Sequence record: NC_049850.1 | Strand: one strand, 5' to 3' | DNA: 64,000 bases | Shown here: positions 1 through 64,000 of the stretch, piece by piece | Layout of the letters: each line of letters opens with the position of its first letter | How positions within the stretch are numbered: position 1 is the first letter of the stretch | Made by a program: the position numbers and the translations under genes | The notes under the pieces: model-generated | Told to the model about the DNA's origin: nothing | Database searches by the model: none | The model's input: the letters and a program-made list of their open reading frames with translations, nothing else

Positions 1-395
1 CTGGCTCTACGAGCCCGGGCCCCAGCCTCGCAAACGGCTTGCAGAGCAGCAGCGCCTGCGGGCTCCCAAGCATGGGCCTGTACGGCGGGGGTTACGATAA
101 CACGGCCGCTGCGCGTACTGCTGCCACGTGGAAGTACACGTACGGTGCGGGCACCCTAGTTTCTGGGACCGCTCTTAGCGTACCGCGTAACCTGCTGGCC
201 GCCACTAACTCCGACAAGACCGGAGTGTTCGGCGGTGGTATCGGTGATGCCAACGGATCGTATTACTCCACGGTCGACCTGTACGCGTTTGCCACAGACA
301 CGGTAACAGCAGGCGCGAGTCTTGGGACCCCCACAAACGACTTGGCTGCGGCCTCGTCTCCTAACGGTGGACTCACGCCCCCGACAACGCCTTAA
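1..395 (+). CDS. 3' end of a Gly/Ser/Thr-rich repeat protein (Kelch-like beta-propeller repeats), likely a virion/tail fibre protein; begins before the window
   Basis: Frame open from base 3 to TAA 393-395; ~49-aa repeats with G(L/V)(Y/F)GGG...Y.(Y/F)....V..G..L. Confidence 0.55.
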   Translation, partial: GSTSPGPSLANGLQSSSACGLPSMGLYGGGYDNTAAARTAATWKYTYGAGTLVSGTALSVPRNLLAATNSDKTGVFGGGIGDANGSYYSTVDLYAFATDTVTAGASLGTPTNDLAAASSPNGGLTPPTTP

Positions 396-646
396 TGCCT
401 GTTGCTATAGAGGTAGGGGAATGCGATGGACTTCCACGCACCCCTTTCCAGCGGAGACGAGAACTCAAACTCCGGATCACCCACGGCTCCGCGCACGGCC
501 GCCAGAATGATGTCACCACACTGGGAGCCGGAAGCACGCAGCATCAGCAGGTTGCTGATAAACGGGCCCCACAGTTCCGCAGGCGCGTGCGAATAGCCCG
601 GCTTGAGCGGTGCTTCGCTTTCCGTGAATACCTGATCTGCAATCAT
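392..646 (-). CDS. hypothetical protein (84 aa)
   Basis: GGAG RBS 5 nt before ATG 646; stop overlaps the convergent + gene stop (TTAA). Confidence 0.55.
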   Translation of the reverse strand: MIADQVFTESEAPLKPGYSHAPAELWGPFISNLLMLRASGSQCGDIILAAVRGAVGDPEFEFSSPLERGAWKSIAFPYLYSNRH

Positions 647-661
647 GTCGACTCCCATAAA

Positions 662-696
662 CAAAGAACCCCCAGTCTAGCTGGGGGTTTTTCATT
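662..696. terminator. intrinsic terminator (bidirectional-type)
   Basis: AACCCCCAG-tctag-CTGGGGGTT hairpin with A/T tracts on both sides. Confidence 0.8.
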
Positions 697-708
697 TGTC
701 AACCGCTT

Positions 709-1452
709 TTACAGCGACGCGTCGAGATAGCCGTACTCGTACCCGATCCCCGCCAAAGTGAGCGAGAACCCCATCGAGAAACGAAATGCCACGTATTTGG
801 CGGTTCGTTCAATGTCGGGATAGCGGTCTTCCTTCAGCGGGGCCGGAGGCCCCTTATAGACACGCGTACGGTGGAAGTCACCGATGCTGATGGCGCTCAC
901 GGTCAGGGCTTCGGTCGGGTCAAGAACCTCGTTCTCTAGCGTCTCGTTGAGGGTGATGCGCTGAATGCCGCAGTCGAAGTTGGAAATCAGATCGAGAAGA
1001 TCGTCATTCTGTGCCACGACCGCATAGGTGTTTGGGGTCGTGAGACGCGACGCCAGATCACGCGAAGTCGCTTCGACGATTGGGGTGCGCCCCTGACGGA
1101 TCAGGTTCATGGCCATGCGCTCGACGCCAATGCGTAACGAATTGACCAAACCCGTGATCCTTTCGCGGGTCTTGGTCTCGTCGTCACTGTACAGAAACGC
1201 CGGACACACGCTGATGTGAACAGTCTTGGTTTCGCTGGTTTCAGCGACCTGCTCGACCTGCGTCGGGCTTAGGGCACGATACGCGCCGGGCGTTGCGATC
1301 ACGGGTGCTCCGGATGGACGGAACAGCGAAAGAATCTTCGACGACGCTACGTTAGCAGCGATCTCGTCACAGAGGATTTCCGCAACGTGTTCATACTTCT
1401 GCTTGTGTAGTAGTTCAACTACTTGGTCTACGGTACTGGGACTCAATGTCAC
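709..1452 (-). CDS. hypothetical protein (247 aa)
   Basis: ORF with GTG start and AGGAG RBS. Confidence 0.8.
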   Translation of the reverse strand: MTLSPSTVDQVVELLHKQKYEHVAEILCDEIAANVASSKILSLFRPSGAPVIATPGAYRALSPTQVEQVAETSETKTVHISVCPAFLYSDDETKTRERITGLVNSLRIGVERMAMNLIRQGRTPIVEATSRDLASRLTTPNTYAVVAQNDDLLDLISNFDCGIQRITLNETLENEVLDPTEALTVSAISIGDFHRTRVYKGPPAPLKEDRYPDIERTAKYVAFRFSMGFSLTLAGIGYEYGYLDASL

Positions 1453-1466
1453 TCCTGATGTAGAAA

Positions 1467-1488
1467 GGGGCCCGGTTTCCCGAGCCCC
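1467..1488 (-). terminator. probable terminator after nadV
   Basis: GGGGC.CGG-tttc-CCG.GCCCC hairpin followed by TTTC on the minus strand. Confidence 0.55.
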
Positions 1489-1496
1489 GTTACGTT

Positions 1497-2963
1497 TTAC
1501 AGCACGATCAGGTCAGTGTTGTGCGCATAAGGCTGCGCAAACCGCTTTGCCAGTTCGGCCCCGGCTTCGGCCGCCGCACGCACCTCACTGAACGTCTGCT
1601 CGTTGAACAGCTTGCCGTCTTCGTAGACGGTGCGCAGGATGTTTTCCCGGGCCCCGAGTTCCGACGACTGAATGACTTCGAGGATGCCGCTCTCGTTGCG
1701 GACCACCGCTAGGTGCCCCTTGAGCGACTTCTTCGACGACGCAGTGATCGGGTCCTTCATAATCCCGGTCCATGCCTCGCGGCCATTCGTGACAGCACTT
1801 GCCTTCTGGGCGTGACCCAGTACGTCCCGGTTGGTAGCTTGAAGCAGTGCGCCACCCATGCCGAATGCTACGTTCTCGGCGCTGAATCCGTGGAGTTCGA
1901 GGGCCCGCAGGATCGCGATGATCGAATCACGGTTCACACCGTCACCCTGAATCACACGCACGCTCGGGTGGAGCACCTTGAAGCCCTTGCTGTTGACGTT
2001 CACGCCGAAGCTTGCGGCCAGCGACTTGACGCAGTACAGCACCACGGAAACCGGGTCTCCCGAGTCCGGGCGAATAACGACACGCCCACCCTTCGACAAG
2101 ACCTTCTCCTTCAACTGCTTGCCCCAGATGTTGTCGACAGCATTGTAGATGTCGTATGCATCCGAGACGCAGGCATACACGCGCCCTTCCCCACCGAACT
2201 TGTCGATCATGTTCGAGTAGGCGTCGGCTTCGCGGTCGCGACCCCACGAAGTCACCGTGAAGTGCTCCATGGCCGGGATCGAGAAACCAGCGGCAGTCTC
2301 GTCGTAGTAACGATGAGCGGCCACCAGTGCCGGAACCGTATCGGTCCCGAGGAAGTTCACGAGGTGGGCCATGCCACCCAGTGCTGCCGTTTGCACCGAC
2401 GATGCGCCACGTGCTCCGAAGTCGTGCAGCATAAACTTAACTGCGGACTCAGGATCGTCACACGTGCGGTTGAGGAACGCGCGCAGGTCCTGCTTGATGT
2501 GCCACGAGAGCGTTGCGACAGCCGTTGCGTACCATACAGCGCGCAACAGTCGCGTCTCCATGAACTGACCGAGTTCTGCGAATCCGGGAGCCGTGTTCCG
2601 CACTTGGTAATACGGGACGTGGTTCGGGACGAGCGTACCCTCGGGCAGAGCCGAAATGCTCACGGGCGGAAGACCACCGTGCTCGTTGACGATGCGCATG
2701 AACTGCTCGTACGGGAACGTTCCCGAGTGAGCCATCGCGATATCACGAGCCTCTTCTACTTGTTCGCGCGTCAGCGGGTTTGCCACGATATTCCGCAACT
2801 CTGCCTGAAGGCCGAAGAAGATGGAAGCGCGGTATTCCTTGTCCGACCGTGCCGAGCAGTACGACGATGCGAACTGGACTCCGGCCGGAAGCTGCTCCGA
2901 ATGGCTCCATTTGTAGCTGTCGGTGTCGAGCGCGAACGAGATAGCGAGATTGGTATTTTCCAT
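1497..2963 (-). CDS. nadV: nicotinamide phosphoribosyltransferase (NAMPT)
   Basis: DTDSYKWSH, LHDFGARG, SIPAMEH, VIRPDSGDP, VIQGDG, AFGMGGALLQ motifs; AGGAG RBS before ATG 2963. Confidence 0.97.
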   Translation of the reverse strand: MENTNLAISFALDTDSYKWSHSEQLPAGVQFASSYCSARSDKEYRASIFFGLQAELRNIVANPLTREQVEEARDIAMAHSGTFPYEQFMRIVNEHGGLPPVSISALPEGTLVPNHVPYYQVRNTAPGFAELGQFMETRLLRAVWYATAVATLSWHIKQDLRAFLNRTCDDPESAVKFMLHDFGARGASSVQTAALGGMAHLVNFLGTDTVPALVAAHRYYDETAAGFSIPAMEHFTVTSWGRDREADAYSNMIDKFGGEGRVYACVSDAYDIYNAVDNIWGKQLKEKVLSKGGRVVIRPDSGDPVSVVLYCVKSLAASFGVNVNSKGFKVLHPSVRVIQGDGVNRDSIIAILRALELHGFSAENVAFGMGGALLQATNRDVLGHAQKASAVTNGREAWTGIMKDPITASSKKSLKGHLAVVRNESGILEVIQSSELGARENILRTVYEDGKLFNEQTFSEVRAAAEAGAELAKRFAQPYAHNTDLIVL

Positions 2964-3040
2964 GATTTGCAACTCCTGTTGCTGAAAGGTTGAGAAACCG
3001 TGTGCTCTTGCTCACGGGTACTACGGCACTGCTCACGCGC

Positions 3041-3364
3041 TCACTCTTGGAGTCGCGCTTCTTCTGACGGCAGGCCAATGTCTTTTGCACCGGCCGCCGC
3101 CAACTCCTTGATCCTGTTGATCGTTGTTTCCTTCATGGAGACATACGAACGCCTTCCGTCTTCCGTGCGCACGGGCACCAGACGCGACTTCGGGAACTTG
3201 TTGATAGCGCAGTCCATCGCATCGTGGATGATAGGTGTCGGGGCCGTTCGGAGACCACGACATGCTGCCTGATCCTTCGGCATGAACTGCCACGCAGGCG
3301 GCCCATCGATGATTCGGATTTGAGCGTTGTCCGGAAATTCGAAAGTTGCCACGCACACCCCCAT
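3041..3364 (-). CDS. hypothetical protein, possible C-terminal ribbon-helix-helix
   Basis: 107-aa ORF between the NAD genes; RSYVSMKETTINRIKELAAA resembles an RHH strand plus helix. Confidence 0.7.
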   Translation of the reverse strand: MGVCVATFEFPDNAQIRIIDGPPAWQFMPKDQAACRGLRTAPTPIIHDAMDCAINKFPKSRLVPVRTEDGRRSYVSMKETTINRIKELAAAGAKDIGLPSEEARLQE

Positions 3365-3414
3365 GAATTAAACAGTACAGCTATTCTGCCAGACTTCGGT
3401 CGATCAGTCAAACA

Positions 3415-4521
3415 TTAATCTACAGGGATGAGATCGATCATCTTCTGGACGATGAAGAAGTGGTCGCTGTACATTTCCTTCGGGTCCAGCAGGCCGAGCG
3501 GCACCCACCGAACTTCCGCGAAGTCGTCGTCGGCCTTCACCTCGATCAGCTTCTCTGCGTCGTTCAGCAGGTACAGGTAGGCGTGCGTGACGATACGACC
3601 ACGCGTCTCGCCACGGTTCGGGTCCGAGAACACATGCTTGAATCGGAAAGCCAGCTTCATCGTGTCACGGCTCACCCGAATGCACGTCTCTTCGACAGCT
3701 TCACGGCACGAAGTGTTGAAGATGGTTTCGCCTGCGTGGGCAAACCCACCCGGCAGCGCCCACAGGCCCTTGCCCGGATTGAACTTGCGTCGCCCCAGCA
3801 GAACGTGGCCACTCTGGATGATCACCGAGTCTGCCGTCGTCATGATCGGCGCGTAGCTCTTGCCCTTGCCATCGCGACCACGGTAGCCGTGCTCTTTCAG
3901 ATACTCCTTCGAGAACTTGATCTCGGCGTTGAGCGCGTCGATCACGTCGAGGTGTGCCCAGCCCCAGTGTTTGAGATAGGATTTCACTTCCGGATGCACG
4001 AGTTCCGTGATATCCGTGATGCCCTGTTCCCAACATTGACCGCCACCGAACAACAGGTTGCGGACCGTCGTTGCGTCCAGCACTTCTCCGTTGACATTGA
4101 AACTGTTGACGCAGCGCGAATCCCACTGCGGGAACTTCTTCAGGTAGTAGGACGAGTCGTCCTTCGAGTGGCCGATCAATCGGACCTCGACCTCGTGACC
4201 GCCAGCCCGAATCATCTGCACGTAGCGGTCGACCTCGCGATGCACGGCCGCCATCCACTTGAAGTCGTTCTCGTGGAGGAAGTCGTCCAGCGTTTCGAAC
4301 GCGATCTTGCTCACATTCTCCTGCTCACCATAGACGGCGCGAAGCATGTCGATCACTTCGCATGCGGTCCACGGATTCTTGACGGTGCGCGGACGGTTTG
4401 CCGAGCCCACCAGAACCAACGTCAGGTCCGAGATCGCAAGACTCGTATCGATGATCTGCTGGTGGCCGAGGTGGAGAGGGCGAAAGCGGCCGATGAAGAC
4501 CGAAAGTTTCTTGATGCTCAT
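3415..4521 (-). CDS. bifunctional NMN adenylyltransferase / ADP-ribose Nudix hydrolase (NadM-Nudix, NatV-like)
   Basis: IGRFRPLHLGH (HxGH) N-domain; C-terminal Nudix box ALPGGF...REAVEET. Confidence 0.95.
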   Translation of the reverse strand: MSIKKLSVFIGRFRPLHLGHQQIIDTSLAISDLTLVLVGSANRPRTVKNPWTACEVIDMLRAVYGEQENVSKIAFETLDDFLHENDFKWMAAVHREVDRYVQMIRAGGHEVEVRLIGHSKDDSSYYLKKFPQWDSRCVNSFNVNGEVLDATTVRNLLFGGGQCWEQGITDITELVHPEVKSYLKHWGWAHLDVIDALNAEIKFSKEYLKEHGYRGRDGKGKSYAPIMTTADSVIIQSGHVLLGRRKFNPGKGLWALPGGFAHAGETIFNTSCREAVEETCIRVSRDTMKLAFRFKHVFSDPNRGETRGRIVTHAYLYLLNDAEKLIEVKADDDFAEVRWVPLGLLDPKEMYSDHFFIVQKMIDLIPVD

Positions 4522-4592
4522 GTGCAACTCCTGTTGCTAGTGGGTTAAAAGCGAGGCTCTTGCCTCACCTACTCTTTACTACGGGGCCCAGT

Positions 4593-4826
4593 TTAAACCG
4601 AAACCCCAAGAAGTTCAAGCTCACCTTTCGTGATCTTGATCTTCAGTCGCGTAACCGCCAGTTCCTTCTGGGCACTACGGATGTCGTAGGCCGCGCGGTA
4701 CGAGATTTGGGACGATTCGTTGAGAAGGTCGACGAGCGCCGTGGTGTCGGCCTCAAGCCCGACCTCGATGATCGAGAGTTTGCGCAGGCGGCGCTTCAGG
4801 ATCGCGATCTTGAATTTCTTGAACAT
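4593..4826 (-). CDS. hypothetical coiled-coil protein
   Basis: ORF; start at MFKK chosen downstream of the terminator hairpin. Confidence 0.6.
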   Translation of the reverse strand: MFKKFKIAILKRRLRKLSIIEVGLEADTTALVDLLNESSQISYRAAYDIRSAQKELAVTRLKIKITKGELELLGVSV

Positions 4827-4829
4827 ATG

Positions 4830-4859
4830 AAAAAGCCCCTGTGGTTTAGACAAGGGCTT
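4830..4859 (-). terminator. terminator after the DNA ligase gene
   Basis: Minus strand AAGCCCTTG...CAGGGGCTT followed by TTT. Confidence 0.65.
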
Positions 4860-4878
4860 ATTCTACAGCAACAACGTT

Positions 4879-6777
4879 TTACGTCAAGTACTTCGTGGTG
4901 AATTGCGCCCACGTCATGGCTTTCGATCCAGCCTTCTCGATCTTGCCCACGAACTTCGCGCCTTCACGGTACAGCAGCACCGTCATCTTCGAGCCGTAGG
5001 GCACAACCGTGCCGCCCAGACTTTCGACTTTGGCCTCTTCGTCCTTTGAACGGTAGCTCGTCCATGCGACGTTGACGCCCGCCAACTTGGTGCCTGATGC
5101 CTGCTTCTTCTGCGGCAGATCGCCGTCGATCTTGATCATGCCTTTGAGCGGCCGATACCATTTGCGGAACTCATACACGCCCTTGACCAGAACTTCGATG
5201 GTGGCGTGCTTGAACCCACGAATCTTCCCGACCTCGTTCCAGATGCCGTGCCTGTCGAGGTTGCAAAGCGTTTTCATGCTCATGCCTGCCTCTTCAAGCT
5301 GTGCCAGTTTCCGGACACCCATACCGCCTTCGGTGAAGCAACCGCTTGCCACCATCAGGGACTTGAGCGAGACCGGAGCGCATAGCACACGCTTCAGTTC
5401 CCGCATCATCTTCGGCCACTGTGCCTTTCCGAACTCGGCAATGCATCCAGCCTCGAACGCCGATGGCAGCGGCTGTGTCGCCACCTGCACCAACTTGTCG
5501 GTCGTCGTGATGCCCATATCGTACAGCTTGGCCAACGACTTCTCCGCGAACTGCTCGATGCCGAGCGTCGTGCAGAAGAAGTGCAGGCGACGCACGTCTG
5601 TCACCGTCGTGTCATTGTCGAGTGCATACACGAACCGACCACGGAACTCATACGGGCCCGGGGGCGGCGTCCATGCCGCGCGCTTGACCGTCCCCACGAT
5701 CTTCGGGATCACGTCGCCCGAGCGCAGAATCCGGACAAGCGCCCCCACACCGATACCCTTCTCCTTCATCCACGTTGCATTGTGGGCCGTTGCCTGCGTT
5801 ACAGTCACACCGTCGATCTCAATAGGTTTGATCTTGATCTTCGGTTGCCAGCGGCCGAGGCGCGTCTTCTTCCACTGGATGGCAATCACCTCTACCACAT
5901 CGGCGTTTGCTTCGTCATTGACCTTGAACGCGAACATTCGCTTTGGCTTGTCCGCGCTATCGTAGTCCATCACGAAGTCCACGGGGCTCACAACAAACCC
6001 GTCCAGCCGGTATGGGCTCAGGTAGCGCGCCTTGTTAAGCTGCTCCGTCAGGTACGCAGCATCCAGCTTGTCCAGACGGCCATAGGTAACGACCTCGAAC
6101 CCCCACGTGTCTGCGTTCTTGAGGCTGCGCAGCAACAGCGTTTCGTCCGCATTCGGGTATATGCCGAGCACGACCAGTGACACGTCCTTGAGAGCCCGTG
6201 ACGACCACGACCGGTTGAACAGGCCGTTGACCATAGCCCGTGCGTTCTCGAACCCGTTCTCACCTGCTGCCTGCTTGCTGTACTTCTTCTGGAACTTCTC
6301 GTCGGCCATCAGGGCTTCGAGGCGCAACACGGTCTGCGCCTTAGTCGGGATAGTGGCCGGGATACGCTTGTACTCCACCAGTTTCGGGATCAGGTACGAC
6401 ACGTCGCGCCCAACCTCACCGTCACCACGGGTGATCAGCATTCTGGGCTTGCGGCCCTTGTACACGAGTTGCAGGCTCGTGCCGTCCAGCTTCGACATCC
6501 CGAAGTACTTGGTGGTCGAAGGCTCGCGCTTTGCGAATTTGGGCACGTCTTCCGGATACGCCTTTTCCAAGCTTGGCATAAAGTGCACGAGTTCGACCGC
6601 TTCCTTTTCGTCCGCTATACGTACGCCAGTCTGGTCGAGTTCTTTCCAGTCCGGCGCACGTTTGCGAAGCTGGTCTTCGAGGTGATCGAATTCCGGATCG
6701 CTGATAATCTCCTTCTCTTCGTTGTAGTACGCCCACTTGGCGCGCACGTACAACTCCTTCATTTCAGAAAGCTTCAT
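4879..6777 (-). CDS. ligA: NAD+-dependent DNA ligase
   Basis: Ia domain (AYYN...ISDPEFD.L), KLDG adenylation motif, YRLDGFVV, OB-fold (RSGDVIPKI), HhH and BRCT-like C-terminus; ATGA overlap with upstream gene. Confidence 0.95.
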   Translation of the reverse strand: MKLSEMKELYVRAKWAYYNEEKEIISDPEFDHLEDQLRKRAPDWKELDQTGVRIADEKEAVELVHFMPSLEKAYPEDVPKFAKREPSTTKYFGMSKLDGTSLQLVYKGRKPRMLITRGDGEVGRDVSYLIPKLVEYKRIPATIPTKAQTVLRLEALMADEKFQKKYSKQAAGENGFENARAMVNGLFNRSWSSRALKDVSLVVLGIYPNADETLLLRSLKNADTWGFEVVTYGRLDKLDAAYLTEQLNKARYLSPYRLDGFVVSPVDFVMDYDSADKPKRMFAFKVNDEANADVVEVIAIQWKKTRLGRWQPKIKIKPIEIDGVTVTQATAHNATWMKEKGIGVGALVRILRSGDVIPKIVGTVKRAAWTPPPGPYEFRGRFVYALDNDTTVTDVRRLHFFCTTLGIEQFAEKSLAKLYDMGITTTDKLVQVATQPLPSAFEAGCIAEFGKAQWPKMMRELKRVLCAPVSLKSLMVASGCFTEGGMGVRKLAQLEEAGMSMKTLCNLDRHGIWNEVGKIRGFKHATIEVLVKGVYEFRKWYRPLKGMIKIDGDLPQKKQASGTKLAGVNVAWTSYRSKDEEAKVESLGGTVVPYGSKMTVLLYREGAKFVGKIEKAGSKAMTWAQFTTKYLT

Positions 6778-6965
6778 TTCACAATCCCGTTGTCTTCGAC
6801 ATGCTTCACGAATTGCGTGATCTCGGTCCACGCGCGATCAAACTTCGGATCGCTGTTCCAGTAGGTGCCAAGCAACGCATCCATTTCGCCCTTGGCACGC
6901 GCCCACGCTTGTGCGCGCATCGTCTTGAGTAGTTGTTCGTTACAGATGGACAATCGTTTCTCCAT
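6774..6965 (-). CDS. hypothetical protein (63 aa)
   Basis: ORF coupled to ligA. Confidence 0.6.
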   Translation of the reverse strand: MEKRLSICNEQLLKTMRAQAWARAKGEMDALLGTYWNSDPKFDRAWTEITQFVKHVEDNGIVK

Positions 6966-7002
6966 AGTCAAAGGGCGGCTCCGAAGAACCGCCCTTGGGG
7001 GC

Positions 7003-7254
7003 TTACACCTCTGCGTGTTCCTCGATGTACTCCGCAAACTGCTGCGGCGTCTGGAGCGTCACGGTCTCGGTGTTGTACTGCTCTTCACCGAAGCTCATGC
7101 TGAACTCGTCTTCGAGGGCCATCAGAAAGTCGGTCAGGTCGAGATCGTCGAAATGGTTCAGAAGTTTTGTGCCCGGAACCACGATCACCGCGTCGTCGCG
7201 CAGCAGGTCTTGGGCTTCTTGCATTACGACCGTCAGAATCTGATGAAAATCCAC
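7003..7254 (-). CDS. acyl carrier protein-like protein lacking the phosphopantetheine serine
   Basis: 83 aa, very acidic; FDDLDLTDFLMALEDEF aligns with ACP DSLD..ELVMALEEEF; ends TPQQFAEYIE. Confidence 0.8.
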   Translation of the reverse strand: MDFHQILTVVMQEAQDLLRDDAVIVVPGTKLLNHFDDLDLTDFLMALEDEFSMSFGEEQYNTETVTLQTPQQFAEYIEEHAEV

Positions 7255-7289
7255 TTGCTTGTTTCCTTTGCTTCGGTTGAGGGTTGGTG

Positions 7290-7742
7290 TTACTTGATGC
7301 CGAGGATTCGGCGGTCTTCGGCACTCAGGCCGTCCAGCAGTTCTTTACGACGGACCGCGTCACGCTTCTGCGCGTCACGCTGTTCTTCCAGATACGCCAT
7401 CGACCGGTCGAAAACCTCGAACTCCCAGTCTTCGGATGCCACGTTGATGAACTCCGTGGTTTCTTCGGTGTGGCTGAAGTTGCCTTGAACGTCAAGGCAT
7501 ACCATCGGGAATTCAATGTCGAAGCCCGGATACAGAAGCGTTGCGCCGTACGCGAACGGATTCTTGATCGCGAATCGCACGTCGAAGCCGAGTGCGGCAG
7601 CGCGTACCATGGCCGCCCATACGCGTGTCTCGTTGGCCTTCAACTTCTCTTCACGCTCACGCTGGGCTGCATCCACCATAGCCTGCGTTTCGGCCTTGGT
7701 GCGCATGCTGCGGGCGCGCGGGGTCACTTTCTTAGTTGCCAT
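7290..7742 (-). CDS. hypothetical protein
   Basis: 150-aa ORF with AAGGAG RBS. Confidence 0.8.
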   Translation of the reverse strand: MATKKVTPRARSMRTKAETQAMVDAAQREREEKLKANETRVWAAMVRAAALGFDVRFAIKNPFAYGATLLYPGFDIEFPMVCLDVQGNFSHTEETTEFINVASEDWEFEVFDRSMAYLEEQRDAQKRDAVRRKELLDGLSAEDRRILGIK

Positions 7743-7750
7743 GATACTCC

Positions 7751-8155
7751 TTATACGAGGGTCGCGATGTGGCCAGCGTGCTTATGGCGCGGCGTATTCA
7801 CGCAGCCTTCAGCACGAATCCGGTTGGTCAGGTAGTCGTCGGCCAGCACATGCATGACGTGCGAACACGTGACATAGGTGTGCGGGCTGTCGTACGACTT
7901 CTGTCGCGCGATCTCGGAGTCGAGACGGTCGCGTTCGACTGCGTAGGTCCAACCGTCCGGCCGCGCGAACCCGTCTTCGTGTTCCGTCCACTCGATGGCC
8001 AGAACCACGGTCCCGGTGATCGGGTGGCCGACCGCACACTCGGGGGCCGGTTGAATCTCCGACTTGATGCGGTCCGTTGCCGGGCTCACAATCTCGCGTT
8101 GATGCCGACGGGCTGCTCGGTGAGCCTCTTCTTCGGCCATTGCAAAATTCATCAT
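7751..8155 (-). CDS. hypothetical protein
   Basis: 134-aa ORF, overlaps upstream stop. Confidence 0.75.
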   Translation of the reverse strand: MMNFAMAEEEAHRAARRHQREIVSPATDRIKSEIQPAPECAVGHPITGTVVLAIEWTEHEDGFARPDGWTYAVERDRLDSEIARQKSYDSPHTYVTCSHVMHVLADDYLTNRIRAEGCVNTPRHKHAGHIATLV

Positions 8156-8832
8156 CGTTTGTCCTCCAGATAGGTGATGGGGCTGTTGCTGTTTTTGAGT
8201 GCCGTAGCCAGTCCGAGGCGCGTCAAAGCTGCCTGAGCGTACGACGTGATTTCGGTCTTTGCCTTCGACAGCGTGTTCTCGATGTACTCACCGAATTGAC
8301 GCAGCACGAAGTTCAGGTTCGACTTCACGTTCATGCGGGCCGACTCGACGTGCCCCAGCAATTCGTCGCGCTGCTTGGAAGACAGCTTCGCTTCCTCTAA
8401 CTTCTCGGCCAGCACATCGAGCGCGTCCAACGCGTTCTGTGCGTACTTCCGTGTGTCAGCCCGGAACTTCGGTGCGACTTCCGCAATGTGCGGAATCTGC
8501 GGAATCGACTGCCCGTTGTAGCGGGTCAGCGTACACGGAACGCCGTTGCCCAGACCCATACTCGACATCAGCGACGCAAACTGAGCTTCCGACATCACGA
8601 TCTCGATCAACTGGCCCGTATGCGACTGCGTGTGCTGGTCTTCAGCGTAGCGTCGATACTGTTTCGACATGTTGATCGTCAGCGAGATCGAGTGCTGGTG
8701 CTCGAAGTCCGAGCCATACAGATACTGGGTGCCGGAGCGACGCGTGATCGCGATCTGGGCAAACGCAGGATGCTCGTAGCGGATACGATCACCCTCGTTG
8801 AACTCCTTCACGTCTTCGAATTGCATTGCCAT
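8152..8832 (-). CDS. conserved phage hypothetical protein
   Basis: 226-aa ORF with AAGGAGG RBS. Confidence 0.8.
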   Translation of the reverse strand: MAMQFEDVKEFNEGDRIRYEHPAFAQIAITRRSGTQYLYGSDFEHQHSISLTINMSKQYRRYAEDQHTQSHTGQLIEIVMSEAQFASLMSSMGLGNGVPCTLTRYNGQSIPQIPHIAEVAPKFRADTRKYAQNALDALDVLAEKLEEAKLSSKQRDELLGHVESARMNVKSNLNFVLRQFGEYIENTLSKAKTEITSYAQAALTRLGLATALKNSNSPITYLEDKR

Positions 8833-8859
8833 GAATCCTCCTTGGTATACAGTGACGCT

Positions 8860-8888
8860 ATTTTATTCTATCAGTCGCTATGCGTCAA
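8860..8888 (-). promoter_or_regulatory. sigma70-like promoter
   Basis: TTGACG-N17-TAAAAT on the minus strand. Confidence 0.65.
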
Positions 8889-9272
8889 CCGTTCCCAGTC
8901 ACGCTTCGTCGGGGACCACGTGTAGCTATTGTCGTCGCCCGATGCGTAGAAATCGAGAGCGCGCAGCGCGCCCGCGCCGTAGCCAGCGTTCGTGAACGAC
9001 TGTGCGAATGTAGCGCCACCCAAGATGACCTTGCGGTGACCGTCGAGCCAGTACAGCGTGTACTGGGACGGGTAGTCGGAGGATTCCGGCGTCGCCATGT
9101 TCAGGATCGACACGTCACTGATGACGTTGGCTTCGGCGTATGCTTCGGCCTCTTCGTAGCTGTCGAAGGGCATCGCGTCTGCAATGTCTAGCGTGTGGCT
9201 GTGGTGGGATTGGAAGCCCTCCGGGTACGTGACGAATCCGAGGCTTGCTTCGTAGAGGTAGTGAGTGGTCAT
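8871..9272 (-). CDS. hypothetical protein
   Basis: 133-aa ORF with AGGAG RBS. Confidence 0.8.
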   Translation of the reverse strand: MTTHYLYEASLGFVTYPEGFQSHHSHTLDIADAMPFDSYEEAEAYAEANVISDVSILNMATPESSDYPSQYTLYWLDGHRKVILGGATFAQSFTNAGYGAGALRALDFYASGDDNSYTWSPTKRDWERLTHSD

Positions 9273-9302
9273 GGCTGCTCCTGTTAAGTTGTCGATGTGA
9301 GA

Positions 9303-9331
9303 ACTATACAGGTCGATTTAATTCAAGGCAA
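9303..9331 (-). promoter_or_regulatory. sigma70-like promoter
   Basis: TTGCCT-N17-TATAGT with extended TG. Confidence 0.7.
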
Positions 9332-9341
9332 GCAAAAAATG

Positions 9342-9366
9342 AAAAACCCCGCACTGGGCGGGGTTC
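9342..9366 (-). terminator. intrinsic terminator
   Basis: AACCCCGC-actgg-GCGGGGTT, with TTTTTC on the minus strand. Confidence 0.75.
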
Positions 9367-9373
9367 AGATGGT

Positions 9374-9550
9374 TTAGGCGACGGCCTCGACCATGCGGCG
9401 GTTCAGGAAAAGCGGCTGCTCCTTGCCCACGAACTGTACGGACACGTAGCTGGGTGGGGCCGAATCGTCTTGGAGGATCACGCCAACCTTGTGTTCCGGA
9501 AACGATTCTGCTGCTGCACCCACCAACTTCACTTGATCACCAACTTTCAT
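9374..9550 (-). CDS. small SH3-like hypothetical protein (58 aa; not in the ORF track)
   Basis: MKVGDQVKLVG...VEAVA; ATG 9550, TAA 9374. Confidence 0.7.
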   Translation of the reverse strand: MKVGDQVKLVGAAAESFPEHKVGVILQDDSAPPSYVSVQFVGKEQPLFLNRRMVEAVA

Positions 9551-9552
9551 GA

Positions 9553-9915
9553 TTATTGCCTTTCTAAAACAGAGTTGAACGAGCAGGCAAGGTACGCGAG
9601 CAGCAGTGACCCAATCATGGCAAGCACATGGGCACCTGCGTACACAAGGTATCCGATGTCAAGGGCTATGAGCCCAACGAGTATCAGAAACACCCCGACG
9701 TTCCACGGGTGACGAAGCTCACGCCTTTCTTCATCTGGTAGATGCCGAAAACCAACGCCCAAAAAGAACGAGGCAGTACCGTCGACGAAGAACAGGGCAA
9801 ACAGAAAAATCCAGTAGCCCCATTGGAGGTGTGCGGAGATCGCACACGCGGTCAGCAGCAGCCGGGTAGCCGCGAAGCTGAACCTCTTCACCCACCATCC
9901 TACAAACGACCGCAT
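9553..9915 (-). CDS. membrane protein
   Basis: Several hydrophobic segments; GGAG RBS before ATG 9915. Confidence 0.7.
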   Translation of the reverse strand: MRSFVGWWVKRFSFAATRLLLTACAISAHLQWGYWIFLFALFFVDGTASFFLGVGFRHLPDEERRELRHPWNVGVFLILVGLIALDIGYLVYAGAHVLAMIGSLLLAYLACSFNSVLERQ

Positions 9916-10125
9916 AAACCAACTCCATAGCTGAGTTTCGATCACATGGCTCGGACCGAGCCCGCGACTTAGAGGGGTGGAGCCCTCCACCCTCTATTTA
10001 CTGCAACGTCAACGAGTCCCGCCATGGTGGGGCCGGTTGACGCGATTTTGACACTTATTACAGCAAACATGTGGGAAAAACAGATTCCCAATTTTATTTT
10101 ACACTAAACCTCCATGGAGAAAGTT

Positions 10126-11031
10126 ATGGGAACGTCAAAATGGGACGCCGCTTCTATAGCGGCCGAAGCAAAGCACTACACACAACCGACAGAATTCCGT
10201 CGAGGGTCCCATGGCGCGTACGTAGCGGCTCAGCGCCTAGGGATACTGGACGAGGTGTGCAAACACATGACGTTCAGACGCAAGCTCACGAAGGAGCACG
10301 TACTGAATGTCGCGCGTTCATACAAAACCCGCGTGGACTTTGCGCGCGGTGCAGAATCGGAATACGGGACCGCTCGAAAGAACGGATACCTAGATGAAGC
10401 GTGTGCACACATGCAACGAAAACTCAAGTGGACCGAATCCAGTGTAGCAGCAGAGGCCGCAAAGTACACGAAGCGCTATGACTTTGAACTCGGCAGTCCG
10501 AACGCCTACAGCGCAGCCAAACGACTTGGCATCTATGATCAAGTATGTAGCCATATGGAATACAGCAAGCGGCATAGACTGACGCTCACGGAGATTCGCA
10601 AAATAGCAAAAACGTACAAGACGCGCAAGGAATTCCAGACCGGTGACACCAGCGCGTATAACTGCGCAATCCGCAACGAGTGGCTTGATTCCGTGTGCGC
10701 CCATATGGAACGCGGGGCTACCGGCTTCAACAATGACAAGCCCGGCACACTATACCAGATACTTCTCACGACTCCTACGGGCACGCGTCTATGGAAGATA
10801 GGCATTACGAACGGTCCCGTCACCAAACGGCTTGCTTCAATGGGCGTTCCACGGAACGTACACGCCGAAGTTGTGTGCACCGTGCATTTCCAAAACGGCA
10901 AGGAAGCACGACAACTAGAAACAAAGCTGCACGCACGAGGAAAGCGTCGCGGAGTGCACTACCAAGGCGAGCCCATCCTACGCAGCGGCAACACAGAATT
11001 GTTCCTGAAGCCGCTGATTAAACTCACGTGA
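10126..11031 (+). mobile_element. free-standing homing endonuclease: four ~47-aa N-terminal repeats plus a C-terminal GIY-YIG-like (T5orf172-type) domain
   Basis: Opposite strand to neighbours, lower GC; repeats A..Y....F..G...Y..A...G.LD..C.HM; LYQI...WKIGIT...E..LH...GNTELF. Confidence 0.7.
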
Positions 11032-11623
11032 GGTTGTGGTGATCGGTAACCTCGTTGTTGCCGATCAATTCCTTGATCTCACGGAAGGAGAACGGACGAT
11101 ACTCACCCAGCACCTTGATGGAATTGTCCCAACCAATGTCAAAGATGCGGCGTTTGCTTAGCTCGGCCATCGATTCACCGTAACCGCTACCGTGCAGATG
11201 ACCATGCAGCATCCACGATCCATGCTTCGCTTTATTCCAAGCAAGTTCGGGGTGGTGGTTGAGCACAATGTTCACGCCGTCGTGCTTGATGTACAGGCGA
11301 TGCTCGTGCACTTCCTTGAACAAACCGGACGATTTGTAGAAATCGACCAAACGGTCGTCGTGATTGCCACAGATCAGGAATTTGTTCGGTGTTTCGATCC
11401 GTTCGATCAAAGCTGCTGCTTCCCACTTGGAACCGAACGCAATGTCGCCGCCGAAGTAGATGACGCCACGCGGACCTACCGTCTCGTTGATACGGGACAC
11501 GATCCACTGGTTGTGGCTGGGCATGTCGCTGAACAGGATACCGCGACGCGTGTACTGGAGAATCGCGTTGTGGTTGAAATGCAGGTCTGCCGTGAACCAC
11601 GGCCCGTTGTCTTTTTGTGTCAT
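11024..11623 (-). CDS. calcineurin-like metallophosphoesterase
   Basis: TADLHFNH, FGGD, CGNHD, LHGHLH motifs. Confidence 0.9.
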   Translation of the reverse strand: MTQKDNGPWFTADLHFNHNAILQYTRRGILFSDMPSHNQWIVSRINETVGPRGVIYFGGDIAFGSKWEAAALIERIETPNKFLICGNHDDRLVDFYKSSGLFKEVHEHRLYIKHDGVNIVLNHHPELAWNKAKHGSWMLHGHLHGSGYGESMAELSKRRIFDIGWDNSIKVLGEYRPFSFREIKELIGNNEVTDHHNLT

Positions 11624-11659
11624 GTTGCCTCCTTATTCAAGGTATTGCAGTTTAATCAG

Positions 11660-12088
11660 TCACACGCGCTCGCGCAATCCTTTCTCCCAATTGCACGGGC
11701 CGCACATGGTCGTCATGTTATGTTGCGCATCGGCCCCGCCATTAGCACGACTCACCGTGTGATCGTGCGTGAAGATCACTTCTTCACCGTCACGAAAGCC
11801 CCACATGTTCATGTGGAACGGACCATCCGAGCCTTTCTTGGTGGCCGTGCGCTCGACCGCGAAATGGGTGGCTTCCAGACCGCATGACGAGCACGTGGTG
11901 CCATGGTTGGCGAAGCAGCGCAGACGCTTGCTGGTCGTGTGGACCTCCAGACCGGGGGCGACTTCAGTGCGGCGCTCTTTCTCCCGCAACTTCATGTCAG
12001 CGACGATGGCACGGAGGCCGGTGCCCAGTTCGAGAGTGGCGATACGTTCGTAGTTGCCGCAGCGATTGCTGATTTTCGAGATTTGCAT
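11660..12088 (-). CDS. HNH endonuclease
   Basis: CSSC...THDHTVSRANGG...NMTTMCGPCNWEKG. Confidence 0.85.
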   Translation of the reverse strand: MQISKISNRCGNYERIATLELGTGLRAIVADMKLREKERRTEVAPGLEVHTTSKRLRCFANHGTTCSSCGLEATHFAVERTATKKGSDGPFHMNMWGFRDGEEVIFTHDHTVSRANGGADAQHNMTTMCGPCNWEKGLRERV

Positions 12089-12122
12089 TTTGGGCCTCCA
12101 TAAATTCGATGACCCAAAGTAT

Positions 12123-12154
12123 AAAGGGGCTGACAGTTTCCCGTCAACCCCTTT
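12123..12154. terminator. probable terminator
   Basis: AAAGGGG.TGAC...GTCA.CCCCTTT hairpin. Confidence 0.55.
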
Positions 12155-12158
12155 CACA

Positions 12159-12524
12159 TCACAGGTACGCGATCCGGATTCGGAGCACGAGGCGAACCGC
12201 CAAGTCGAAGATCACGGTCGCTGCCGCGATCTCGGGGTGGCTCCCGAACTGTACCAGTGTCGCGACGGCAACGGCCTGCGCAATCAACTGGAGAAGCATC
12301 CAAGCCTGCTCGTCGCGGCTGTTCTCGTAGCCATCAACATCGTGCTTCAGGTTATACGGGAACGTGAAGAACGCGTAGAACAGGGTGAGCGCCGGATAGC
12401 CGAACCCCACGATCAGGTACGCGACCTCCACCATATGAGCGGCCGGGAGACCGAAGCCCACGACGTAGGCGATGAAGAACGCGAATGCGATGAACGCGGC
12501 GCGGAACGTGTCTTTCGTCAGCAT
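12159..12524 (-). CDS. membrane protein
   Basis: 121 aa, hydrophobic helices. Confidence 0.75.
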   Translation of the reverse strand: MLTKDTFRAAFIAFAFFIAYVVGFGLPAAHMVEVAYLIVGFGYPALTLFYAFFTFPYNLKHDVDGYENSRDEQAWMLLQLIAQAVAVATLVQFGSHPEIAAATVIFDLAVRLVLRIRIAYL

Positions 12525-12526
12525 AG

Positions 12527-12997
12527 TTACTCCTTGGTCGGGACAGCAGCCAGCGCAGTGCGCACCAGCGCGCTTGCCTGACGGCCATCGAACTTGCCGG
12601 TGTGGTTCGTGTTCAGAAACCCCATCAGCGAGCCGATATCGGCCCTGACGCCGGAATCCAGCGCGCCCTTGATCGCGGTCACGATTTCCGTCTGGCTCAT
12701 CTGTGCCGGGGCGTAGCGTTCGAGGACGATGCGCTCCTGAGCCAGTGTCGTGAGTTGGGCTGCACGCTCTGCGGTCAGGCCGTGCAGGTCGGCACCGATG
12801 GCTTCGCTCGTTTCCTTGTTGCGGTCCATGAACTTCTTGACCAGCGCTACGGTCTCGGCGTCCGTTGTCTGCTCACGCTGCTTGTTCTTGGCGATGGTAC
12901 TGGCTTCGCCCAGCAGCGTGGTCAGCAGCGTCGCTTCCACCGTGTTCTTGGCCTTGCGAGCCGCCACTTGGTCCTGCTTGATTTGTTCGATGAGCAT
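12527..12997 (-). CDS. GatB/YqeY domain protein
   Basis: IKQDQVAARKAK...TLLGE...LERYAPAQMS...IGSLMG...DGRQ. Confidence 0.85.
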   Translation of the reverse strand: MLIEQIKQDQVAARKAKNTVEATLLTTLLGEASTIAKNKQREQTTDAETVALVKKFMDRNKETSEAIGADLHGLTAERAAQLTTLAQERIVLERYAPAQMSQTEIVTAIKGALDSGVRADIGSLMGFLNTNHTGKFDGRQASALVRTALAAVPTKE

Positions 12998-13007
12998 GTT
13001 TTCTCCT

Positions 13008-14234
13008 TTAGCCCTTGATACACATGACTTGCTTGAGGGTGGCCACAACGTCGACCAGTTCCGACTGCGCTTCCATCACCGTGTCGATGTCCTTGTAGGC
13101 ACCCGGGATTTCGTCCAGAACACCACCGTCCTTACGGCACTCGACGCCCTTGGTTTGTTCCGCGAGGTCTTGCTCCGTGAACACCTTCTTGGCCTTCGTG
13201 CGGCTGAACTTGCGACCTGCGCCGTGCGAACACGAACAGTAGGCCGCCGTATGGCCCTTGCCACACACGATGAACGACTTCGCGCCCATCGAGCCCGGGA
13301 TGATCCCGAGTTGGCCCTTCTGGGCCGACACGGCACCCTTACGCGTCACCAGCATCGAACGGCCGTCGTGCACTTCTTGCGACAGGTAATTGTGGTGGCA
13401 GTTGATCGCCTGATCGACGAGCGTGAACGCCGGGAGCTTGCGGCGCAGTGCACGCAACGTCAACAGCAGCATGAAGTCGCGGTTGAGTCGTGCGTATTCC
13501 TGCGCCCACGACATGCCTTCCACGTACTCGTCGAACTCGGGCGTCCCGGCCTCGAACCACGCGAGGTCCTTGTCGGCCAGTTGCATGCCCTTGATCGAGG
13601 CATTGCGGGCAGCGAGTTCCGTCGAGATTTTCCCGATGATGTTGCCGATCCCGCGCGACCCCGAGTGCAGCATCACCCACACGTTCTGCTCGGTGTCGAC
13701 GCACAGTTCGATGAAGTGGTTGCCGTTGCCGAGCGTGCCCATCTGCTTTGGAAGCTTGGCCTCGTCGAACTTGCTGCCGATGCGCTGACGCACCTTCAGG
13801 CCGTCGAATCGCGCGAACAGGGCGTCGCGTGCTGCTTCCAGCGCACGACCCTCGTTCCCTTCGTGGAAGAAGCGGACTTCGCGCTTGTGCGTGTCGAAGC
13901 CGACCGGGACATCGCGCTCGATTTGAAGGCGCACGTCCCGGAGCGAGTCCGGAAGTTGGTGAGCCTTGAGCGAGGTCTTGACCGCACACATGCCGCAGCC
14001 GATGTCGACGCCTACCGCAGCCGGGATCACAGCCGCGTTCAGCGGGATCACGGAGCCGACAGTGGCACCGAGGCCAAAGTGCACGTCGGGCATGACGGCC
14101 ATCGGACCTGCCAAGATCGGTAGGTTCGTGATGTTCTGAATCTGCTTCAGCGCCTCCTGCTCGACTTCCATTTCACCGGTCCAGAAGCGGGCCTTACCGC
14201 CCATCATTTGGCCGTACAGTTCGTTCTGTTGCAT
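13008..14234 (-). CDS. rtcB: RtcB RNA ligase (3'-P/2',3'-cyclic-P to 5'-OH)
   Basis: MPDVHFG, GVDIGCG, GTLGNGNHFIE, LHSGSRG, HHNY, TRKGA, SHGAGR, DEIPGAYK. Confidence 0.96.
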   Translation of the reverse strand: MQQNELYGQMMGGKARFWTGEMEVEQEALKQIQNITNLPILAGPMAVMPDVHFGLGATVGSVIPLNAAVIPAAVGVDIGCGMCAVKTSLKAHQLPDSLRDVRLQIERDVPVGFDTHKREVRFFHEGNEGRALEAARDALFARFDGLKVRQRIGSKFDEAKLPKQMGTLGNGNHFIELCVDTEQNVWVMLHSGSRGIGNIIGKISTELAARNASIKGMQLADKDLAWFEAGTPEFDEYVEGMSWAQEYARLNRDFMLLLTLRALRRKLPAFTLVDQAINCHHNYLSQEVHDGRSMLVTRKGAVSAQKGQLGIIPGSMGAKSFIVCGKGHTAAYCSCSHGAGRKFSRTKAKKVFTEQDLAEQTKGVECRKDGGVLDEIPGAYKDIDTVMEAQSELVDVVATLKQVMCIKG

Positions 14235-14244
14235 ACTTCCCTCC

Positions 14245-14706
14245 TTACGAGTCTTGTTCGATTGCGCCCGAATACGCGTTCCGGACACCGATGCAGCGTG
14301 CGATGGCCGCCATGTCGTTACCCCAGTACTTCCCGTGGTCGATCATGTCGATCATGGGGTTCGTGGACCAGAAGATCGACGAGCACTTGTGGGGCTCACG
14401 GTTGACCGGAGCCTCACGGTCGATGACTGCTGCGTAGTACAGCATGATAAGGCCATCGCCCGAGATATGCGTGTCCGACGCGAAGTGCATGGCCATCAGG
14501 TCGGTGGCCCGTAGCTCAACGCCCACTTCCTCACGCACTTCGCGTATGATCGCGTCCTTCGGGTCTTCACCGTCCTCGATCACACCGCCCGGCAGCACGA
14601 AGAAATCGGAGCCCGGTTCCTTGATGCGGTGCTGTAGCAGCACGTCGCCAGTGGCGCGGTCGATCAGGACACAGGCTGCGCCCGCGATGTGCTTCGGAAT
14701 GGTCAT
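14245..14706 (-). CDS. Nudix hydrolase
   Basis: LPGGVIEDGEDPKDAIIREVREEVG. Confidence 0.9.
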   Translation of the reverse strand: MTIPKHIAGAACVLIDRATGDVLLQHRIKEPGSDFFVLPGGVIEDGEDPKDAIIREVREEVGVELRATDLMAMHFASDTHISGDGLIMLYYAAVIDREAPVNREPHKCSSIFWSTNPMIDMIDHGKYWGNDMAAIARCIGVRNAYSGAIEQDS

Positions 14707-15014
14707 GGTTTCTCCTTGAGAGTTCCGGAGAATCGCCACGAGAACCGTGCGGCCTCGAAGCGATCCCGAAAGTAAAAGACAGGGCTGAGTCGGTTACCGT
14801 CCTTGCCGCGCCCGTGTGCAAAGCACCACGCGTACTGCTTGAACCCCGACTGACGAACGAATGATAACGCGTCATCCAGCCACACGTCAATCACTAAATG
14901 CTCGTCATGAACACGAGGAAACACGACGGAGTACCAGCCATGTGCGTCGACGTAATCGAAATCGATGGCACGAGGCTCGAACGGATTCCAAGCTTTAGGC
15001 GGTGCCATTACCAT
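14703..15014 (-). CDS. hypothetical protein
   Basis: 103 aa, coupled ORF. Confidence 0.7.
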   Translation of the reverse strand: MVMAPPKAWNPFEPRAIDFDYVDAHGWYSVVFPRVHDEHLVIDVWLDDALSFVRQSGFKQYAWCFAHGRGKDGNRLSPVFYFRDRFEAARFSWRFSGTLKEKP

Positions 15015-15255
15015 CCTCCTTCAGAACTTGATGCGGAAGCACGATCTTGATTCGTGTCTTGTGGGCCTTGGCCATGCATTTCATGATGCCCTGCATAGCT
15101 TTCTTGCGGAGCGTAGTCTGGGCCACCAGCGTCGGGGGCTCGGCCTCGGGATGCGTGCGTTCGTATTCGAGCGCCTGTGCCACGATCCGCGAGTCCTCGG
15201 TGAACCTCTGCTTTGTCATACGCGTGACGGTTGCCATGTACATGTGGATAGCCAT
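14995..15255 (-). CDS. hypothetical protein
   Basis: 86 aa, TAATG coupling. Confidence 0.65.
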   Translation of the reverse strand: MAIHMYMATVTRMTKQRFTEDSRIVAQALEYERTHPEAEPPTLVAQTTLRKKAMQGIMKCMAKAHKTRIKIVLPHQVLKEDGNGTA

Positions 15256-15515
15256 TATTCGGATATCCCACCGCCGATAAAGCGAACATGGATGTGGTTG
15301 CCGGGAAGCCACAGCACGTGGTATCCGGTGGCACGCAACGCGGCTTCTACCTCTCCGCGATCTTGCGCAGTGTCTGCTGGTATGACGACATCGACGCTGT
15401 TAGCGTAATGCGGGCTGTCATACAGCGCCTTCTCGATTGCCCGTTCGATGATACGGAGCGACCGGGTGACCGTGCTCGTCTCCATGATCTCGCGTGCCTC
15501 TCGTGCATGAATCAT
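15255..15515 (-). CDS. hypothetical protein
   Basis: 86 aa, AGGAGG RBS. Confidence 0.75.
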   Translation of the reverse strand: MIHAREAREIMETSTVTRSLRIIERAIEKALYDSPHYANSVDVVIPADTAQDRGEVEAALRATGYHVLWLPGNHIHVRFIGGGISE

Positions 15516-15532
15516 TGAACCTCCTAAACAGA

Positions 15533-15566
15533 AAGAGCCCGAAGTCTATTCGACATACGGGCTCTT
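15533..15566 (-). terminator. terminator
   Basis: AAGAGCCCG...CGGGCTCTT, followed by TCTGTTT on the minus strand. Confidence 0.7.
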
Positions 15567-15571
15567 GTCAA

Positions 15572-15811
15572 TCACGTTCGGTCTTGTTCCCAGACCAAGG
15601 CATCGGCGCGACCCGTGAACACGAGCCACGCACAGCGCAGCCGTTCACACAGGTTGCCGATCAGGCCATAGTGGAACGGCAGCGGACGCGCCGGGCTCCA
15701 GAACACGTAGCCATCGATGCGTCGGATTTCGGCATCGACACGCGGTGCCGTGGGGTCCGTGTCGTCCACGCGCAGGTCGTGTCGATAAACGACTACCGGG
15801 TGTTGGTTCAT
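15572..15811 (-). CDS. hypothetical protein
   Basis: 79 aa, TGATG coupling. Confidence 0.7.
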   Translation of the reverse strand: MNQHPVVVYRHDLRVDDTDPTAPRVDAEIRRIDGYVFWSPARPLPFHYGLIGNLCERLRCAWLVFTGRADALVWEQDRT

Positions 15812-16362
15812 CAGTCCTCTCCTTCGCTTTCCGTGATGCGCACAGGCACCGCTGACGAGTTGTAGTACTCGCGTTCGTACGTGTCGGTGCCGCCCCAACC
15901 ACCGCCCGCTTCGTAGCGCAGCATGATCGGGAGGCCAACGCGCATGTAGCCGTAGCCGTCAACGTCCTCCGGGCGAATCCAACCATACTCGTGTTCGTGT
16001 TCTGCGTCGATGAAGACGCCGATCCAGTCGTGAAAGTGTTCGAACACACCCGCTTCATGGTTGACACCGGAACGCACATGGAGCGTGAAGCCGCCCTCAG
16101 CGTCTTCCTCGATCCGGGTCTTGGCCCCAGCGTAGTACTCGCGGGTGCCCTTCGGCGGATGGTCCTCATTGAACCACGCGACCGCAGCATTGTGGAGCAC
16201 CCACTCACAGCGCTTGTGCTGGAACAACTCGTGCTCCGGCAGCGTGGCAGGCCGCTCCGCGTTCCCCATCATCCAGTCGATGATAGGACGCACGAGCGGC
16301 GCGTCTGCGAACGAGATCGGGATCGTGGCGTAGCAGATGGTGTAGTGACTCACTTGTTGCAC
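15811..16362 (-). CDS. hypothetical protein
   Basis: 183-aa ORF. Confidence 0.75.
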   Translation of the reverse strand: MQQVSHYTICYATIPISFADAPLVRPIIDWMMGNAERPATLPEHELFQHKRCEWVLHNAAVAWFNEDHPPKGTREYYAGAKTRIEEDAEGGFTLHVRSGVNHEAGVFEHFHDWIGVFIDAEHEHEYGWIRPEDVDGYGYMRVGLPIMLRYEAGGGWGGTDTYEREYYNSSAVPVRITESEGED

Positions 16363-16658
16363 TCCAGAACATTGTCGAAGCGCTCCAGCAGATCGCGAAT
16401 GTAATCCTTGGACTGAACCAGCGCGTAAATCACACGGCTGTCCGCGACTTCTTCGGTGAAGTCGTTGATGACCGTTGCGCCGTTGATACGGGCCCCGAGC
16501 AAGTTGCCGAATGCCAGACGGGCCGAGTTCAGGTCTTCGAATTCCTTCAGGTCCACGTTCTCTTCGTCACTCGCGAACTGGAGAGCGATCTCGTGGGCAC
16601 GACAGGCACCTGCGCTGTCGAAGACCTCGTGGTCATCCGATACATACTGCACTTTCAT
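16350..16658 (-). CDS. hypothetical protein
   Basis: 102 aa, GGAGG RBS. Confidence 0.75.
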   Translation of the reverse strand: MKVQYVSDDHEVFDSAGACRAHEIALQFASDEENVDLKEFEDLNSARLAFGNLLGARINGATVINDFTEEVADSRVIYALVQSKDYIRDLLERFDNVLECNK

Positions 16659-16864
16659 CGTTTCTTCCTCCGCGTGCCATAGGCACCTGAAAACTGTTGA
16701 TGGAATGTCTTGCGGCGTATTTCTTCGTCCGCAGATTGACACGCTGCAATTGAGTAGAGAGATTGCGTCACCGCCTTGTTTACGACGCATGTGTCGATGC
16801 CTAGAACACGTCCCAGACCACGAGCCACACCGGGCCCAGCGCCAACCACTACTACCCGCTTCAT
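16655..16864 (-). CDS. hypothetical protein
   Basis: 69 aa, ATGA coupling on both sides. Confidence 0.6.
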   Translation of the reverse strand: MKRVVVVGAGPGVARGLGRVLGIDTCVVNKAVTQSLYSIAACQSADEEIRRKTFHQQFSGAYGTRRKKR

Positions 16865-17082
16865 GCCGGGTCCTTCACGTACTTTGGCGATTTCGGATTG
16901 CAGAGCGGGCACAGGTCCTGCCCCTCGCTCGCGTCGGGCCCGATCTTCCAACCATCACGTCGTGCTGCTGCCTTGCAGCGCGCTACTGTATCTGCATCGA
17001 AGTACTCGTGTGGGAAGTAGTTGTACGGATGCTTGCGTCCCGAATCGCAGTATAGCGCGATAGACGCGCCGCTCGCCATCAC
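16861..17082 (-). CDS. small Zn-binding hypothetical protein
   Basis: YCD...C...GWK...DLCPLC. Confidence 0.7.
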   Translation of the reverse strand: MMASGASIALYCDSGRKHPYNYFPHEYFDADTVARCKAAARRDGWKIGPDASEGQDLCPLCNPKSPKYVKDPA

Positions 17083-17540
17083 GATACCACCTTCGACAGC
17101 AGCTTGATTGCCCTGTCCAGCTTCGAGCCCTCACGGCGACGGCTCGTCATTTCCGTGTGCTGGAGCACGAGGCGCAGTGCGTCGACCTCGACGGTGGTCA
17201 AGATCGTGATGGGGTTGCCCGTGGGCTTGGCCTTCCGGGCGATCTTGGACTTGGAGGAACTGATCCACAGATCGTCGCCCTCGTCATCCAGCTTGGCCTG
17301 ATACTTGATGGCGGCTTCACGAATCTCATCGAGCGTGAAGTCACTCAGCTTCTTCTTCGCCAAACAGGACTCACGGGTTGCCCACGCGTAGCGCAAACTC
17401 ACCTTCGACGACTGCTTGTAGTTGATACCCGGGATCAGGTACTCGGTGATTCCGCGCCCGATCTGGGGACCCGTCAGCCCTTTCAGTGCAGCGTCGAACG
17501 CGTTCATGCGCAGAACTACTTCATCGGTCACATGTTCCAT
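17079..17540 (-). CDS. hypothetical protein
   Basis: 153-aa ORF. Confidence 0.75.
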   Translation of the reverse strand: MEHVTDEVVLRMNAFDAALKGLTGPQIGRGITEYLIPGINYKQSSKVSLRYAWATRESCLAKKKLSDFTLDEIREAAIKYQAKLDDEGDDLWISSSKSKIARKAKPTGNPITILTTVEVDALRLVLQHTEMTSRRREGSKLDRAIKLLSKVVS

Positions 17541-17874
17541 TTTCCCTTTCCTCCCAGATAGCGCGGGCCAGCGCCAGACGGTTACGGCCCATGTCAGTCA
17601 GTCGATACGAGTACACCCACTTCGGGAATCCCATGCTGGAGAACCCGTCACCGATACCCGTGGCATGACGCGTAAGGTAACCCATGCTGCGCGCTTTTGC
17701 AAGGTCTCGTCCGAGACGCGGGCAGTTGTCGGCACCGAAAGGCATCACGTTGAACGGGGCGTCTGTGCGCTCGATGTACTTGTCGACGACATAGCGGTTC
17801 AGGACATCGGCCTCACGCTCGTGATCCACCAAGTCCAGAACCACGTCGATACGATCAGCCAGTGTCATTGCCAT
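17521..17874 (-). CDS. hypothetical protein, possible winged helix
   Basis: LAKARSMGYLTR...YRLTDMG pattern. Confidence 0.7.
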   Translation of the reverse strand: MAMTLADRIDVVLDLVDHEREADVLNRYVVDKYIERTDAPFNVMPFGADNCPRLGRDLAKARSMGYLTRHATGIGDGFSSMGFPKWVYSYRLTDMGRNRLALARAIWEERENGTCDR

Positions 17875-18029
17875 CGCAGCGCCTCTGCCTCGGTATCGGT
17901 GACGGGGATCGCGTCGACCAGATCGTAGGCAACTTCTTTCGCCTCCATCACGTCCATGAATTTGGCCAGCGTGCTACCGACCCACGTACGCCGCTTGCCG
18001 TTGACTCGGTACACAACTTTCAGTTCCAT
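17865..18029 (-). CDS. small hypothetical protein (54 aa; not in the ORF track)
   Basis: MELKVVYRVNGKRR...LRWQ*. Confidence 0.6.
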   Translation of the reverse strand: MELKVVYRVNGKRRTWVGSTLAKFMDVMEAKEVAYDLVDAIPVTDTEAEALRWQ

Positions 18030-18041
18030 ACCAGCAGCCCC

Positions 18042-18257
18042 TTACAGGTGTTGAGCGGCCATGCGGCGCGCAGCCTCACGGATGCTGTTTTCGATGACTA
18101 CGGCCTTAACCTCGCCTTCGAACTGCTCGTGCGCTTGCGCATGGATTGTCTTCGCGTTGATGCCGCAGCGCGCGAGATCGAATGCGAAGGCGACGATGCG
18201 CACGTCGAAGTTGTCGACCTTGGTGTTGGCAATGCTATGCAGCGAGGAAGAGGTCAT
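18042..18257 (-). CDS. hypothetical protein
   Basis: 71 aa, AGGAG RBS. Confidence 0.65.
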   Translation of the reverse strand: MTSSSLHSIANTKVDNFDVRIVAFAFDLARCGINAKTIHAQAHEQFEGEVKAVVIENSIREAARRMAAQHL

Positions 18258-18465
18258 ACTTGGTCTCCTTTTCAAGAACCCTGTAACCGTTGACAAAATA
18301 GTGGGTGGGCGTTCGCGCACCCTTGATCTGGACGATGACACGCACCGACTCGTGCGAACGTGGGCGGTACTCCAGCAAGTGGGCTTCGCGACCGTCGCGG
18401 GTCACGATGCGCGCACCCGTCGAAGCCGCGTCCACGTCAAAAGGCAAAAGCCGAATCGTCATCAC
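18235..18465 (-). CDS. hypothetical protein
   Basis: 76 aa, GGAGG RBS. Confidence 0.7.
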   Translation of the reverse strand: MMTIRLLPFDVDAASTGARIVTRDGREAHLLEYRPRSHESVRVIVQIKGARTPTHYFVNGYRVLEKETKYDLFLAA

Positions 18466-18488
18466 CGACCTCCATAACGAGAGAAGAC

Positions 18489-18517
18489 AGTGTACAACGA
18501 TTCGGCTTCGGGTGCAA
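18489..18517 (-). promoter_or_regulatory. sigma70-like promoter
   Basis: TTGCAC-N17-TACACT with extended TG. Confidence 0.6.
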
Positions 18518-18518
18518 C

Positions 18519-18785
18519 TTATTCGTAGAAGATCACGATGTCGACCACATCACCCTTCCCACTGGAGTGCGCGTAGTACCGGAACTGCGTGCCATCGTAA
18601 CTCAGGTCCCAGTCGTGCATTCGGTCGTCGATGAAAACCGTACGATGATGAACCTTGCCCATTTCGTTCAATCCTTGCTCATCGAGCAAAAGACAGATCG
18701 AATCGACACGGCCTTTCACACACTTTGGCAACTCGTACCACTGGAGGCTGTCGTTCTGGACGCCCGTGACGATCACGCACTTCAT
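18519..18785 (-). CDS. hypothetical protein
   Basis: 88 aa. Confidence 0.7.
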   Translation of the reverse strand: MKCVIVTGVQNDSLQWYELPKCVKGRVDSICLLLDEQGLNEMGKVHHRTVFIDDRMHDWDLSYDGTQFRYYAHSSGKGDVVDIVIFYE

Positions 18786-19195
18786 TGCTTGCCGTGCCTG
18801 TAGAGGTGGCAGTGCGCTTCGTACGCTTGGCGTGCGAGCCCGATGGCCGCGTCCAGTTCGCGCGACGCGTGGTCCACGTGCAACGTCGAAGACAGGACAC
18901 CCTTGGTCTCGACCGTGAGTTTCGCCTTATACGTCAGTGTCTTGTCGTCGACCGAGATCACGAGCGCTGCGCCGTTCTTCGTGTCGTCGAACAGGACATA
19001 CTCACCATCAACCTTGTCCTTGTAGACACTATCGGCAACGACACCGCCAATGGTCGAGTACAGGACAGTCATGCCCTTCTGGATCATGGCCTCGCGCCAC
19101 GCGGTGTGGAACGCGCGCAACTCGCTGTTCATTTCGGTAACGCGTTCGCGTGCCTTCTTGCGGATGCTGTCGAGAACGGGGGTGTCGATACGCAT
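18782..19195 (-). CDS. hypothetical protein
   Basis: 137 aa, TAATG coupling. Confidence 0.75.
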   Translation of the reverse strand: MRIDTPVLDSIRKKARERVTEMNSELRAFHTAWREAMIQKGMTVLYSTIGGVVADSVYKDKVDGEYVLFDDTKNGAALVISVDDKTLTYKAKLTVETKGVLSSTLHVDHASRELDAAIGLARQAYEAHCHLYRHGKQ

Positions 19196-19479
19196 TAGCT
19201 GCTCTCCTTGTCAAACTTCATGATGTCGATGTGCACGCCGATGGCTTCGTAGCTCTGCGATGCGTACACGGCCACGGCGTCGTCTACGATCAGGTACTCG
19301 TAGACGAGTTCCCCACCGTCGACCGGACGGCCCGTCAGGTAGACCACAACGTCTTCCAGCTTCGTGCCGTTCACGTTGGGCTTACGCGCGTACTGCGTGG
19401 CAACCTGCTCGATCCACCACTTGACACCCTGCTCGTTGATGAACATGGGTTCCGTATTGCGCAGATTCATGAAGCTCAT
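19195..19479 (-). CDS. hypothetical protein
   Basis: 94 aa, AGGAGG RBS. Confidence 0.75.
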   Translation of the reverse strand: MSFMNLRNTEPMFINEQGVKWWIEQVATQYARKPNVNGTKLEDVVVYLTGRPVDGGELVYEYLIVDDAVAVYASQSYEAIGVHIDIMKFDKESS

Positions 19480-19772
19480 GCGGCCTCCTGTTGTGTTGCG
19501 GACGTGGCACATACCCACTCACTGGGTACGAACCTGATACGTCCTTGAGGTGAAGTCAAGAACAGGGCCATGGCCGGGCTTATCTCCCGACCCTCCCTGC
19601 TCGGCGCTGGGTCACACTTCTCGAACCCGAGTTCCGGGTTGAGCGAATCGTCTAGATCACGGGCTCTCTCCCAACCGTTAAGCCAGAGGGAACGCGCGAC
19701 GCCGGATTCAGGATTTTCATGTTGCCGTACACCATCCCAGTATGCCTCGTAACCGGCGCGACGTGCGCCCAT
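19476..19772 (-). CDS. protein with an N-terminal ribosome modulation factor (Rmf/CrpP)-like motif
   Basis: AGYEAYWDG...ENP...RSLWLNGWERA resembles the RMF pattern RGY.AG..G...CPY...RS.WLGGWREA. Confidence 0.55.
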   Translation of the reverse strand: MGARRAGYEAYWDGVRQHENPESGVARSLWLNGWERARDLDDSLNPELGFEKCDPAPSREGREISPAMALFLTSPQGRIRFVPSEWVCATSATQQEAA

Positions 19773-19774
19773 GG

Positions 19775-20026
19775 TCAGCCTTTATGCTCGTCTGCAACCA
19801 CCCGGAACTCCTTCAGGTGCTCCGCGTCCATGAGGCGCACGATCCGGCTCACTCTGTCGGCCACGGATCGGCATCGCGACTGATACTCGTCGAGGCGATC
19901 GATCTCGCTCGCGCTGCGCGACGTGAAGGCCGCGCGTTCTGCCCACCGGGCTTTGTCGTAGGCGACGCCAGCGATGAAGAGCAGGTCAGCCTTACTGAGT
20001 TCCTTGTTCAGATCGATACTGCTCAC
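19775..20026 (-). CDS. hypothetical protein, paralog of the next gene
   Basis: DLNKELS..DL...A...AERA shared. Confidence 0.75.
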   Translation of the reverse strand: MSSIDLNKELSKADLLFIAGVAYDKARWAERAAFTSRSASEIDRLDEYQSRCRSVADRVSRIVRLMDAEHLKEFRVVADEHKG

Positions 20027-20256
20027 AGCACACCTCCGATTTGAGGCGACTTAGCGGCATCACGCAGACGCACTGCGCGGCTAAGCTTGTCTGCCAAACG
20101 ACGCCGCTTGCACGCCTCTTCCAAGAACGGCAGTTCTTCTTTGGCAGTGGGGGCTTCGTACCCTGCGCGCTCGGCTCGGCGGGCATCGGCGTAGAGGATG
20201 TTGGCGGCCAGAATGAGGTCGCTCGTGCTGAGTTCCTTGTTCAGATCGAATTCCAT
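20023..20256 (-). CDS. hypothetical protein, paralog of the previous gene
   Basis: As above; AGGAG RBS. Confidence 0.75.
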   Translation of the reverse strand: MEFDLNKELSTSDLILAANILYADARRAERAGYEAPTAKEELPFLEEACKRRRLADKLSRAVRLRDAAKSPQIGGVL

Positions 20257-20283
20257 GCAATCTCCTAATCAGTTGATGCACGT

Positions 20284-20311
20284 ATTGTACACGGATCACA
20301 CACAATTGCAA
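20284..20311 (-). promoter_or_regulatory. sigma70-like promoter
   Basis: TTGCAA-N16-TACAAT with extended TG. Confidence 0.55.
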
Positions 20312-20328
20312 GCGGGAAACACAAAACG

Positions 20329-20357
20329 AAAAAGCCCGGCGGGGGACCGGGCTTTTT
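20329..20357. terminator. bidirectional-type terminator
   Basis: AAAAAGCCCGG...CCGGGCTTTTT. Confidence 0.85.
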
Positions 20358-20381
20358 CTTATGCTCGTGGCGCGACGTGTA

Positions 20382-20738
20382 TTACAGCGGGGCTGCGCCC
20401 GTCGGGAACGGATACGGCGACGACGGGATCGGCTTGGCGGTGACGACCGCTGCGTCTGCCGGGGCCGAGACGTTGATCGGTTGCGTGCCAGCCGGAGCCT
20501 TGGTGTTGACCGCGATGCCTGCCGGGACCGTCGACGGCTGTGCCGTGAACGTGTTGCTGCCGATCACGAGCGTCGTTTCGGCTGCGACGCCTGCGTTCGT
20601 GAGCGCACGCGCCTTGCTGCGGACCAGACCGCTGGCCATCAGGAACTTGACTGCCGGTTCTTTTGCCGTGAAGCTCTGGCTCTTGGCCGATGCGGTGCCT
20701 GCGTTGACCGTGACGTTCAGGATGTTCTTCGTGCTCAT
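20382..20738 (-). CDS. Ala/Thr/Pro-rich hypothetical protein (possible virion decoration)
   Basis: 118 aa, AAGGAG RBS, own terminator. Confidence 0.75.
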   Translation of the reverse strand: MSTKNILNVTVNAGTASAKSQSFTAKEPAVKFLMASGLVRSKARALTNAGVAAETTLVIGSNTFTAQPSTVPAGIAVNTKAPAGTQPINVSAPADAAVVTAKPIPSSPYPFPTGAAPL

Positions 20739-20793
20739 TTGCTTCTCCTTTCAGGTTGGTTGGTACTACTCTCTCACTACAGGCTGAAGTCTA

Positions 20794-21264
20794 TCAGCCG
20801 AACAGCTTGCTGTAAAGCTCTTTTTCCTCTGCTGCTACACGCGCTGCCTCACGCGCTTCTTCGATTTGACGCCGGATGTCCGACACGATGCGTCGCTTCT
20901 GGTGCTCGATGAAGACTTCCAGTTCGTTCAGCGGGAACACGATGTTCGCGAACACTTCCCGCACACGGCCATCGCGGTCGATGGTACGGAACGTGACGGT
21001 GGTATCGCTCTCGATATCCGCCTCCACAGTGCACCACGAGAATTCCTTGATGTGGCCGAAGCCGCAGTAGATAGCACCACGTTCTTGTGCCCGGCGTGCC
21101 GTTTCCTCGCCTACGAAACCGAGGGTGCCGTACACCTCGTTCAGCGTGTTGCGATTCTGCCGCACGAATGTCGAGAACAGACCATGCCGGTCGCTCTTGT
21201 CACGCACCCGAATCGGGAACAGTTCTTCACGCACCGCCGCGATAAGTTCTTGGTCAACTTCCAC
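20794..21264 (-). CDS. hypothetical protein
   Basis: 156 aa, GTG start, AAGGAG RBS. Confidence 0.75.
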   Translation of the reverse strand: MEVDQELIAAVREELFPIRVRDKSDRHGLFSTFVRQNRNTLNEVYGTLGFVGEETARRAQERGAIYCGFGHIKEFSWCTVEADIESDTTVTFRTIDRDGRVREVFANIVFPLNELEVFIEHQKRRIVSDIRRQIEEAREAARVAAEEKELYSKLFG

Positions 21265-21298
21265 CGTCTTGCTCCTTGTCGTTAAGTCGATGAAGTGA

Positions 21299-21326
21299 AT
21301 TATACAGGTTCTGAAGATCAGTGCAA
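21299..21326 (-). promoter_or_regulatory. sigma70-like promoter
   Basis: TTGCAC-N16-TATAAT with extended TG. Confidence 0.65.
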
Positions 21327-21347
21327 GTGTTTTTCACTTTCTTTTTA

Positions 21348-21542
21348 CTACACTCCCTTAATCAGCTTCGGGGTATCGTGTGCGCGATACACATCGCAGT
21401 GTACAGCCTCACCACGCTCGAAGCGTCGGTAGTGATACCACGTGCAGTGCGGACATTCAAGTATGAAGTCCCCAGTCACGTCGCGCCCCAAGCTAAGTCG
21501 GAACCAGCGACCGCAGTGCTTGCAGTAGTGATGGTCGATCAT
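21348..21542 (-). CDS. zinc-ribbon protein
   Basis: CKHC...CPHC. Confidence 0.7.
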   Translation of the reverse strand: MIDHHYCKHCGRWFRLSLGRDVTGDFILECPHCTWYHYRRFERGEAVHCDVYRAHDTPKLIKGV

Positions 21543-21892
21543 TTGCGGTGCGCTTTTGCTTTCTTTTTCGACGCATGGGTGTGGCCGTGCGCAGGCTTCA
21601 CGTTCCGAGCACGGACAGGGCTCGTGTCGCGAGCCTTACTGGGTGACAGGTCCACGTACTGCTTCTGCTCTTTGCAGAATACGCGATCTTCCGAGGTGTA
21701 CTGACCAGCAGCGTCGACGGAACGCGAGTTCGGGGCCACGATCTGCGTCATGGACGCAGCAGCCTCGTCACACACCTGCTTCGACGTGTACTGCTGCGAG
21801 TTCGGGACCTGCGTCTCCTGCATCTTGAACGCTATCTTCCCGTTCAGCAGGAGGACCGTGGCGGTTGTCAGGATGTACGTGGTTAGCGTCAT
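21539..21892 (-). CDS. hypothetical exported protein
   Basis: Hydrophobic N-terminus, two Cys. Confidence 0.7.
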   Translation of the reverse strand: MTLTTYILTTATVLLLNGKIAFKMQETQVPNSQQYTSKQVCDEAAASMTQIVAPNSRSVDAAGQYTSEDRVFCKEQKQYVDLSPSKARDTSPVRARNVKPAHGHTHASKKKAKAHRK

Positions 21893-22323
21893 CCGAACAA
21901 CTCGCGCAACGTGGGAACGAGGTCCGCGTACTTGAGGGTGTCGATCTCGCGGATCAACACGTCTTCACCGATGTCCGAATAGACTTCGGCGCGGATGCCC
22001 TTGCTCTTGAGGAATTCAGCCAGTCGGTTGGCCTCGGCAACACCGCGACTGTCGGGACGGAACGTCTGGATCACGATCATCGTGTTGTCGTCCACACGCT
22101 CGCGGGCAAAGCGCTCGCGACGGTGGGCGCACGAGGGCCCGGGCAGGCAGTGTCCACCGGTCATGAAGCAGCGGAAGCCGTTGTTCGTAACACCGGTCTT
22201 GGCCACAACGACCTCACGCAGCGGGCACTCAGCAGCGTCGTAGCCCGGATGGTTGTGGAACGGTGCGGAGCCCGGCAGCAGAGTCGACGAGCACGGCAGG
22301 TCTTCGTTACGGATCGGGTTCAT
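21889..22323 (-). CDS. hypothetical protein
   Basis: 144 aa, Cys/His-rich N-half. Confidence 0.7.
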   Translation of the reverse strand: MNPIRNEDLPCSSTLLPGSAPFHNHPGYDAAECPLREVVVAKTGVTNNGFRCFMTGGHCLPGPSCAHRRERFARERVDDNTMIVIQTFRPDSRGVAEANRLAEFLKSKGIRAEVYSDIGEDVLIREIDTLKYADLVPTLRELFG

Positions 22324-22387
22324 GGAAAGTTCTCGAAAGTTGGTATACCCGAATCATAGCGCAGCAACACATGAAACGCAAGCGCCA

Positions 22388-22417
22388 AAAGAAAAACCCG
22401 GCACGAGGCCGGGTCTG
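22388..22417 (-). terminator. terminator
   Basis: ACCCGGC-acga-GGCCGGGT, then TTTTCTTTT on the minus strand. Confidence 0.7.
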
Positions 22418-22418
22418 G

Positions 22419-22619
22419 TTACTGCTCGACTGATTCGTACTTCACGAGAAAGGCGCGAGTCACACGCGAGCGATATGCTTGACCGCCAGTGCGTTGCGCC
22501 GCTTTCTCTGCCGCACCCATGGTCTTGAAGACCGCGAGGTATCCGTCGACACACAGGTGGGGCTTTCCGGACGAGGGGAGGATGTGAATGCCCTCACCGC
22601 GCTTTAGGCCCCCGCGCAT
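22419..22619 (-). CDS. hypothetical protein
   Basis: 66 aa, coupled. Confidence 0.65.
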   Translation of the reverse strand: MRGGLKRGEGIHILPSSGKPHLCVDGYLAVFKTMGAAEKAAQRTGGQAYRSRVTRAFLVKYESVEQ

Positions 22620-23002
22620 CAGGCGCTCAGGTCAAGGCCGCGTGCCTTGAAGAAGTCGTGGATGATCTTCGTGCCCTCGACCGCTTGCTTGTAGCCTTCT
22701 GCGGCCAATGCCTCGTTGCGGCCCGGCAGCGCGTCGTCCATCTTGCGGAAGCCGAGACGCAGGAGCGTCAGGCCCTCGGCCCAGTCGCGGATGACCGGGA
22801 AACCTGCGGCGGTTGCCGCGTCTTGTTCTTTCTGGTTGTACGGCTGAACGTTCATCTTGATTCCTTGTTGAAGGGCGCAGAGTTTGGCCCAAAAGTCGGG
22901 GTCGGGTGCCGGGTCTGGCTTCGGCGTTCCGTCCTCGTTAAAACAGTAGAAGCCGCCTTCGCAACCTAGTGCGAGACAGCCTCCGGGTTTGCAATCTTTC
23001 AC
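22619..23002 (-). CDS. hypothetical protein
   Basis: GTG start overlapping the upstream TGA; GAGG RBS. Confidence 0.65.
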   Translation of the reverse strand: MKDCKPGGCLALGCEGGFYCFNEDGTPKPDPAPDPDFWAKLCALQQGIKMNVQPYNQKEQDAATAAGFPVIRDWAEGLTLLRLGFRKMDDALPGRNEALAAEGYKQAVEGTKIIHDFFKARGLDLSA

Positions 23003-23340
23003 TCTTGTACCTCGAAGAACATCTTGGCGATTGCTTCGCATGTGCGTTCCGCGATCTCGTTTGGTGACGAAGGCACGAACGGATCGCAGGCGCGGCCCCT
23101 GACGTGAATCAGGAGCGTACCATCGTCCCGGAAATCTAGGACAGTACCACGGTTAGCGAGCACGACGCGCGCGAAGTCATCGCCCATGACCAGCGGATTG
23201 AAGTAGCGCATGCGGCCCGTCTCATCCCTTACGTGCACGGCAACTGCGTCACGCACGCGGTACGTCATGTAGTCGAATCCAGATGCCCGGCAGCAGGTCC
23301 GGATCACCGAGATATCATGCTGGCTGTGGGAAACCTTCAT
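22999..23340 (-). CDS. hypothetical protein
   Basis: 113 aa. Confidence 0.65.
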   Translation of the reverse strand: MKVSHSQHDISVIRTCCRASGFDYMTYRVRDAVAVHVRDETGRMRYFNPLVMGDDFARVVLANRGTVLDFRDDGTLLIHVRGRACDPFVPSSPNEIAERTCEAIAKMFFEVQE

Positions 23341-23720
23341 GCGCTCACCGCTAACGTTCCGTCGTCTTCGGGCCACTCGTCGGCCTCCGACGGCCCCGCG
23401 CCATCCTCGTCACCGAAGTCGGCATCATCGTCGAGGTGCTGCGTCTCGATATCGGTCACGTGATCTGCTTCGAACGTGATGAGTTCTGGCATCGAACCGA
23501 GGTAGTAGTCGGTGTAACCCATCCACCCCTTCTGCGCCGAACCCGAGCCCGGGTAGATGTCAGCGTAGGTCAGGAAACACGGGTGCTCGTACCCGGCCCA
23601 ATCGCCCTCTGCGATCAGCGGGCTTGTGCCGTCCGGACCCACACCGATCTCGACGGCTACCAGACGATGGATCGTGTCACCCCACGAACCGGCCTTGTAC
23701 TCATGAATCAGCTTCATCAT
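23337..23720 (-). CDS. hypothetical protein with acidic C-terminus
   Basis: 127 aa, GGAGG RBS. Confidence 0.75.
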   Translation of the reverse strand: MMKLIHEYKAGSWGDTIHRLVAVEIGVGPDGTSPLIAEGDWAGYEHPCFLTYADIYPGSGSAQKGWMGYTDYYLGSMPELITFEADHVTDIETQHLDDDADFGDEDGAGPSEADEWPEDDGTLAVSA

Positions 23721-24712
23721 TCCTCCAGATAGGTTTTCAGCTTCGCGAAAAGCTTAGTGACTTGATTCTCGGTGAAACCAAAGTGTTCACGTGCGCGCTC
23801 AATGTAACGGGTGTAGTCCATTGAGTCAACAGCGGACGCATTGTCACGCTTTAGAAATTCCGAGAAATCTCGATCATGGTGTCCAGCACAGATCAGAAGA
23901 AACCGTTGCACATCGGGCCGCATGTTTTTCGAAAGCTGGACCAACGTCGTAAGGCTGTCGCGCAAGCCGCCCATGTATTGATCAGGAGCCGCCATATTCG
24001 AAAGCGCTTCGGTCGTAACCAGCCTCGATTCAAACTCACCTTTGTCGCCACCGCTCTTTAGTTGAAGGCGCTGACGGCTCGGGTTCGTGTGATACGAGAT
24101 CAGCGTCTTACCCGTGTTCGAGATCGTGGTCTTGGCCACGTTCGTGATGTGCAATTCCGAGTCGAAGCGCGGGTACTTCAGATACATGGCCCGCAATGCC
24201 TGCGTCGTCATGTCGTTCTTCAGGTCCTCGCGCTTCAGTCCGAAAGCAGGCTTCATCAGGAACTTCATCTTCTTATTCATGAACTTTCCAATGTAGCCAG
24301 ATCGTTCAAGTTCCTCGATCACTCCGTAAACCTTGGCCTGCCACGTTGCCAACCTGTACGCTGGGTACTTGAAGGACAGGTGGTTCAGGTTGAGACGACG
24401 AAGAAACCGAGCATCGTCCGCGTCGATCTTGAAATCGACTGCGCGTGGCTTCTCTCCACCCATGCGATGGCGGAAATACGCCCACGCGTACAGCTTGCAG
24501 TTGCAAAGCACGTAACCCGTGGCCCCTTGCAGGTCGATACCAATGCCTTCGGCACGGATAACGGCCAACACGCGGTCCACGGATTCAGGTTCGATTTCAC
24601 GCAACGTCGCGACCAGTGAATCTTGGTCGCGTCGCCCAAACAGGTAGGCGAAGGTCGCGCCTGCAAGCACGGGGAAGTTCTCTTCCCTGAAACCGAAAAT
24701 CTCCTTGAGCAT
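23717..24712 (-). CDS. putative divergent RNA polymerase sigma factor
   Basis: Region-2-like EDLKNDMTTQALRAMYLKYPRFDS...TISNTGKTLISYH; region-4-like C-terminal HTH (MRPDVQRFL...HFGFTENQVTKLFAKLK). Confidence 0.5.
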   Translation of the reverse strand: MLKEIFGFREENFPVLAGATFAYLFGRRDQDSLVATLREIEPESVDRVLAVIRAEGIGIDLQGATGYVLCNCKLYAWAYFRHRMGGEKPRAVDFKIDADDARFLRRLNLNHLSFKYPAYRLATWQAKVYGVIEELERSGYIGKFMNKKMKFLMKPAFGLKREDLKNDMTTQALRAMYLKYPRFDSELHITNVAKTTISNTGKTLISYHTNPSRQRLQLKSGGDKGEFESRLVTTEALSNMAAPDQYMGGLRDSLTTLVQLSKNMRPDVQRFLLICAGHHDRDFSEFLKRDNASAVDSMDYTRYIERAREHFGFTENQVTKLFAKLKTYLEE

Positions 24713-24744
24713 GACCTACTCCCTACACTACGTTGATGAAGCGC

Positions 24745-25863
24745 TTACTCGCCGTGCTTCAGCAGGTAGCTGTTGCTGATGGCCTTGAACGAGAAGCCCG
24801 ATTCCGCGTGCTTGTACACCTTGCCTTCAGCGGGCTTGCCGTTGATGCCCTTGTGCTCGGCGCGGGCCAGCAGATCGGCCTTCGTCTTCGCGATGTCGTT
24901 CAGACGGAAGTGGCCACCGACCGGAACGTGCTTGATGCCGAGTTCCTGAGCCAGATGCTCGACCTGAACCGGCGTCATGTATTCCTGCGCGTCGATGTCC
25001 CACACGTCGTACAGGAAGAACGCGTGCGTGTCTGCCGGGAAGCCTTCGAAGTTCGACTGGATCGACGAACCGCACATTTCACCTTGAAGCGCGAGCGAGC
25101 GGCCGAGTGCTGCCGTCTTCTCCAGAAGTTGCTCCTGACGCGCAATGCGCCAGAACATGTTGTCTTCGGTCTCGACGAGATCGAGGTTGCGCGAGCACAC
25201 GCTTTGCACGAGTTCCGGAAGCGCACCGTTTTCGTCAGCCTTTGCAAAACCAGCAAAGTACGGGCTGCTCGGAAGCAGAGTGTACGCGGTCAGCGACGAG
25301 CCGTCCATCTTCGTCGTTTCTTGGAAGACCTCTTCGCCCCACTTCTCGAACAGATCGCGGATGTTCTGCACGCGCTCCTGATCGGTCTTCGGGATGAAGT
25401 GCGGGAAGTTGCCGCGTGCGGTGCCGCGCAGGTTCGCAGGGAGCACCTTTTCCCACTTGACGATGCCCAGCGTTTCCGTCAGATCGACTTCAGCGATCTG
25501 CTTGTCGGTCAGGTCGGCCGCGCGATACGTCTTGTCCTCGACGCTGAAGTCGCTCAGTTCGGGGTACAGCGACAGCGGGAGCAGCAGGCCCTGCGAGAGT
25601 TGGCCTTTCAGCTTCATCGACTTGATGCGGGCACCGCGCTTGCCCTCGAACGTGATGAAGCGCGGTTCGAGGAACGCATAGCGCTCGTCGTCGGCCGACA
25701 GGAACGAGTCGATTTCGAAATAGACGCCGATATCGCCCACCTTGAATTCACCCTTCTTGACGACGCATTGCCAGCCGTCGATGAGGGCGAGTTCGATGAG
25801 ATCGGCACCCGTGATCGGTTCGAGTGCGGTGACGCGACGGAACGTTGCGAGTTTGCGAGTCAT
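24745..25863 (-). CDS. ATP-dependent RNA ligase, Rnl2/DRB0094 family
   Basis: KLATFRRV...GADLIE...GWQCVVKKGEF...YFEIDS; TTKMDGSS; QGEM; EGKVYK; FKAISN. Confidence 0.92.
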   Translation of the reverse strand: MTRKLATFRRVTALEPITGADLIELALIDGWQCVVKKGEFKVGDIGVYFEIDSFLSADDERYAFLEPRFITFEGKRGARIKSMKLKGQLSQGLLLPLSLYPELSDFSVEDKTYRAADLTDKQIAEVDLTETLGIVKWEKVLPANLRGTARGNFPHFIPKTDQERVQNIRDLFEKWGEEVFQETTKMDGSSLTAYTLLPSSPYFAGFAKADENGALPELVQSVCSRNLDLVETEDNMFWRIARQEQLLEKTAALGRSLALQGEMCGSSIQSNFEGFPADTHAFFLYDVWDIDAQEYMTPVQVEHLAQELGIKHVPVGGHFRLNDIAKTKADLLARAEHKGINGKPAEGKVYKHAESGFSFKAISNSYLLKHGE

Positions 25864-25884
25864 GTGTTTGTTGCCTCCTTGGCG

Positions 25885-26583
25885 CTAAACGTTGAATGCG
25901 ATTTCGTCGGTGCGCTTGCGCCGACGCGTTGCCTTACCTTCTGCCGGTGCCTCGTCCTTCGTCAGGAACCACTCGGGGACCGCATCGAGCGACGGCGGTT
26001 CATACGCTTCGACGACGCTCGACTTCTTGATCACCTTGTTCGACGGATCGAACACCAGACCTTGCTCGCGCAGGGACGCGCGTTTCTGCTTCCACTGCGA
26101 GAACGTGAGCAGCGAACCCGATTCGATGGACTCGGGGGGCATGTACATCGTGAACGACTTGCCGCGCTGCTGGCGGTCGGGGGAGCCGATCAGAATAACC
26201 TGCCCCTTCGACGTATAGCCCGCGACGTAGCCCACCAGATAATTCGACACGTACTCGGTGCCGACGCAGAAGTAGAACTTCTGGCCCGGTTCGTACTGCT
26301 TTTTCTTCTGACGCAGGAGCGCGGTCGCGATCCGGCGTTGCTTCGGATTCCAGTTTCGGAACAACGTCACGAATTGCACGAACTGATCCGAGTTACCGCA
26401 GAGTTGCGTGGCGTCAGGCGTGTAACAGGACGGGGCCACGGCCCCGGCCTTAATGCCTTCATCCTTGCAGATTTTCTCGTGGTCACTGTGGCGGTGTGCT
26501 TCCCAATGGAGGCATTCGCCACAGCGATAGCTGTCGGTCAACGCCTTGGGGAGCGCGGAAGTCAGCGAGTCTTTCTTTTGCAC
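25885..26583 (-). CDS. hypothetical protein with an N-terminal Cys cluster
   Basis: CGEC...C...C; AAAGG RBS. Confidence 0.8.
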   Translation of the reverse strand: MQKKDSLTSALPKALTDSYRCGECLHWEAHRHSDHEKICKDEGIKAGAVAPSCYTPDATQLCGNSDQFVQFVTLFRNWNPKQRRIATALLRQKKKQYEPGQKFYFCVGTEYVSNYLVGYVAGYTSKGQVILIGSPDRQQRGKSFTMYMPPESIESGSLLTFSQWKQKRASLREQGLVFDPSNKVIKKSSVVEAYEPPSLDAVPEWFLTKDEAPAEGKATRRRKRTDEIAFNV

Positions 26584-26665
26584 TTTGCGTCCTTTCGTGG
26601 TTGGTGTCAGAAAGGGGCCCGCAGACCCCGAATTAACAGCAGTCTATTACAGCAAGACTTGCGTG

Positions 26666-26998
26666 TCAAGCACCAACGATACGAGAGGTCGGGACTTTGA
26701 TGCCCGTGGTTTTCGTCACGTAGCTCGCGATCAGGTCTTCCGGGCACTGGCGCACGAACAACACCATGTCGTGCGGCATCGGGAACTCGTCGAGAGCGCC
26801 GAACACCTTGTGGTTCGAGAGGTACGGCGTGAGCATGACGCCGGTAGCGCCGTTGGGGCCCACGCCCGGGACCGCATGAAGTTCGAACGGCTTGTCGAGG
26901 CCGAGTTGCTTGTCGTTCTCGCCTGCGTAGCGTGCGATCACGGTCTGGCCGTTCTTGAGGTGGACCGCGATCACGGGCTGTTTCTGTGCTTCACTCAT
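26666..26998 (-). CDS. hypothetical protein, possible Sm/SH3-like fold
   Basis: VHLKNGQTVIAR...LDKPFEL; 110 aa. Confidence 0.7.
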   Translation of the reverse strand: MSEAQKQPVIAVHLKNGQTVIARYAGENDKQLGLDKPFELHAVPGVGPNGATGVMLTPYLSNHKVFGALDEFPMPHDMVLFVRQCPEDLIASYVTKTTGIKVPTSRIVGA

Positions 26999-27458
26999 TA
27001 CCGAAATTTCTCCTATACATGTTTTCGAGTGCGAGATAGAGGATGGATTCACGCGACTTGCACTTGGGGTACACCTTCTTGAGCCTGTCGACCATCGCCT
27101 TCTGCTTGCCGGTCAGTCGCAACATCACGAGCGCCGGTTTATTCGGATCGCCCTTTGTCGCGGCCCACGCATTGTACACGACGGTCGCGAGTTCGAGCAA
27201 TCTAGTTGCAGCCTTAGCGGGCTCCCCCTTCAGCAAATCGAAATGCGGTTTGCCAGACTGGAGACGCAGTGCGATAGCGTGCACACGGTTGTGGTGGTCA
27301 GCGCAAAGGGTGACGGTGGGGCCGTCGGTGCCACCGAAGTTACGGGGCACCACGTGATGCACTTCCCGGGATGCGGGCCCGGGCGGGACCGAATCCGTAA
27401 ACCGCTGCTCGCACACATAGCAATATTCGAGTATAACGTGCTTGACTTTTGTCGTCAT
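26991..27458 (-). CDS. HNH nuclease with a C-terminal RHH-like segment
   Basis: CYVC...EVHHVVP...GG...LCADHHNRVH; VMLRLTGKQKAMVDRLK...SRESILYLAL. Confidence 0.75.
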   Translation of the reverse strand: MTTKVKHVILEYCYVCEQRFTDSVPPGPASREVHHVVPRNFGGTDGPTVTLCADHHNRVHAIALRLQSGKPHFDLLKGEPAKAATRLLELATVVYNAWAATKGDPNKPALVMLRLTGKQKAMVDRLKKVYPKCKSRESILYLALENMYRRNFGNE

Positions 27459-28393
27459 TTAGCTGCCTTTATAAGCTGATTGCGCCCCTCTGCGGTGCGG
27501 CGTTTCTGTGCAGCGCTCATAAGAGCACGAGTCTCGTCTGAAAATTCACGGCCCTTCTGCTTTAGGCTTTGCTGCTCGCGATTCTCTTTCGACTCCCAGC
27601 GCTTCAGGGCTGCTTCACGCAGCTTGGCACGGTGTTCTTCAGACTTCGGGCGACCACGTATCTTGTCCGCCTGTTTGGCTATGGCTTCAGGTGTCTTGAC
27701 CTGACCACGCGACGCCTCCGCAAGTCTCGCACGATGGCTGGCAGATTTCGGCTTGCCCTTCAGGGCAGCACTGCGGCGGGCACGAATCGCTTCCGTCTGA
27801 ACAACGTGGGAGCCGCCCTCACCTCCGTCAGTCCCGTTTGTGAGTGGGCCTAGACCCACGTCCCTGCGCCCTATAGCCGCTATCAGAAAGCACTCTTTGG
27901 CTAGGGCCACTGCCTCGATGTCGCCCAAGGTAAGCTGGACAGCGATGGGTTCCACGCCATCGCGATGCAACTTGCGGATCACGTTTGCCTTGAACTTACC
28001 TTCCTCCGGAACCGGATTAAGGCGGGCGTGATCTGCATGATCGTTCAGGCGGCCACCTGTTCCCTTGCCAACATAAAAGGGCTCGTGGGTCAGTGTTACG
28101 CGCTTGCCCGCAGGTAGTGTGTATAGGAACGGCCCGGGCCTGCTTGGATTAAGCAGGGCGTACACGTAGTAGCGTGGTTCCAGCGATAGTGACTTTCGGC
28201 GCATGCTTGCTGCTGCCTGCTCGTGCAGCGCGCGTGCCTTAGCGGCCACACGCCCCACGTACGACCCGGGTGACGCCCCTGCAACGTATGTTTTCAGGGC
28301 GGCGTCCACTTCGGCGGTGCTTGCGTGTTTGACTTGTTGGTCAGCCGCCATAGGACTTGGCGGTGTCTTGGTAATAGTCCGAGGACGGAGCAT
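27455..28393 (-). mobile_element. GIY-YIG homing endonuclease with NUMOD3 repeats (start uncertain)
   Basis: YYVYALL...FYVGKG..R; LTNGTDGGEG; KPKSASHRARL / RPKSEEHRAKL repeats. Confidence 0.85.
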
Positions 28394-28850
28394 ACCGGTA
28401 GTCGCGCGTAAGCTGCACTTCGTGGCTGAACGTGAGCATGCGACGGTCGATGGTGCCGAGCACGTGCGTGATGCTGTTGACGAACGTGCGGACGTGGCGC
28501 TTGAGCGGGACCATATGCGGCACCAGCACCATGTGCGGGAAGTAGAGATTCCCGTAGAACTCGTTCGGAGCCTCTTCGCGCAGGTCTTGAGCCCGAGTCA
28601 GCAGATCACCGCTGGACAGCGGCAGGATCAGCGACGAGTCACCGAGGGCCGTGTCGTACCAGATGCCCATATAGCCGGGCCGCGCGCGATACACCGCACC
28701 CGTGTCGTCGAGCTTCATTTCGGTCTCGGAGATATTGAGCGAGACATAGGCCGCATCGAAGTTCACCTCGAACGGGCAACCGTTGAACACGGTGCGCAAG
28801 TAGTCCAGAGTTTCGTTCGTGGGGAGGGCCATCGTTTCGTACAGTTTCAT
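28341..28850 (-). CDS. 2H-phosphoesterase-fold protein resembling T4 gp57B/Acb1, with altered catalytic motifs
   Basis: ETLDYL, AYVSLNISE, GIW...SLILPLSS..L.TR, YFPHMVL parallel the Acb1 layout (recalled, not aligned computationally). Confidence 0.55.
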   Translation of the reverse strand: MKLYETMALPTNETLDYLRTVFNGCPFEVNFDAAYVSLNISETEMKLDDTGAVYRARPGYMGIWYDTALGDSSLILPLSSGDLLTRAQDLREEAPNEFYGNLYFPHMVLVPHMVPLKRHVRTFVNSITHVLGTIDRRMLTFSHEVQLTRDYRYAPSSDYYQDTAKSYGG

Positions 28851-28860
28851 TCATTCACCT

Positions 28861-29841
28861 TTAACAGAAGCCCCAGTTACGCAGTTGCAGACTGCGACCG
28901 GAGAAAGCGGACGCGAAATCGTCCAGTTCAGACTCACGCATGATCCAGTACCACGAGGCACCAGCGTGCGGCATGGGACGCGAGGTCACGGTCGCGTAGC
29001 GCTGTTTCGTTTCCTTGCGGATTCGCTTGAGCACTCCATCGACAGTGAGGTTCGATTTCGGGTTGATGCTGATCAGAACCTGATCGCGCAGCACCACGTA
29101 GCCACCCAGACTGTCGAACTTGAACCCCCGGGCACGCAGTATCCGGTCGTCCATGATCGTAGCCGGAACGGGCACCACGGAAGTGCGGCCCATAGTGAAC
29201 GCGTGATCCGGATTGCACTTGGGCAATGAGTCACGTGCCCCCGTGACCGAGTTTATCACGTCCCCCAGATTGGAGGCAAATACAGGGTCTTTCAACTCGG
29301 ACTCGGACAGGCGATCACCCGGGCCGTCATAGCGGTCACCGGATAGCAGCAGACTCTGTTCTTGCAGACGGGCAACCGACGCGCGGTACAGGTCTTCGAG
29401 CAGAGAACGCCATTTGCTGATGGCGGACAAATCGACAGAACTCTCGTTCAATTCGCCAAGGTAGGCAATTTCGCGAAGGCTTGTCAATTCGTTCTTGACT
29501 GCGCGCAGCGCGACGCTGGTGCCCTGCGGCAGGCCACGTGCACGGAACTCGCGTACGGCCTTCAGCGCGTCGGTCAGGCGCTTCATCTGGCGCTCCTTGC
29601 TGACGGAGCCCATGCCCGGCAGTCGTCGGAACGCAGTATTCGAATCGTCGAGCAGTGCTCGGATGTCGTCCACTCGTTTTTGCAGCCCGTCGATGATCTG
29701 GCGGGGCTCCTTACCGTTCTTCGATCCGAGTTGCAGCATCGGTATCAGCTTACCAAGCTGAGACTGGTTCTTCGCAGTCAGGCCGTTGCGCGCCTGCATG
29801 CGGTCGAACGTCGAATCGACGACGCGCTGATTGTTTTCCAT
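28861..29841 (-). CDS. hypothetical protein
   Basis: 326-aa ORF. Confidence 0.8.
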   Translation of the reverse strand: MENNQRVVDSTFDRMQARNGLTAKNQSQLGKLIPMLQLGSKNGKEPRQIIDGLQKRVDDIRALLDDSNTAFRRLPGMGSVSKERQMKRLTDALKAVREFRARGLPQGTSVALRAVKNELTSLREIAYLGELNESSVDLSAISKWRSLLEDLYRASVARLQEQSLLLSGDRYDGPGDRLSESELKDPVFASNLGDVINSVTGARDSLPKCNPDHAFTMGRTSVVPVPATIMDDRILRARGFKFDSLGGYVVLRDQVLISINPKSNLTVDGVLKRIRKETKQRYATVTSRPMPHAGASWYWIMRESELDDFASAFSGRSLQLRNWGFC

Positions 29842-29882
29842 GGATAGCGTGAGTCCCTATGAAATTCAGGTGTATAAACGGC

Positions 29883-29919
29883 AGAAGGGGGCTCTGCGTC
29901 AACCACAGAGCCCCCTTCT
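29883..29919 (-). terminator. strong terminator after the H1-like gene
   Basis: 14-bp stem AGAAGGGGGCTCTG/CAGAGCCCCCTTCT. Confidence 0.8.
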
Positions 29920-29951
29920 TAGCTTAGCGCTTCAGGCGCGGCGTCCGATGC

Positions 29952-30419
29952 TTACAGCAGGTCGTACGTTTCGCCCTTCGTTGCTGCGGCCTTCGGAGCC
30001 TTCGCTGCCTTTGCCGGTGCTGCCTTCGGTGCAGCGGCCTTCGGTGCAGCGGCCTTCTTCGCTGCCTTCGGTGCCTTTGCCGGAGCGGCGGCCTTCGCTG
30101 CCTTTGCCGGAGCGGCTGCGACCTTGCGCTTCGATGCCGGAACGTCGGCGTCCGATGCCTTCGCCTTCTTCGCGACCGGAGCGGCCTTCGCTGCCTTTGC
30201 CGGTGCTGCCTTCTTGGCGGCCGGTGCAGCCTTCGTCTTTGCTGCTGCGGCCACGGCCGTCAGCTTCGCGACTTGTGCTTCCAGCTTGGCGATCTGCTTG
30301 GCTTGCGCGCCGATGGTCTTCTCCGATGCTGCTGCGCCCTTTGCTGCGTCCTTCAGGATTGCCGAGACTGCCGGTGCTGCTGCGACCTTCGTTGCTGCTG
30401 CCTTTGCGATACGTGCCAT
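29952..30419 (-). CDS. histone H1-like Ala/Lys/Pro-rich DNA-binding protein
   Basis: AKAAK/PKAAK repeats, short coiled coil; ends GETYDLL. Confidence 0.8.
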   Translation of the reverse strand: MARIAKAAATKVAAAPAVSAILKDAAKGAAASEKTIGAQAKQIAKLEAQVAKLTAVAAAAKTKAAPAAKKAAPAKAAKAAPVAKKAKASDADVPASKRKVAAAPAKAAKAAAPAKAPKAAKKAAAPKAAAPKAAPAKAAKAPKAAATKGETYDLL

Positions 30420-30584
30420 GATTGTACTTCCTTCTAACGAGTTGATGAGGTTTTGAAGAGGTGCCGAATTCGTTTCGACTACACTCTCTTTACTACAGGT
30501 TGAAATTGCGTTTTGTGCAATCCCGAAAAGAGAGCGTAGTATCTCACACTTCCGGGAAGCACACAACAATTATTTCAACTTTCT

Positions 30585-31988
30585 TTACAGGGCGTTGCTG
30601 AAAAGCGACACCTTGTCCGACTGCTTGAAACTGCGCTTCGCGCTCTTGGCCACGTCGACTGCCGAGCGGGCCAGTGCTACCACCGGCTCCGAGTTCGGGA
30701 TCGTCGGGATCACGACTGCGATAGCGGTGCTGCCGCCTACCTTGATGAACGACTGCTCGCCCACCTTGAACGGTTGCAGCAGACCCAGTTCCGAGAAGCG
30801 AACCTTGCCAGCGCTTTCCAGCGCCTCTTCGTGAACGTCAAGCGTCGTGCCGTCGAAGAAGTTGACCCGGACGATCCCTTCGGCCACGCGTGTCACCACT
30901 TGGCCGAGGCCCTGCACCGAGTGGCGGACGGCGGCACCGAGTGCGAAGCCGGTTTCCGGATAACGCGGGTTCGTCAGGTTCAGGCCCATCGGGTCCAGAA
31001 TCTGGGTTCCCGTGTTCTGGATCACGGCATCGTCCGTCTCGCTGATACCGCCCACGATCACCAGAACGTCGCCGACAGTATCGCCCGGGTACGTGGCGAA
31101 CAGCGCCTTCGAGATAGCGCCACCGACCTTACCGTCCTTCGTCTCGACGTGATCACCGATCAGGAAGCCGTAGCGTGCTGCGAGAACGTCTTCGGCACTC
31201 CATTCGGTTCCACGGCTGGTCTGCTGGAGCGACAGCGGCTTGATCAGTGCTTCCGGGGGCACCCCCTCGATCTCGACACCCTTCGACAGGACGCGGGCCT
31301 GAGCAGCCGTGTACGGATTGCCTTCGAGGCCGACCGGAGTGCCCGCGTCTTGTGCCAGCGTCACGCCCTGAGCCGTGATAGCCGCCACGTAGAACAGGCC
31401 GACAGCATCCTGAACGCCCTTGCCGATGGCGGCGGTCGACGCGCGGTCGACGAGAACCAGATCGTCGAGAGCGATTCCCAGCTTTTCGAGGCGCTTTTCG
31501 ACACGGCGCAGGGCCTTTGCGTCGGAATTCAGGCTGTCAGCCGTTGCATCGGCCTCGATTGCGAGGAAGTACGGGAGTGCTTCCTTGTTGTCGACGATTG
31601 CGTACAGCTTGTCACGCTTGACGAATGCGAGAACACGCGCGCCGTCGATCTTCTGGCCCGGCTTGAAGCCGCGCTCGATTGCGTCTGCCTCGGCGGCCCG
31701 CAGATCGATGTTTGCCGCCTTGATCTCTTCTTCGCTCAGCTTGGTAAGGCGACCGAAGTCGTCATCCGTCGACACGATCAGTTGAACCGAGAGGTCCGTG
31801 TAGTCAGCGATGATCACGTTCGTGGTTCCAGCCTTCTTGTCGTTCAGGACTTCGAGGACGAGGACCGGAACCGCGCCGAGCGTGACGCCGTTACCGTCTG
31901 CGTGATACCGGGCCGACACCAGACCATGGACCGTACCGACCGTGATACCGTACTGCTCTTGAACCTTCTTTTCAAACTTCTTCGACAT
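30585..31988 (-). CDS. hypothetical protein (467 aa)
   Basis: Long ORF with GGAG RBS. Confidence 0.85.
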   Translation of the reverse strand: MSKKFEKKVQEQYGITVGTVHGLVSARYHADGNGVTLGAVPVLVLEVLNDKKAGTTNVIIADYTDLSVQLIVSTDDDFGRLTKLSEEEIKAANIDLRAAEADAIERGFKPGQKIDGARVLAFVKRDKLYAIVDNKEALPYFLAIEADATADSLNSDAKALRRVEKRLEKLGIALDDLVLVDRASTAAIGKGVQDAVGLFYVAAITAQGVTLAQDAGTPVGLEGNPYTAAQARVLSKGVEIEGVPPEALIKPLSLQQTSRGTEWSAEDVLAARYGFLIGDHVETKDGKVGGAISKALFATYPGDTVGDVLVIVGGISETDDAVIQNTGTQILDPMGLNLTNPRYPETGFALGAAVRHSVQGLGQVVTRVAEGIVRVNFFDGTTLDVHEEALESAGKVRFSELGLLQPFKVGEQSFIKVGGSTAIAVVIPTIPNSEPVVALARSAVDVAKSAKRSFKQSDKVSLFSNAL

Positions 31989-32070
31989 GCTTCTGTTTCT
32001 CCGTTTCGGATTAAAGCCAGATGTTTGGATCGGGTATCTGGCACATCCCGTTTGCAACAGCGAGGATTGA

Positions 32071-32099
32071 ACTATATCAAGCACAATCCTCACCGTCAA
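32071..32099 (-). promoter_or_regulatory. sigma70-like promoter
   Basis: TTGACG-N17-TATAGT. Confidence 0.75.
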
Positions 32100-32106
32100 C
32101 TCCTTT

Positions 32107-33624
32107 TTACACAACTTTGAACTTTTGCGACGCCTTTGCAGATTCGTACGCGCGGTCCTTCTCGATTGCGGGGATCAGGCTCTCCAGATCGGCCAGAATC
32201 TTGCCCTTCGGCTTCTTCTGCCACGAGCCGAGTTGCTTCAGGTGCGCCTGCTGCTCCTTCAGCTTGATCTTCATCTGCTCTTGATCCATGCGCGACCACC
32301 GACGCGTCGGCAGATCGAGAAGCTGCTTGGCCTGTTCAGCCGTCACCTTCATCAACTTGACGAGCATCGCGTCCGGGTCTTTCGCTTTAAGGGCCTTCAT
32401 CAGCGAATCGACGTGATCGACAGCGTAGATCAAGAGTTCCGTGTACGCAATAGCGGCCTCTTGCTTCTTGATCCGGTACGCCAACGATTTCAGTTCGAGT
32501 TCGGTGCGCAATTCGAGCCACTTCTTCAGCAACTCAGGAATCGAGAGCGATAGGAAGTGGGTTTCGAAGTCGATCTTGCCATCGTTCTCGATGACTTCGC
32601 GCAGCGTCACGTTGATCTTGAACGAACGGTTCTGAAGCGTGGCCTTTCGTACCTTCTCGACGAATTTGTCAAACTGCGCGTAGTTGTACGCGGGTTTGCA
32701 CTCGATGGAGTAGGTGGTGCTCCCCTTCGAGTTGTAGCAGCGCTGCGTCTCCGGGAACGTGCGTACCTTCTGCACGAACTTCTCGACGTTGGTGCCCGGG
32801 GGCCAATCACTGATCGTGATCCGCTTGTTATCGCGGTCGATATCGAGCAGAGATTCGAACTGCACCTTACCCTTGCTCGTCTCGAACATGGAGAGCCAAC
32901 CCTTCTGGTTCTCCTTGGTCTTGACGAGTTGGCCACCGTACTTGTGCGAGTACTTCAGCGTCTTCGCGTAGTCACGCGCCGTCAGGTCTTCACCCTTCAG
33001 CATCCGTTGCAGGATCGCTACCACGGATTCCGGTGTGAACGTCGGCAGGTGCGTCGTGATGCCGACGCCGATACCCTCACCGCCGTTCAGCAACACGTTC
33101 GGAAGCTGGGCCGGAAGCGTCACCGGCTCGATCTCCGAATCATCGAAGTTCGGGACGAACGTCGTCACGTCCTTGTGGATGTAGTCCGGTTGCATGAACG
33201 ACAGCCCGTACTGGCTCATGCGTGTGTTCGTGTATCGCGCGGCTGCTGCACCGTCGACCATCGAACCCCAGTTGCCGTCACCCAGCATTGTCGGGCTGCT
33301 CTGGTTCACGAGCGTGACCAGTGCATCGTATGCCGCGCCGTCACCGTGCGGGTGGTACTTACCGATCACGTCACCAACGAGGCGCGCCGATTTGATGAAA
33401 CGCTTCTCCTGATGGGATGCAGCCCACAGGATACGGCGGTGCACTGGTTTCAGGCCGTCGAACAGGTCGGGAACCGAACGGTCGAGGTTCACGGTCACGC
33501 CGTAGACCTTCATGTTGCGGTTGCCGAAATCGCGCAGCGTCTCGTGGCCGAGGTTGCGGTCTTCACCGGGGGCCCGGGCCGAAGCCCCCTTCTTCGTCTT
33601 CAACGTATCCTTCTTCGTTGCCAT
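32107..33624 (-). CDS. gyrA: type IIA DNA topoisomerase, GyrA/ParC-like subunit without a pinwheel CTD
   Basis: DGLKPVHRRIL, YHPHGD, GNWGS...AAARYT (catalytic Tyr), NGGEGIGVG. Confidence 0.93.
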   Translation of the reverse strand: MATKKDTLKTKKGASARAPGEDRNLGHETLRDFGNRNMKVYGVTVNLDRSVPDLFDGLKPVHRRILWAASHQEKRFIKSARLVGDVIGKYHPHGDGAAYDALVTLVNQSSPTMLGDGNWGSMVDGAAAARYTNTRMSQYGLSFMQPDYIHKDVTTFVPNFDDSEIEPVTLPAQLPNVLLNGGEGIGVGITTHLPTFTPESVVAILQRMLKGEDLTARDYAKTLKYSHKYGGQLVKTKENQKGWLSMFETSKGKVQFESLLDIDRDNKRITISDWPPGTNVEKFVQKVRTFPETQRCYNSKGSTTYSIECKPAYNYAQFDKFVEKVRKATLQNRSFKINVTLREVIENDGKIDFETHFLSLSIPELLKKWLELRTELELKSLAYRIKKQEAAIAYTELLIYAVDHVDSLMKALKAKDPDAMLVKLMKVTAEQAKQLLDLPTRRWSRMDQEQMKIKLKEQQAHLKQLGSWQKKPKGKILADLESLIPAIEKDRAYESAKASQKFKVV

Positions 33625-36203
33625 TACTTCGCCTTCTTCGATGCGACCTTCTTAGCCGCAGGTTTAGCCGTTGCTGCTTCCTTCTTTACTGCAACCTTCT
33701 TGACAGCAGGTTTGGCCGGAGCCTCGTCTTCGTCGGCCGCGCTGTCGCTCGGGAGACCCAGCATCTGGCGTCGGTAGTCCACGTCGTCGGCCATCAGCTT
33801 CACGAAGTCCACGTGATCAGCGTCACCTAGCGGCTTGATCTTGATCATGTGTCGCGTGTCCGGGTCCATGATGAGAGTCCGAATCAGACCTTCGTTCATT
33901 TCCCCGTAGCCCTTGACGTGGCGCACGTCCACGTTCTTGATGCCCTTGGCGGCCAGCTTGCGCTGCACTTCACCGAGCGTCGCGCCCACGAACAACTCGC
34001 CCTTCGCCTCAGCGTAGAACTCTGGTGCGTTTGCCACGTACACCATGCCGCGCTCGAACAGGCCGGGCAAGAACTTGTACATCAGCGCCAGAAGCAGGCT
34101 GTTGATGTGACAGTTCGCGCTCATGATGCCGGAAGGAAGCATGAAGTGGTGATACTTCGGGACCGTCAGGCAGTACACAGGCACCGGCTCCGCTTGCTCC
34201 TGCACACGCAGTTTCGAGACGGCCACGAAACCAAGGCCCGTGCTCTTGTCCTGCTTGTTCCAGTCGCGCTTGTCCAGCTTGTCGTTGTACGGGTAGTACA
34301 GGCGGTCACCGATACGCATGTCGCGCGCACGGCAGAACGCGAGGTCCGCGTTGCCCGGGAACGGGAGCAGTTCGCGGCCACGGTTGGCTTGCGTCCGGAT
34401 CACCACGAATTTGTGGTCTTCGCTAACGCGGTACTTCGTGCCATGTGCCTCGATTGCCACCAGCTTCGTGACGTTGCGAACCAGCGATGCCGTGGCCGGT
34501 GCCCAGATTTCGCGGCCGTGGTGGAAGACCGGGACCTCGAAGCCGTTCGGGTTGCGCGACAGCGACTCGATGCTCACCTGATGCGGTTCGGCACCAAGAT
34601 CACCGTCATCCTGACGACGTACAGTGATCATGGTTTCCCCGACGAACGGGCCGTCCGGGTCCGGGTCGGCCAGACAGATGATCTTGCCGACTTGCAGCTT
34701 GGTCATCGGGTCTGCGGCGTTCACGTCATATCCAATCGCGGCCAGAATGTTCAGAATTTCTTCTGATTCGAGAGCCTTTTCCGGTTGGCGCAAGGCGTTC
34801 AAAACCTTCCCACGCAGCGGCAGAATCGCCTGATACGGGAAGCGCGCTTCCCGCACCTTACCGGCCGCAGAATCCCCTTCCAGCAGGAACAGTTCGCGAT
34901 GCTCGACCTTGGTCTTCAGGTCGTACGACGCGTACTTGGCAGGCAGGCCCTGACGCTTGATCTTGTTCAGGTCCGTAGCCGCCTTTTTAGACATCACGAA
35001 CTTGGTCTTGAGTTCGGAGACTCGCGACGCACGATCCGCGATGCGTTGTGCCAGCGCCTTGTTCCCGTTGAAGAACTTGGTCGCGGCCGCCACGAGCATG
35101 GCCTCGAAGGGCTCACCCGCCCGGTCGTCTGCAAGCTTCGCCTTGTCCTGCGACGTGAACGTTGCCTTCGACAGGTACATGTTGACGAGGCCGACCATGC
35201 CATCCTTCAGATCGGGCTCGCGGAACGCGGGGACTTCCTTGGGCTTGCCGTCGACCTTGATCTTCTTGGTCTTGATCCACGGCTTGAGTGCAGTGTACAG
35301 CGCACCAGACACAGCATCGACGTGCTTACCGCCGCTCGATTGGTGCAGGCCGTTCGTGTAGCCCTTGACCTGATAGCCTTCTGCGTTCGTGAACGCGACG
35401 ATCACGTCCGCCAGCGCCGACTTGTATTCGAACATGTCGCGCTCGCCTTCGCACTTCAGTTCGGTCAGCGTCTTTTCGATGTACTCGACAGGGCCGCGCT
35501 TGCTGAAGAACTCCTTCATGCCCTTCGCGTTGCCGATGGCGACGCGGAAGCCCGGCGTCAGATAGGCTGCGAGTTCAGCCCATTGCGTCGCGACCGATGA
35601 CGGGAACGACTTGGCGCTGAACACCTTGTAGTTCGGGAGAACCTTGATCAGCGTGCCCTTCTCAGCCTTAGTGCCGTCCCACTTCTTGGGGGCGGACTTC
35701 AGCTTCGTGACTTCGGTAGCCAGATGGCCGTTCTTGAACGCGATGTAGTACCACGAACCTTCGAAGAAAGTCCACACTTCCATCGAATCGGACAGCGCGT
35801 TCGTGGCCTTGACGCCTACGCCGTGCGTGCCGCGCGAGGCCGCGTATGCGGCATCCGCCTCGAACTTGCCGGACGTGTGCAGTTCCCCGAAGATGGCCTG
35901 CATCGTCGGCGTCTTGATGGTGGTCTTCTTGCCGTTGATCACCATGCTGTGCGTCTTGATACCCTGCGGGATACCGTTCGCATCGTCGGACACCCAGAAG
36001 GTGCCGTTGTCCGCAAACAGCGTGACGCTCGTGCCACGGCCCGCCAAATGCTCGTCGATTGCGTTGTCCAGCATTTCCCGGACGATGACCCAGAGCGCCG
36101 AGGCATCGGTGCCCCCGATGTACATGCCGGGATTCGCGATGATGTTGTCGGGGAACCGAAGTGTTGTGATGTCAGTACTGTCGTACTTCTTCTTAGTTGC
36201 CAT
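33624..36203 (-). CDS. gyrB: type IIA DNA topoisomerase, GyrB/ParE-like subunit with an intein
   Basis: PGMYIG, EMLDNAIDE, ELHTSGKF, GTHGVGVKATNALS, EGDSA, PLRGKVLN, DPDPDG|intein|CHI, KGYGEMN. Confidence 0.95.
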   Translation of the reverse strand: MATKKKYDSTDITTLRFPDNIIANPGMYIGGTDASALWVIVREMLDNAIDEHLAGRGTSVTLFADNGTFWVSDDANGIPQGIKTHSMVINGKKTTIKTPTMQAIFGELHTSGKFEADAAYAASRGTHGVGVKATNALSDSMEVWTFFEGSWYYIAFKNGHLATEVTKLKSAPKKWDGTKAEKGTLIKVLPNYKVFSAKSFPSSVATQWAELAAYLTPGFRVAIGNAKGMKEFFSKRGPVEYIEKTLTELKCEGERDMFEYKSALADVIVAFTNAEGYQVKGYTNGLHQSSGGKHVDAVSGALYTALKPWIKTKKIKVDGKPKEVPAFREPDLKDGMVGLVNMYLSKATFTSQDKAKLADDRAGEPFEAMLVAAATKFFNGNKALAQRIADRASRVSELKTKFVMSKKAATDLNKIKRQGLPAKYASYDLKTKVEHRELFLLEGDSAAGKVREARFPYQAILPLRGKVLNALRQPEKALESEEILNILAAIGYDVNAADPMTKLQVGKIICLADPDPDGPFVGETMITVRRQDDGDLGAEPHQVSIESLSRNPNGFEVPVFHHGREIWAPATASLVRNVTKLVAIEAHGTKYRVSEDHKFVVIRTQANRGRELLPFPGNADLAFCRARDMRIGDRLYYPYNDKLDKRDWNKQDKSTGLGFVAVSKLRVQEQAEPVPVYCLTVPKYHHFMLPSGIMSANCHINSLLLALMYKFLPGLFERGMVYVANAPEFYAEAKGELFVGATLGEVQRKLAAKGIKNVDVRHVKGYGEMNEGLIRTLIMDPDTRHMIKIKPLGDADHVDFVKLMADDVDYRRQMLGLPSDSAADEDEAPAKPAVKKVAVKKEAATAKPAAKKVASKKAK
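34113..34649 (-). mobile_element. mini-intein (179 aa), class-3-like
   Basis: Starts PFVGET after DPDPDG; block B SEDHKF; block F VYCLTV; ends GIMSAN before +1 Cys; too short for an endonuclease domain. Confidence 0.85.
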
Positions 36204-37101
36204 TGTCAAAAATCTCCAGCTTCAGAAGGTTCAGCACTGCGCGGATATCCTTTTCATAATTCATGGGTTCGACCACGAAGGTTGAGTTTTCGACACGGGA
36301 CCTCAACTGCTTGAGGCTCATGTCGGATGAGTTGCCCTTAGCGCAATTAGCGCGGGCGTCAAGAACGCGAAGGTTCTCGGGATGGCAGATAAGAGCCAGC
36401 GGCACCGGCTCTTTACGACGAAGCCGACCGCCGTCGTCCAACATGCGCCAGTATCCGTTGTACACGGAAAATATGTGGTCGATATGATCATAGGCACCAC
36501 GCTTTTTGTCAAGCTGCGTGCGTTCAGCAACCAGACGCGTGAAAAGCTTGATAGCTGCACGGTACTGCGTGTAGCTCATGGCGCTCACGTCCATGCCAAG
36601 GTACTTGTTCCACGTGATGTATGACAGTTCCGAACGGATGTAGCTGCTATGCGTGCGTTCGGTCTTTCGAACAACACGGCGTCGCTTGTCCTTGGCATAG
36701 CCAAGTTCCTCCGTGAAGAACTGAACCACGGCCTCTATGTTCAGGCCAAGAAACTTAGCCAGCACATAGGTGCCGATGTCGTATTGATCATGGGCTTTCT
36801 TCAAGGCTTTAGCGTTCTTGCGCATGTACTCAAGCTGCTCTTCAAAGCGGCCGTAATGCGAGCGCGTATCGATCCCGTACGCCTTCATCTTCGCCTGCAC
36901 CAGCGAGTGACCAACGCCCAACGCTTCCGCGATCTCGCGAAGGGTCAATTGCTGCTTGCAATACAGATCACGGAGGTGCGCTTCCGTGATCTGGCGGCCC
37001 CACCGACCGTTCTTCGACTTCTCGTACACAACACCTTGGACCGAAACGCAGTCCCCAACCTTCCCATCGCTGTTAAGCGGAATCGTCTTCATCTTTTTCA
37101 T
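36193..37101 (-). mobile_element. free-standing HNH homing endonuclease with HTH DNA-binding repeats
   Basis: LTLREIAEALGVG HTH; HIDHIFS...HPENLRVL...NCAKG; lower GC. Confidence 0.8.
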
Positions 37102-37117
37102 AGCAATCCAATGTACA

Positions 37118-37258
37118 TTACCGGGTTGCTATAAAATTGGTGTTCTCCGGATGGCGATTCCAGCGGTTTTTAATGGGAAAAGCAGCAAGTTCAGGAAAGC
37201 GCAGGGTGTTGATATCTGCGCTATCGTATTTCTTGGACTGCTTCTTCACTTCAGCCAT
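37118..37258 (-). pseudogene. vestigial 5' end of gyrB (46-aa ORF; not in the ORF track)
   Basis: MAEVKKQSKKYDSADINTLRFPE matches the gyrB start MATKKKYDSTDITTLRFPD. Confidence 0.75.
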
Positions 37259-37259
37259 T

Positions 37260-38051
37260 TCAGGCGTCTACCTCGAAGTTATTGGGGTTGAACTGCGGTA
37301 CACGCATCAGTTGGCAAATGGCGGGAAGCACATTCGACACTTCTGCGTATCGAGCACGCGTCGAGAGCGTGGGAACGAATTCACCGCCCTGCTTGACGGC
37401 CACGTTCACGTGCACGTAGCCGTGCTCGTGCTCGAATTTCGGGTCCTGCCCCGGACGTGCGGGCAGCGTGCGGGAACGCTCGTTGAAATTGTCCAGCTTG
37501 AAGGTGATACGCAGACCCCCAAGCGTGAGTGCCGCAACCTCTTGATCCGATTCCGGTTTCTCGTTGAGCCCGATGACCGGAATCTTGGCCGGATCATGCC
37601 AGTACGTGACCTTGACCAGAGCCTTATTGCGTGCTTCCGCGTACTCGAAAGTCATGCGGTAGCCCCAGCGATCAAAGAAGTCGAGCAGCGCGTCGTGCAT
37701 GCGGTCGACCGATGCACGGGCCTTCGTGAACGCCGGGTCCTTCATCGAGACCTCGAACTCCATGTCGCGACTCCGGATCGTGCAGTCGCACGTATCGGCC
37801 TTCTTCTTCCACGTCGTTCCAACCTTTTCGAGGAACGGTTCGAGGATTTCAGTTCGGAACGAGAAGCCCACACCGCGAATGCCGTGAGGGTCCGTCACGA
37901 GCTTGATCGTGGGGAGGAAGTCCTCATGAAAGATAGTGAGCGGTATGCCGACCGCAGCCAGTACCTTGTACGATTCCGAATCTGCCGGAATCAACCACTG
38001 TTTGTTCTGGGCCAATCTGATTGTGATCGGCTCACCGTTCTCTACTGTCAC
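37260..38051 (-). CDS. hypothetical protein
   Basis: 263 aa. Confidence 0.8.
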   Translation of the reverse strand: MTVENGEPITIRLAQNKQWLIPADSESYKVLAAVGIPLTIFHEDFLPTIKLVTDPHGIRGVGFSFRTEILEPFLEKVGTTWKKKADTCDCTIRSRDMEFEVSMKDPAFTKARASVDRMHDALLDFFDRWGYRMTFEYAEARNKALVKVTYWHDPAKIPVIGLNEKPESDQEVAALTLGGLRITFKLDNFNERSRTLPARPGQDPKFEHEHGYVHVNVAVKQGGEFVPTLSTRARYAEVSNVLPAICQLMRVPQFNPNNFEVDA

Positions 38052-38359
38052 GCGGAAACCTCCTGTCGGGATTCTAGGGCAAAGTAAAAGCGCTCGCGGA
38101 ACGCTTCGTCCTCTTGAGCAACTAGGGCCAGAATTTTGGCCTCGGCCTGAGCGTCACGCGCATCGCGCGCAGCTAGTACCTGTCTCGCCATTCTATTCGC
38201 TTTACCAACGATTGTAAAGCGAATTTCACGTGCTGGACAATCTTCGTTGCCTTTGGAGAAGTGACAAGTCGAGTACGCTTTTGCCTCAGATGGGTCAAGA
38301 TGCTTGCATGTTTTGCACTTGCGCGAATACAGTTGAAGGTATTCCAGTCTCTGTTCCAT
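38048..38359 (-). CDS. hypothetical protein with Cys cluster
   Basis: CKTCKH...C...C; AAGG RBS. Confidence 0.7.
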   Translation of the reverse strand: MEQRLEYLQLYSRKCKTCKHLDPSEAKAYSTCHFSKGNEDCPAREIRFTIVGKANRMARQVLAARDARDAQAEAKILALVAQEDEAFRERFYFALESRQEVSA

Positions 38360-38447
38360 TTTGGTCCTTAAACGGAAAATGGGTGGAGGGAACTAAATCC
38401 CACCACCCGATCCTAGATCGGGTTACCCCGATCAGACGAACCGCCGA

Positions 38448-39275
38448 TTAGAACAGTTCTTCGTCTTCTTCGTCTTCGTCGTCTTCCGACTCGCCGTCGT
38501 CCTCGTCCTCGTCTTCTTCGTCGTCTTCGTCGTCGTCTTCGTCGTCACCATCTTCGGTGTCGTCGTCTTCGTCGTCTTCCGACTCGCCGTCGTCCTCGTC
38601 GTCCTCGTCTTCTTCCTCGACGACCTTCTTGCCCTTGGCCGGGGCCTTCTTGCCTTTCTTCGGGGCCGGTTCGTCGTCTTCTTCCTCGTCGTCCTCGTCG
38701 TCCTCGTCTTCTTCCTCGTCTTCGTCTTCATCGACGACCGGAGCAGCCTTGCCCTTGCCCTTGGCCGGGGCCGTGGCCTTCTTGCCCTTTGCAGGTGCCG
38801 GGGCCGCTTCTTCGTCGTCTTCGTCTTCTTCCTCGTCGTCACCTTCCGGTTCGACCGGGGCCGCTACCGGTGCCGGGGCCGCGAGGCCGCCAGCGACCGA
38901 CGACGATACGAATTCCGGACGCAGTGCGATCAGCGGGCCTGCTGCCGTCTTGTAGATCGTGACGCCGCGATCTTCGTTGTAGTCCATGCCTTCGACGTTG
39001 CCGACGAATTCCATGGTCTCGTAGAAAATCGTGGTGCCGAGGCATGCGATGACCGACGCACGCGGAATCACGAGACCGCCTTCAGCGTAGTACGCTGCGC
39101 TGTCCGGCTTCTTCGAGGCCACTGCCTTGTTCGTGACGCGAACGAAGACTTGACCCTGCGGTGCTGCTGCTTCGACTGCCAGCTTTTGGGCCTTTGCCTT
39201 CACTTCTGCGCCCTTTGCCTTCGTTGCTGCTGCCTTCGTGGTCTTTGCCGGTGCTGCCTTTGCTGCCTTTGCCAT
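38448..39275 (-). CDS. low-complexity protein: Ala/Lys N-terminus, folded core, alternating Asp/Glu and Lys blocks (nucleolin-like)
   Basis: PAKGKK repeats between D/E tracts; ends EELF. Confidence 0.85.
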   Translation of the reverse strand: MAKAAKAAPAKTTKAAATKAKGAEVKAKAQKLAVEAAAPQGQVFVRVTNKAVASKKPDSAAYYAEGGLVIPRASVIACLGTTIFYETMEFVGNVEGMDYNEDRGVTIYKTAAGPLIALRPEFVSSSVAGGLAAPAPVAAPVEPEGDDEEEDEDDEEAAPAPAKGKKATAPAKGKGKAAPVVDEDEDEEEDEDDEDDEEEDDEPAPKKGKKAPAKGKKVVEEEDEDDEDDGESEDDEDDDTEDGDDEDDDEDDEEDEDEDDGESEDDEDEEDEELF

Positions 39276-39474
39276 GCTCTGTTTCCTTTCGGGTTGAATT
39301 ATCGCGGCTTCACGTGATAGCCGCAATCTTGATACAACGTATTTACTACAACTTCCGAATCAGGGCTGGTGATACGACACTGATCAGCAGTGCCGCATCG
39401 CGAATCCCAATCTATCCTGCGGATTTAGCGGGGAGCGGACTCTACACTAAATCGGTGTTCCGTGTCAACGACTT

Positions 39475-40122
39475 TTATTCGTCGTCGGTGTCGACCGCAC
39501 GGCCACGGCGCAGCTTCGGGGGAGCCTGCACGTTCTTGAACGCTGCGGGCAGGAAGCGGGACGCACGCTTGAACATGCGGGTCACCGGATCGAATTTCGT
39601 GAGTTCGACCGATTTCACGAGGCCGGACTTCATCGTCACTTCTTGGAAGACCTGCGCAACGCGCGCCGTGATCGTGCCGTCTGCCGACTTCTTTGCGGCG
39701 CGAATCACGACCTTGAAGGTCTTGTCGGCCGGGAGGCGCATGCTGCCCTTGATGCCTTCGGCACGCTCGCTTGCCTTGCCCGGGAACTTCTTGTCGTTCG
39801 TAGGCTTGAACGTGACGGCCGAGAGTCGCGACTGAATGCCGATGACGGTCGGCATGTCGTACGACGCCATGTTGCGCTTCTTCTTGGCTTCCGCGTCCGG
39901 GTTGTAGCGGCCGATGTAGCGAGTTGCCACGATCTCGGAACCGAGCAGGCCGTCTGCTTCGGTCTTTACCACGACCTCCACGTAGTGGGGCGTGAAGTCT
40001 GCGGGGACGGGGAATGTGGGGAGCGGAGTGCGGGCCGGTCGAGTGCCGCCCGTGCCTTCAGCGACTTTCGTCGCACGCGTCGCCTGCGCTTTCGCCAGCG
40101 ACTTCTTCTTCGTTGTTGCCAT
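39475..40122 (-). CDS. basic hypothetical protein
   Basis: 215 aa, AAGGA RBS, K/R-rich. Confidence 0.8.
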   Translation of the reverse strand: MATTKKKSLAKAQATRATKVAEGTGGTRPARTPLPTFPVPADFTPHYVEVVVKTEADGLLGSEIVATRYIGRYNPDAEAKKKRNMASYDMPTVIGIQSRLSAVTFKPTNDKKFPGKASERAEGIKGSMRLPADKTFKVVIRAAKKSADGTITARVAQVFQEVTMKSGLVKSVELTKFDPVTRMFKRASRFLPAAFKNVQAPPKLRRGRAVDTDDE

Positions 40123-40804
40123 TGATCCTTCCTTTACGGATGTGGTTGAGTTCAGCTTGAAGCGTGACCACTAGTTCAGCAAGACGCCGAGACGCAAGGC
40201 TTTTCGCAACATCGCGTTTGCCTTGTTGAAGTAGTCGAGCGATAGCGAATTCCGGCGTAGCCTGCAATATCGAGGTCGATACCACAGGACGCTGAATTTC
40301 TTGCTCGGCCCATTCGATGCCGGGGCCCTGCATCCATGTCAAATCGTGCCCATGCTCCAGCATGAGCCGTGTTTCGAGCAGGAATGTGAGATCACGCAGC
40401 AGATACGCTGTCTTTACTAGCTGGAACAACTCTGCGTCCCCGCCGTGGTCCGGATGAACTAGGGTCCGGACTTTTCGATACGCATCTGCAACCAGTTCCG
40501 TCTCTGCGTTGTACAGTTGTTCGGTGCCGAAACTGATGTACCCGGCTGCGGTTACGGGTTCGTGCGCCTCACGCACGGGCATACCGCGAGTCGCAAGCCT
40601 GATTTCGCGTCGGAGCCGCACGACAGTATCGTGACGCTCGTCTTCTTCATACAGGCTATTTACGGCGCGGAGAACAGAGGCGTGGAGGCGGTAGTAACGC
40701 TCGCGCGCAACCTTGATCTGTGCGCGCAGCGCGTGGAATCGAGCAATAGCAGCTATGTCGATTTTGTTCGGGATCGCGAGCGCGGTCCCCGTGGATTTTT
40801 CCAT
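40058..40804 (-). CDS. J-domain (DnaJ-like) protein
   Basis: AYRKVRTLVHPDHGGDAELFQLVKTAY with HPD motif. Confidence 0.8.
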   Translation of the reverse strand: MEKSTGTALAIPNKIDIAAIARFHALRAQIKVARERYYRLHASVLRAVNSLYEEDERHDTVVRLRREIRLATRGMPVREAHEPVTAAGYISFGTEQLYNAETELVADAYRKVRTLVHPDHGGDAELFQLVKTAYLLRDLTFLLETRLMLEHGHDLTWMQGPGIEWAEQEIQRPVVSTSILQATPEFAIARLLQQGKRDVAKSLASRRLAELVVTLQAELNHIRKGRINGNNEEEVAGESAGDACDESR

Positions 40805-40838
40805 AGTCGATCCTAAAACTGCTATTTACTCGAAGCTG

Positions 40839-41117
40839 TTACTGTGGCTCTTGCTTGACCGAGGCACCCGGCATGTTGCTCGCGATCCAGTTCTGGGCCT
40901 CGATTGCGTTGTTGAACGTGCGGATCGCATGGCGGCTCTTCACGACTTCACCGAACTCGTTCTGCGATTCGGCTTTCTTGTCGGTGTCGAGCAAAGGAAT
41001 CCATTCCTTCTGGCCCGGATTGCGGATCATGACGATCCAGTGCGGTGCGCTGTACTGGACAGCAGCTTCGATCACGTTGGCGGGGCGGCCACCAAAAATT
41101 CGGGAGATCAGGGACAT
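40839..41117 (-). CDS. hypothetical protein
   Basis: 92 aa, AGGAGG RBS. Confidence 0.75.
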   Translation of the reverse strand: MSLISRIFGGRPANVIEAAVQYSAPHWIVMIRNPGQKEWIPLLDTDKKAESQNEFGEVVKSRHAIRTFNNAIEAQNWIASNMPGASVKQEPQ

Positions 41118-41129
41118 GAAAATCCTCCT

Positions 41130-41384
41130 TCAGATGTAAAGTTCGTTGTCTGCGGGCTTGCCAGCATAAACCAGATCGGTTTTGATGTCAAGCAACTTTA
41201 TCAGGTCGACGTTCAAGTGGTCGGCAAGCGTAGCCACAACGTCGACGAGGCGGTCGAATCGCTTTTCGAGGTTCGGGTGTCGGTACTGATAGTCAACGGC
41301 ATCCAGATGCGTGTGCAGAACCTGTGTCGAGGACGTGAAAACCTCCAAGCCATCATCGTGCACATGCTTGTACGTATAGCTCAT
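41130..41384 (-). CDS. hypothetical protein
   Basis: 84 aa, AAGGAGG RBS. Confidence 0.75.
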   Translation of the reverse strand: MSYTYKHVHDDGLEVFTSSTQVLHTHLDAVDYQYRHPNLEKRFDRLVDVVATLADHLNVDLIKLLDIKTDLVYAGKPADNELYI

Positions 41385-41393
41385 GCTTCCTCC

Positions 41394-41717
41394 TTAACGC
41401 TTGACTTGGAAAACAACGTCCTCAGCATCCGAGACCGCGCGCTCGCGTTCCCGACGCCAAAATTCCGATTGCAGCGGTTGATGTTCGTCATCGACCTCGA
41501 CGTTTTGGGGTTCGGCGCGGGTTCTGACCACAGCTTGCACGCCACCGCCAGCAAGAAACGCTGCCAGATTCGTGAGAAGGATCATGAGAACGAGAACCAC
41601 CATCGAAAGCTGGCGTTGGGCCATAGTGCCTTCGAGGGATGCCATGTTCCAGACCTGCACACCGACCGTCAGGATAGCGCCGATTACGTACGCCACCTTA
41701 AAGCGTTTCCAGTTCAT
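41394..41717 (-). CDS. membrane protein
   Basis: Two TM helices; AGGAG RBS. Confidence 0.7.
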   Translation of the reverse strand: MNWKRFKVAYVIGAILTVGVQVWNMASLEGTMAQRQLSMVVLVLMILLTNLAAFLAGGGVQAVVRTRAEPQNVEVDDEHQPLQSEFWRRERERAVSDAEDVVFQVKR

Positions 41718-42265
41718 TAGAACTCCTGCTCGCGTGCCAGCGGCAACACTTTCCAGTCTTCGCTGTCGTTGAGGTTGACAGTGCCGCACATACTGTAGTT
41801 CTCGTGGTTGATCGGGGTACACACTTCACCGAACTCGCGCTTGAACACCGGGCGGTATTCCAGCGGCCGACGGCCTTCGCTCGGGCCTTCCGTGTACACA
41901 AGGCTCTCGCCTTTGTACAGGAAGAAAAACTGGCCGTTGATCTCGACACCGAGTTCAGCGCTGCTGTTGACCACCCACTTTACGTCTTCGGCAGTGAGGC
42001 GGCCGGGCGACAGGCGCGGCCGCAGTGCATCGACGACAGCGTTCACGACCTCGAAGCAGGCTTCACGGCCCAACTGGATGCGCGCGCTCGTCGCGAGTTC
42101 AGGGAACGGGAGTTTCATGCCGTTGACGATGTGAGCCAACTCTTCGATTTCAGCCTCGGACAGGGTTTGACTGGGCGGCACGTCCAGATCGTCCAGCGCA
42201 ACCGCAACTTGCTCCAGTTGATCGCGTGCGGCGTTGATGATGGAGCGCGCTTCGTAGAGGTCCAT
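41717..42265 (-). CDS. hypothetical protein
   Basis: 182 aa, AAGGAG RBS. Confidence 0.75.
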   Translation of the reverse strand: MDLYEARSIINAARDQLEQVAVALDDLDVPPSQTLSEAEIEELAHIVNGMKLPFPELATSARIQLGREACFEVVNAVVDALRPRLSPGRLTAEDVKWVVNSSAELGVEINGQFFFLYKGESLVYTEGPSEGRRPLEYRPVFKREFGEVCTPINHENYSMCGTVNLNDSEDWKVLPLAREQEF

Positions 42266-42295
42266 ATGTTTCTCCTTGAATTTGTCAGTCCGAGT

Positions 42296-42324
42296 ATTCT
42301 GCCGGATGCTTACTGCACTGTCAA
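42296..42324 (-). promoter_or_regulatory. sigma70-like promoter with a nested GCAGTAA motif
   Basis: TTGACA-N17-CAGAAT. Confidence 0.55.
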
Positions 42325-42548
42325 CCGTTTTGTTCGCTTTTCTCGCGAAGTTCTTCAACGCGTGCTTTACGCTTGGCCTGCACCTGATCTGCGTAGTGTT
42401 GCAGGTCTGCGTGCGACTGGAGAAGGCGCGTCAGCGCCGCAGCCAGCTTTTGTTCGCCCGAGGTACACGTGCAGTTCGAAAGTTCGACGGCCACGGCGTT
42501 CAGGAACGACAGATCGTCGTTTTTCAGTACGGGGTACGGGTATTGCAT
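42321..42548 (-). CDS. hypothetical protein
   Basis: 75 aa, AAGGAG RBS. Confidence 0.7.
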   Translation of the reverse strand: MQYPYPVLKNDDLSFLNAVAVELSNCTCTSGEQKLAAALTRLLQSHADLQHYADQVQAKRKARVEELREKSEQNG

Positions 42549-42559
42549 GTTTCTCTCCT

Positions 42560-43108
42560 TTACGCGGGAAGGGTCCAGTCGTCGTTCATCATGCTCGCGA
42601 TAAGCGGAAGACATCCGGTGTCCCGGCGCGAGCACGCGTTTTCCGCACCGCAGCCGTGATGGCACTTGCCACCGTCTTCGCAGTAACCGGCTTCGCGCAA
42701 CGAGCCCTGCACGTTTGCGATGTATTGCTGCACCTTATCCGAAATTCCGGTGTAGCGCAGGGACTTCAGTTGGCGGACCATACGGTACGCAGCGTCCGTG
42801 AGTTCGGTGCGATTCTCCAGAGGTTCCGACAGATACTGGCAGGTCGGGTCCTCGATGATACGCGTCGTGATCTCGATCTCGTTTTCGAGTTCTGCAACAC
42901 GGCGGCTGCTGAACGTGATGCGCCCGAACTTCCACGCTTGGTACATGGCTTCGACCACGCGATTCGTGAACGTCTCGCACTCGCTCTGTACGAATGCGAT
43001 GTCGGGATGGGTCACGAGTTCGGGGATTGCGTCGATCAGGGCGTGCAGGACTGCGGCATCGTCTTCGATTTCTTGACGGAACTCTTCGCGGGTGTTCAGT
43101 TTCGTCAT
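42560..43108 (-). CDS. hypothetical protein with a C-terminal Cys/His cluster
   Basis: CEDGGKCHHGC...C...C. Confidence 0.75.
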   Translation of the reverse strand: MTKLNTREEFRQEIEDDAAVLHALIDAIPELVTHPDIAFVQSECETFTNRVVEAMYQAWKFGRITFSSRRVAELENEIEITTRIIEDPTCQYLSEPLENRTELTDAAYRMVRQLKSLRYTGISDKVQQYIANVQGSLREAGYCEDGGKCHHGCGAENACSRRDTGCLPLIASMMNDDWTLPA

Positions 43109-43497
43109 TGTGCGGCCCGGAACGATTCGAGAAGGATGCCGAACTCGCGGACGCGGCGACGCGCATCTTCCGCAAACTCATCGTCCATGCGACGACGTGC
43201 GACCGGCGTATCGAAAGCGCCAGTGAACGCGGCGAACATGTCGTGCCACGTGGTGAGCAGATCGTCGAGCGTGATCGGTGCGACATCGAGGATACCGGCC
43301 TCCGCCTTAGCCTTGATCCACTCGGAGTTCAGGTACTCACGGCCGGGCCCGTAGGTGTCACCGTCACGGAGTGACAGCATGTAGCCATCGGGGCTCTTTT
43401 TGTCAAGGTACGCTTCCATATGCGCGACGTACCGCGCCTCGAACTGTGCGCGCACCTCGTTGTAGCGCTCCTGATCACTAGCCTTCAAATTCAGCAT
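43105..43497 (-). CDS. hypothetical protein
   Basis: 130 aa, GGAGG RBS. Confidence 0.7.
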   Translation of the reverse strand: MLNLKASDQERYNEVRAQFEARYVAHMEAYLDKKSPDGYMLSLRDGDTYGPGREYLNSEWIKAKAEAGILDVAPITLDDLLTTWHDMFAAFTGAFDTPVARRRMDDEFAEDARRRVREFGILLESFRAAQ

Positions 43498-43696
43498 CTT
43501 CAACTTCCTCCACTTCGTCAGTTTTGCGGAACCACGGGAGCGCGAACGCGAGAAGCACGAGCGCGGCCCATGCGTATGGGGTGTACCACGGCCAGACCTC
43601 CGATTCAGTGTAGGCAAAAACGCCCGAGATCGAAAGCAGTCCGAGAAGCATAACCAAGATTTGCATTTCAGTCAAGACTTTCGTCATTTCGTGCAT
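43478..43696 (-). CDS. small membrane protein (start uncertain)
   Basis: Two hydrophobic helices. Confidence 0.6.
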   Translation of the reverse strand: MHEMTKVLTEMQILVMLLGLLSISGVFAYTESEVWPWYTPYAWAALVLLAFALPWFRKTDEVEEVEDAEFEG

Positions 43697-44015
43697 AGCG
43701 CACAACAACCTTCGTGCGTTTGAGAACCGGGACACGGCGTCGGGCCGCCCGGATCATGTCTCGCATGGCCGGGATATCGAGGTCATTCACGTCCTCCGGG
43801 TCAGCCTCGTAATCGAACTCGACGACCTTCACATAGCCCTCGGCGCTGTCGAAATGCGAGGTCTCGCCACCGAGTTCGGCTTCGAGCCGACGTGCGAAGA
43901 TCGCGGATTGGGCCTCCAGTTCGGCCAGTTCCTGACGCATGTCCCGGATTTTGCGCTGGACCTTGTGAAGTTGATCCCCGAGTTCCTGAGCCCTCCTGCT
44001 GGTTGCGTGATTCAT
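43668..44015 (-). CDS. hypothetical protein
   Basis: 115 aa, GGAGG RBS. Confidence 0.75.
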   Translation of the reverse strand: MNHATSRRAQELGDQLHKVQRKIRDMRQELAELEAQSAIFARRLEAELGGETSHFDSAEGYVKVVEFDYEADPEDVNDLDIPAMRDMIRAARRRVPVLKRTKVVVRYARNDESLD

Positions 44016-44049
44016 TTACTACCTCCGTTCCTAAAGTTCGTGTGCACGC

Positions 44050-44079
44050 ACTATAACACGCGTGCGCGAAAGAACGCAA
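44050..44079 (-). promoter_or_regulatory. sigma70-like promoter
   Basis: TTGCGT-N18-TATAGT. Confidence 0.55.
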
Positions 44080-44089
44080 GCACAAAATG

Positions 44090-44122
44090 AAAAACCCCGG
44101 AACCTTTCGGGTCCGGGGTCTT
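44090..44122 (-). terminator. terminator
   Basis: ACCCCGGA...TCCGGGGT, then TTTTCATTTT on the minus strand. Confidence 0.75.
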
Positions 44123-44127
44123 GGCCA

Positions 44128-44484
44128 TCAGACGAGGATGTTCATCTGGTGGTAGTTGATGCGGTCACGCAGGCGCGCAATCTCGTTCATGGCGTTGACG
44201 AGCGCGACTTCGACCGGAGACGGGTCGAGGCTAATGCCGTACGGCACGGGGCTGGGCTCCGATCCGACGCAGTTCTGCAATTCGGAGAATTCCGACTGCG
44301 GGAGATACGGTTCGAGCGTGTTCCGGAGTGTCGAAAGCGCAGAGTGCGTGCTGTTGATCTCGATTTCGAGATTGGCAAGCAGGTTGCCAAGTCGCGTGCT
44401 CTCCGAACACCCTTTCAGGTCACTAGACGTTGCTTTTGCGGTCGACGGACCGGGGGCGCACTTAGCTGCTGTGATTTTGTTCAT
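44128..44484 (-). CDS. hypothetical protein
   Basis: 118 aa. Confidence 0.65.
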   Translation of the reverse strand: MNKITAAKCAPGPSTAKATSSDLKGCSESTRLGNLLANLEIEINSTHSALSTLRNTLEPYLPQSEFSELQNCVGSEPSPVPYGISLDPSPVEVALVNAMNEIARLRDRINYHQMNILV

Positions 44485-44488
44485 TTGC

Positions 44489-45007
44489 TTAGGTTTCCTG
44501 TTTGAGTCGTTCAAGAAGCGATATCGCTTCCTCAAGACTGTTGATGTAGTTGCTGATAGAGCAATCGTCGAATATGGCGCTGTAGAAGTCAGCGACCAGC
44601 GGATGCTGCTCCAACGCAATTACTCGGTACGAAAGTGCCCACACCTCTTCCGAGAACGTGGCATTAGCGTACATGCAGTCGATGACATGCGCAGGATTCT
44701 TCAGCACGAACAGCGATAGCCTGTCGAGTTCACGACGGAGATACCAGAGCGCCTTGTCGATATCCTGACCTGCCTTGCCCTTGTCACCACGCCGATACAC
44801 GTACTTGAACGCGTTACCGACGTTGAAGAGCATTAGCTCAGCAATGTCTACGCATTCTACGCCGCTCGGATGAGTGTTGTAGTGCTTCGGGTGATTGACA
44901 TGTTCGTAGTCCGGATGATGTACTGTCAACGGTACTGCCGTGTTAGGCGTCAGTACCATCGACTCCGGGACCGCGAACGGATGCCTCTGTGGAATTTCAA
45001 AATTCAT
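44489..45007 (-). CDS. DUF3310-domain protein
   Basis: VNHPKHY...ECVD...GNAFKYVYR...K...DIDKALWYL. Confidence 0.85.
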   Translation of the reverse strand: MNFEIPQRHPFAVPESMVLTPNTAVPLTVHHPDYEHVNHPKHYNTHPSGVECVDIAELMLFNVGNAFKYVYRRGDKGKAGQDIDKALWYLRRELDRLSLFVLKNPAHVIDCMYANATFSEEVWALSYRVIALEQHPLVADFYSAIFDDCSISNYINSLEEAISLLERLKQET

Positions 45008-45023
45008 CCGTCGTCCTCAGCTA

Positions 45024-45749
45024 TTACTTGCCCTTTGCCGCGTCCTTCTCGGCATAGCGAGCGATGCGCGCTTGAAGCTGCGCGCTCGTCTTCGGCTTGT
45101 CCTGAAGAATCTTGGCCAGATAGCGAACTTCGCGACGCGAGAACTTGGCGCGTGCCCGGATCGCGTTCAGAGCGCCGATATCGGTCTCGTTACGCAGGCG
45201 ATCCGCCCACATCGAGAAGCTGGCCTTCAGACCGTTCTCGTCGAGTTCCAGACCTGCTTGTGCTGCCTTTGCCACGTTGACCGTGCTGTAGCCGTCGTCT
45301 GCACCGAACACTTCCACGTCGTCGGTAAGGATCGTATTGTCCTCGCCTCGGATTTCGAGTGCCGATTGATTGATCGACTTCGGAGCGCCTTGATCCTTCA
45401 CGTGCTTGTCAGCGTTCAGGAGGCGACGCTCTTCTTCGACTGCGCCTTCTTGGTTCATCATGCGCGCGGCCGTAGCCTCGTCGATGAGCGTGATCAGGCC
45501 GTTGATGACTGCCGTGCGGAACTGCGTCGATTCGAGCACGCGCTTGCGGCCGAAGCGTGCAGCCGCATCCATCGGAAGCCACGTCTGGCGGATGACCAGC
45601 GGGTCCGACTTCGAACCGTTGGCCTGCGGAATGTCGAGCACGACGTTGCCGGTCAACTCGTATTTCGAGGACGCGGCGCTGTTCACGCACCAGACGGGAC
45701 CGATCGGTTGTGCGTCCAGATCGGACAGGGAAAGACGTTTGATACCCAT
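45024..45749 (-). CDS. hypothetical protein, paralog of 47966-48586
   Basis: Shared GP...N...NGS...P..I..TWLP.D. Confidence 0.8.
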   Translation of the reverse strand: MGIKRLSLSDLDAQPIGPVWCVNSAASSKYELTGNVVLDIPQANGSKSDPLVIRQTWLPMDAAARFGRKRVLESTQFRTAVINGLITLIDEATAARMMNQEGAVEEERRLLNADKHVKDQGAPKSINQSALEIRGEDNTILTDDVEVFGADDGYSTVNVAKAAQAGLELDENGLKASFSMWADRLRNETDIGALNAIRARAKFSRREVRYLAKILQDKPKTSAQLQARIARYAEKDAAKGK

Positions 45750-45845
45750 AAGTACTCCAAAATGTTTTGTTTGCGGGGCGGTCCGCTTGTGTGTTTCAGG
45801 TTTTGCTTATTTTGTGAGTAGCACTGATTATTTACTACACACGAT

Positions 45846-46115
45846 TTACTCGGTGATTTCCTTCTTGAGCCGTTCGGTAACCACACGAATCACGATAGGC
45901 TGAAGCTCTTCGGACACCGTAGGAAGTCCTACAAGCAGCGCGTAATCGTTCATCGTGAGTTCCGTGTCATCGGAAAACGACGGATCGTATGCGCACCGCC
46001 CAGTCTCCCGATGCTTCCACATGCAACCCGTGCCAGCGGGCAGCGGGCACACAGAGGTCACCAACTGCTTGTCAATCATCGCGCAGTAGGTTCCGATTTC
46101 TTGTTTCTCTTCCAT
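45846..46115 (-). CDS. hypothetical protein with Cys cluster
   Basis: 89 aa. Confidence 0.7.
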   Translation of the reverse strand: MEEKQEIGTYCAMIDKQLVTSVCPLPAGTGCMWKHRETGRCAYDPSFSDDTELTMNDYALLVGLPTVSEELQPIVIRVVTERLKKEITE

Positions 46116-46148
46116 GATTCGTTAGGATTTCTAAGTACCGAGCGTACG

Positions 46149-46170
46149 AAAAAGCCCGGTTTCCCGGGCC
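46149..46170 (-). terminator. terminator
   Basis: GCCCGG-tttc-CCGGGC, then TTTTT on the minus strand. Confidence 0.7.
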
Positions 46171-46173
46171 CGC

Positions 46174-46542
46174 TTAGAACAGGTAGTAGACGATGTTGGA
46201 CTCGTCTGCCACGCTAATGAAGTCTTCAAACCGCAGTTGCAGTGTGTCGGTCTTCATGTAGACCAGATTATTGACTGCAAGCCGCAATTCTCGATCCTCG
46301 ACCCACGCGTCGGGGTCGATGAGCATCAGCACACTGATCTCGCTCAGGCGGTCGATGATAGCGTACCAGTCGGCATCTGCAATACCAATGTGATCTGCAC
46401 CGAACTCTTTGACAAGTGCCTGCACCGAGGTGCAGAGAAAGAATCGGCGGTGCACCAGCGGCACAATGTAGGCCGTGATGCCGGGCTGAGGGACAGGGCG
46501 CGGGACCTCGGTGACGCGATATTCGATTTCGTTGTCAGCCAT
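46174..46542 (-). CDS. hypothetical protein
   Basis: 122 aa. Confidence 0.7.
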   Translation of the reverse strand: MADNEIEYRVTEVPRPVPQPGITAYIVPLVHRRFFLCTSVQALVKEFGADHIGIADADWYAIIDRLSEISVLMLIDPDAWVEDRELRLAVNNLVYMKTDTLQLRFEDFISVADESNIVYYLF

Positions 46543-46543
46543 G

Positions 46544-46936
46544 TTATTCGACTCGGAGAATGAGGTATTCTGGCGGCAGGTGCGATGCGTACGACGCGGA
46601 CAGCAGGCTGTTGTATAGGCCACGCACGATCCCGAGATTGAATTGATCTGGGTCGACACCCGCGTCGAATATGACTAGCGCGCGACTAGTGCCGCGAACA
46701 CGTGAGTCGGTGAGGGCGTCCGGATGGCACTGCATCAGGCTCAAATCGGACTCTCCCTTGAACTCGGACCAGAGCGCGTTCAATGCGGAACAGTCGCGTT
46801 CGGATACGAGCAGGATTTCGAACATCACGCCCTCTGGAATGGCCTCGGACTTACGCACGGCATCGACGACGATGCGAGCACGTGTAACCGCAGTTTCCAC
46901 TTGATAGGCGGGTTCGTAGAATTTGCTGATGTTCAT
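46544..46936 (-). CDS. hypothetical protein
   Basis: 130 aa, ATGA coupling. Confidence 0.7.
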   Translation of the reverse strand: MNISKFYEPAYQVETAVTRARIVVDAVRKSEAIPEGVMFEILLVSERDCSALNALWSEFKGESDLSLMQCHPDALTDSRVRGTSRALVIFDAGVDPDQFNLGIVRGLYNSLLSASYASHLPPEYLILRVE

Positions 46937-47955
46937 TTCACTACCTTGTTGAGGATGCGTTTTCTGGTCATAGCGATTTGCTCGCGCATGCTCTGTTCCA
47001 CGTCGAGCGCTTCGAGCCACACGTCGAAGAAATCGTCCACCTGAATCACGAGTTCTTCAGCGTTGTTCAGGTCTTCGGTCAGGACAGCCCGCAGGTCTTC
47101 CTTCGACCGGAAATTCTTGACGATTACGATGTTCTGGCGTCCTGCGTAATCTGCGGCGCTCACATCAGCACCGTCCTGAATCACGAGCTTCACCAGATCA
47201 CGCTTGCCCCTAGGAATCGTTGCGAGATCGTCACGTGACGAGATCACCACCGTATGCAACTTGAAACGAGGATCGTGCTCGATCAACTCAATTTCGTTGT
47301 CCGTATCGTTACGGTAGTTGATGTGATGGAAGTACTTGGGCAGCGACTCACCGAAGTTCGTCTGGTACAGGGTGCCTGAATAGTGCGTGTTGCGGATGCT
47401 GTGTGCGGTGTGCAGGTGACCACCAACCGCAATCAGTTTCGACTTGGGTGCACCTTCCTTCTTGTGTACGCGTCCGCTGTCAGTCTTCGATCCGTACACC
47501 TCGTTGTGGAACACGTTGAGGTGGCCCGGCTGGAATGCGGTGCTCGGATACGGAAGGAAATTGACGAGTGCTCTGTCGATCTTGACCTGCGTTGGCTCCG
47601 TGTAAAGCCGGAAGTTCGGGAGTCCGAACAGGATGAGCAGTTCGAGTGAGTGGCCGTTCTCAGCAAGCTCTGAAAACATGTCGTGGTTGCCCAAGATCAC
47701 GTGGAACTCGATGTCCGGATACTCGTTGAGCAGAGCCACAAGTTCGCGCATCGCCTGATACGACATCCGCGTACCGTTGCACACGTCACCGTACAGGAAC
47801 AGCTTGTCGATCCCGTTCTCCTGAGCGTACTTGATCGGGCCGCGTCGGACTTCGTTCAGGATCACGCGATCAGAGTTCTCCACGTACTTCGAGAGGCCAC
47901 CGTCACCGGTCTGGTCTGACAGGTGAAGGTCACCAACACCTACAAATTCAGCCAC
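46933..47955 (-). CDS. Mre11/SbcD/gp47-like metallophosphoesterase nuclease
   Basis: GDLH, LYGD, LGNHD, FHNE, GHLH, YSGTLYQTNFGE. Confidence 0.85.
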   Translation of the reverse strand: MAEFVGVGDLHLSDQTGDGGLSKYVENSDRVILNEVRRGPIKYAQENGIDKLFLYGDVCNGTRMSYQAMRELVALLNEYPDIEFHVILGNHDMFSELAENGHSLELLILFGLPNFRLYTEPTQVKIDRALVNFLPYPSTAFQPGHLNVFHNEVYGSKTDSGRVHKKEGAPKSKLIAVGGHLHTAHSIRNTHYSGTLYQTNFGESLPKYFHHINYRNDTDNEIELIEHDPRFKLHTVVISSRDDLATIPRGKRDLVKLVIQDGADVSAADYAGRQNIVIVKNFRSKEDLRAVLTEDLNNAEELVIQVDDFFDVWLEALDVEQSMREQIAMTRKRILNKVVK

Positions 47956-47965
47956 TCAATACTCC

Positions 47966-48586
47966 TTAATATACGGTTGTAATTTCCGCGATGAATGCGC
48001 GACGGCCGCCTTCACGGCGTGCCGCTTCTAGGTCATGCAGACGCGATGCCTCGGCCTTGGCCTCCGGCGTTTCTAGGATTGCGGCAGCGCGCTCAGGACT
48101 CACAACGGTGACGAGTTCCAAGTCTAGGAGACGCTGGAACGATTTGTTGTTGCGAAGGTCCACGATGTGGAGGCGGATGTCGAGCGGGAGCCACGTGGCC
48201 GGAATCTTGAACGGACTGGTTTCGCTGCCGTTCGGGTTGTAGCGCTTGACGAGAAGGTCTGCGAACTGACAAGGTGAGTGCGCAACATAGCCGCTCGTGT
48301 TCGACGTATTGATCACGAAGAACGGACCGTGATAATCTGGGTTGAGCAGGTTGTCGATAGCCTGCCCTTTCGTCCAGTCTTGGATTGGCGCGAGCGTCGG
48401 ATGGTCTTTGAGACGCAGGAACTTCAGCAGCCGTTCGAGACGACGCGGAATGTATGCGTCACCGATACCCATCTTCGTGGCATCGAGCGGTACGAACTCA
48501 GGAAAGGCCGCGAGTGCCTGACGCGTTTTCTCGCGGCTGTAGAAACCATTCTCACCGAACGTCGTCGGGTTGTTGCTGTGACTCAT
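47966..48586 (-). CDS. hypothetical protein, paralog of 45024-45749
   Basis: See paralog; GGAGG RBS. Confidence 0.8.
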   Translation of the reverse strand: MSHSNNPTTFGENGFYSREKTRQALAAFPEFVPLDATKMGIGDAYIPRRLERLLKFLRLKDHPTLAPIQDWTKGQAIDNLLNPDYHGPFFVINTSNTSGYVAHSPCQFADLLVKRYNPNGSETSPFKIPATWLPLDIRLHIVDLRNNKSFQRLLDLELVTVVSPERAAAILETPEAKAEASRLHDLEAARREGGRRAFIAEITTVY

Positions 48587-48622
48587 GATCGCCTCCACTG
48601 GCGTGTAATTGATTACTTCACA

Positions 48623-50530
48623 TTATTTACTAGACCCATTTTCGGTACGTGCCCGAGCCAGAGCCTGAATTTCTGCAACCTGCGCGAGCGCCGTGTCCGC
48701 AGTCTCGGCATCACCTTTCTGCTTTGCGCGCGTGGCCTTTACCCGCAACTTGTTGATCAAAGTCGACTCGTCCTTCGTGAGCACGAGCTTCACACGTCTC
48801 TGCACAGGAGGCTTTACTTCTTCGCGCTGCGCCTGCTTGAACTTGTTGTAGTTCCACATCATGTACTCACCGCGATTGATCATGGCCTGATGCATGAGCG
48901 TCGGCGCATGGTTGTAGCGATGGTGCAGCTTTTCTGCCAGACCCAGCGTCGGGACGATGGCCAGCATCGGGCTCTCGCTGTCGTGATCACGAATGTTTCC
49001 ACGACCCAGACACTGGATTGCGCGGTCCACCACATAGTCCTCGTCCGGATCGTAGCCCGGCGTACCATCCTCGTGAGGACGGCCCAACAGGAACTGAAGC
49101 AGTCGACCAAGTTGAGGCCACGGGTTGATGGCCGCGTGAAAGACCACGGCATTACAACCCATGTACTTGTTGATCCCGGGTGCGCGGGCGTGCGACATGA
49201 AGCGCATCATCTTGCGGTTGTACTCGTACTTTTCACGATGGCTCTCGTTGATGAAGAGCAGCGCCTTGTTCTCGCGCCCGTGTTTAGCGCGCCACTGGCG
49301 AAGCACTGACTCCGATTGATCGAGAAGCCATTCCATGATGTCGATATGGGCGTGAGCGTTCTCCGTGATGTAGCGCACGATGTCACGATCCTCCTGCTTC
49401 GTGTCCCCATAGAACTCGGGATCGCGATGACGACCGACCGCGCGCTGAATGTCTGCGGTGTTGAGGCCAGTGCGCTGCATCCAGTTCCCGAGTTTCGTGA
49501 TCTGGTCCTTCGGCAGGATGAACCCGAAGTCGTACTGACGAATGGCGGGGACGCGCGAGTCACGGAGCAGCGGCACAATCACCAGCTTCTCATAGCGCCG
49601 GGCAATCCGCTCCATCGACGCCGTGTACCCGAGCTTCGTGTACTCGTTCAGGAACTGGCGGCTCACGTCGTTGAGGATAGCGTCCTCCCACTTCAGCAGG
49701 TGGTACATCTGCGAGTTCGTGAAATCGGCGGCCAAGATGTACACGTGTCGGAATCCAACAAACGGAAACGACGGCAGTGAAATCTGAATCATCTTGCGCG
49801 CATTACCTTTGCCCTCGAACAAGCCGTAAGCACGCGTGCGGGCCACGCCGTCCTTGGTCGAGAGCGAGGCATGCAGATCGTCGAGCACCGCAAATTGTCG
49901 GGCCGCAGCCTTACCGTTGAGGCGTGTCACTTTCTGGTTCTCGGGGATGTCGCGCGGGATCAACGTGCTGATGCCGGATGCCTCGTCACCATCAAGTGTA
50001 AGCGGATTGATGTCGAACAGACGCTCCATGTAATTCTGGGTGTCGGCATCCAGCTTGATCTTCTCCACGATCTCGGCCCACTTACGCGCCTCATCGAAGA
50101 TAACGGTCGTGTGTCGAAAGATCGGATTCGATTGCAGCGAGAGAAAGCCTGCGTGTGTAATGAACAGCACGCACCCGGGAGTGAATGCACGAGACTGAGT
50201 GCCATCGTTAGTCATCCCCTTGAGCACGTTCGTGATCTGCAAGTTGACACTGGCGTTCGAAGAGGACGAGCGAGAGCTATCGCGCGAGTACGCGATACGA
50301 AGCATGAACCGCTCGCCCGGCGTGAGACCGGCGCGCAGTCGACGGTAAGTTTGACGAAGAAGCTGTCGAGAGGACGCGACGTAGAAAACGTAACGCGACT
50401 TACCCCGCTCACCGTTGAGCCAAGTGCGGACGTGGCGAGTCATGAACTCGCAAGCGGCCTCGGTCTTGCCGGTGCCGGGCGGTGCGTCCACGTAATTGAT
50501 GATCAGCGGTGATTTCGATTCTTCCATCAT
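48623..50530 (-). CDS. SF2-like helicase / origin-binding-like protein
   Basis: APPGTGKT Walker A, IFDE Walker B, QCLGRGNIR motif VI. Confidence 0.7.
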   Translation of the reverse strand: MMEESKSPLIINYVDAPPGTGKTEAACEFMTRHVRTWLNGERGKSRYVFYVASSRQLLRQTYRRLRAGLTPGERFMLRIAYSRDSSRSSSSNASVNLQITNVLKGMTNDGTQSRAFTPGCVLFITHAGFLSLQSNPIFRHTTVIFDEARKWAEIVEKIKLDADTQNYMERLFDINPLTLDGDEASGISTLIPRDIPENQKVTRLNGKAAARQFAVLDDLHASLSTKDGVARTRAYGLFEGKGNARKMIQISLPSFPFVGFRHVYILAADFTNSQMYHLLKWEDAILNDVSRQFLNEYTKLGYTASMERIARRYEKLVIVPLLRDSRVPAIRQYDFGFILPKDQITKLGNWMQRTGLNTADIQRAVGRHRDPEFYGDTKQEDRDIVRYITENAHAHIDIMEWLLDQSESVLRQWRAKHGRENKALLFINESHREKYEYNRKMMRFMSHARAPGINKYMGCNAVVFHAAINPWPQLGRLLQFLLGRPHEDGTPGYDPDEDYVVDRAIQCLGRGNIRDHDSESPMLAIVPTLGLAEKLHHRYNHAPTLMHQAMINRGEYMMWNYNKFKQAQREEVKPPVQRRVKLVLTKDESTLINKLRVKATRAKQKGDAETADTALAQVAEIQALARARTENGSSK

Positions 50531-51094
50531 GGTCGGGCGGTCGTCGGTTCCTGTAATTGATCTTGAGGGTCACCTGTATGGGACCCATTGGTAATTTATT
50601 TACTGCACTCAGTTCATCACACGAGTGTAACAGTTTTTGGTTTCACGATCAAGCCCTCGACCACGAGCGGGCGCAGCCCCGAGTGGGCAGCGTGGAGCGT
50701 GAGCGACACGCATTCCCAAACCGTCAAGCATCCAAGCTGTTGAACACGTTGATCGTCGAGGATGCAGGGCTCGCTACGCTCTCCCTGCGAACCGCGTGCT
50801 GCGCACGGGTTGAATTCCTCGATTTTTGGGAGAAATATGGGGTGGAATGTGATGTAATTGAAAAGAGAGGCATTCATATAAGTAACGGGAGACCAGTTTT
50901 CCAATTACATGGCCCGGGACCACCCAAAAGTGACGAAAAGTCACGTTTTTCGCCTGTTTTCCACGCTTTTGTCGATTTTACCTACTTTTCTTCATTAAAA
51001 ACACGTGTAATCAGTGCTTGACACCACCCGTATGTCCCCTATACATTACGCGCACGCTATATCGCGCAATATGTCGCACACCCGATAGGAGAAT
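50531..51094. promoter_or_regulatory. non-coding strand-switch region: divergent promoters, possible replication origin
   Basis: No convincing ORF; AT-rich tracts; GCAGTAAATA on minus at 50597-50606; TTGACA-N18-TACATT on plus at 51018-51047. Confidence 0.55.
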
Positions 51095-51463
51095 ATGATG
51101 CACTACAACGCTTATGACGCACGCACGCTCGATGATGTCGTGCGCTTTGTCGCTCGCTCGATCTATGTCGCGGGTGCAGGCAACAACATGGACGCGCAAG
51201 ATGACCGCGATCACGTGCTGCACACCGCGAACATCGCACTCGACTTCAAACGCGTAGCCGGAGCCTTCAAGATCGGCTACGCCACCGCCGACTATCACGA
51301 TGGGGTGCTTGACATCGTTCTCCACCTCGTGCTACATTCCGGCCCTGACGTAATTCGAATCAAACTGGAGGTCGTAAATGGCAAAGTCATCAACAACGGG
51401 CAGCAGATCGCCCCTACTCTCGAACGCGGGCACGTCTACGTCGGCACGCAAGACCGTGCGTAA
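51095..51463 (+). CDS. hypothetical protein
   Basis: 122 aa, AGGAG RBS. Confidence 0.8.
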   Translation: MMHYNAYDARTLDDVVRFVARSIYVAGAGNNMDAQDDRDHVLHTANIALDFKRVAGAFKIGYATADYHDGVLDIVLHLVLHSGPDVIRIKLEVVNGKVINNGQQIAPTLERGHVYVGTQDRA

Positions 51464-51899
51464 GCCCAAGCTCAAGGTCCCGGTCTTCGTCGACCGCGAG
51501 AATCGCGTGCTCACCATCGACTCGCGTGTCAAGACCTACCTGCGTCCGCTCTCCAAGGGCATCAGCCAAAAGGGCACCGTCGTCGCCATCGGACGCTTTA
51601 TCTCGATCAAGATCGACGGCGCGCGTGAGGTTCGCGAGTACACTGTCGAGGAAGCGGCAGAGAAGCTGATCCTCACGGGCATGAAAAAGAAGGAAGTGCG
51701 CTACTCGGACGAGGTTTACCGGGAAGAGAAAGCGAAGGTCGGCATCGAGATCAACAGTTCCGGTATCTCGGTGTTCGTGTACCATTCGCACTCGATGATG
51801 ACGATCAATATCGAGTCCGAAGACATGGGCCGCGCGCTCGACGGGGTTCGGGGCCGCGCCGAGGCACGCGTTCGCACCTACTCGGCGGTCTCGGAATGA
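51456..51899 (+). CDS. hypothetical protein
   Basis: GTG start overlapping the upstream gene. Confidence 0.7.
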   Translation: MRKPKLKVPVFVDRENRVLTIDSRVKTYLRPLSKGISQKGTVVAIGRFISIKIDGAREVREYTVEEAAEKLILTGMKKKEVRYSDEVYREEKAKVGIEINSSGISVFVYHSHSMMTINIESEDMGRALDGVRGRAEARVRTYSAVSE

Positions 51900-52246
51900 G
51901 CACTCGTAGCAACAAGAAGATGAGTCGTGGTCTCAACGGTGAGGTAATCGACCACAAGCGTTACATCAAGACTTACCGCTATCAGGTGATGCGGGTCATT
52001 CGCGACATCGAGAACGGGAGCGTGACCGAGGACGACATGGCGCGTCTTCGCAACTTTTGTCAAATGTCGATCACGTTGATGGAACACGCACCGATTTCGC
52101 AAATTCAGGCAGCGTGGCGTGACACCGAGATCATGGCGTTCGCGCACGATGCAGTTGACGACGGGCATGACACCGGTGTAGTATTGCGCGGTCCCGATCA
52201 ACCGGCTCGGTCAGGCTGCATCCCCGAGTCCTTTCGCAAGGAGTGA
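51896..52246 (+). CDS. hypothetical protein
   Basis: 116 aa, ATGA coupling. Confidence 0.75.
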   Translation: MSTRSNKKMSRGLNGEVIDHKRYIKTYRYQVMRVIRDIENGSVTEDDMARLRNFCQMSITLMEHAPISQIQAAWRDTEIMAFAHDAVDDGHDTGVVLRGPDQPARSGCIPESFRKE

Positions 52247-52572
52247 GCATGGAGCAAGAACAACGCGTTGAGTTTGTCGAAGACTGGGCATCGGTGCTTC
52301 CCGAGCGCATTCGCAACTACAACAAGGACGCCATCGATAAAATCTCGATGGTGCTCGACGACGACAGTGTGTACGCTAAGCTGCACATTCCTATGAAGGA
52401 AGGTGAGTATGTGCAGGAAGTGGATGTCACGCACCTGCATCCCGTGCTGCGCGCCAAGCTCGCGCTCTCCCTGTTTCGTGACGCACTGGAACTCACGCGC
52501 AAAGCCCGACGCGAAGGCCGCCGTCAAGTCCGCAAGGCCATCAACGAAGCACTCAACCCCATGTACGACTAA
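52243..52572 (+). CDS. hypothetical protein
   Basis: 109 aa. Confidence 0.75.
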   Translation: MSMEQEQRVEFVEDWASVLPERIRNYNKDAIDKISMVLDDDSVYAKLHIPMKEGEYVQEVDVTHLHPVLRAKLALSLFRDALELTRKARREGRRQVRKAINEALNPMYD

Positions 52573-52583
52573 GGGAGGACAAC

Positions 52584-52730
52584 ATGGAGGATCAACCGAT
52601 CAAGCTCACGGAAGCCGAGACCGAACGCTTCCTCGAAGCACTGAAATCGCCGCCCCCGCCGAACGAAGCACTCGTCAAGGCGATGCGCAAATACTGGGAA
52701 CAGGAGGATACGCGTGGCCGAAATCAATAA
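52584..52730 (+). CDS. 48-aa peptide matching the C-terminal toxin-binding region of DUF1778 (TacA/AtaR/KacA) antitoxins; not in the ORF track
   Basis: AAGGGAGG RBS; MEDQPIKLTEAETERFLEALKSPPPPNEALVKAMRKYWEQEDTRGRNQ. Confidence 0.75.
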   Translation: MEDQPIKLTEAETERFLEALKSPPPPNEALVKAMRKYWEQEDTRGRNQ

Positions 52731-52959
52731 CGACCGCTACATGATCTATCAGGACAGCGACACGGACTACTGGCTCGCTTACATAAAGCTGGGCTCGGAC
52801 CCGGGCATCACGGTCAATGTCACGCACGTGCCTGAGCCCAACCGTGAGGCATTCGTGAAGCTGCTGCATGAGCAGATCATCCGGGCCGTAGAATCCGCGT
52901 TCAAGCGCGGGTCCAACGAAGCAAAACTTGGAGTGCGCATGGCGCTCCGACTCGACTAA
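52714..52959 (+). CDS. hypothetical protein
   Basis: 81 aa, GGAGG RBS, GTG start. Confidence 0.7.
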   Translation: MAEINNDRYMIYQDSDTDYWLAYIKLGSDPGITVNVTHVPEPNREAFVKLLHEQIIRAVESAFKRGSNEAKLGVRMALRLD

Positions 52960-52968
52960 GGAGAGCGT

Positions 52969-53247
52969 ATGAAAAAGTACATCGCATTAGCAGTCGTCGC
53001 ATTCACTCTCGCGGGCTGCGGCCCGGAGCCCGACACGCCGCTCGGCGGTGTCCAATACACGGAAGGTCGCTTCCAAGTCGCACGCGTCGGCGTCTTCCGC
53101 GACGAACTCGCGTACGGTGACAAACGCGGCATCTACACGTTCGTCGACACGAAGACGGGCAAGGAGTACGTCGGGGTCTCGGGCATCGGTATCGCGGAAA
53201 CGGGTTCGCATTCCAGCGGCAAGACCCAGACGCAGGACGAGCGATGA
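52969..53247 (+). CDS. putative lipoprotein
   Basis: MKK signal peptide plus LAGC lipobox. Confidence 0.8.
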   Translation: MKKYIALAVVAFTLAGCGPEPDTPLGGVQYTEGRFQVARVGVFRDELAYGDKRGIYTFVDTKTGKEYVGVSGIGIAETGSHSSGKTQTQDER

Positions 53248-53483
53248 GCGCTACTCCACTCTTTCTCGATGACGCTCCGCACCTGACGCCCCTCGGTTTC
53301 GCGAATCGTCTCTACGTCGATAGTCTCTACGTCGATAGCGTCGAGCACTCGATGCTGCGCCTGAATCGCGAGCGCACTGCCTACCATGACATGCCCGTCT
53401 ATGGTGTGGATGAGGTGCAGAAACTTCTGCGCTACGCACAGGAAATGCGTGATCTGGCGGACCGTTTGCAGAGTGAGCGCTGA
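53244..53483 (+). CDS. hypothetical protein
   Basis: 79 aa, coupled. Confidence 0.7.
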   Translation: MSATPLFLDDAPHLTPLGFANRLYVDSLYVDSVEHSMLRLNRERTAYHDMPVYGVDEVQKLLRYAQEMRDLADRLQSER

Positions 53484-53920
53484 TGCCGATCTACAGAGAA
53501 GGTATCGATCTTGACCAGTATGTCTCGACTTGGGACGAACCGGACAGCGTTGAGGGTTTAGGCTACTGCTACCGATACACGGACGTGAAGTACAGTCCGG
53601 GTGTAGACGAGTGGGATGATCCGCTTCCACGCTCGCCCGGGACCCACTTGGGTATTCACGTGCAAGAGTACAAGGTGCTGCGTGAAACCAAGTGCGGCTT
53701 CTGGTTCTACGACACTTACGAGGGCCGTGAGCGCTTCATCAACAACTCGTGGACCAAGAAGTATGTGCTCCGCTCGAAGGAAGCGGCACGCGATTCGTAT
53801 ATCGCGCGCAAGGAAAAGCAGATTACGCTGCTCCAGCGTCAGATCATCGACGCCAAGGAATTCTTGCGCATGGCCCGCGACCAACAGGCGCGAGGCGTCG
53901 CCCAATCTATCTGGAGGTAA
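53483..53920 (+). CDS. hypothetical protein
   Basis: 145 aa, TGATG coupling. Confidence 0.75.
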   Translation: MPIYREGIDLDQYVSTWDEPDSVEGLGYCYRYTDVKYSPGVDEWDDPLPRSPGTHLGIHVQEYKVLRETKCGFWFYDTYEGRERFINNSWTKKYVLRSKEAARDSYIARKEKQITLLQRQIIDAKEFLRMARDQQARGVAQSIWR

Positions 53921-53921
53921 C

Positions 53922-54332
53922 ATGGGTCTGGAGTACTACGCGCTGAACCACGCACGAGCCGAAGCCGTGTCGTTGGGCCGCGTTGGCTTTCGCTTCGACG
54001 CGCTGCTGAACGTGACGGACCAAGCGGAGTTCGAGCGCGCGTGTTTCGAATCACTGGTCGCGTCCGGTTACGACTATGCACGTGCCGCTGAGTTCGCACA
54101 CGACTTCTACGATTTCGGTGCCGACGAAATCTGGAACGATGGGCAGGATGTGTACGAGTACTTCTCGTGCTACCGTGTTGTCGACGCGCTCGACCACGAA
54201 GAGATCGGGAGCAAGCTCGGTGACTACTTTGTGCGGTCTGGCATGCTTCCGGTCGAAGCCCTGAGCCTGCGGCATCCGCGCGTGCGAATCGTGCTGGGCC
54301 GCGCCCAGATCACGCAACCCAATTTGAATTGA
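53922..54332 (+). CDS. hypothetical protein
   Basis: 136 aa, GGAGG RBS. Confidence 0.75.
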   Translation: MGLEYYALNHARAEAVSLGRVGFRFDALLNVTDQAEFERACFESLVASGYDYARAAEFAHDFYDFGADEIWNDGQDVYEYFSCYRVVDALDHEEIGSKLGDYFVRSGMLPVEALSLRHPRVRIVLGRAQITQPNLN

Positions 54333-54336
54333 CCTG

Positions 54337-54365
54337 TTGACGGTGTAGTAAAGACAGCGTATAGT
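54337..54365 (+). promoter_or_regulatory. tRNA-cluster promoter: sigma70 consensus with the phage motif in its spacer
   Basis: TTGACG-N17-TATAGT; GTAGTAAAGA at 54345-54354. Confidence 0.8.
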
Positions 54366-54374
54366 TCATGACTC

Positions 54375-54450
54375 GGGCTCCTAGCTTATTGGTTAGAAGC
54401 GTCCGGCTCATAACCGGTTGAAGAGGGTTCGATTCCCTCGGGGCCCACCA
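54375..54450 (+). tRNA. tRNA-CAT (Ile2 or Met)
   Basis: Cloverleaf, CTCATAA loop, GTTCGATTC, encoded CCA; C4:G69 favours Ile2. Confidence 0.9.
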
Positions 54451-54505
54451 ACAGAACAGGAGGCAATCATGAGTAGATTCTAGTGAACCAACTGGAGGTG
54501 TTCTC

Positions 54506-54793
54506 ATGAAAGCAAAAGCGTTTTACCATCGTGTTTGTAACTACGGCCCGGGCGGCTACCACTGCCCGTGCTGCGGTCCCGCACCAAGCATGCGCCGTAA
54601 GGAGCGTCAGCAACAACGACGCAAGTTCCATCGTCTGCTTGACGTTCTGGACAAGTTTGACACCGAAGTCAAAATCGAACACGACAATCTCGTGCTCGAC
54701 GATTTCGACGATGAGCGTCACGACTATTACAATGGCTGGGGCGGTGACCCTAGCCTGCACGATGAGTGGAAGGACTGGAAGAAGGCAGCTTGA
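54506..54793 (+). CDS. hypothetical protein with CPCC motif
   Basis: 95 aa, GGAGG RBS. Confidence 0.75.
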   Translation: MKAKAFYHRVCNYGPGGYHCPCCGPAPSMRRKERQQQRRKFHRLLDVLDKFDTEVKIEHDNLVLDDFDDERHDYYNGWGGDPSLHDEWKDWKKAA

Positions 54794-54857
54794 CCGTACT
54801 GCACCGCAAAGCCTTAGATGCGGTCTGCCGCGAGAACGTGAGCGGTGCAGTACACTT

Positions 54858-54943
54858 GCCCGGGTGGCGGAATTGCTAGACGCGACGGACTCAAAATCCG
54901 TTGGCCCTAGGCCGTGTGGGTTGGAGTCCCACCCCGGGCACCA
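54858..54943 (+). tRNA. tRNA-Leu(CAA)
   Basis: Long variable arm, CTCAAAA loop, CCA; T-loop variant TTGGAG. Confidence 0.92.
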
Positions 54944-54945
54944 TC

Positions 54946-55032
54946 GCGAGGATGGCGAAATTGGTAGACGCAGCAGGTTTAGGTCCTGCCGGTCGAAAGG
55001 CCGTGAGGGTTCGAATCCCTTTCCTCGCACCA
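54946..55032 (+). tRNA. tRNA-Leu(TAG)
   Basis: Long variable arm, TTTAGGT loop, GTTCGAATC, CCA. Confidence 0.95.
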
Positions 55033-55126
55033 CTTTGGATTGTAGGCGTAAATCGAGCGGGACTTCCCCACCTGCTCGATCAGGGCTGGTACACCTTATA
55101 GACCGTCGCCTACAATCCAAAGTGGT
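55029..55126 (+). ncRNA. candidate structured RNA (20-bp terminal stem with internal hairpins)
   Basis: ACCACTTTGGATTGTAGGCG / CGCCTACAATCCAAAGTGGT perfect inverted repeat. Confidence 0.55.
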
Positions 55127-55199
55127 TGTGGTAAAGATGTAGTGTGCTTTGCCTTTGAAGCGCGGGCGCTGTGGTTCTTAGGCCACGACAGCGCCCAAC

Positions 55200-55275
55200 G
55201 CCGGTTTAGCTCAGTTGGTAGAGCAGCGCCCTTGTAAAGCGCAGGTCACGGGTTCGAGCCCTGTAACCGGCACCA
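55200..55275 (+). tRNA. tRNA-Thr(TGT)
   Basis: Cloverleaf, CTTGTAA loop (C31.A39 mismatch), CCA. Confidence 0.92.
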
Positions 55276-55296
55276 CTAAACAATAACAATGAGGTT

Positions 55297-55638
55297 GTGA
55301 TGAATACGCATGAGGCTTACGAGATCGTCGATAGACTGACGCCTGTATCGGTCAGGAACCTCGAAGACGCGTACGTACGGTTCATGGAAATGGCGCTTCT
55401 GGTCGATCCACACCCGGAGACTGAAGACCGGGCCACACGGGATCGTGAGACATACACTGAATTCCTGCTACCGCCAGACGAGAATGGCAACCCCGTGATT
55501 TCGGTCCCGGGCATGCATCAGTTTCTGTCCAAGATCACGGGCCATCCGCTACAAACCTGTGTAGCCTTCGACTACGTTGACTTCCATCGCGTGCACGGCA
55601 CAACGATAGAGGACGCGGAACTCGCTGGCTACGTTTAA
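55297..55638 (+). CDS. hypothetical protein
   Basis: 113 aa, GAGG RBS. Confidence 0.75.
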   Translation: MMNTHEAYEIVDRLTPVSVRNLEDAYVRFMEMALLVDPHPETEDRATRDRETYTEFLLPPDENGNPVISVPGMHQFLSKITGHPLQTCVAFDYVDFHRVHGTTIEDAELAGYV

Positions 55639-55647
55639 GGACGCCCA

Positions 55648-55860
55648 ATGGAAGAAGACGCATACAGGTTCAGTGTGGCCGCGCTCAAGAGCGAGTACGA
55701 CGCTGAACTGCACGAACTGCGCAAGACAGTGCTTGAAGGTCGCGGTGACGTGGCGGGGTTTATCAAACTCAAGGAGTCGCTTGACTCAAGGCTGAAGGAC
55801 CGCGTTAGCGCGGTTACTGGCGCACGCAGTCAAACGCAGAACAAGCTGCTGTACAACTGA
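55648..55860 (+). CDS. hypothetical protein
   Basis: 70 aa. Confidence 0.7.
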   Translation: MEEDAYRFSVAALKSEYDAELHELRKTVLEGRGDVAGFIKLKESLDSRLKDRVSAVTGARSQTQNKLLYN

Positions 55861-55866
55861 ACAAGA

Positions 55867-55943
55867 CTCCGCTTAGCGCAGCCCGGTAGCGCACCTGATT
55901 TGGGATCAGGGGGTCGCAGGTTCGAATCCTGTAGCGGAGACCA
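55867..55943 (+). tRNA. tRNA-Pro(TGG)
   Basis: C1:G72, TTTGGGA loop, GTTCGAATC, CCA. Confidence 0.95.
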
Positions 55944-55961
55944 TACAACATAGGAGGTGTC

Positions 55962-56312
55962 TTGGAAACTACTTACGACTACAGCCTTACGTTCGACCTG
56001 ACTGACATCATCGTGTTCGTTCTGATCGCGATCATGATCAAGATGGTCATCGACATCGTGCGTGAGCGCATGCGAATACGCAGGCTCCGACGCGACATGG
56101 AGGCAAACGGCAATCTTCCGTGCATCACAATCTCGGGCAACGACGATGTGTCGATCTCGGGTCTTGTGTACGAAGGGCGGCCAATCCCCTCGGTCGATAT
56201 CAAGAACAAAGCGCTGTTCGTCGACGGTCAGTTCAAGCGCCGCCTCGCCCGCAATAGCCGTGTCTACAACCGTGGCATCGGCATCTTCGCGGACGGCAAG
56301 TACATGGGGTAA
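55962..56312 (+). CDS. membrane-anchored hypothetical protein
   Basis: AGGAGG RBS, TTG start, one TM helix. Confidence 0.7.
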   Translation: METTYDYSLTFDLTDIIVFVLIAIMIKMVIDIVRERMRIRRLRRDMEANGNLPCITISGNDDVSISGLVYEGRPIPSVDIKNKALFVDGQFKRRLARNSRVYNRGIGIFADGKYMG

Positions 56313-56316
56313 TACC

Positions 56317-56781
56317 ATGCGCAGCATCTTTCACATTTCGGTCGGCTCCGATAACTGGAACCCGACCGAGGCAGAACTTGCTGGCATCGTTCGCAAGTTC
56401 AAAGAACTGGAAGCAAAGCAGGGTCCGCGTCAGACGCTTCCCGATACACGCAAGATCATCCACATCAGTGTGGGTGCTGAGGACTGGACGCCTACCGCAG
56501 ACGAATTGCTGGCAATCGTTGAGCAGTTCCAGTGCGCGGACCTCGATCCGCTCGGTGGGTGGATTGCAACACGTCGAGGCGTCAACGTCACTGACATCGA
56601 GACCGCAGCACAGCCCACACTCGTGGTGAACGGAACGACCTACGAAAGTGCGGCCCGTGCTTCGCTACGTCAGGACTCCATCGACCGGCTTGAGGCCATC
56701 CGCGAAAACTTGCGTGCGTTCAAGCTGAGCACGCTCGATGTCGACACACTGATCAATAGGTTGTCGACGTATCAACTTTAA
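56317..56781 (+). CDS. hypothetical protein with a duplicated HISVG..W.PT..EL motif
   Basis: Two internal repeats; 154 aa. Confidence 0.75.
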   Translation: MRSIFHISVGSDNWNPTEAELAGIVRKFKELEAKQGPRQTLPDTRKIIHISVGAEDWTPTADELLAIVEQFQCADLDPLGGWIATRRGVNVTDIETAAQPTLVVNGTTYESAARASLRQDSIDRLEAIRENLRAFKLSTLDVDTLINRLSTYQL

Positions 56782-56802
56782 CCGAAAAGCTTAGGACAAC
56801 AA

Positions 56803-57225
56803 ATGAAACAACTCAACACGCAACGCCGCTTCGAATGCCTGACCACGGAAGGTACGTGGGTCTCCGTGCACTGGGAGCAACTGGAACCGGGCGACATGAT
56901 CCGCCTGCTCCCCGCTGTAGGCATCACCGAGGACGTGCCGCCGACCGATGTATTCGTCGTCATGGACACGCCGACCGTGAACGTGCGTTCGGTGAACGAA
57001 ATCCGTGCCGAACAAGCAGCCGCAGCGCAGCGTGAAGCGCTGGCCAACACGGAAGGCGTCGATGCTACCCAAGCGGCCCAGAGCGATGTCAACACGGCAG
57101 TCGACGCAGTGAACGCTGTCAAGGAGGCCGCTCGGGAAGCAGTGAAGGCCAAGAAGACTCCGAGCCCGAAGGTTCCGGCACCGGCCCGCAAGCCGCGCAC
57201 GCGCAAGGTCGCGACGCCGAAGTAA
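56803..57225 (+). CDS. hypothetical protein with a basic C-terminal tail
   Basis: 140 aa, AGGA RBS. Confidence 0.75.
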   Translation: MKQLNTQRRFECLTTEGTWVSVHWEQLEPGDMIRLLPAVGITEDVPPTDVFVVMDTPTVNVRSVNEIRAEQAAAAQREALANTEGVDATQAAQSDVNTAVDAVNAVKEAAREAVKAKKTPSPKVPAPARKPRTRKVATPK

Positions 57226-57337
57226 TTGCTGTGTAGTAAATACGTTGGGTGATAGCTGAAACGCAATCCCCAATTTGAGTTGTACAGAAAACGAGTGCTG
57301 GTTGCCGGATGCGGTTGTTACCCGGAACAGCACACGC

Positions 57338-57427
57338 GGATGGGTTCCCGAGCGGCTAAAGGGGGTGGACTGTAAATCCACCGGGCCTCAGTGTCCTACG
57401 TTGGTTCGAATCCAACTCCATCCACCA
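57338..57427 (+). tRNA. tRNA-Tyr(GTA)
   Basis: CTGTAAA loop, long variable arm, CCA. Confidence 0.95.
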
Positions 57428-57473
57428 GAACATAAGCAGGACCCCTGAACATCAGGGCAACAAGGAAAAAGCA

Positions 57474-57755
57474 ATGCCGATTAAGCCGCTGTATGACAAG
57501 GTGGTGGTGCGTACCACCGACACTGACCGTACGACTGTCGGGGGCATCGTGATCCCCGCTGCTTCGCTCAAGGCGAATCAGGCTGTCGTGGTTGCTGTCG
57601 GTGACGGCCACCTGATGCAAGATGGCACACTGCGACCGCTGTCCGTGAAGGTCGGTGACGTGGTGTATCTCTCGCACGAAGGCTCCGAGATCGAAGTCGA
57701 TGGCGAAAAGCTTCGCGTCTTCATCGAAGGCGATCTGATCGGAGTCCTCAACTAA
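57474..57755 (+). CDS. groES: co-chaperonin GroES
   Basis: IKPLYDKVVV...T.GGIVIP...VVAVGDG...VKVGDVV...G.EIEVDGE...E.DLIGV. Confidence 0.95.
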   Translation: MPIKPLYDKVVVRTTDTDRTTVGGIVIPAASLKANQAVVVAVGDGHLMQDGTLRPLSVKVGDVVYLSHEGSEIEVDGEKLRVFIEGDLIGVLN

Positions 57756-57764
57756 GCAGTACAT

Positions 57765-57840
57765 TCCGGGGTAGCTCAGTTGGTAGAGTAGGGGACTGTT
57801 AATCCCTTGGTCACTGGTTCGAACCCAGTCCCCGGAGCCA
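57765..57840 (+). tRNA. tRNA-Asn(GTT)
   Basis: CTGTTAA loop, G73, CCA. Confidence 0.95.
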
Positions 57841-57944
57841 GTAACGATCACCTGAAAGCGAAACTATGTCCACCAGTACTCATGCACTGACCTGCCGCTG
57901 ACTATTGGGTTGTGAATCAGACCATCAGGTGTTCTAAGCAGTAC

Positions 57945-58020
57945 GCGCGGGTAGCTCAGTTGGTAGAGCACCGGACTGAAAATCCGGGTGTCGCTGGTTC
58001 GAGTCCGGCCCTGCGCACCA
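57945..58020 (+). tRNA. tRNA-Phe(GAA)
   Basis: CTGAAAA loop, CCA. Confidence 0.95.
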
Positions 58021-58238
58021 GCGTTGTGATCGAGTGAAAATCGTAGGAAGGGGCCGATTACCCTGACCGCAATCTGTAGGTGGACCGGCTGGCCCTCATC
58101 CTGCTAGTGTAGATTTTTCCCATGTGGTTTCGATCAACTAATCATTGTGTGGTGTAGCGCACTCAATTAGACGGCCGGGCTCCGGAGCCCGCGTACCATA
58201 CCACCCCGGATGGAAACCGTTGAATAGTCCGGGTCGAT

Positions 58239-58315
58239 AGGGGTGTCGCCAAGCTGGTTAAGGCAACGGATTTTGATTCCGTCATGCGTAGGTTCGAATC
58301 CTACCGCCCCTTCCA
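58239..58315 (+). tRNA. tRNA-Gln(TTG)
   Basis: TTTTGAT loop, GCCAAG D-arm, CCA; discriminator U. Confidence 0.9.
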
Positions 58316-58392
58316 AACACGCAGTACCGCTGCCTCCCCCTACGGTGGAATCCCGAAGGACTCGCTGGCAGCCTCGAACAATTAGGACTCCA

Positions 58393-58719
58393 ATGAACGC
58401 AATCAAGAACGCGACTGCCACCACATTCGACGCTGATGTCATGAACGGTGACGGTCTCATCCTCGTCGATTTCTGGGCACCGTGGTGTGGCCCGTGCAAG
58501 ATGTTGGCTCCGACACTGGACAAGATATCGCAAGAGCGCGACGACCTCCAGATCGTGAAGGTAAACGTCGACGAAGAAGCAGAGAACGAAGTCGCAAAGA
58601 AGTTCGGAGTCCGTGGTATTCCGTCACTCATGCTCGTGCGGAACGGTGCAGTGATCGCGCAACGCGCTGGAGCACTCGCCAAGTCGCAACTGGAAGCATG
58701 GATCGACGCGAACAAGTAG
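58393..58719 (+). CDS. trxA: thioredoxin
   Basis: VDFWAPWCGPCK...VNVD...FGVRGIPSL. Confidence 0.95.
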   Translation: MNAIKNATATTFDADVMNGDGLILVDFWAPWCGPCKMLAPTLDKISQERDDLQIVKVNVDEEAENEVAKKFGVRGIPSLMLVRNGAVIAQRAGALAKSQLEAWIDANK

Positions 58720-58727
58720 CAAGCAGT

Positions 58728-58800
58728 CCTGAGTTAGCTTAGTGGCAAAGCAGCCGGGGTCCGGCGATGGACTACGGTTCGATTCCGTAACTCGGGGCCA
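58728..58800 (+). ncRNA. tRNA-like RNA lacking an anticodon loop
   Basis: 7-bp acceptor stem, U8A9, D arm with GG, TTCGATT T-loop, G73-CCA; anticodon arm is GCCGG-GGT-CCGGC. Confidence 0.8.
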
Positions 58801-58985
58801 AGATTTCTGCATCGTGGGCTGACCTCCACGGTGATCCGCTAGACGCGGAGGGTCACATCGGGGTATTGCACATGCCCGCTGGCGGTCACCAGCACCTCCT
58901 TGTCGCGCGACGACCGCGATTAATGGGCTACGTCGTATAAGTGGTTGGTTGTCCTGAGCGCACTAGGGCGTTCGGGGTAGTGCAG

Positions 58986-59029
58986 AAGGGTGATAGTCTG
59001 GGTAACCGGTCTATCACCCTTTTGTTTTT
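58986..59029 (+). terminator. strong terminator ending the tRNA/ncRNA cluster
   Basis: AAGGGTGATAG/CTATCACCCTT followed by TTGTTTTT. Confidence 0.85.
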
Positions 59030-59077
59030 GGTTCGTGTTATACTGGGTAGGTAGTAAATAACCAAAGGAGGTGTCAA

Positions 59078-59266
59078 ATGAAACAAGTGATGATATTGGC
59101 GTCCCTGTTTCTGGCAAGCCTCGTGCTCACAATCGAGTTGCGGCTACACCAGATACCGTACTCGGACCTCGTGATGACGGCGTACACGCTGATCTTCTTC
59201 GCGGTCTGGGCGATGATCGATTTCAAGGCCATGCGGAGGAAACAGGGTGACGGCAATTCGTATTGA
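59078..59266 (+). CDS. small membrane protein
   Basis: AAGGAGG RBS, two TM helices. Confidence 0.75.
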   Translation: MKQVMILASLFLASLVLTIELRLHQIPYSDLVMTAYTLIFFAVWAMIDFKAMRRKQGDGNSY

Positions 59267-59582
59267 ATTCTCGGTGCAGAACATCGGGAACGTGGTGCGC
59301 GAGGCACTGCGCAGCAACCACCGGGTGACCGGAATCTTGGTTCCGCGCAGGCTTGCCGACAAGATTTACGCGTATGTGAGGTCTGAGCAGGTGCCCGGAC
59401 CGGGCCATCCGCTGTACGACCTTTTCAACACTCTCGACGTGAACCACAAGATCGAGGATCGCGTGTACCAGTCGTTCGGTTGCATACTGGGAATCCCCAT
59501 GTACATCGAGCCGTGCATGGTGCCGGAAGAAATCAAGCTGGGAGAGTTCGAGGCGATCCTGTACACGACGGCGTTTGCGTAA
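59247..59582 (+). CDS. hypothetical protein
   Basis: 111 aa. Confidence 0.7.
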   Translation: MTAIRIEFSVQNIGNVVREALRSNHRVTGILVPRRLADKIYAYVRSEQVPGPGHPLYDLFNTLDVNHKIEDRVYQSFGCILGIPMYIEPCMVPEEIKLGEFEAILYTTAFA

Positions 59583-59678
59583 CGTGTGTTGGTGCTGTAC
59601 AATCCGTGTCTCGCAGTAAATAGTATGGGGTAGCAGAAATCGGTCTGCTGCCCCGTTTCCATTTCCAAGGGAGGATTT

Positions 59679-59873
59679 ATGGTCGTGCACAAGAACGCAG
59701 AGATCATTTGTGCTTGGGTGAACGGGGCTCGCATTCAATACCAGTCACCGACGACGGATGAGTGGCATGACGTGCCTCCCGCTGTCGATATGGAGGACGA
59801 ATACTTGGAACCCAACCCGATTCATCCGGACTACGCGTGGTTCCCGAACTGGCGCGTGGTCAAACAGGAGTAG
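59679..59873 (+). CDS. hypothetical protein
   Basis: 64 aa, GGAGG RBS. Confidence 0.75.
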   Translation: MVVHKNAEIICAWVNGARIQYQSPTTDEWHDVPPAVDMEDEYLEPNPIHPDYAWFPNWRVVKQE

Positions 59874-59876
59874 TTG

Positions 59877-61490
59877 ATGCTCAAACCCGTCAAGATGAAA
59901 AACGCGGTGCGCTGGCTTGTAGTCGACGCAGCCGCACGTGTTCGTCTTCCGGCTCGTGAACTCATGGACCTGCACGCATGGTCCCGTAACTGGCGTGGCG
60001 GCGCACCTCGCGCCCTGTTCGCTGCGGCTTGTAACTGGCTTGAAGAAGAGCAGGGGCGCTCGTGGTATCGAGACGATCAGTACCGGCTTCCTTACCCGGT
60101 GCCCGATCAGGTGGAGAAGCGATGGGGTATGGTCTACGACATGATCGGGGCCTTCCTCGTCGACGAAGCAAAGGACTTCTGGAACAAGCTGGGCGACACG
60201 AATGAGGTTGATCGTTCACTGTACAGTGCGGTAGACCTGTTCGGATCGGAAGATCAGAATCAGGAAGTGCGAGAGTTTGAACGGCCTGACATACCTTGGA
60301 ATGACGAGCAAAACTCGGCAATCAAGGATGTGATGCGCTGGTACTCGGACAAGGGCCGGGCACCGATCTTCCGGCTGTTCGGGTACGCGGGTACTGGTAA
60401 GACTCAGTTGATCAAGGAGATAGCGTGGCGCATCGAGAACGGTGAGGGAGTCAAGAAGGGCTCCGTGCTGTTTGCGGCGTACACGGGGAAGGCAGCGGCC
60501 GTCATGCGCAGCAAGGGCTGCGTTGGGGCCACGACATTGCACTCCCTGATCTACCGACCGAAGATGGATCGCGTCACCGGAAAGATCAAGGGGTTCTCGC
60601 GCAACGAGGAAAGCCCGCTGCGGTACGCCTCAATCCTGATCGTCGACGAAGTGTCGATGGTGAACGAAGACATGGCACTCGACATCCTGAAGTACGGGGT
60701 GATGGTGCTGGTCGTAGGTGATCCGTTCCAGTTGAAGCCGGTTAAGGGCGAAGGCTACTTCGTGCGCGGCCGTGCCGATGTCATGCTCACGAAGATCGAG
60801 CGGCAGGCTGAAGAGAACCCGCTGATCTGGTTGTCGATGCGACTGCGCGCGAAAAAGAAGCTGAAGCCCGGGACCTACGGTTCGACGCGGATTCATGCTA
60901 TAGGCACGCAGATTGATGACGAGCACGTGATGACCGCTGACCAGATGCTGTGCGGTATCCACCGTACGCGTCACGCGCTGAACCGGAAGTACCGTACGCT
61001 TGCTGGCTACTTCGATCAGGACTCTGAATTCCCGGTCAAGGGTGAACGACTCCTGTGCAAGAAGAACAACAAGCAGACAGGCGTACTGAACGGAACGCAG
61101 TGGCATTGCTCGCGCCCGCGTATCAAGCCGATCAAACGTTTGAAGAACCCGAAGAACCCGGCTGCTGGTTACGAGGTGACACGTCTCGAAGGGCTGTACT
61201 TCAAGGCCCGGTCGCTCGACCTGTTCAACAGCGACGGTGCGCCTATGATCGTGGACACGGTGTGTTCGCTCCACCACTTCGATCACAACCTGCCGGAGCC
61301 GCCGTGGCAGGACATTCAGGGCACCGACACGTGGACGTTCGCGTACACGCAGACGGGCCACAGCGCTCAGGGCAGTCAGTGGGACAAGACACTGATCGTC
61401 GACGAATCCGACGTGTTCCCTGATCAGAAATGGGAGCACTTCTACACGCAGTTGACACGGACCGCCGTGTCGGCAGAGATTTACCTTTAA
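59877..61490 (+). CDS. SF1B (Dda/RecD-like) DNA helicase with an N-terminal extension
   Basis: GYAGTGKT, AYTGKAA, TLHSLIY, IVDEVSMV, GDPFQL, RQAEENP, HSAQGSQW, YTQLTR. Confidence 0.92.
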   Translation: MLKPVKMKNAVRWLVVDAAARVRLPARELMDLHAWSRNWRGGAPRALFAAACNWLEEEQGRSWYRDDQYRLPYPVPDQVEKRWGMVYDMIGAFLVDEAKDFWNKLGDTNEVDRSLYSAVDLFGSEDQNQEVREFERPDIPWNDEQNSAIKDVMRWYSDKGRAPIFRLFGYAGTGKTQLIKEIAWRIENGEGVKKGSVLFAAYTGKAAAVMRSKGCVGATTLHSLIYRPKMDRVTGKIKGFSRNEESPLRYASILIVDEVSMVNEDMALDILKYGVMVLVVGDPFQLKPVKGEGYFVRGRADVMLTKIERQAEENPLIWLSMRLRAKKKLKPGTYGSTRIHAIGTQIDDEHVMTADQMLCGIHRTRHALNRKYRTLAGYFDQDSEFPVKGERLLCKKNNKQTGVLNGTQWHCSRPRIKPIKRLKNPKNPAAGYEVTRLEGLYFKARSLDLFNSDGAPMIVDTVCSLHHFDHNLPEPPWQDIQGTDTWTFAYTQTGHSAQGSQWDKTLIVDESDVFPDQKWEHFYTQLTRTAVSAEIYL

Positions 61491-61499
61491 GGGAGCAGC

Positions 61500-62393
61500 A
61501 TGTCCAAACTCGTAACCGTGCAGATCAAGCCACGGTCGTTTCTTCAGAAGAAGTTCTCCGCTGGCCAGATGTGGTTCTTAGCCGAGCCCATTGCCATTGA
61601 CGGGGTGTACAACGGCAACTACGAGGTTGCTATCGCTGGCGGTAGGCACGTGATCAGTGGCCGCAGCCTGAACGTTCAGACGTGGACCACTTACGAGTCG
61701 CCTGTAGAGTTGCTGACGCGCCTAAACGGCCACATCTACTCGACAAGCGGCGGTCCCACCAAGCACGTGGAACTGCGGCCCGAGGACGTTCAGCCTCCGT
61801 CACCGCCCGAGCGCACGTTCGTCATGATCGACATCGAGAGTCTGGGGCTGCGCGTAGGATCGCCTGTCCTGTCTATCGGGGCGTGCGCCGTGCAACGCGG
61901 TCTCGGCATCATCGATGAATTCAGCGTCGTGCTCGATCTTCAAGAGCAACTGGACAAGGGCGCGAAGGTAGAGGCCGACGCCTTCTACTGGTGGCTGCGC
62001 CAGCCCGAAAAGCCGCGTCTTGCCATCGCAGGCCCAGACGTGAAGTACTCGACGCTGGAAGAGGCGCGCGAGCAACTGACCCACTTCTGGGCGCGCGTAG
62101 AGGCCCACCCGTGCGTCGTGGGTGGTAGCGTGTTCGCGATGGCCCTCGGCAACGACTTCGACCTCGCACAACTCGACCTGTGGTTCAATGGCAACGTGCC
62201 ATGGCACTACCGCGACAAGGTGTGCCTGCGCGCCCTGATCAACACGCACCCGAACTCGGTGGTGTGGGATAGCGAGGACAACTTCGGCAAGGATCGCGAA
62301 GACCTGCACACGGCACTCGGTGACGCGAAGGCCCAATCCCGGATGCTCATGCGCATGGTCGCCCGCCATCCCGAAATCTCGCAGGTGGTGTGA
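61500..62393 (+). CDS. DEDDh 3'-5' exonuclease with an N-terminal extension
   Basis: MIDIESLG, GNDFD, HTALGDA. Confidence 0.88.
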   Translation: MSKLVTVQIKPRSFLQKKFSAGQMWFLAEPIAIDGVYNGNYEVAIAGGRHVISGRSLNVQTWTTYESPVELLTRLNGHIYSTSGGPTKHVELRPEDVQPPSPPERTFVMIDIESLGLRVGSPVLSIGACAVQRGLGIIDEFSVVLDLQEQLDKGAKVEADAFYWWLRQPEKPRLAIAGPDVKYSTLEEAREQLTHFWARVEAHPCVVGGSVFAMALGNDFDLAQLDLWFNGNVPWHYRDKVCLRALINTHPNSVVWDSEDNFGKDREDLHTALGDAKAQSRMLMRMVARHPEISQVV

Positions 62394-62620
62394 TGACGAA
62401 GAAACAGAAGGCCCCGGGCCTGCGTCTGCAACTGCTGTCGGACGGCAGCACCGCCCAGTACCTCGAAATCTCGAAGCTGGCGACGCCGCACGTCGAGAAG
62501 GAGTTCATCCACTTCGACAAGCTGCCGGACGGCACGTGGCGTTTGCTCATCAACGTGCGTGACGAGAACGGCAAGCAGATTGCGACGCCGGACATCCACA
62601 TCATGGAGATCATGCGGTGA
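62390..62620 (+). CDS. hypothetical protein
   Basis: 76 aa, coupled. Confidence 0.7.
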   Translation: MMTKKQKAPGLRLQLLSDGSTAQYLEISKLATPHVEKEFIHFDKLPDGTWRLLINVRDENGKQIATPDIHIMEIMR

Positions 62621-62982
62621 GCGAGGACAGCCGTTACTGGGTAGGCGTCGATTTTGATTCGACGCTTGCCTATCTGGACGAGTGGCAAGGAAAGTTTCAC
62701 CTTGGCACGCCTATACCGGCCATGGTAGCATTCGTCCGCAGTTTGCTCGAACAGGGCAAGGAAGTACGTGTGATGACGGCCCGGGTATGCCCGGACCCCG
62801 ACTACACTGAGGAAGAACTCGAAGAGGTGCACCGCCTGATCGAAGACTGGACAGAAGAGCATATCGGCACTCGTCTGAGCGCCACGTGTATCAAGGACCG
62901 GTTCATGATCGCGCTCTTCGACGACAAGGCGTTTCACGTGACCCCGAACACGGGGATCGTTCACATACCGGAGACTGAATGA
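62617..62982 (+). CDS. HAD-superfamily phosphatase (polynucleotide 3'-phosphatase-like)
   Basis: VDFDSTL, MTAR, FDDKA. Confidence 0.85.
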   Translation: MSEDSRYWVGVDFDSTLAYLDEWQGKFHLGTPIPAMVAFVRSLLEQGKEVRVMTARVCPDPDYTEEELEEVHRLIEDWTEEHIGTRLSATCIKDRFMIALFDDKAFHVTPNTGIVHIPETE

Positions 62983-63224
62983 AGTCCATTAAGTTCCAAC
63001 GGCGCTGTAGCAGTGGCACGGAGTTTTACGAAATGCCTCTGGAAGAGGGCAACTACGGCATCGTCTACAACGGTGGCCCCACACTCGGCATCAAGTTCTT
63101 CTCGGACGACGGCACCGAATGCCTGTACGTGGAACTTCCCAAGGAAGCTGCCGACAAGATGGCGCAGTACATCATCGACTCGGACCGCAACCATCAACTC
63201 TACAAAAACCTGAAGGAAATCTGA
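62979..63224 (+). CDS. hypothetical protein
   Basis: 81 aa, coupled. Confidence 0.7.
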   Translation: MKSIKFQRRCSSGTEFYEMPLEEGNYGIVYNGGPTLGIKFFSDDGTECLYVELPKEAADKMAQYIIDSDRNHQLYKNLKEI

Positions 63225-63928
63225 TGTTCAACGTCGACCCGCATTACGAAGCAAAGCACATCATCCGCGCCGCGTTCGCACCTGACCACGCCGACTACCT
63301 GCTGTCGGCCATGTCGCAGGGCCTGCACACGGCAAACCCGTATCACAACGTGGAGCACCAACTGCACGTCGCGTACTGGGCTCATGTGTGCGCGCTCAAC
63401 GAGAACTCGTTGCTGGCCAAGCCGAGCAATCGCTATCTCGTCGAGAGCGATATCAAGGCGCTCCTGCTGGCCGCCATGTTCCACGACCACAACCATTCTG
63501 GCGGTGTCGAGAACGATCTCGTCAACGTCCAGCGCGCGATCCAACGCGTGATGAGCCGCGATATCGCGCTCATCATGGAGAACGAGGGCATCGACAAGAA
63601 CAAGGTGCGCAACCTGATCCGCGTCACCTGTTTCCACGAAGGCGAATTCCGGCACGTGCCGAAGAATCTGCTGGAAAAGTCGATCCGCGACGCTGACCTC
63701 ATGATGGTCTACACGCAAAGCGGGGCGGACGTGTCGACCGGCCTCATGTACGAGCAAAAGGGTGCACCCACTGGCTGGGTTCAGCGCTCGTACGAATTCC
63801 TGTCGACCGCCAAGATGTTCACGCGTTTCGGCCAGATCGCACAGGCCCAGCACCTGAAAGACGCGTGTGCCGCGTGGAAAGAACAGCATGACCAGATCGT
63901 TGCGTACAACGCAGCCGCTGGAAAGTAA
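63224..63928 (+). CDS. HD-domain phosphohydrolase (class I PDE-like signature)
   Basis: NPYHNVEH, AAMFHDHNHSG, RDADL. Confidence 0.85.
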   Translation: MFNVDPHYEAKHIIRAAFAPDHADYLLSAMSQGLHTANPYHNVEHQLHVAYWAHVCALNENSLLAKPSNRYLVESDIKALLLAAMFHDHNHSGGVENDLVNVQRAIQRVMSRDIALIMENEGIDKNKVRNLIRVTCFHEGEFRHVPKNLLEKSIRDADLMMVYTQSGADVSTGLMYEQKGAPTGWVQRSYEFLSTAKMFTRFGQIAQAQHLKDACAAWKEQHDQIVAYNAAAGK

Positions 63929-64000
63929 GACAACGCAACAACTACCCTTGAGGTTCTATGCTGGAGAAAGAGTTTACGTTTGACCCGGCACATGACCTGA

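What the first reader, a model, noticed from the sequence alone, without database searches (positions are those of the whole stretch)
52584..52730. Stand-alone mini-antitoxin: phage peptide mimicking the TacA/AtaR toxin-neutralising tail
Seen: a 48-aa ORF with a strong RBS, missed by the ORF track: QPIKLTEAETERFLEALKSPPPPNEALVKAMRKY. Established: DUF1778 antitoxins (AtaR, TacA, KacA) consist of an N-terminal RHH plus a C-terminal segment of the form (I/V).L..E.W..(F/V).DAL.NPP.P.E.L..A...Y/L, which wraps and blocks GNAT toxins that acetylate aminoacyl-tRNAs. Inference: the phage kept only the neutralising segment and dropped the DNA-binding part, giving a broad anti-GNAT-toxin counter-defence in an early plus-strand operon. 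I am not aware of this being described.
Basis: partly seen in the sequence, partly recalled or inferred. Interest (0 to 1): 0.86.

Follow-up and report, generated by a model that had tools for sequence, protein, structure and literature searches.

The report
Phage orphan mini-antitoxin, TacA/AtaR tail only
A jumbo Burkholderia phage encodes a 48-residue protein that is just the toxin-gripping tail of a bacterial antitoxin, with no DNA-binding half and no toxin gene, so it probably disarms a host tRNA-acetylating toxin during infection, although this function is untested.

Summary
The window is Burkholderia phage BcepSaruman, record bases 62001-126000. The ORF at 52584-52730 is real. RefSeq already annotates it as gp199, "hypothetical protein".

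**Homology.** It matches Pfam PF08681 (TacA1/DUF1778) above the curated cut-off, but only profile positions 44-78 of 80. A profile of its relatives hits the toxin-bound C-termini of AtaR, TacA3 and KacA in the PDB (E about 1e-7).

**Truncation.** The truncation is genuine:
- There is no room for an RHH (ribbon-helix-helix) domain in the reading frame.
- The 263.7-kb genome holds no DUF1778-type RHH and no TA-type GNAT toxin.

**Conservation and relatives.**
- The ORF is intact in BcepSauron and in one SRA contig. dN/dS is about 0.2, from few changes.
- The nearest plasmid-borne relatives are canonical DUF1778+GNAT pairs of Burkholderiaceae.
- B. cenocepacia has a validated GNAT module, BCAM0271/0272.
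- Similar stand-alone minis occur in unrelated phage-like contigs.

**Reading.** The best reading is an orphan type II antitoxin fragment used as counter-defence.

**Not shown.**
- Toxin binding.
- Expression timing.
- Breadth of action.
- That GNAT modules defend against phages at all.

This is a new variant of a known kind.

The parts
52573..52579 (+). Shine-Dalgarno-like GGGAGGA before the start codon
   Evidence: Read directly. Weaker in the two orthologues.
52584..52730 (+). gp199 ORF, 48 aa plus stop: stand-alone DUF1778 C-terminal segment
   Evidence: Pfam PF08681 E=1e-6. Intact in BcepSauron and L003, dN/dS about 0.2.
52590..52694 (+). residues 3-37, the stretch aligned to PF08681 profile positions 44-78 of 80
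   Evidence: The same stretch aligns to AtaR 56-85, TacA3 and KacA 56-85.
52596..52607 (+). residues 5-8 (P-I-K-L), extended segment equivalent to KacA strand betaB
   Evidence: Non-helical in the AF2 model. Mapped by anchoring on the PPxP linker described in PMC6698736. This mapping is inference.
52611..52646 (+). residues 10-21, predicted helix equivalent to KacA alphaC
   Evidence: AF2 model, mean pLDDT 90. KacA element boundaries.
52647..52664 (+). residues 22-27 (S-P-P-P-P-N), proline linker, the most conserved part of the family
   Evidence: P23 and P26 are invariant. P24, N27, A29 and L30 are at least 90% conserved in 55 short relatives.
52665..52721 (+). residues 28-46, predicted helix equivalent to KacA alphaD
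   Evidence: AF2. Foldseek superposition on AtaR, KacA and TacA3 C-termini at rmsd 1.4-2.5 A, with E-values that are not significant.
52714..52959 (+). gp200, an 81-aa gene whose GTG start overlaps the end of gp199 by 17 nt; a neighbour, not a GNAT
   Evidence: No Pfam family. No match to a GNAT-toxin HMM. Not a shared neighbour in other loci.
51018..51047 (+). sigma-70-like site (TTGACA, 18 nt, TACATT) ahead of the plus-strand gene run that contains gp199; only a candidate promoter
   Evidence: 6 sites found against 3.2 +/- 1.6 in shuffles, so the evidence is weak.

Best explanation
gp199 is an orphan type II antitoxin fragment. It is the beta-strand / helix / PPxP / helix segment that DUF1778 antitoxins (TacA, AtaR, KacA) wrap around their GNAT toxins. 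The phage carries it without the RHH DNA-binding half and without any toxin gene. I infer the following mechanism. The phage makes the peptide during infection, and it binds a TacT/AtaT-type GNAT toxin of the Burkholderia cepacia-complex host in the place of the host's own labile antitoxin. The toxin therefore cannot acetylate aminoacyl-tRNAs and stop translation once host gene expression collapses. This is a Dmd-like counter-defence. Shown here: homology, a real truncation, absence of a phage toxin, conservation, a predicted fold, and the presence of such toxins in the host group. Inferred only: binding, neutralisation, timing of expression, and any benefit to the phage. The range of toxins covered is more likely narrow than broad.
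For: Homology and fold: PF08681 match above the cut-off, restricted to profile positions 44-78 of 80. A profile of relatives hits the AtaR C-terminal fragment 6gtq_C (E=3.7e-8), the TacA3 peptide 7ak9_C (7.6e-8), AtaR 6ajm/6ajn, 7zg5, 1y9b and KacA 5zgn, always in their C-termini. The PDB titles show that such isolated C-terminal pieces sit on their toxins. The AF2 model has pLDDT 90 and a helix-linker-helix shape. Six of nine Foldseek hits are those toxin-bound tails.
Truncation and conservation: no GNAT toxin (best E 0.066, controls below 1e-25), no DUF1778-type RHH (best E 0.22) and no second copy exist in the whole phage genome. The ORF is intact in three related phage sequences, with dN/dS 0.20, like its neighbours.
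Relatives and host: the nearest plasmid-borne relatives are Burkholderiaceae (Ralstonia 100, Burkholderia 41 and Cupriavidus 3 of 177 records), and those examined are DUF1778+GNAT pairs. gp199 is 47% identical to a B. orbicola antitoxin tail and 56% to a Cupriavidus one. B. cenocepacia BCAM0271/0272 is a validated tRNA-acetylating GNAT module (PMC7798474).
Other phages: stand-alone relatives sit in unrelated phage-like contigs with no GNAT called in the flanks read and no shared neighbour gene.
Genome context: the phage invests heavily in tRNA supply and repair, with 9 tRNAs just downstream, plus Thg1, RNA ligases and a nucleotidyltransferase.
Against: No binding, expression or infection data exist. 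GNAT/DUF1778 modules have no PADLOC model, and I found no paper showing that they defend against phages. Type II antitoxins are reported to be highly specific, and gp199 was not compared with BCAM0271 or with the toxin of the propagation host. The KacA residue R77, whose change to Ala abolishes neutralisation, corresponds to Ala29 here. This is softened because Burkholderiaceae and other canonical antitoxins paired with GNATs also have Ala there. Short orphan relatives also occur in bacterial genomes away from any GNAT. The motif is also embedded in a ParG-like protein and in 400-aa membrane proteins, so other partners are possible. The Foldseek E-values are 4-8, which is not significant. The selection estimate rests on 9 substitutions.
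Confidence: 0.5

Rival explanations
1. The segment is a portable interaction peptide, and in the phage it binds something other than a TA toxin, for example another GNAT-fold enzyme or an unrelated host or phage protein. Homology to antitoxins would then say little about its role.
For: Orphan short relatives lie in bacterial genomes beside a glyoxalase, a HEAT-repeat protein or a large unknown protein, with no adjacent GNAT. The motif is embedded in a 142-aa ParG-like protein next to a ParA-like gene and in 401-439-aa membrane proteins. Klebsiella phage VAC13 ORF215 joins it to a Cys-rich N-terminus.
Against: In about 40 of 43 bacterial genome loci found with the same query, the segment belongs to a canonical antitoxin followed by a roughly 170-aa ORF. 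All eight of these that were scanned match Pfam GNAT models, seven above the curated cut-off, and 33 of them built the HMM that found the held-out ones at E below 1e-25. The only solved partners of this segment are GNAT toxins.
Confidence: 0.2
2. It is a leftover of a TA module once captured by the phage, kept by chance and without a role.
For: The protein is very short. The RBS is strong in only one of three orthologues. The C-terminal eight residues vary freely.
Against: The ORF is intact in three diverged sequences with dN/dS 0.20, like the neighbouring genes. Its GC content is fully phage-like. The same truncated architecture recurs in unrelated phage contigs. The family positions conserved in at least 90% of members are all kept.
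Confidence: 0.1
3. It is the antitoxin of a phage-borne, non-GNAT toxin, for example the overlapping downstream gene gp200.
For: The gene order, with a 17-nt overlap, resembles a TA operon.
Against: gp200 has no family match and no likeness to GNAT toxins. Overlaps are usual in this gene run. No neighbour family is shared among independent loci that carry a mini.
Confidence: 0.07
4. The likeness is a chance match of a proline-rich helical peptide.
For: The query is short. A single-sequence search also matched staphylococcal protein A repeats and amyloid-like proteins at similar scores.
Against: The Pfam score exceeds the curated cut-off. The reciprocal profile search ranks seven DUF1778 chains first. 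The relatives carry precomputed PF08681 hits.
Confidence: 0.03

Closest known systems
DUF1778 antitoxins TacA (Salmonella), AtaR (E. coli) and KacA (Klebsiella), Pfam PF08681
   Same: The C-terminal strand / helix / PPxP / helix segment is shared. In solved complexes this segment wraps the GNAT toxin. gp199 is 46% identical to the TacA3 peptide over 28 Foldseek columns.
   Different: gp199 has no RHH domain, no operator binding, no dimerisation module and no adjacent toxin gene, and it is phage-encoded. It has Ala where KacA has R77, and Thr where AtaR has W61. The paper also names W61 as a KacA contact residue.
Crystallised C-terminal fragments: AtaR C-terminus with AtaT (6gtq/6gtr) and TacA3 peptide with TacT3 (7ak9)
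   Same: They have the same length class (36-46 residues) and cover the same segment. They show that the tail alone occupies the toxin.
   Different: Those are laboratory truncations of full antitoxins. gp199 is a natural gene.
T4 Dmd and other phage anti-TA proteins (AdfA, TifA)
   Same: In concept, each is a lytic phage supplying a substitute neutraliser for a host toxin.
   Different: Dmd, AdfA and TifA are not presented as antitoxin homologues in the papers read. gp199 is a fragment of one.
AdfN, the orphan DarG1-like antitoxin of T4-like phages (PMC11825919), and the phage DarG-type mimics
   Same: It is an orphan antitoxin homologue carried by lytic phages for counter-defence. Its authors call it the first such case.
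   Different: AdfN is an enzyme that reverses the toxin's product (type IV logic). gp199 would be a binding-only type II tail, a class those authors say is hard to detect.
Klebsiella phage vB_KpnM_VAC13 ORF215 (QWY13811.1)
   Same: It is a lytic phage protein with a TacA-like C-terminal segment, and the two flanking ORFs scanned match no Pfam family. PMC10100988 lists it in a table as 'DUF1778 domain-containing'.
   Different: It is 103 aa with a Cys-rich N-terminal part. Its Pfam score of 18.4 is below the cut-off of 21. The paper gives no analysis of it.

Membership tests
DUF1778 / TacA1-like antitoxins (PF08681) | Sequence match to the family model above the curated cut-off | tested here: met
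   29 bits against a cut-off of 21, E=1e-6, covering only profile positions 44-78 of 80.
DUF1778 / TacA1-like antitoxins (PF08681) | N-terminal ribbon-helix-helix DNA-binding and dimerisation domain | tested here: not met
   The start is fixed at 52584 with an in-frame stop 34 codons upstream. An HMM of 23 canonical N-terminal halves finds nothing in the whole phage genome, best E 0.22. The upstream gene gp198 has no Pfam match.
DUF1778 / TacA1-like antitoxins (PF08681) | Bicistronic partner: a GNAT toxin gene of about 170 aa overlapping or just downstream | tested here: not met
   An HMM of 33 GNAT partners gives a best E of 0.066 in the window and 2.4 in the rest of the genome, while held-out controls score below 1e-25. 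No acetyltransferase is annotated in the stretches whose tables I read, which are the five outside the window and 110.6-118.7 kb inside it.
DUF1778 / TacA1-like antitoxins (PF08681) | C-terminal strand / helix / PPxP / helix toxin-wrapping segment | tested here: met
   Alignment to the AtaR, TacA3 and KacA tails. The AF2 model has helices at 10-21 and 28-46 around SPPPPN, pLDDT 90. Foldseek ranks those tails first, but at non-significant E-values.
DUF1778 / TacA1-like antitoxins (PF08681) | Basic residue at the KacA R77 position (R77A abolishes neutralisation in KacA) | tested here: not met
   gp199 has Ala29 at this position, by anchoring on the PPxP linker. The feature is not universal: canonical antitoxins paired with GNATs in Cupriavidus, Burkholderia, Planctomyces and others also have Ala.
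DUF1778 / TacA1-like antitoxins (PF08681) | Binds and neutralises a GNAT toxin | not testable with these tools
   Only single-chain structure prediction is available here, and no assay can be run.
Phage-encoded orphan antitoxins and antitoxin substitutes (Dmd, AdfN class) | Carried by a phage without the cognate toxin | tested here: met
   The same holds in the flanks read (2.5-10 kb) of independent phage-like contigs, where no GNAT is called.
Phage-encoded orphan antitoxins and antitoxin substitutes (Dmd, AdfN class) | The host group carries the matching toxin-antitoxin module | tested here: inconclusive
   B. cenocepacia J2315 BCAM0271/0272 is a validated GNAT module. A B. orbicola / B. cepacia DUF1778 protein is 47% identical over the tail. 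The propagation host's genome and BCAM0271 itself were not compared.
Phage-encoded orphan antitoxins and antitoxin substitutes (Dmd, AdfN class) | The targeted module restricts phages and the phage protein relieves that restriction | not testable with these tools
   PADLOC has no model for these modules, and the library searches found no paper on the point.

The most novel reading that the evidence does not exclude
Stand-alone and tandem-repeat TacA-like tails form a widespread class of phage and mobile-element peptides that neutralise GNAT toxins. Their existence would mean that tRNA-acetylating GNAT/DUF1778 modules, whose biological role is still debated, act as abortive-infection defences. 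The 2-3-copy proteins (P0003, P0006-P0008) would be multivalent toxin sponges.
Probability: 0.3. Interest if true: 0.8.

Novelty: new variant of a known kind. Interest (0 to 1): 0.64.

Why it matters
Orphan antitoxins in lytic phages have so far been shown for enzymatic antitoxins of the DarG type. Binding-type (type II) antitoxin tails are disordered and short, so they usually escape detection. Here one is detectable, conserved and stripped to its neutralising module. If it works as inferred, it would give GNAT/DUF1778 modules a tested role in phage defence. It would also offer a natural minimal inhibitor of tRNA-acetylating toxins. And it would show a simple route by which phages evolve counter-defence: keep the tail and drop the repressor.

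Tried and rejected
- **No match in other libraries.** NCBIfam, PHROGs and PADLOC gave nothing for gp199.
- **Few close relatives.** A single-sequence word search found only one close relative. A phmmer search of 1.84 billion representatives gave 10 hits, and none was a canonical antitoxin.
- **Cultured phages.** tblastn with gp199, P0009 and P0011 found only Saruman and Sauron.
- **Tool failure and rerun.** It worked with six sequences.
- **Split antitoxin rejected.** I considered an RHH carried in the upstream gene gp198. gp198 has no Pfam hit, and the RHH HMM found nothing.
- **Recent capture rejected.** The GC content of the gene equals the phage background.
- **gp200 as toxin rejected**.
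- **Chance matches.** Protein A and amyloid-like hits in the PDB search are sums of insignificant repeats.
- **Not obtained.**
  - The BCAM0271/0272 sequences.
  - The propagation host's genome.
  - Any expression data for this phage. The related phage Matilda's transcriptome missed the early phase.
- **Not possible.** A co-fold with a toxin could not be run with the tools.

Full report
**Source.** The window is 100% identical to Burkholderia phage BcepSaruman (NC_049850.1, 263,735 bp, genus Sarumanvirus, host B. cenocepacia). Window base 1 is record base 62001. The finding's ORF is the annotated CDS H1O16_gp199, 'hypothetical protein'.

**Observation.** The ORF runs 52584-52730 on the plus strand and encodes 48 aa from an ATG. 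GGGAGGA ends five bases before the start. The frame is closed by a stop at 52479-52481, and no start codon precedes 52584, so the N-terminus cannot be longer. The quoted peptide is present. The ORF is in the public annotation, so it was missed only by the first stage's own track.

**Homology.**
- Pfam PF08681 (TacA1-like, DUF1778) matches residues 3-37 at E=1e-6 and 29 bits, against a curated cut-off of 21. The match covers only profile positions 44-78 of 80.
- NCBIfam, PHROGs and PADLOC return nothing.
- The single sequence finds DUF1778 chains in the PDB only weakly.
- A profile of the protein plus ten relatives finds them first:

| PDB chain | Molecule | E-value |
|---|---|---|
| 6gtq_C | AtaR C-terminal fragment | 3.7e-8 |
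| 7ak9_C | TacA3 peptide | 7.6e-8 |
| 6ajm, 6ajn | AtaR | about 2e-7 |
| 7zg5 | DUF1778 protein | 2.2e-7 |
| 1y9b | conserved hypothetical protein | 2.4e-5 |
| 5zgn | KacA | 7e-4 |

Every one of these aligns through its C-terminal 30 residues.

**The truncation is real.**
- I built an HMM from 33 GNAT genes that follow canonical relatives in bacterial genomes. Against all six-frame fragments of the phage, searched piece by piece, its best E was 0.066 in the window and 2.4 elsewhere. Held-out bacterial loci scored below 1e-25.
- An HMM of 23 canonical N-terminal (RHH) halves found nothing, best E 0.22.
- gp199 is the only copy of the tail in the genome.
- No acetyltransferase is annotated in the stretches whose tables I read, which are the five outside the window and 110.6-118.7 kb inside it.
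- The upstream gene gp198 and the overlapping downstream gene gp200 have no family match.

**Conservation.**
- BcepSauron has the orthologue at 85% identity, and an SRA contig (L003) has a third at 75% (BLASTP). Both lie in the same gene order.
- Saruman against Sauron gives 5 synonymous and 4 non-synonymous changes in codons 1-40, so dN/dS is 0.20. Four neighbouring genes give 0.03-0.29. The counts are small.
- The last eight residues vary freely.
- The GC content is 56.5%, equal to the phage background.

**Predicted structure.**
- With 55 short relatives as the alignment, AF2 gives mean pLDDT 90. The model has an extended start, a helix at 10-21, the SPPPPN linker and a helix at 28-46.
- This is the order described for the KacA tail: betaB 52-56, alphaC 57-70, 71-PPAP-74, alphaD 75-86 (PMC6698736).
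- Six of the nine Foldseek matches are the toxin-bound tails of AtaR, KacA and TacA3, at rmsd 1.4-2.5 A. The E-values are 4-8, so this is consistency, not proof.
- Anchoring on the linker, the hydrophobic KacA contacts V64, M65, A67 and I68 correspond to F16, L17, A19 and L20.
- KacA R77, whose change to alanine abolishes neutralisation, corresponds to Ala29. The same Ala occurs in canonical antitoxins that precede GNAT genes.

**Relatives in bacteria.**
- A scan of one genome per species returned 43 loci. About 40 are 89-124-aa antitoxins with an RHH or AbrB-like N-terminus, followed by an overlapping ORF of roughly 170 aa. All eight such ORFs scanned match Pfam GNAT models, seven above the curated cut-off.
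- In the plasmid collection, gp199 finds 177 records, of which Ralstonia accounts for 100, Burkholderia 41 and Cupriavidus 3. The three I opened are DUF1778+GNAT pairs.
- Identity over the tail is 56% to Cupriavidus pMTS3 and 47% to a B. orbicola protein. A protein identical to the B. savannae plasmid antitoxin, to which the B. orbicola protein is 91% identical, also occurs in B. cepacia.
- B. cenocepacia J2315 BCAM0271/0272 is an experimentally validated module. Its GNAT toxin blocks translation with acetyl-CoA and acetylates tRNA (PMC7798474). I could not fetch its sequence.

**Other stand-alone forms.** The closest relatives of gp199 among 1.84 billion representatives are not canonical antitoxins. 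They are 46-51-aa proteins and proteins with two or three tandem copies of the tail.

| Protein | Context |
|---|---|
| P0009 | In a 45.7-kb contig of small same-strand genes, after MazG |
| P0011 | In a lambdoid nin-like region (YqaJ, RusA, DUF551) |
| IMG/VR contig L015 | Between two very large genes |
| P0010 | After a RelB-like RHH gene |
| Klebsiella phage VAC13 ORF215 | Sub-threshold tail behind a Cys-rich N-terminus |

No neighbour family is shared among these loci, which argues for a host target. Two facts cut against a single role. Orphan short relatives also lie in bacterial chromosomes away from GNATs. The motif is also embedded in a ParG-like protein and in membrane proteins.

**Mechanism.**
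- *Shown:* the protein is the toxin-wrapping module alone; it is conserved; the phage has no toxin; the host group has such toxins; and isolated tails occupy their toxins in crystals.
- *Inferred:* gp199 binds a host GNAT toxin and substitutes for the labile host antitoxin during infection, keeping aminoacyl-tRNAs unacetylated.
- *Context:* the phage's nine tRNA genes just downstream and its Thg1, RNA ligases and nucleotidyltransferase fit a genome that protects translation. This is context only.
- *Early expression:* this is unsupported. Sigma-70-like sites lie upstream (51018-51047 and 51309-51338), but such sites are not enriched over shuffles. The only transcriptome of a related phage missed the early phase.
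- *Breadth:* broad action is unlikely given the reported specificity of type II antitoxins.

**Novelty.**
- The AntiDefenseFinder paper names only AdfA where it mentions anti-TA, and it never mentions GNAT.
- Ten papers in the library mention DUF1778 together with phage. In the two I opened, the only phage-encoded case is a table entry for VAC13 and VAC66 without analysis.
- I therefore rate this a new variant of a known kind.

Noticed in passing
window 54375-58315: A cluster of nine tRNA genes (Met-CAT, Leu x2, Thr, Pro, Tyr, Asn, Phe, Gln) starts 1.6 kb downstream of gp199, interspersed with small ORFs. A sigma-70-like site (TTGACG, 17 nt, TATAGT) lies at 54337-54365, just before tRNA-Met. 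I did not determine whether the Met tRNA is an initiator, an elongator or an Ile2-type.
   Followed up: no
NC_049850.1 record 168068-168580, 217502-218353, 230122-231273, 231964-232800 (outside the window; loci L063-L065): The phage annotates an RNA ligase, a tRNA-His guanylyltransferase (Thg1), an RnlA-like RNA ligase and a nucleotidyltransferase. Together with the tRNA genes this looks like a tRNA supply-and-repair set.
   Followed up: no
P0003 (L008:279-683), P0006, P0007, P0008 (L012:289-684): These metagenomic proteins of 131-177 aa consist of two or three tandem copies of the TacA-like tail and match no other Pfam family. P0006 and P0007 each give two PF08681 stretches. Their contigs are too short to show context.
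   Followed up: partly
L009:880-1223 and L010: A 66-aa RelB-family gene (profile positions 2-53 of 82, the RHH part) overlaps the start of a 51-aa TacA-like mini. Two independent assemblies agree. The partial next gene shows no GNAT match. This may be a split or chimeric antitoxin.
   Followed up: partly
L014:3216-4303: In a 60.7-kb IMG/VR contig, a ParA-like ATPase gene (my reading of the translation, not scanned) is followed by a 142-aa protein. Residues 41-75 of that protein match PF08681 positions 45-79 at 25.6 bits, and its C-terminus looks RHH-like. This is the reverse domain order of canonical antitoxins.
   Followed up: partly
L016:3143-4348 and L017:3140-4459: Two viral contigs encode 401-439-aa proteins whose N-termini look like membrane helices and coiled coil. 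Both carry the ENPPAPNE motif internally and are followed by an ORF of 290-322 aa that was not scanned.
   Followed up: no
L069 (4.7-Mb genome contig): A 62-aa orphan TacA-like protein lies between carbamoyl-phosphate synthase small- and large-subunit genes. A separate pair, a 73-aa gene plus a 167-aa GNAT, lies 1.2 kb downstream in the same gap.
   Followed up: no
L077:4887-5198 (Klebsiella phage vB_KpnM_VAC13, record 139886-140197): ORF215 is 103 aa. Its Cys-rich N-terminal part resembles a zinc ribbon by eye, and its C-terminal TacA-like tail scores 18.4 bits, below the cut-off. The two flanking ORFs scanned match no Pfam family.
   Followed up: yes
window 52969-53247: gp201 is a 92-aa predicted lipoprotein (lipobox signal, PHROG 16585 at E=5e-14). 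It has faint likeness to Cor-type superinfection-exclusion proteins, and its dN/dS against BcepSauron is very low at 0.03.
   Followed up: no
window 51018-51047 and 51309-51338: Two sigma-70-like sites share the same hexamers (TTGACA, 18 nt, TACATT) about 290 bp apart, at the head of the plus-strand gene run.
   Followed up: no

Follow-up and report, generated by a model that had tools for sequence, protein, structure and literature searches.

Anticodon-less tRNA-like RNAs

RNAs that keep the shape of a tRNA while lacking an anticodon are already known: the Y RNAs, the tRNA-like domain of tmRNA, mascRNA and pseudo-tRNAs belong here. In mascRNA/MEN-beta (MALAT1 3' end), as in the tRNA punctuation of mitochondria, a tRNA-shaped unit that RNase P and 3'-end enzymes excise defines the ends of the neighbouring RNAs; the anticodon arm of mascRNA/MEN-beta is reduced and non-decoding, the unit comes directly after a longer transcript, and the CCA of mascRNA is added post-transcriptionally. 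Murine gammaherpesvirus 68 encodes tRNA-shaped RNAs, the vtRNAs, that are processed but not aminoacylated and serve as a handle for expressing and processing the small RNAs that lie downstream. The tRNA-like domain of tmRNA has an acceptor stem, a T arm (with 'GGAC' right before the T stem) and CCA but no anticodon; its G3.U70 pair serves charging with alanine, and a long mRNA-like insert and pseudoknots separate the two acceptor strands.

The Y RNA YrlA (Rfam RF02553) mimics a tRNA: a T arm, a D arm and an acceptor-like stem are present, an anticodon loop is not. Its topology is permuted, with a loop closing the acceptor stem and both ends of the RNA lying in a long Ro60-binding helix at the place of the anticodon arm. 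The M. smegmatis YrlA, whose acceptor stem is 7 bp long, is cleaved by RNase P and acquires CCA in vivo, the missing anticodon loop notwithstanding (PMC4201824). Among the tRNA pseudogenes and tRNA fragments of prokaryotes and phages the decoding part is missing and gene finders are silent; the fragments on record mostly lack one end, and integration sites are a frequent place for them (PMC9897764). We found no description in the literature of a full-length, normal-topology, CCA-encoding phage tRNA body with a triloop-capped anticodon arm, nor of anticodon-less phage tRNA-like RNAs or tRNA decoys.

A tRNA body with a closed anticodon arm

An element that answers to that description is encoded by the Burkholderia jumbo phage BcepSaruman (MK552140 / NC_049850). 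The window analysed is a stretch of 64,000 nucleotides of this genome, and its coordinates, which are used throughout, are record coordinates minus 62000. The parts of the element are:

58728..58800, + strand: tRNA-like gene, 73 nt with encoded CCA; cloverleaf with shortened anticodon loop
58728-58734 and 58790-58796, + strand: acceptor stem, CCUGAGU with ACUCGGG, 7 of 7 positions paired, U3.G70
58737-58751, + strand: D arm, GCUU/AAGC, 4 bp, 7-nt loop AGUGGCA; preceded by U8 and A9
58753..58765, + strand: anticodon-arm substitute, GCCGG-GGU-CCGGC, all-G/C 5-bp stem with 3-nt loop; preceded by A26
58766..58772, + strand: variable region, GAUGGAC, 7 nt, 2 above the usual length; overlaps a competing hairpin
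58773-58789, + strand: T arm, UACGG-UUCGAUU-CCGUA, 5 bp, canonical TPsiC-type loop UUCGAUU
58797 and 58798-58800, + strand: G73 and CCA, read from the sequence

As parsed by script, the RNA reads CCUGAGU-UA-GCUU-AGUGGCA-AAGC-A-GCCGG-GGU-CCGGC-GAUGGAC-UACGG-UUCGAUU-CCGUA-ACUCGGG-G-CCA. All 21 of its base pairs are standard (one G.U among them), and the canonical residues of the elbow and core are in place: U8, A14, G15/C48, G18 G19, U54 U55 C56, A58 and G53-C61. The element is a compact class-I tRNA with a 7-nt D loop, its body falling about 1 nt short of the 71-nt compact phage tRNAs with an identical D arm. A previous reading of this DNA from its letters alone (the sequence-only reading) had listed the acceptor stem, D arm, T arm, G73, CCA and the 5-bp stem with its GGU loop, and our own reading and the script agree with it on every one of these. 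It had also stated that only the loop was lost. A simple 4-nt deletion, however, is not what the sequence shows: since the variable region exceeds the usual length by 2 nt, and the body is about 1 nt shorter, the arm has been remodelled rather than simply relieved of four loop nucleotides.

Where a tRNA has a 7-nt anticodon loop with U33, the element has GGU, and ARAGORN assigns no anticodon; to our knowledge a loop of 3 nt cannot present one. With the anticodon arm reduced to a closed 5-bp stem and a 3-nt loop, no codon can be read, and the element is thus a tRNA-derived RNA that is unable to decode. It is also unlikely to be aminoacylated, judging from the identity rules. Alanine identity requires G3.U70, serine a long variable arm and histidine G-1/C73, and the synthetases that look for G73 (Trp, Gln, Asn, Asp, Glu) depend on the anticodon. 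The element has the alanine determinant reversed (U3.G70) and lacks both the long variable arm for SerRS and the G-1/C73 for HisRS, and we know of no anticodon-independent identity set that the combination of C1-G72, U3.G70 and G73 would match.

Set beside the described systems, the element differs from each in its plan. Unlike YrlA it ends at its acceptor stem, has a triloop-capped anticodon stem and contains no GNCGAAG/Ro-binding helix, and the Rfam YrlA model finds no match in 58600-59100 at E values up to 10. It shares the 'GGAC' before the T stem with tmRNA, but its third pair is U3.G70 in place of G3.U70 and its 73 nt are contiguous; ARAGORN calls no tmRNA here. (The element and the RNA downstream of it were also considered jointly as a tmRNA or a Y RNA; Rfam lends this no support.) In contrast to the truncated tRNA fragments it is full-length, with every stem perfect, CCA kept and the loop alone missing. 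The vtRNAs come from an animal virus, with RNA polymerase III promoters and miRNAs downstream, and are unrelated in sequence; mascRNA and its like are eukaryotic or organellar and evolutionarily unrelated to the element, whose CCA is encoded. The processing of mascRNA-type RNAs is known; that of the element is predicted.

Detection and folding

Homology of the element to tRNA is more than chance. In a search of 501 nt the Rfam tRNA model RF00005, with its gathering score of 29, gives the element 41.0 bits (E 2.4e-7), and the sole part that fails to align is the middle of the anticodon arm. ARAGORN makes no tRNA call at the element, Rfam searches with speed filters drop it in both 8 kb and 64 kb of sequence, and it is annotated in neither GenBank record, that of BcepSaruman or that of its relative BcepSauron; elements of this kind are missed by standard annotation. 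The nine real tRNA genes of the cluster are likewise unannotated in both GenBank/RefSeq records.

The cloverleaf is computed at -25.4 kcal/mol and the minimum-energy fold, a non-cloverleaf in which the D and T arms are disrupted, at -28.0 kcal/mol. This difference is uninformative, because several genuine tRNAs of the cluster also lack a cloverleaf minimum. The 3' half of the short arm can also take part in a competing hairpin, GUCCG-GCGA-UGGAC at 58759-58772; this is worth -4.7 kcal/mol as written and -6.3 kcal/mol with an extra G.U pair, and the short arm (-7.0 kcal/mol as an isolated hairpin) is the stronger of the two.

BcepSauron (~94% identical overall) carries the element with a single change in 73 nt, C35 to U, which converts a G-C into a G.U pair and weakens the isolated short-arm hairpin to -4.8 kcal/mol. 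Two separately assembled genomes thus share the short loop and differ by a SNP inside the arm, and this excludes an assembly error; the worry, voiced in the sequence-only reading, that a 4-nt deletion had crept in at assembly is laid to rest by the pair-preserving SNP. The broader proposal that a sequencing or assembly error lies in a normal tRNA gene, or that a tRNA here decodes by unconventional means, is accordingly most improbable: adding 4 nt yields a tRNA whose variable region still measures 7 nt and whose isotype cannot be identified, and a 3-nt loop is, as far as we know, unable to present an anticodon.

The 3' end of the tRNA operon

The element is the last unit of the phage's single operon of tRNAs and small ORFs, and is followed by a structured RNA and a terminator:

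54337..54365, + strand: sigma-70-like promoter, TTGACG-17-TATAGT; ends 10 nt before tRNA-Met
54375..58315, + strand: nine tRNA genes (Met, Leu-CAA, Leu-UAG, Thr, Pro, Tyr, Asn, Phe, Gln) with small ORFs interleaved
58393..58719, + strand: thioredoxin gene gp212; stop codon 8 nt 5' of the element
58721..58727, + strand: 5' leader of the element, AAGCAGU, with U at -1; the AAGCAGU(AC) motif also precedes tRNA-Asn and tRNA-Phe
58801..58981, + strand: structured non-coding RNA between element and terminator, conserved in part in the outgroup phage
58952..58975, + strand: hairpin CCUGAGCGC-ACUAGG-GCGUUCGGG, then G; repeats the element's acceptor-stem sequence (GUCCUGAG ... UCGGGG)
58982..59036, + strand: intrinsic terminator, ~19 nt per arm, 84% complementary, then UUUUGUUUUU; closes the tRNA operon

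The nine tRNAs are all that the BcepSaruman genome encodes, and they stand in one cluster; the promoter upstream of tRNA-Met is the likely start of the operon. A spacing of 6-9 nt between the stop codon of an ORF and a tRNA recurs in the cluster, at gp207/tRNA-Pro, at GroES/tRNA-Asn and at thioredoxin/element, and is also seen at thioredoxin/tRNA-Pro of the outgroup.

Downstream of the element, 58801-59032 (232 nt; referred to below as the ~230-nt structured RNA) folds to -104 kcal/mol with a z score of -4.5 and matches no Rfam family. The block GGTATTGCACATGCC at 58862-58876 is identical in the outgroup locus L021, and alignment brings out more shared blocks and some compensatory pairs. (The same 15-mer, GGTATTGCACATGCC, gives 105 chance matches in IMG/VR, none of them homologous by BLAST.) This segment is probably a phage small RNA that is freed from the tRNA operon. 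The hairpin at 58952-58975 is missing from the outgroup phage and makes a weak, acceptor-only match of 5 bits to model R1; it could represent a duplicate with an internal deletion, or a mini-helix. The terminator is identified by inverted repeat I1 and by its fold, and has a conserved homologue in L021.

The slot of the element in related phages

Relatives were graded by their Dda-like helicase, the gene for which lies 1 kb downstream of the element. The nearest outgroup (helicase 84% identical; loci L021-L024) has a syntenic cluster of 13 tRNAs in the order Met, His, Leu, Leu, Gly, Thr, Pro, Ser, Tyr, Asn, Phe, Gln, Trp. Its normal tRNA-Trp(CCA) comes directly after tRNA-Gln and ~60 nt upstream of GGTATTGCACATGCC, so that the element of BcepSaruman occupies the tRNA-Trp slot, and a tRNA-shaped unit placed before the structured RNA is the ancestral layout. 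There is no tRNA-Trp anywhere in the BcepSaruman genome. A more distant relative, L014 (63% identity), has two tRNAs only, neither of them in the slot of the element.

Occupying the same slot does not amount to common descent. The element is 59% identical to the outgroup tRNA-Trp, which is the background level: against any tRNA of either phage it scores 55-67%, while most orthologous pairs reach 72-99% (the tRNA-Tyr pair, 65%). Descent from the outgroup tRNA-Trp, from tRNA-Pro (which shares C1-G72) or from tRNA-Gly was considered, and at 55-66% identity, again background, none of the three can be demonstrated as the origin. The sequence-only reading had taken a normal anticodon loop in relatives as a sign of assembly error or decay. 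A normal tRNA-Trp does stand in the slot of the nearest outgroup, which agrees with that expectation, but it is not a sequence orthologue of the element, and the outcome of the comparison is ambiguous.

The element may instead have arrived together with the thioredoxin gene and not have been retained from the ancestral cluster. Beyond BcepSauron, no homologue of this thioredoxin exceeds 58% identity among 5.8 billion proteins, the closest being cellular TrxA at 58%; on these protein comparisons the gene was shown to be specific to the Saruman/Sauron lineage. Kinship with a module of the outgroup in which a thioredoxin gene is followed by tRNA-Pro was rejected, the two thioredoxins being 44% identical and gp207 unrelated.

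No other copy or intact version of the element came to light in the viral, metagenome and genome collections searched. Specifically, its acceptor stem has 0 matches in JGI metagenomes and 0 in a set of one genome per prokaryotic species; a pattern of D arm plus T loop retrieves only unrelated tRNA-Lys and tRNA-Thr genes from viral contigs; the odd arm retrieves four chance matches, in GC-rich coding DNA; and the T arm with the 3' acceptor strand retrieves one, in a Methylomonas contig. A covariance model of the element finds no second copy in the whole phage genome, and covariance-model searches find no tRNA relics in BcepSaruman in the slots of the outgroup's His, Gly and Ser tRNAs. Degenerate tRNA relics are likewise missing from the rest of the cluster and of the genome.

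The closest outgroup (L021-L024; protein P0241) is found on >700 contigs, among them assemblies labelled Salmonella, Staphylococcus, Enterococcus, Listeria, Vibrio, Yersinia and E. coli. This spread looks like that of a laboratory or reagent contaminant or a spike-in, and not like a list of true hosts.

Divergence between BcepSaruman and BcepSauron

Genuine tRNAs differ at 0-18 positions between the two phages, and the element at 1. It lies in a tract, 58720-59270 (from the thioredoxin stop codon through gp213), that is ~98% identical at non-coding, synonymous and non-synonymous sites alike; for gp213, pS is 0.024 and pN 0.014, compared with a regional pS of 0.07-0.22. By its sequence the tract looks like a recently shared segment. 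With only two carrier genomes and ~98% identity at all classes of site, conservation of the element carries no weight, and that the lone C-to-U change keeps a pair has a chance expectation of roughly two in three. The assertion that the element appears selected rather than decayed therefore loses its footing: one substitution in 73 positions, in a tract of this kind, says nothing about constraint.

What the element may be for

Bacterial RNase P needs only a coaxial acceptor/T-arm helix, an elbow and a 3'-RCCA, and prefers U at -1. The reading that we favor, with a probability of about 0.4, is that the element is a non-decoding tRNA body, a predicted substrate of RNase P and 3'-end enzymes, that acts as processing punctuation. 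On this reading a single transcript would carry the tRNAs, the thioredoxin message, the element and the structured RNA after it. The element retains an undamaged acceptor/T-arm helix and elbow, a U at -1 and an encoded GCCA, and should for that reason still be recognized by RNase P and the 3'-end enzymes; RNase E and exonucleases would act at the encoded CCA, which AGAUUUCU follows. Excision would give the thioredoxin message its 3' end and the ~230-nt structured RNA its 5' end, and it is in setting the ends of both neighbouring RNAs that the element would be a tRNA-shaped punctuation mark. The freed 73-nt RNA would be a stable tRNA look-alike, probably uncharged.

Several observations speak for this reading: homology to tRNA and the integrity of everything outside the anticodon arm, presence in two genomes, the context of the operon with its 6-9 nt stop-to-tRNA layout and a leader shared with tRNA-Asn and tRNA-Phe, a tRNA in the same slot of the outgroup, the precedent of YrlA, and the persistence here of four perfectly paired stems, set against lost His, Gly and Ser slots that hold no relic. 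The layout is also that of mascRNA-type systems, the element beginning 8 nt past the thioredoxin stop codon, abutting the ~230-nt structured RNA and having a reduced anticodon arm. Against it count the non-cloverleaf minimum-energy fold and the lack of orthology with the outgroup tRNA-Trp. Moreover, punctuation by itself leaves the loss of the loop unexplained, since genuine tRNAs could do the same job.

Only slightly less likely, in our view, is a recent pseudogene: a tRNA, native to the slot or acquired along with the thioredoxin gene, would have lost its anticodon loop before BcepSaruman and BcepSauron parted and be too young to have decayed, any processing being inconsequential. An essential part is gone; the element is confined to two genomes in which it differs at 1 of 73 nt, within a tract of very low divergence (the pS and pN of gp213 given above); the 9 tRNAs of this lineage, compared with 13 in the nearest outgroup, fit an ongoing loss of tRNAs; and neither a second copy in the phage genome nor a copy or similar family in the viral, metagenome and genome collections attests to wider use. 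What fits less well is the manner of the loss. A lone 4-nt deletion does not account for a variable region that has gained 2 nt or for a new arm that pairs perfectly as an all-G/C helix; the full set of 21 base pairs and every nucleotide engaged in tertiary interactions have been kept, and the slots in which tRNAs were lost relative to the outgroup hold no relic at all. Once processed, a CCA-bearing, L-shaped RNA could also act away from the ribosome, as a decoy or sponge for host immune effectors that recognize the tRNA elbow, acceptor stem or CCA end, or as a partner or regulator of the phage's own tRNA-repair enzymes. We consider such action in trans unlikely. The sequence-only reading had put forward a toxin decoy, modulation of RelA-type sensing and the donation of amino acids outside translation, conjectures to which the present evidence lends no support. 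The evidence that bears on it comes from the following features:

12527-14706, - strand: genes for a YqeY-like protein, RtcB and a NUDIX hydrolase, side by side (Pfam matches)
24745-25863, - strand: gene for an Rnl2-like RNA ligase, 10 kb from the RtcB cluster (Pfam match)
L135 4567-4655, L136 7635-7767 and L134 about 4262-4350: YrlA-like Y RNAs of distant relatives, in the non-coding stretch that immediately precedes the helicase gene

An Rnl1-like ligase, an RlaP nucleotidyltransferase and a Thg1-like protein are encoded outside the window (loci L012 and L013), and this heavy investment in tRNA repair (Pfam matches and annotation; PMC7824862) implies pressure from defences that target tRNA; an RNA without an anticodon loop would be expected to escape anticodon nucleases. 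The distant relatives (helicases of L135, L136 and L134 51-62% identical) have, in the equivalent region upstream of the helicase gene, RNAs with a T arm, a loop-closed 7-bp acceptor-like stem and a D arm, L135 also encoding GCCA; the Rfam YrlA model scores those of L135 and L136 at 32-34 bits (E about 1e-5 to 4e-5), below gathering, and that of L134 was recognized by eye only. Their existence indicates that this group of phages uses anticodon-less tRNA mimics. The element itself, however, is ~48% identical to these YrlA-like modules by hand alignment, which establishes no specific relation, and it has no family of similar elements in other phages. Nor does any binding partner, toxin target or co-varying gene come into view: the repair kit connects no defence to the element, and no TROVE/Ro60 domain is found among ten large hypothetical proteins. 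A more particular version, in which an anticodon-less CCA mimic of normal topology stands as the counterpart of YrlA and misleads host effectors or serves RtcB, YqeY, Thg1 and RlaP, is less likely again.

The gene gp266, annotated 'RNA ligase' (L011 42068-42580; record 168068-168580), matches Pfam Acb1, the anti-CBASS phosphodiesterase, at E 1.4e-15, a better match than that to the 2'-5' RNA ligase family.

Phage tRNAs are now largely viewed as counter-measures to host nucleases that cut tRNA. The element is known from one shallow lineage; if functional, a tRNA body stripped of just the part on which nucleases act and the ribosome depends would add a new kind of player to the conflict between phage and host. 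The more modest reading, processing punctuation, would if true furnish a case from a bacterial virus of the tRNA-shaped punctuation that is better known from mitochondria and MALAT1.

Minor features of the cluster

The motif AAGCAGTAC (one mismatch allowed) adjoins or follows five units of the cluster, at 57434, 57754, 57936, 58319 and 58721, and stands directly 5' of tRNA-Asn, tRNA-Phe and the tRNA-like element; a similar sequence, AAGCAGAAC, stands before tRNA-Ser in L021. It may be a processing signal within the cluster. A genome-wide excess of AAGCAGTAC was considered as a signal and set aside, the occurrences outside the cluster being mostly in-frame Lys-Gln-Tyr codons, and only those in the cluster are meaningful.

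Two further differences separate the clusters of the two phages. In BcepSauron an HNH endonuclease gene stands between the two tRNA-Leu genes, and tRNA-Met differs at 18 of 76 positions from its BcepSaruman counterpart, which suggests replacement of the allele.
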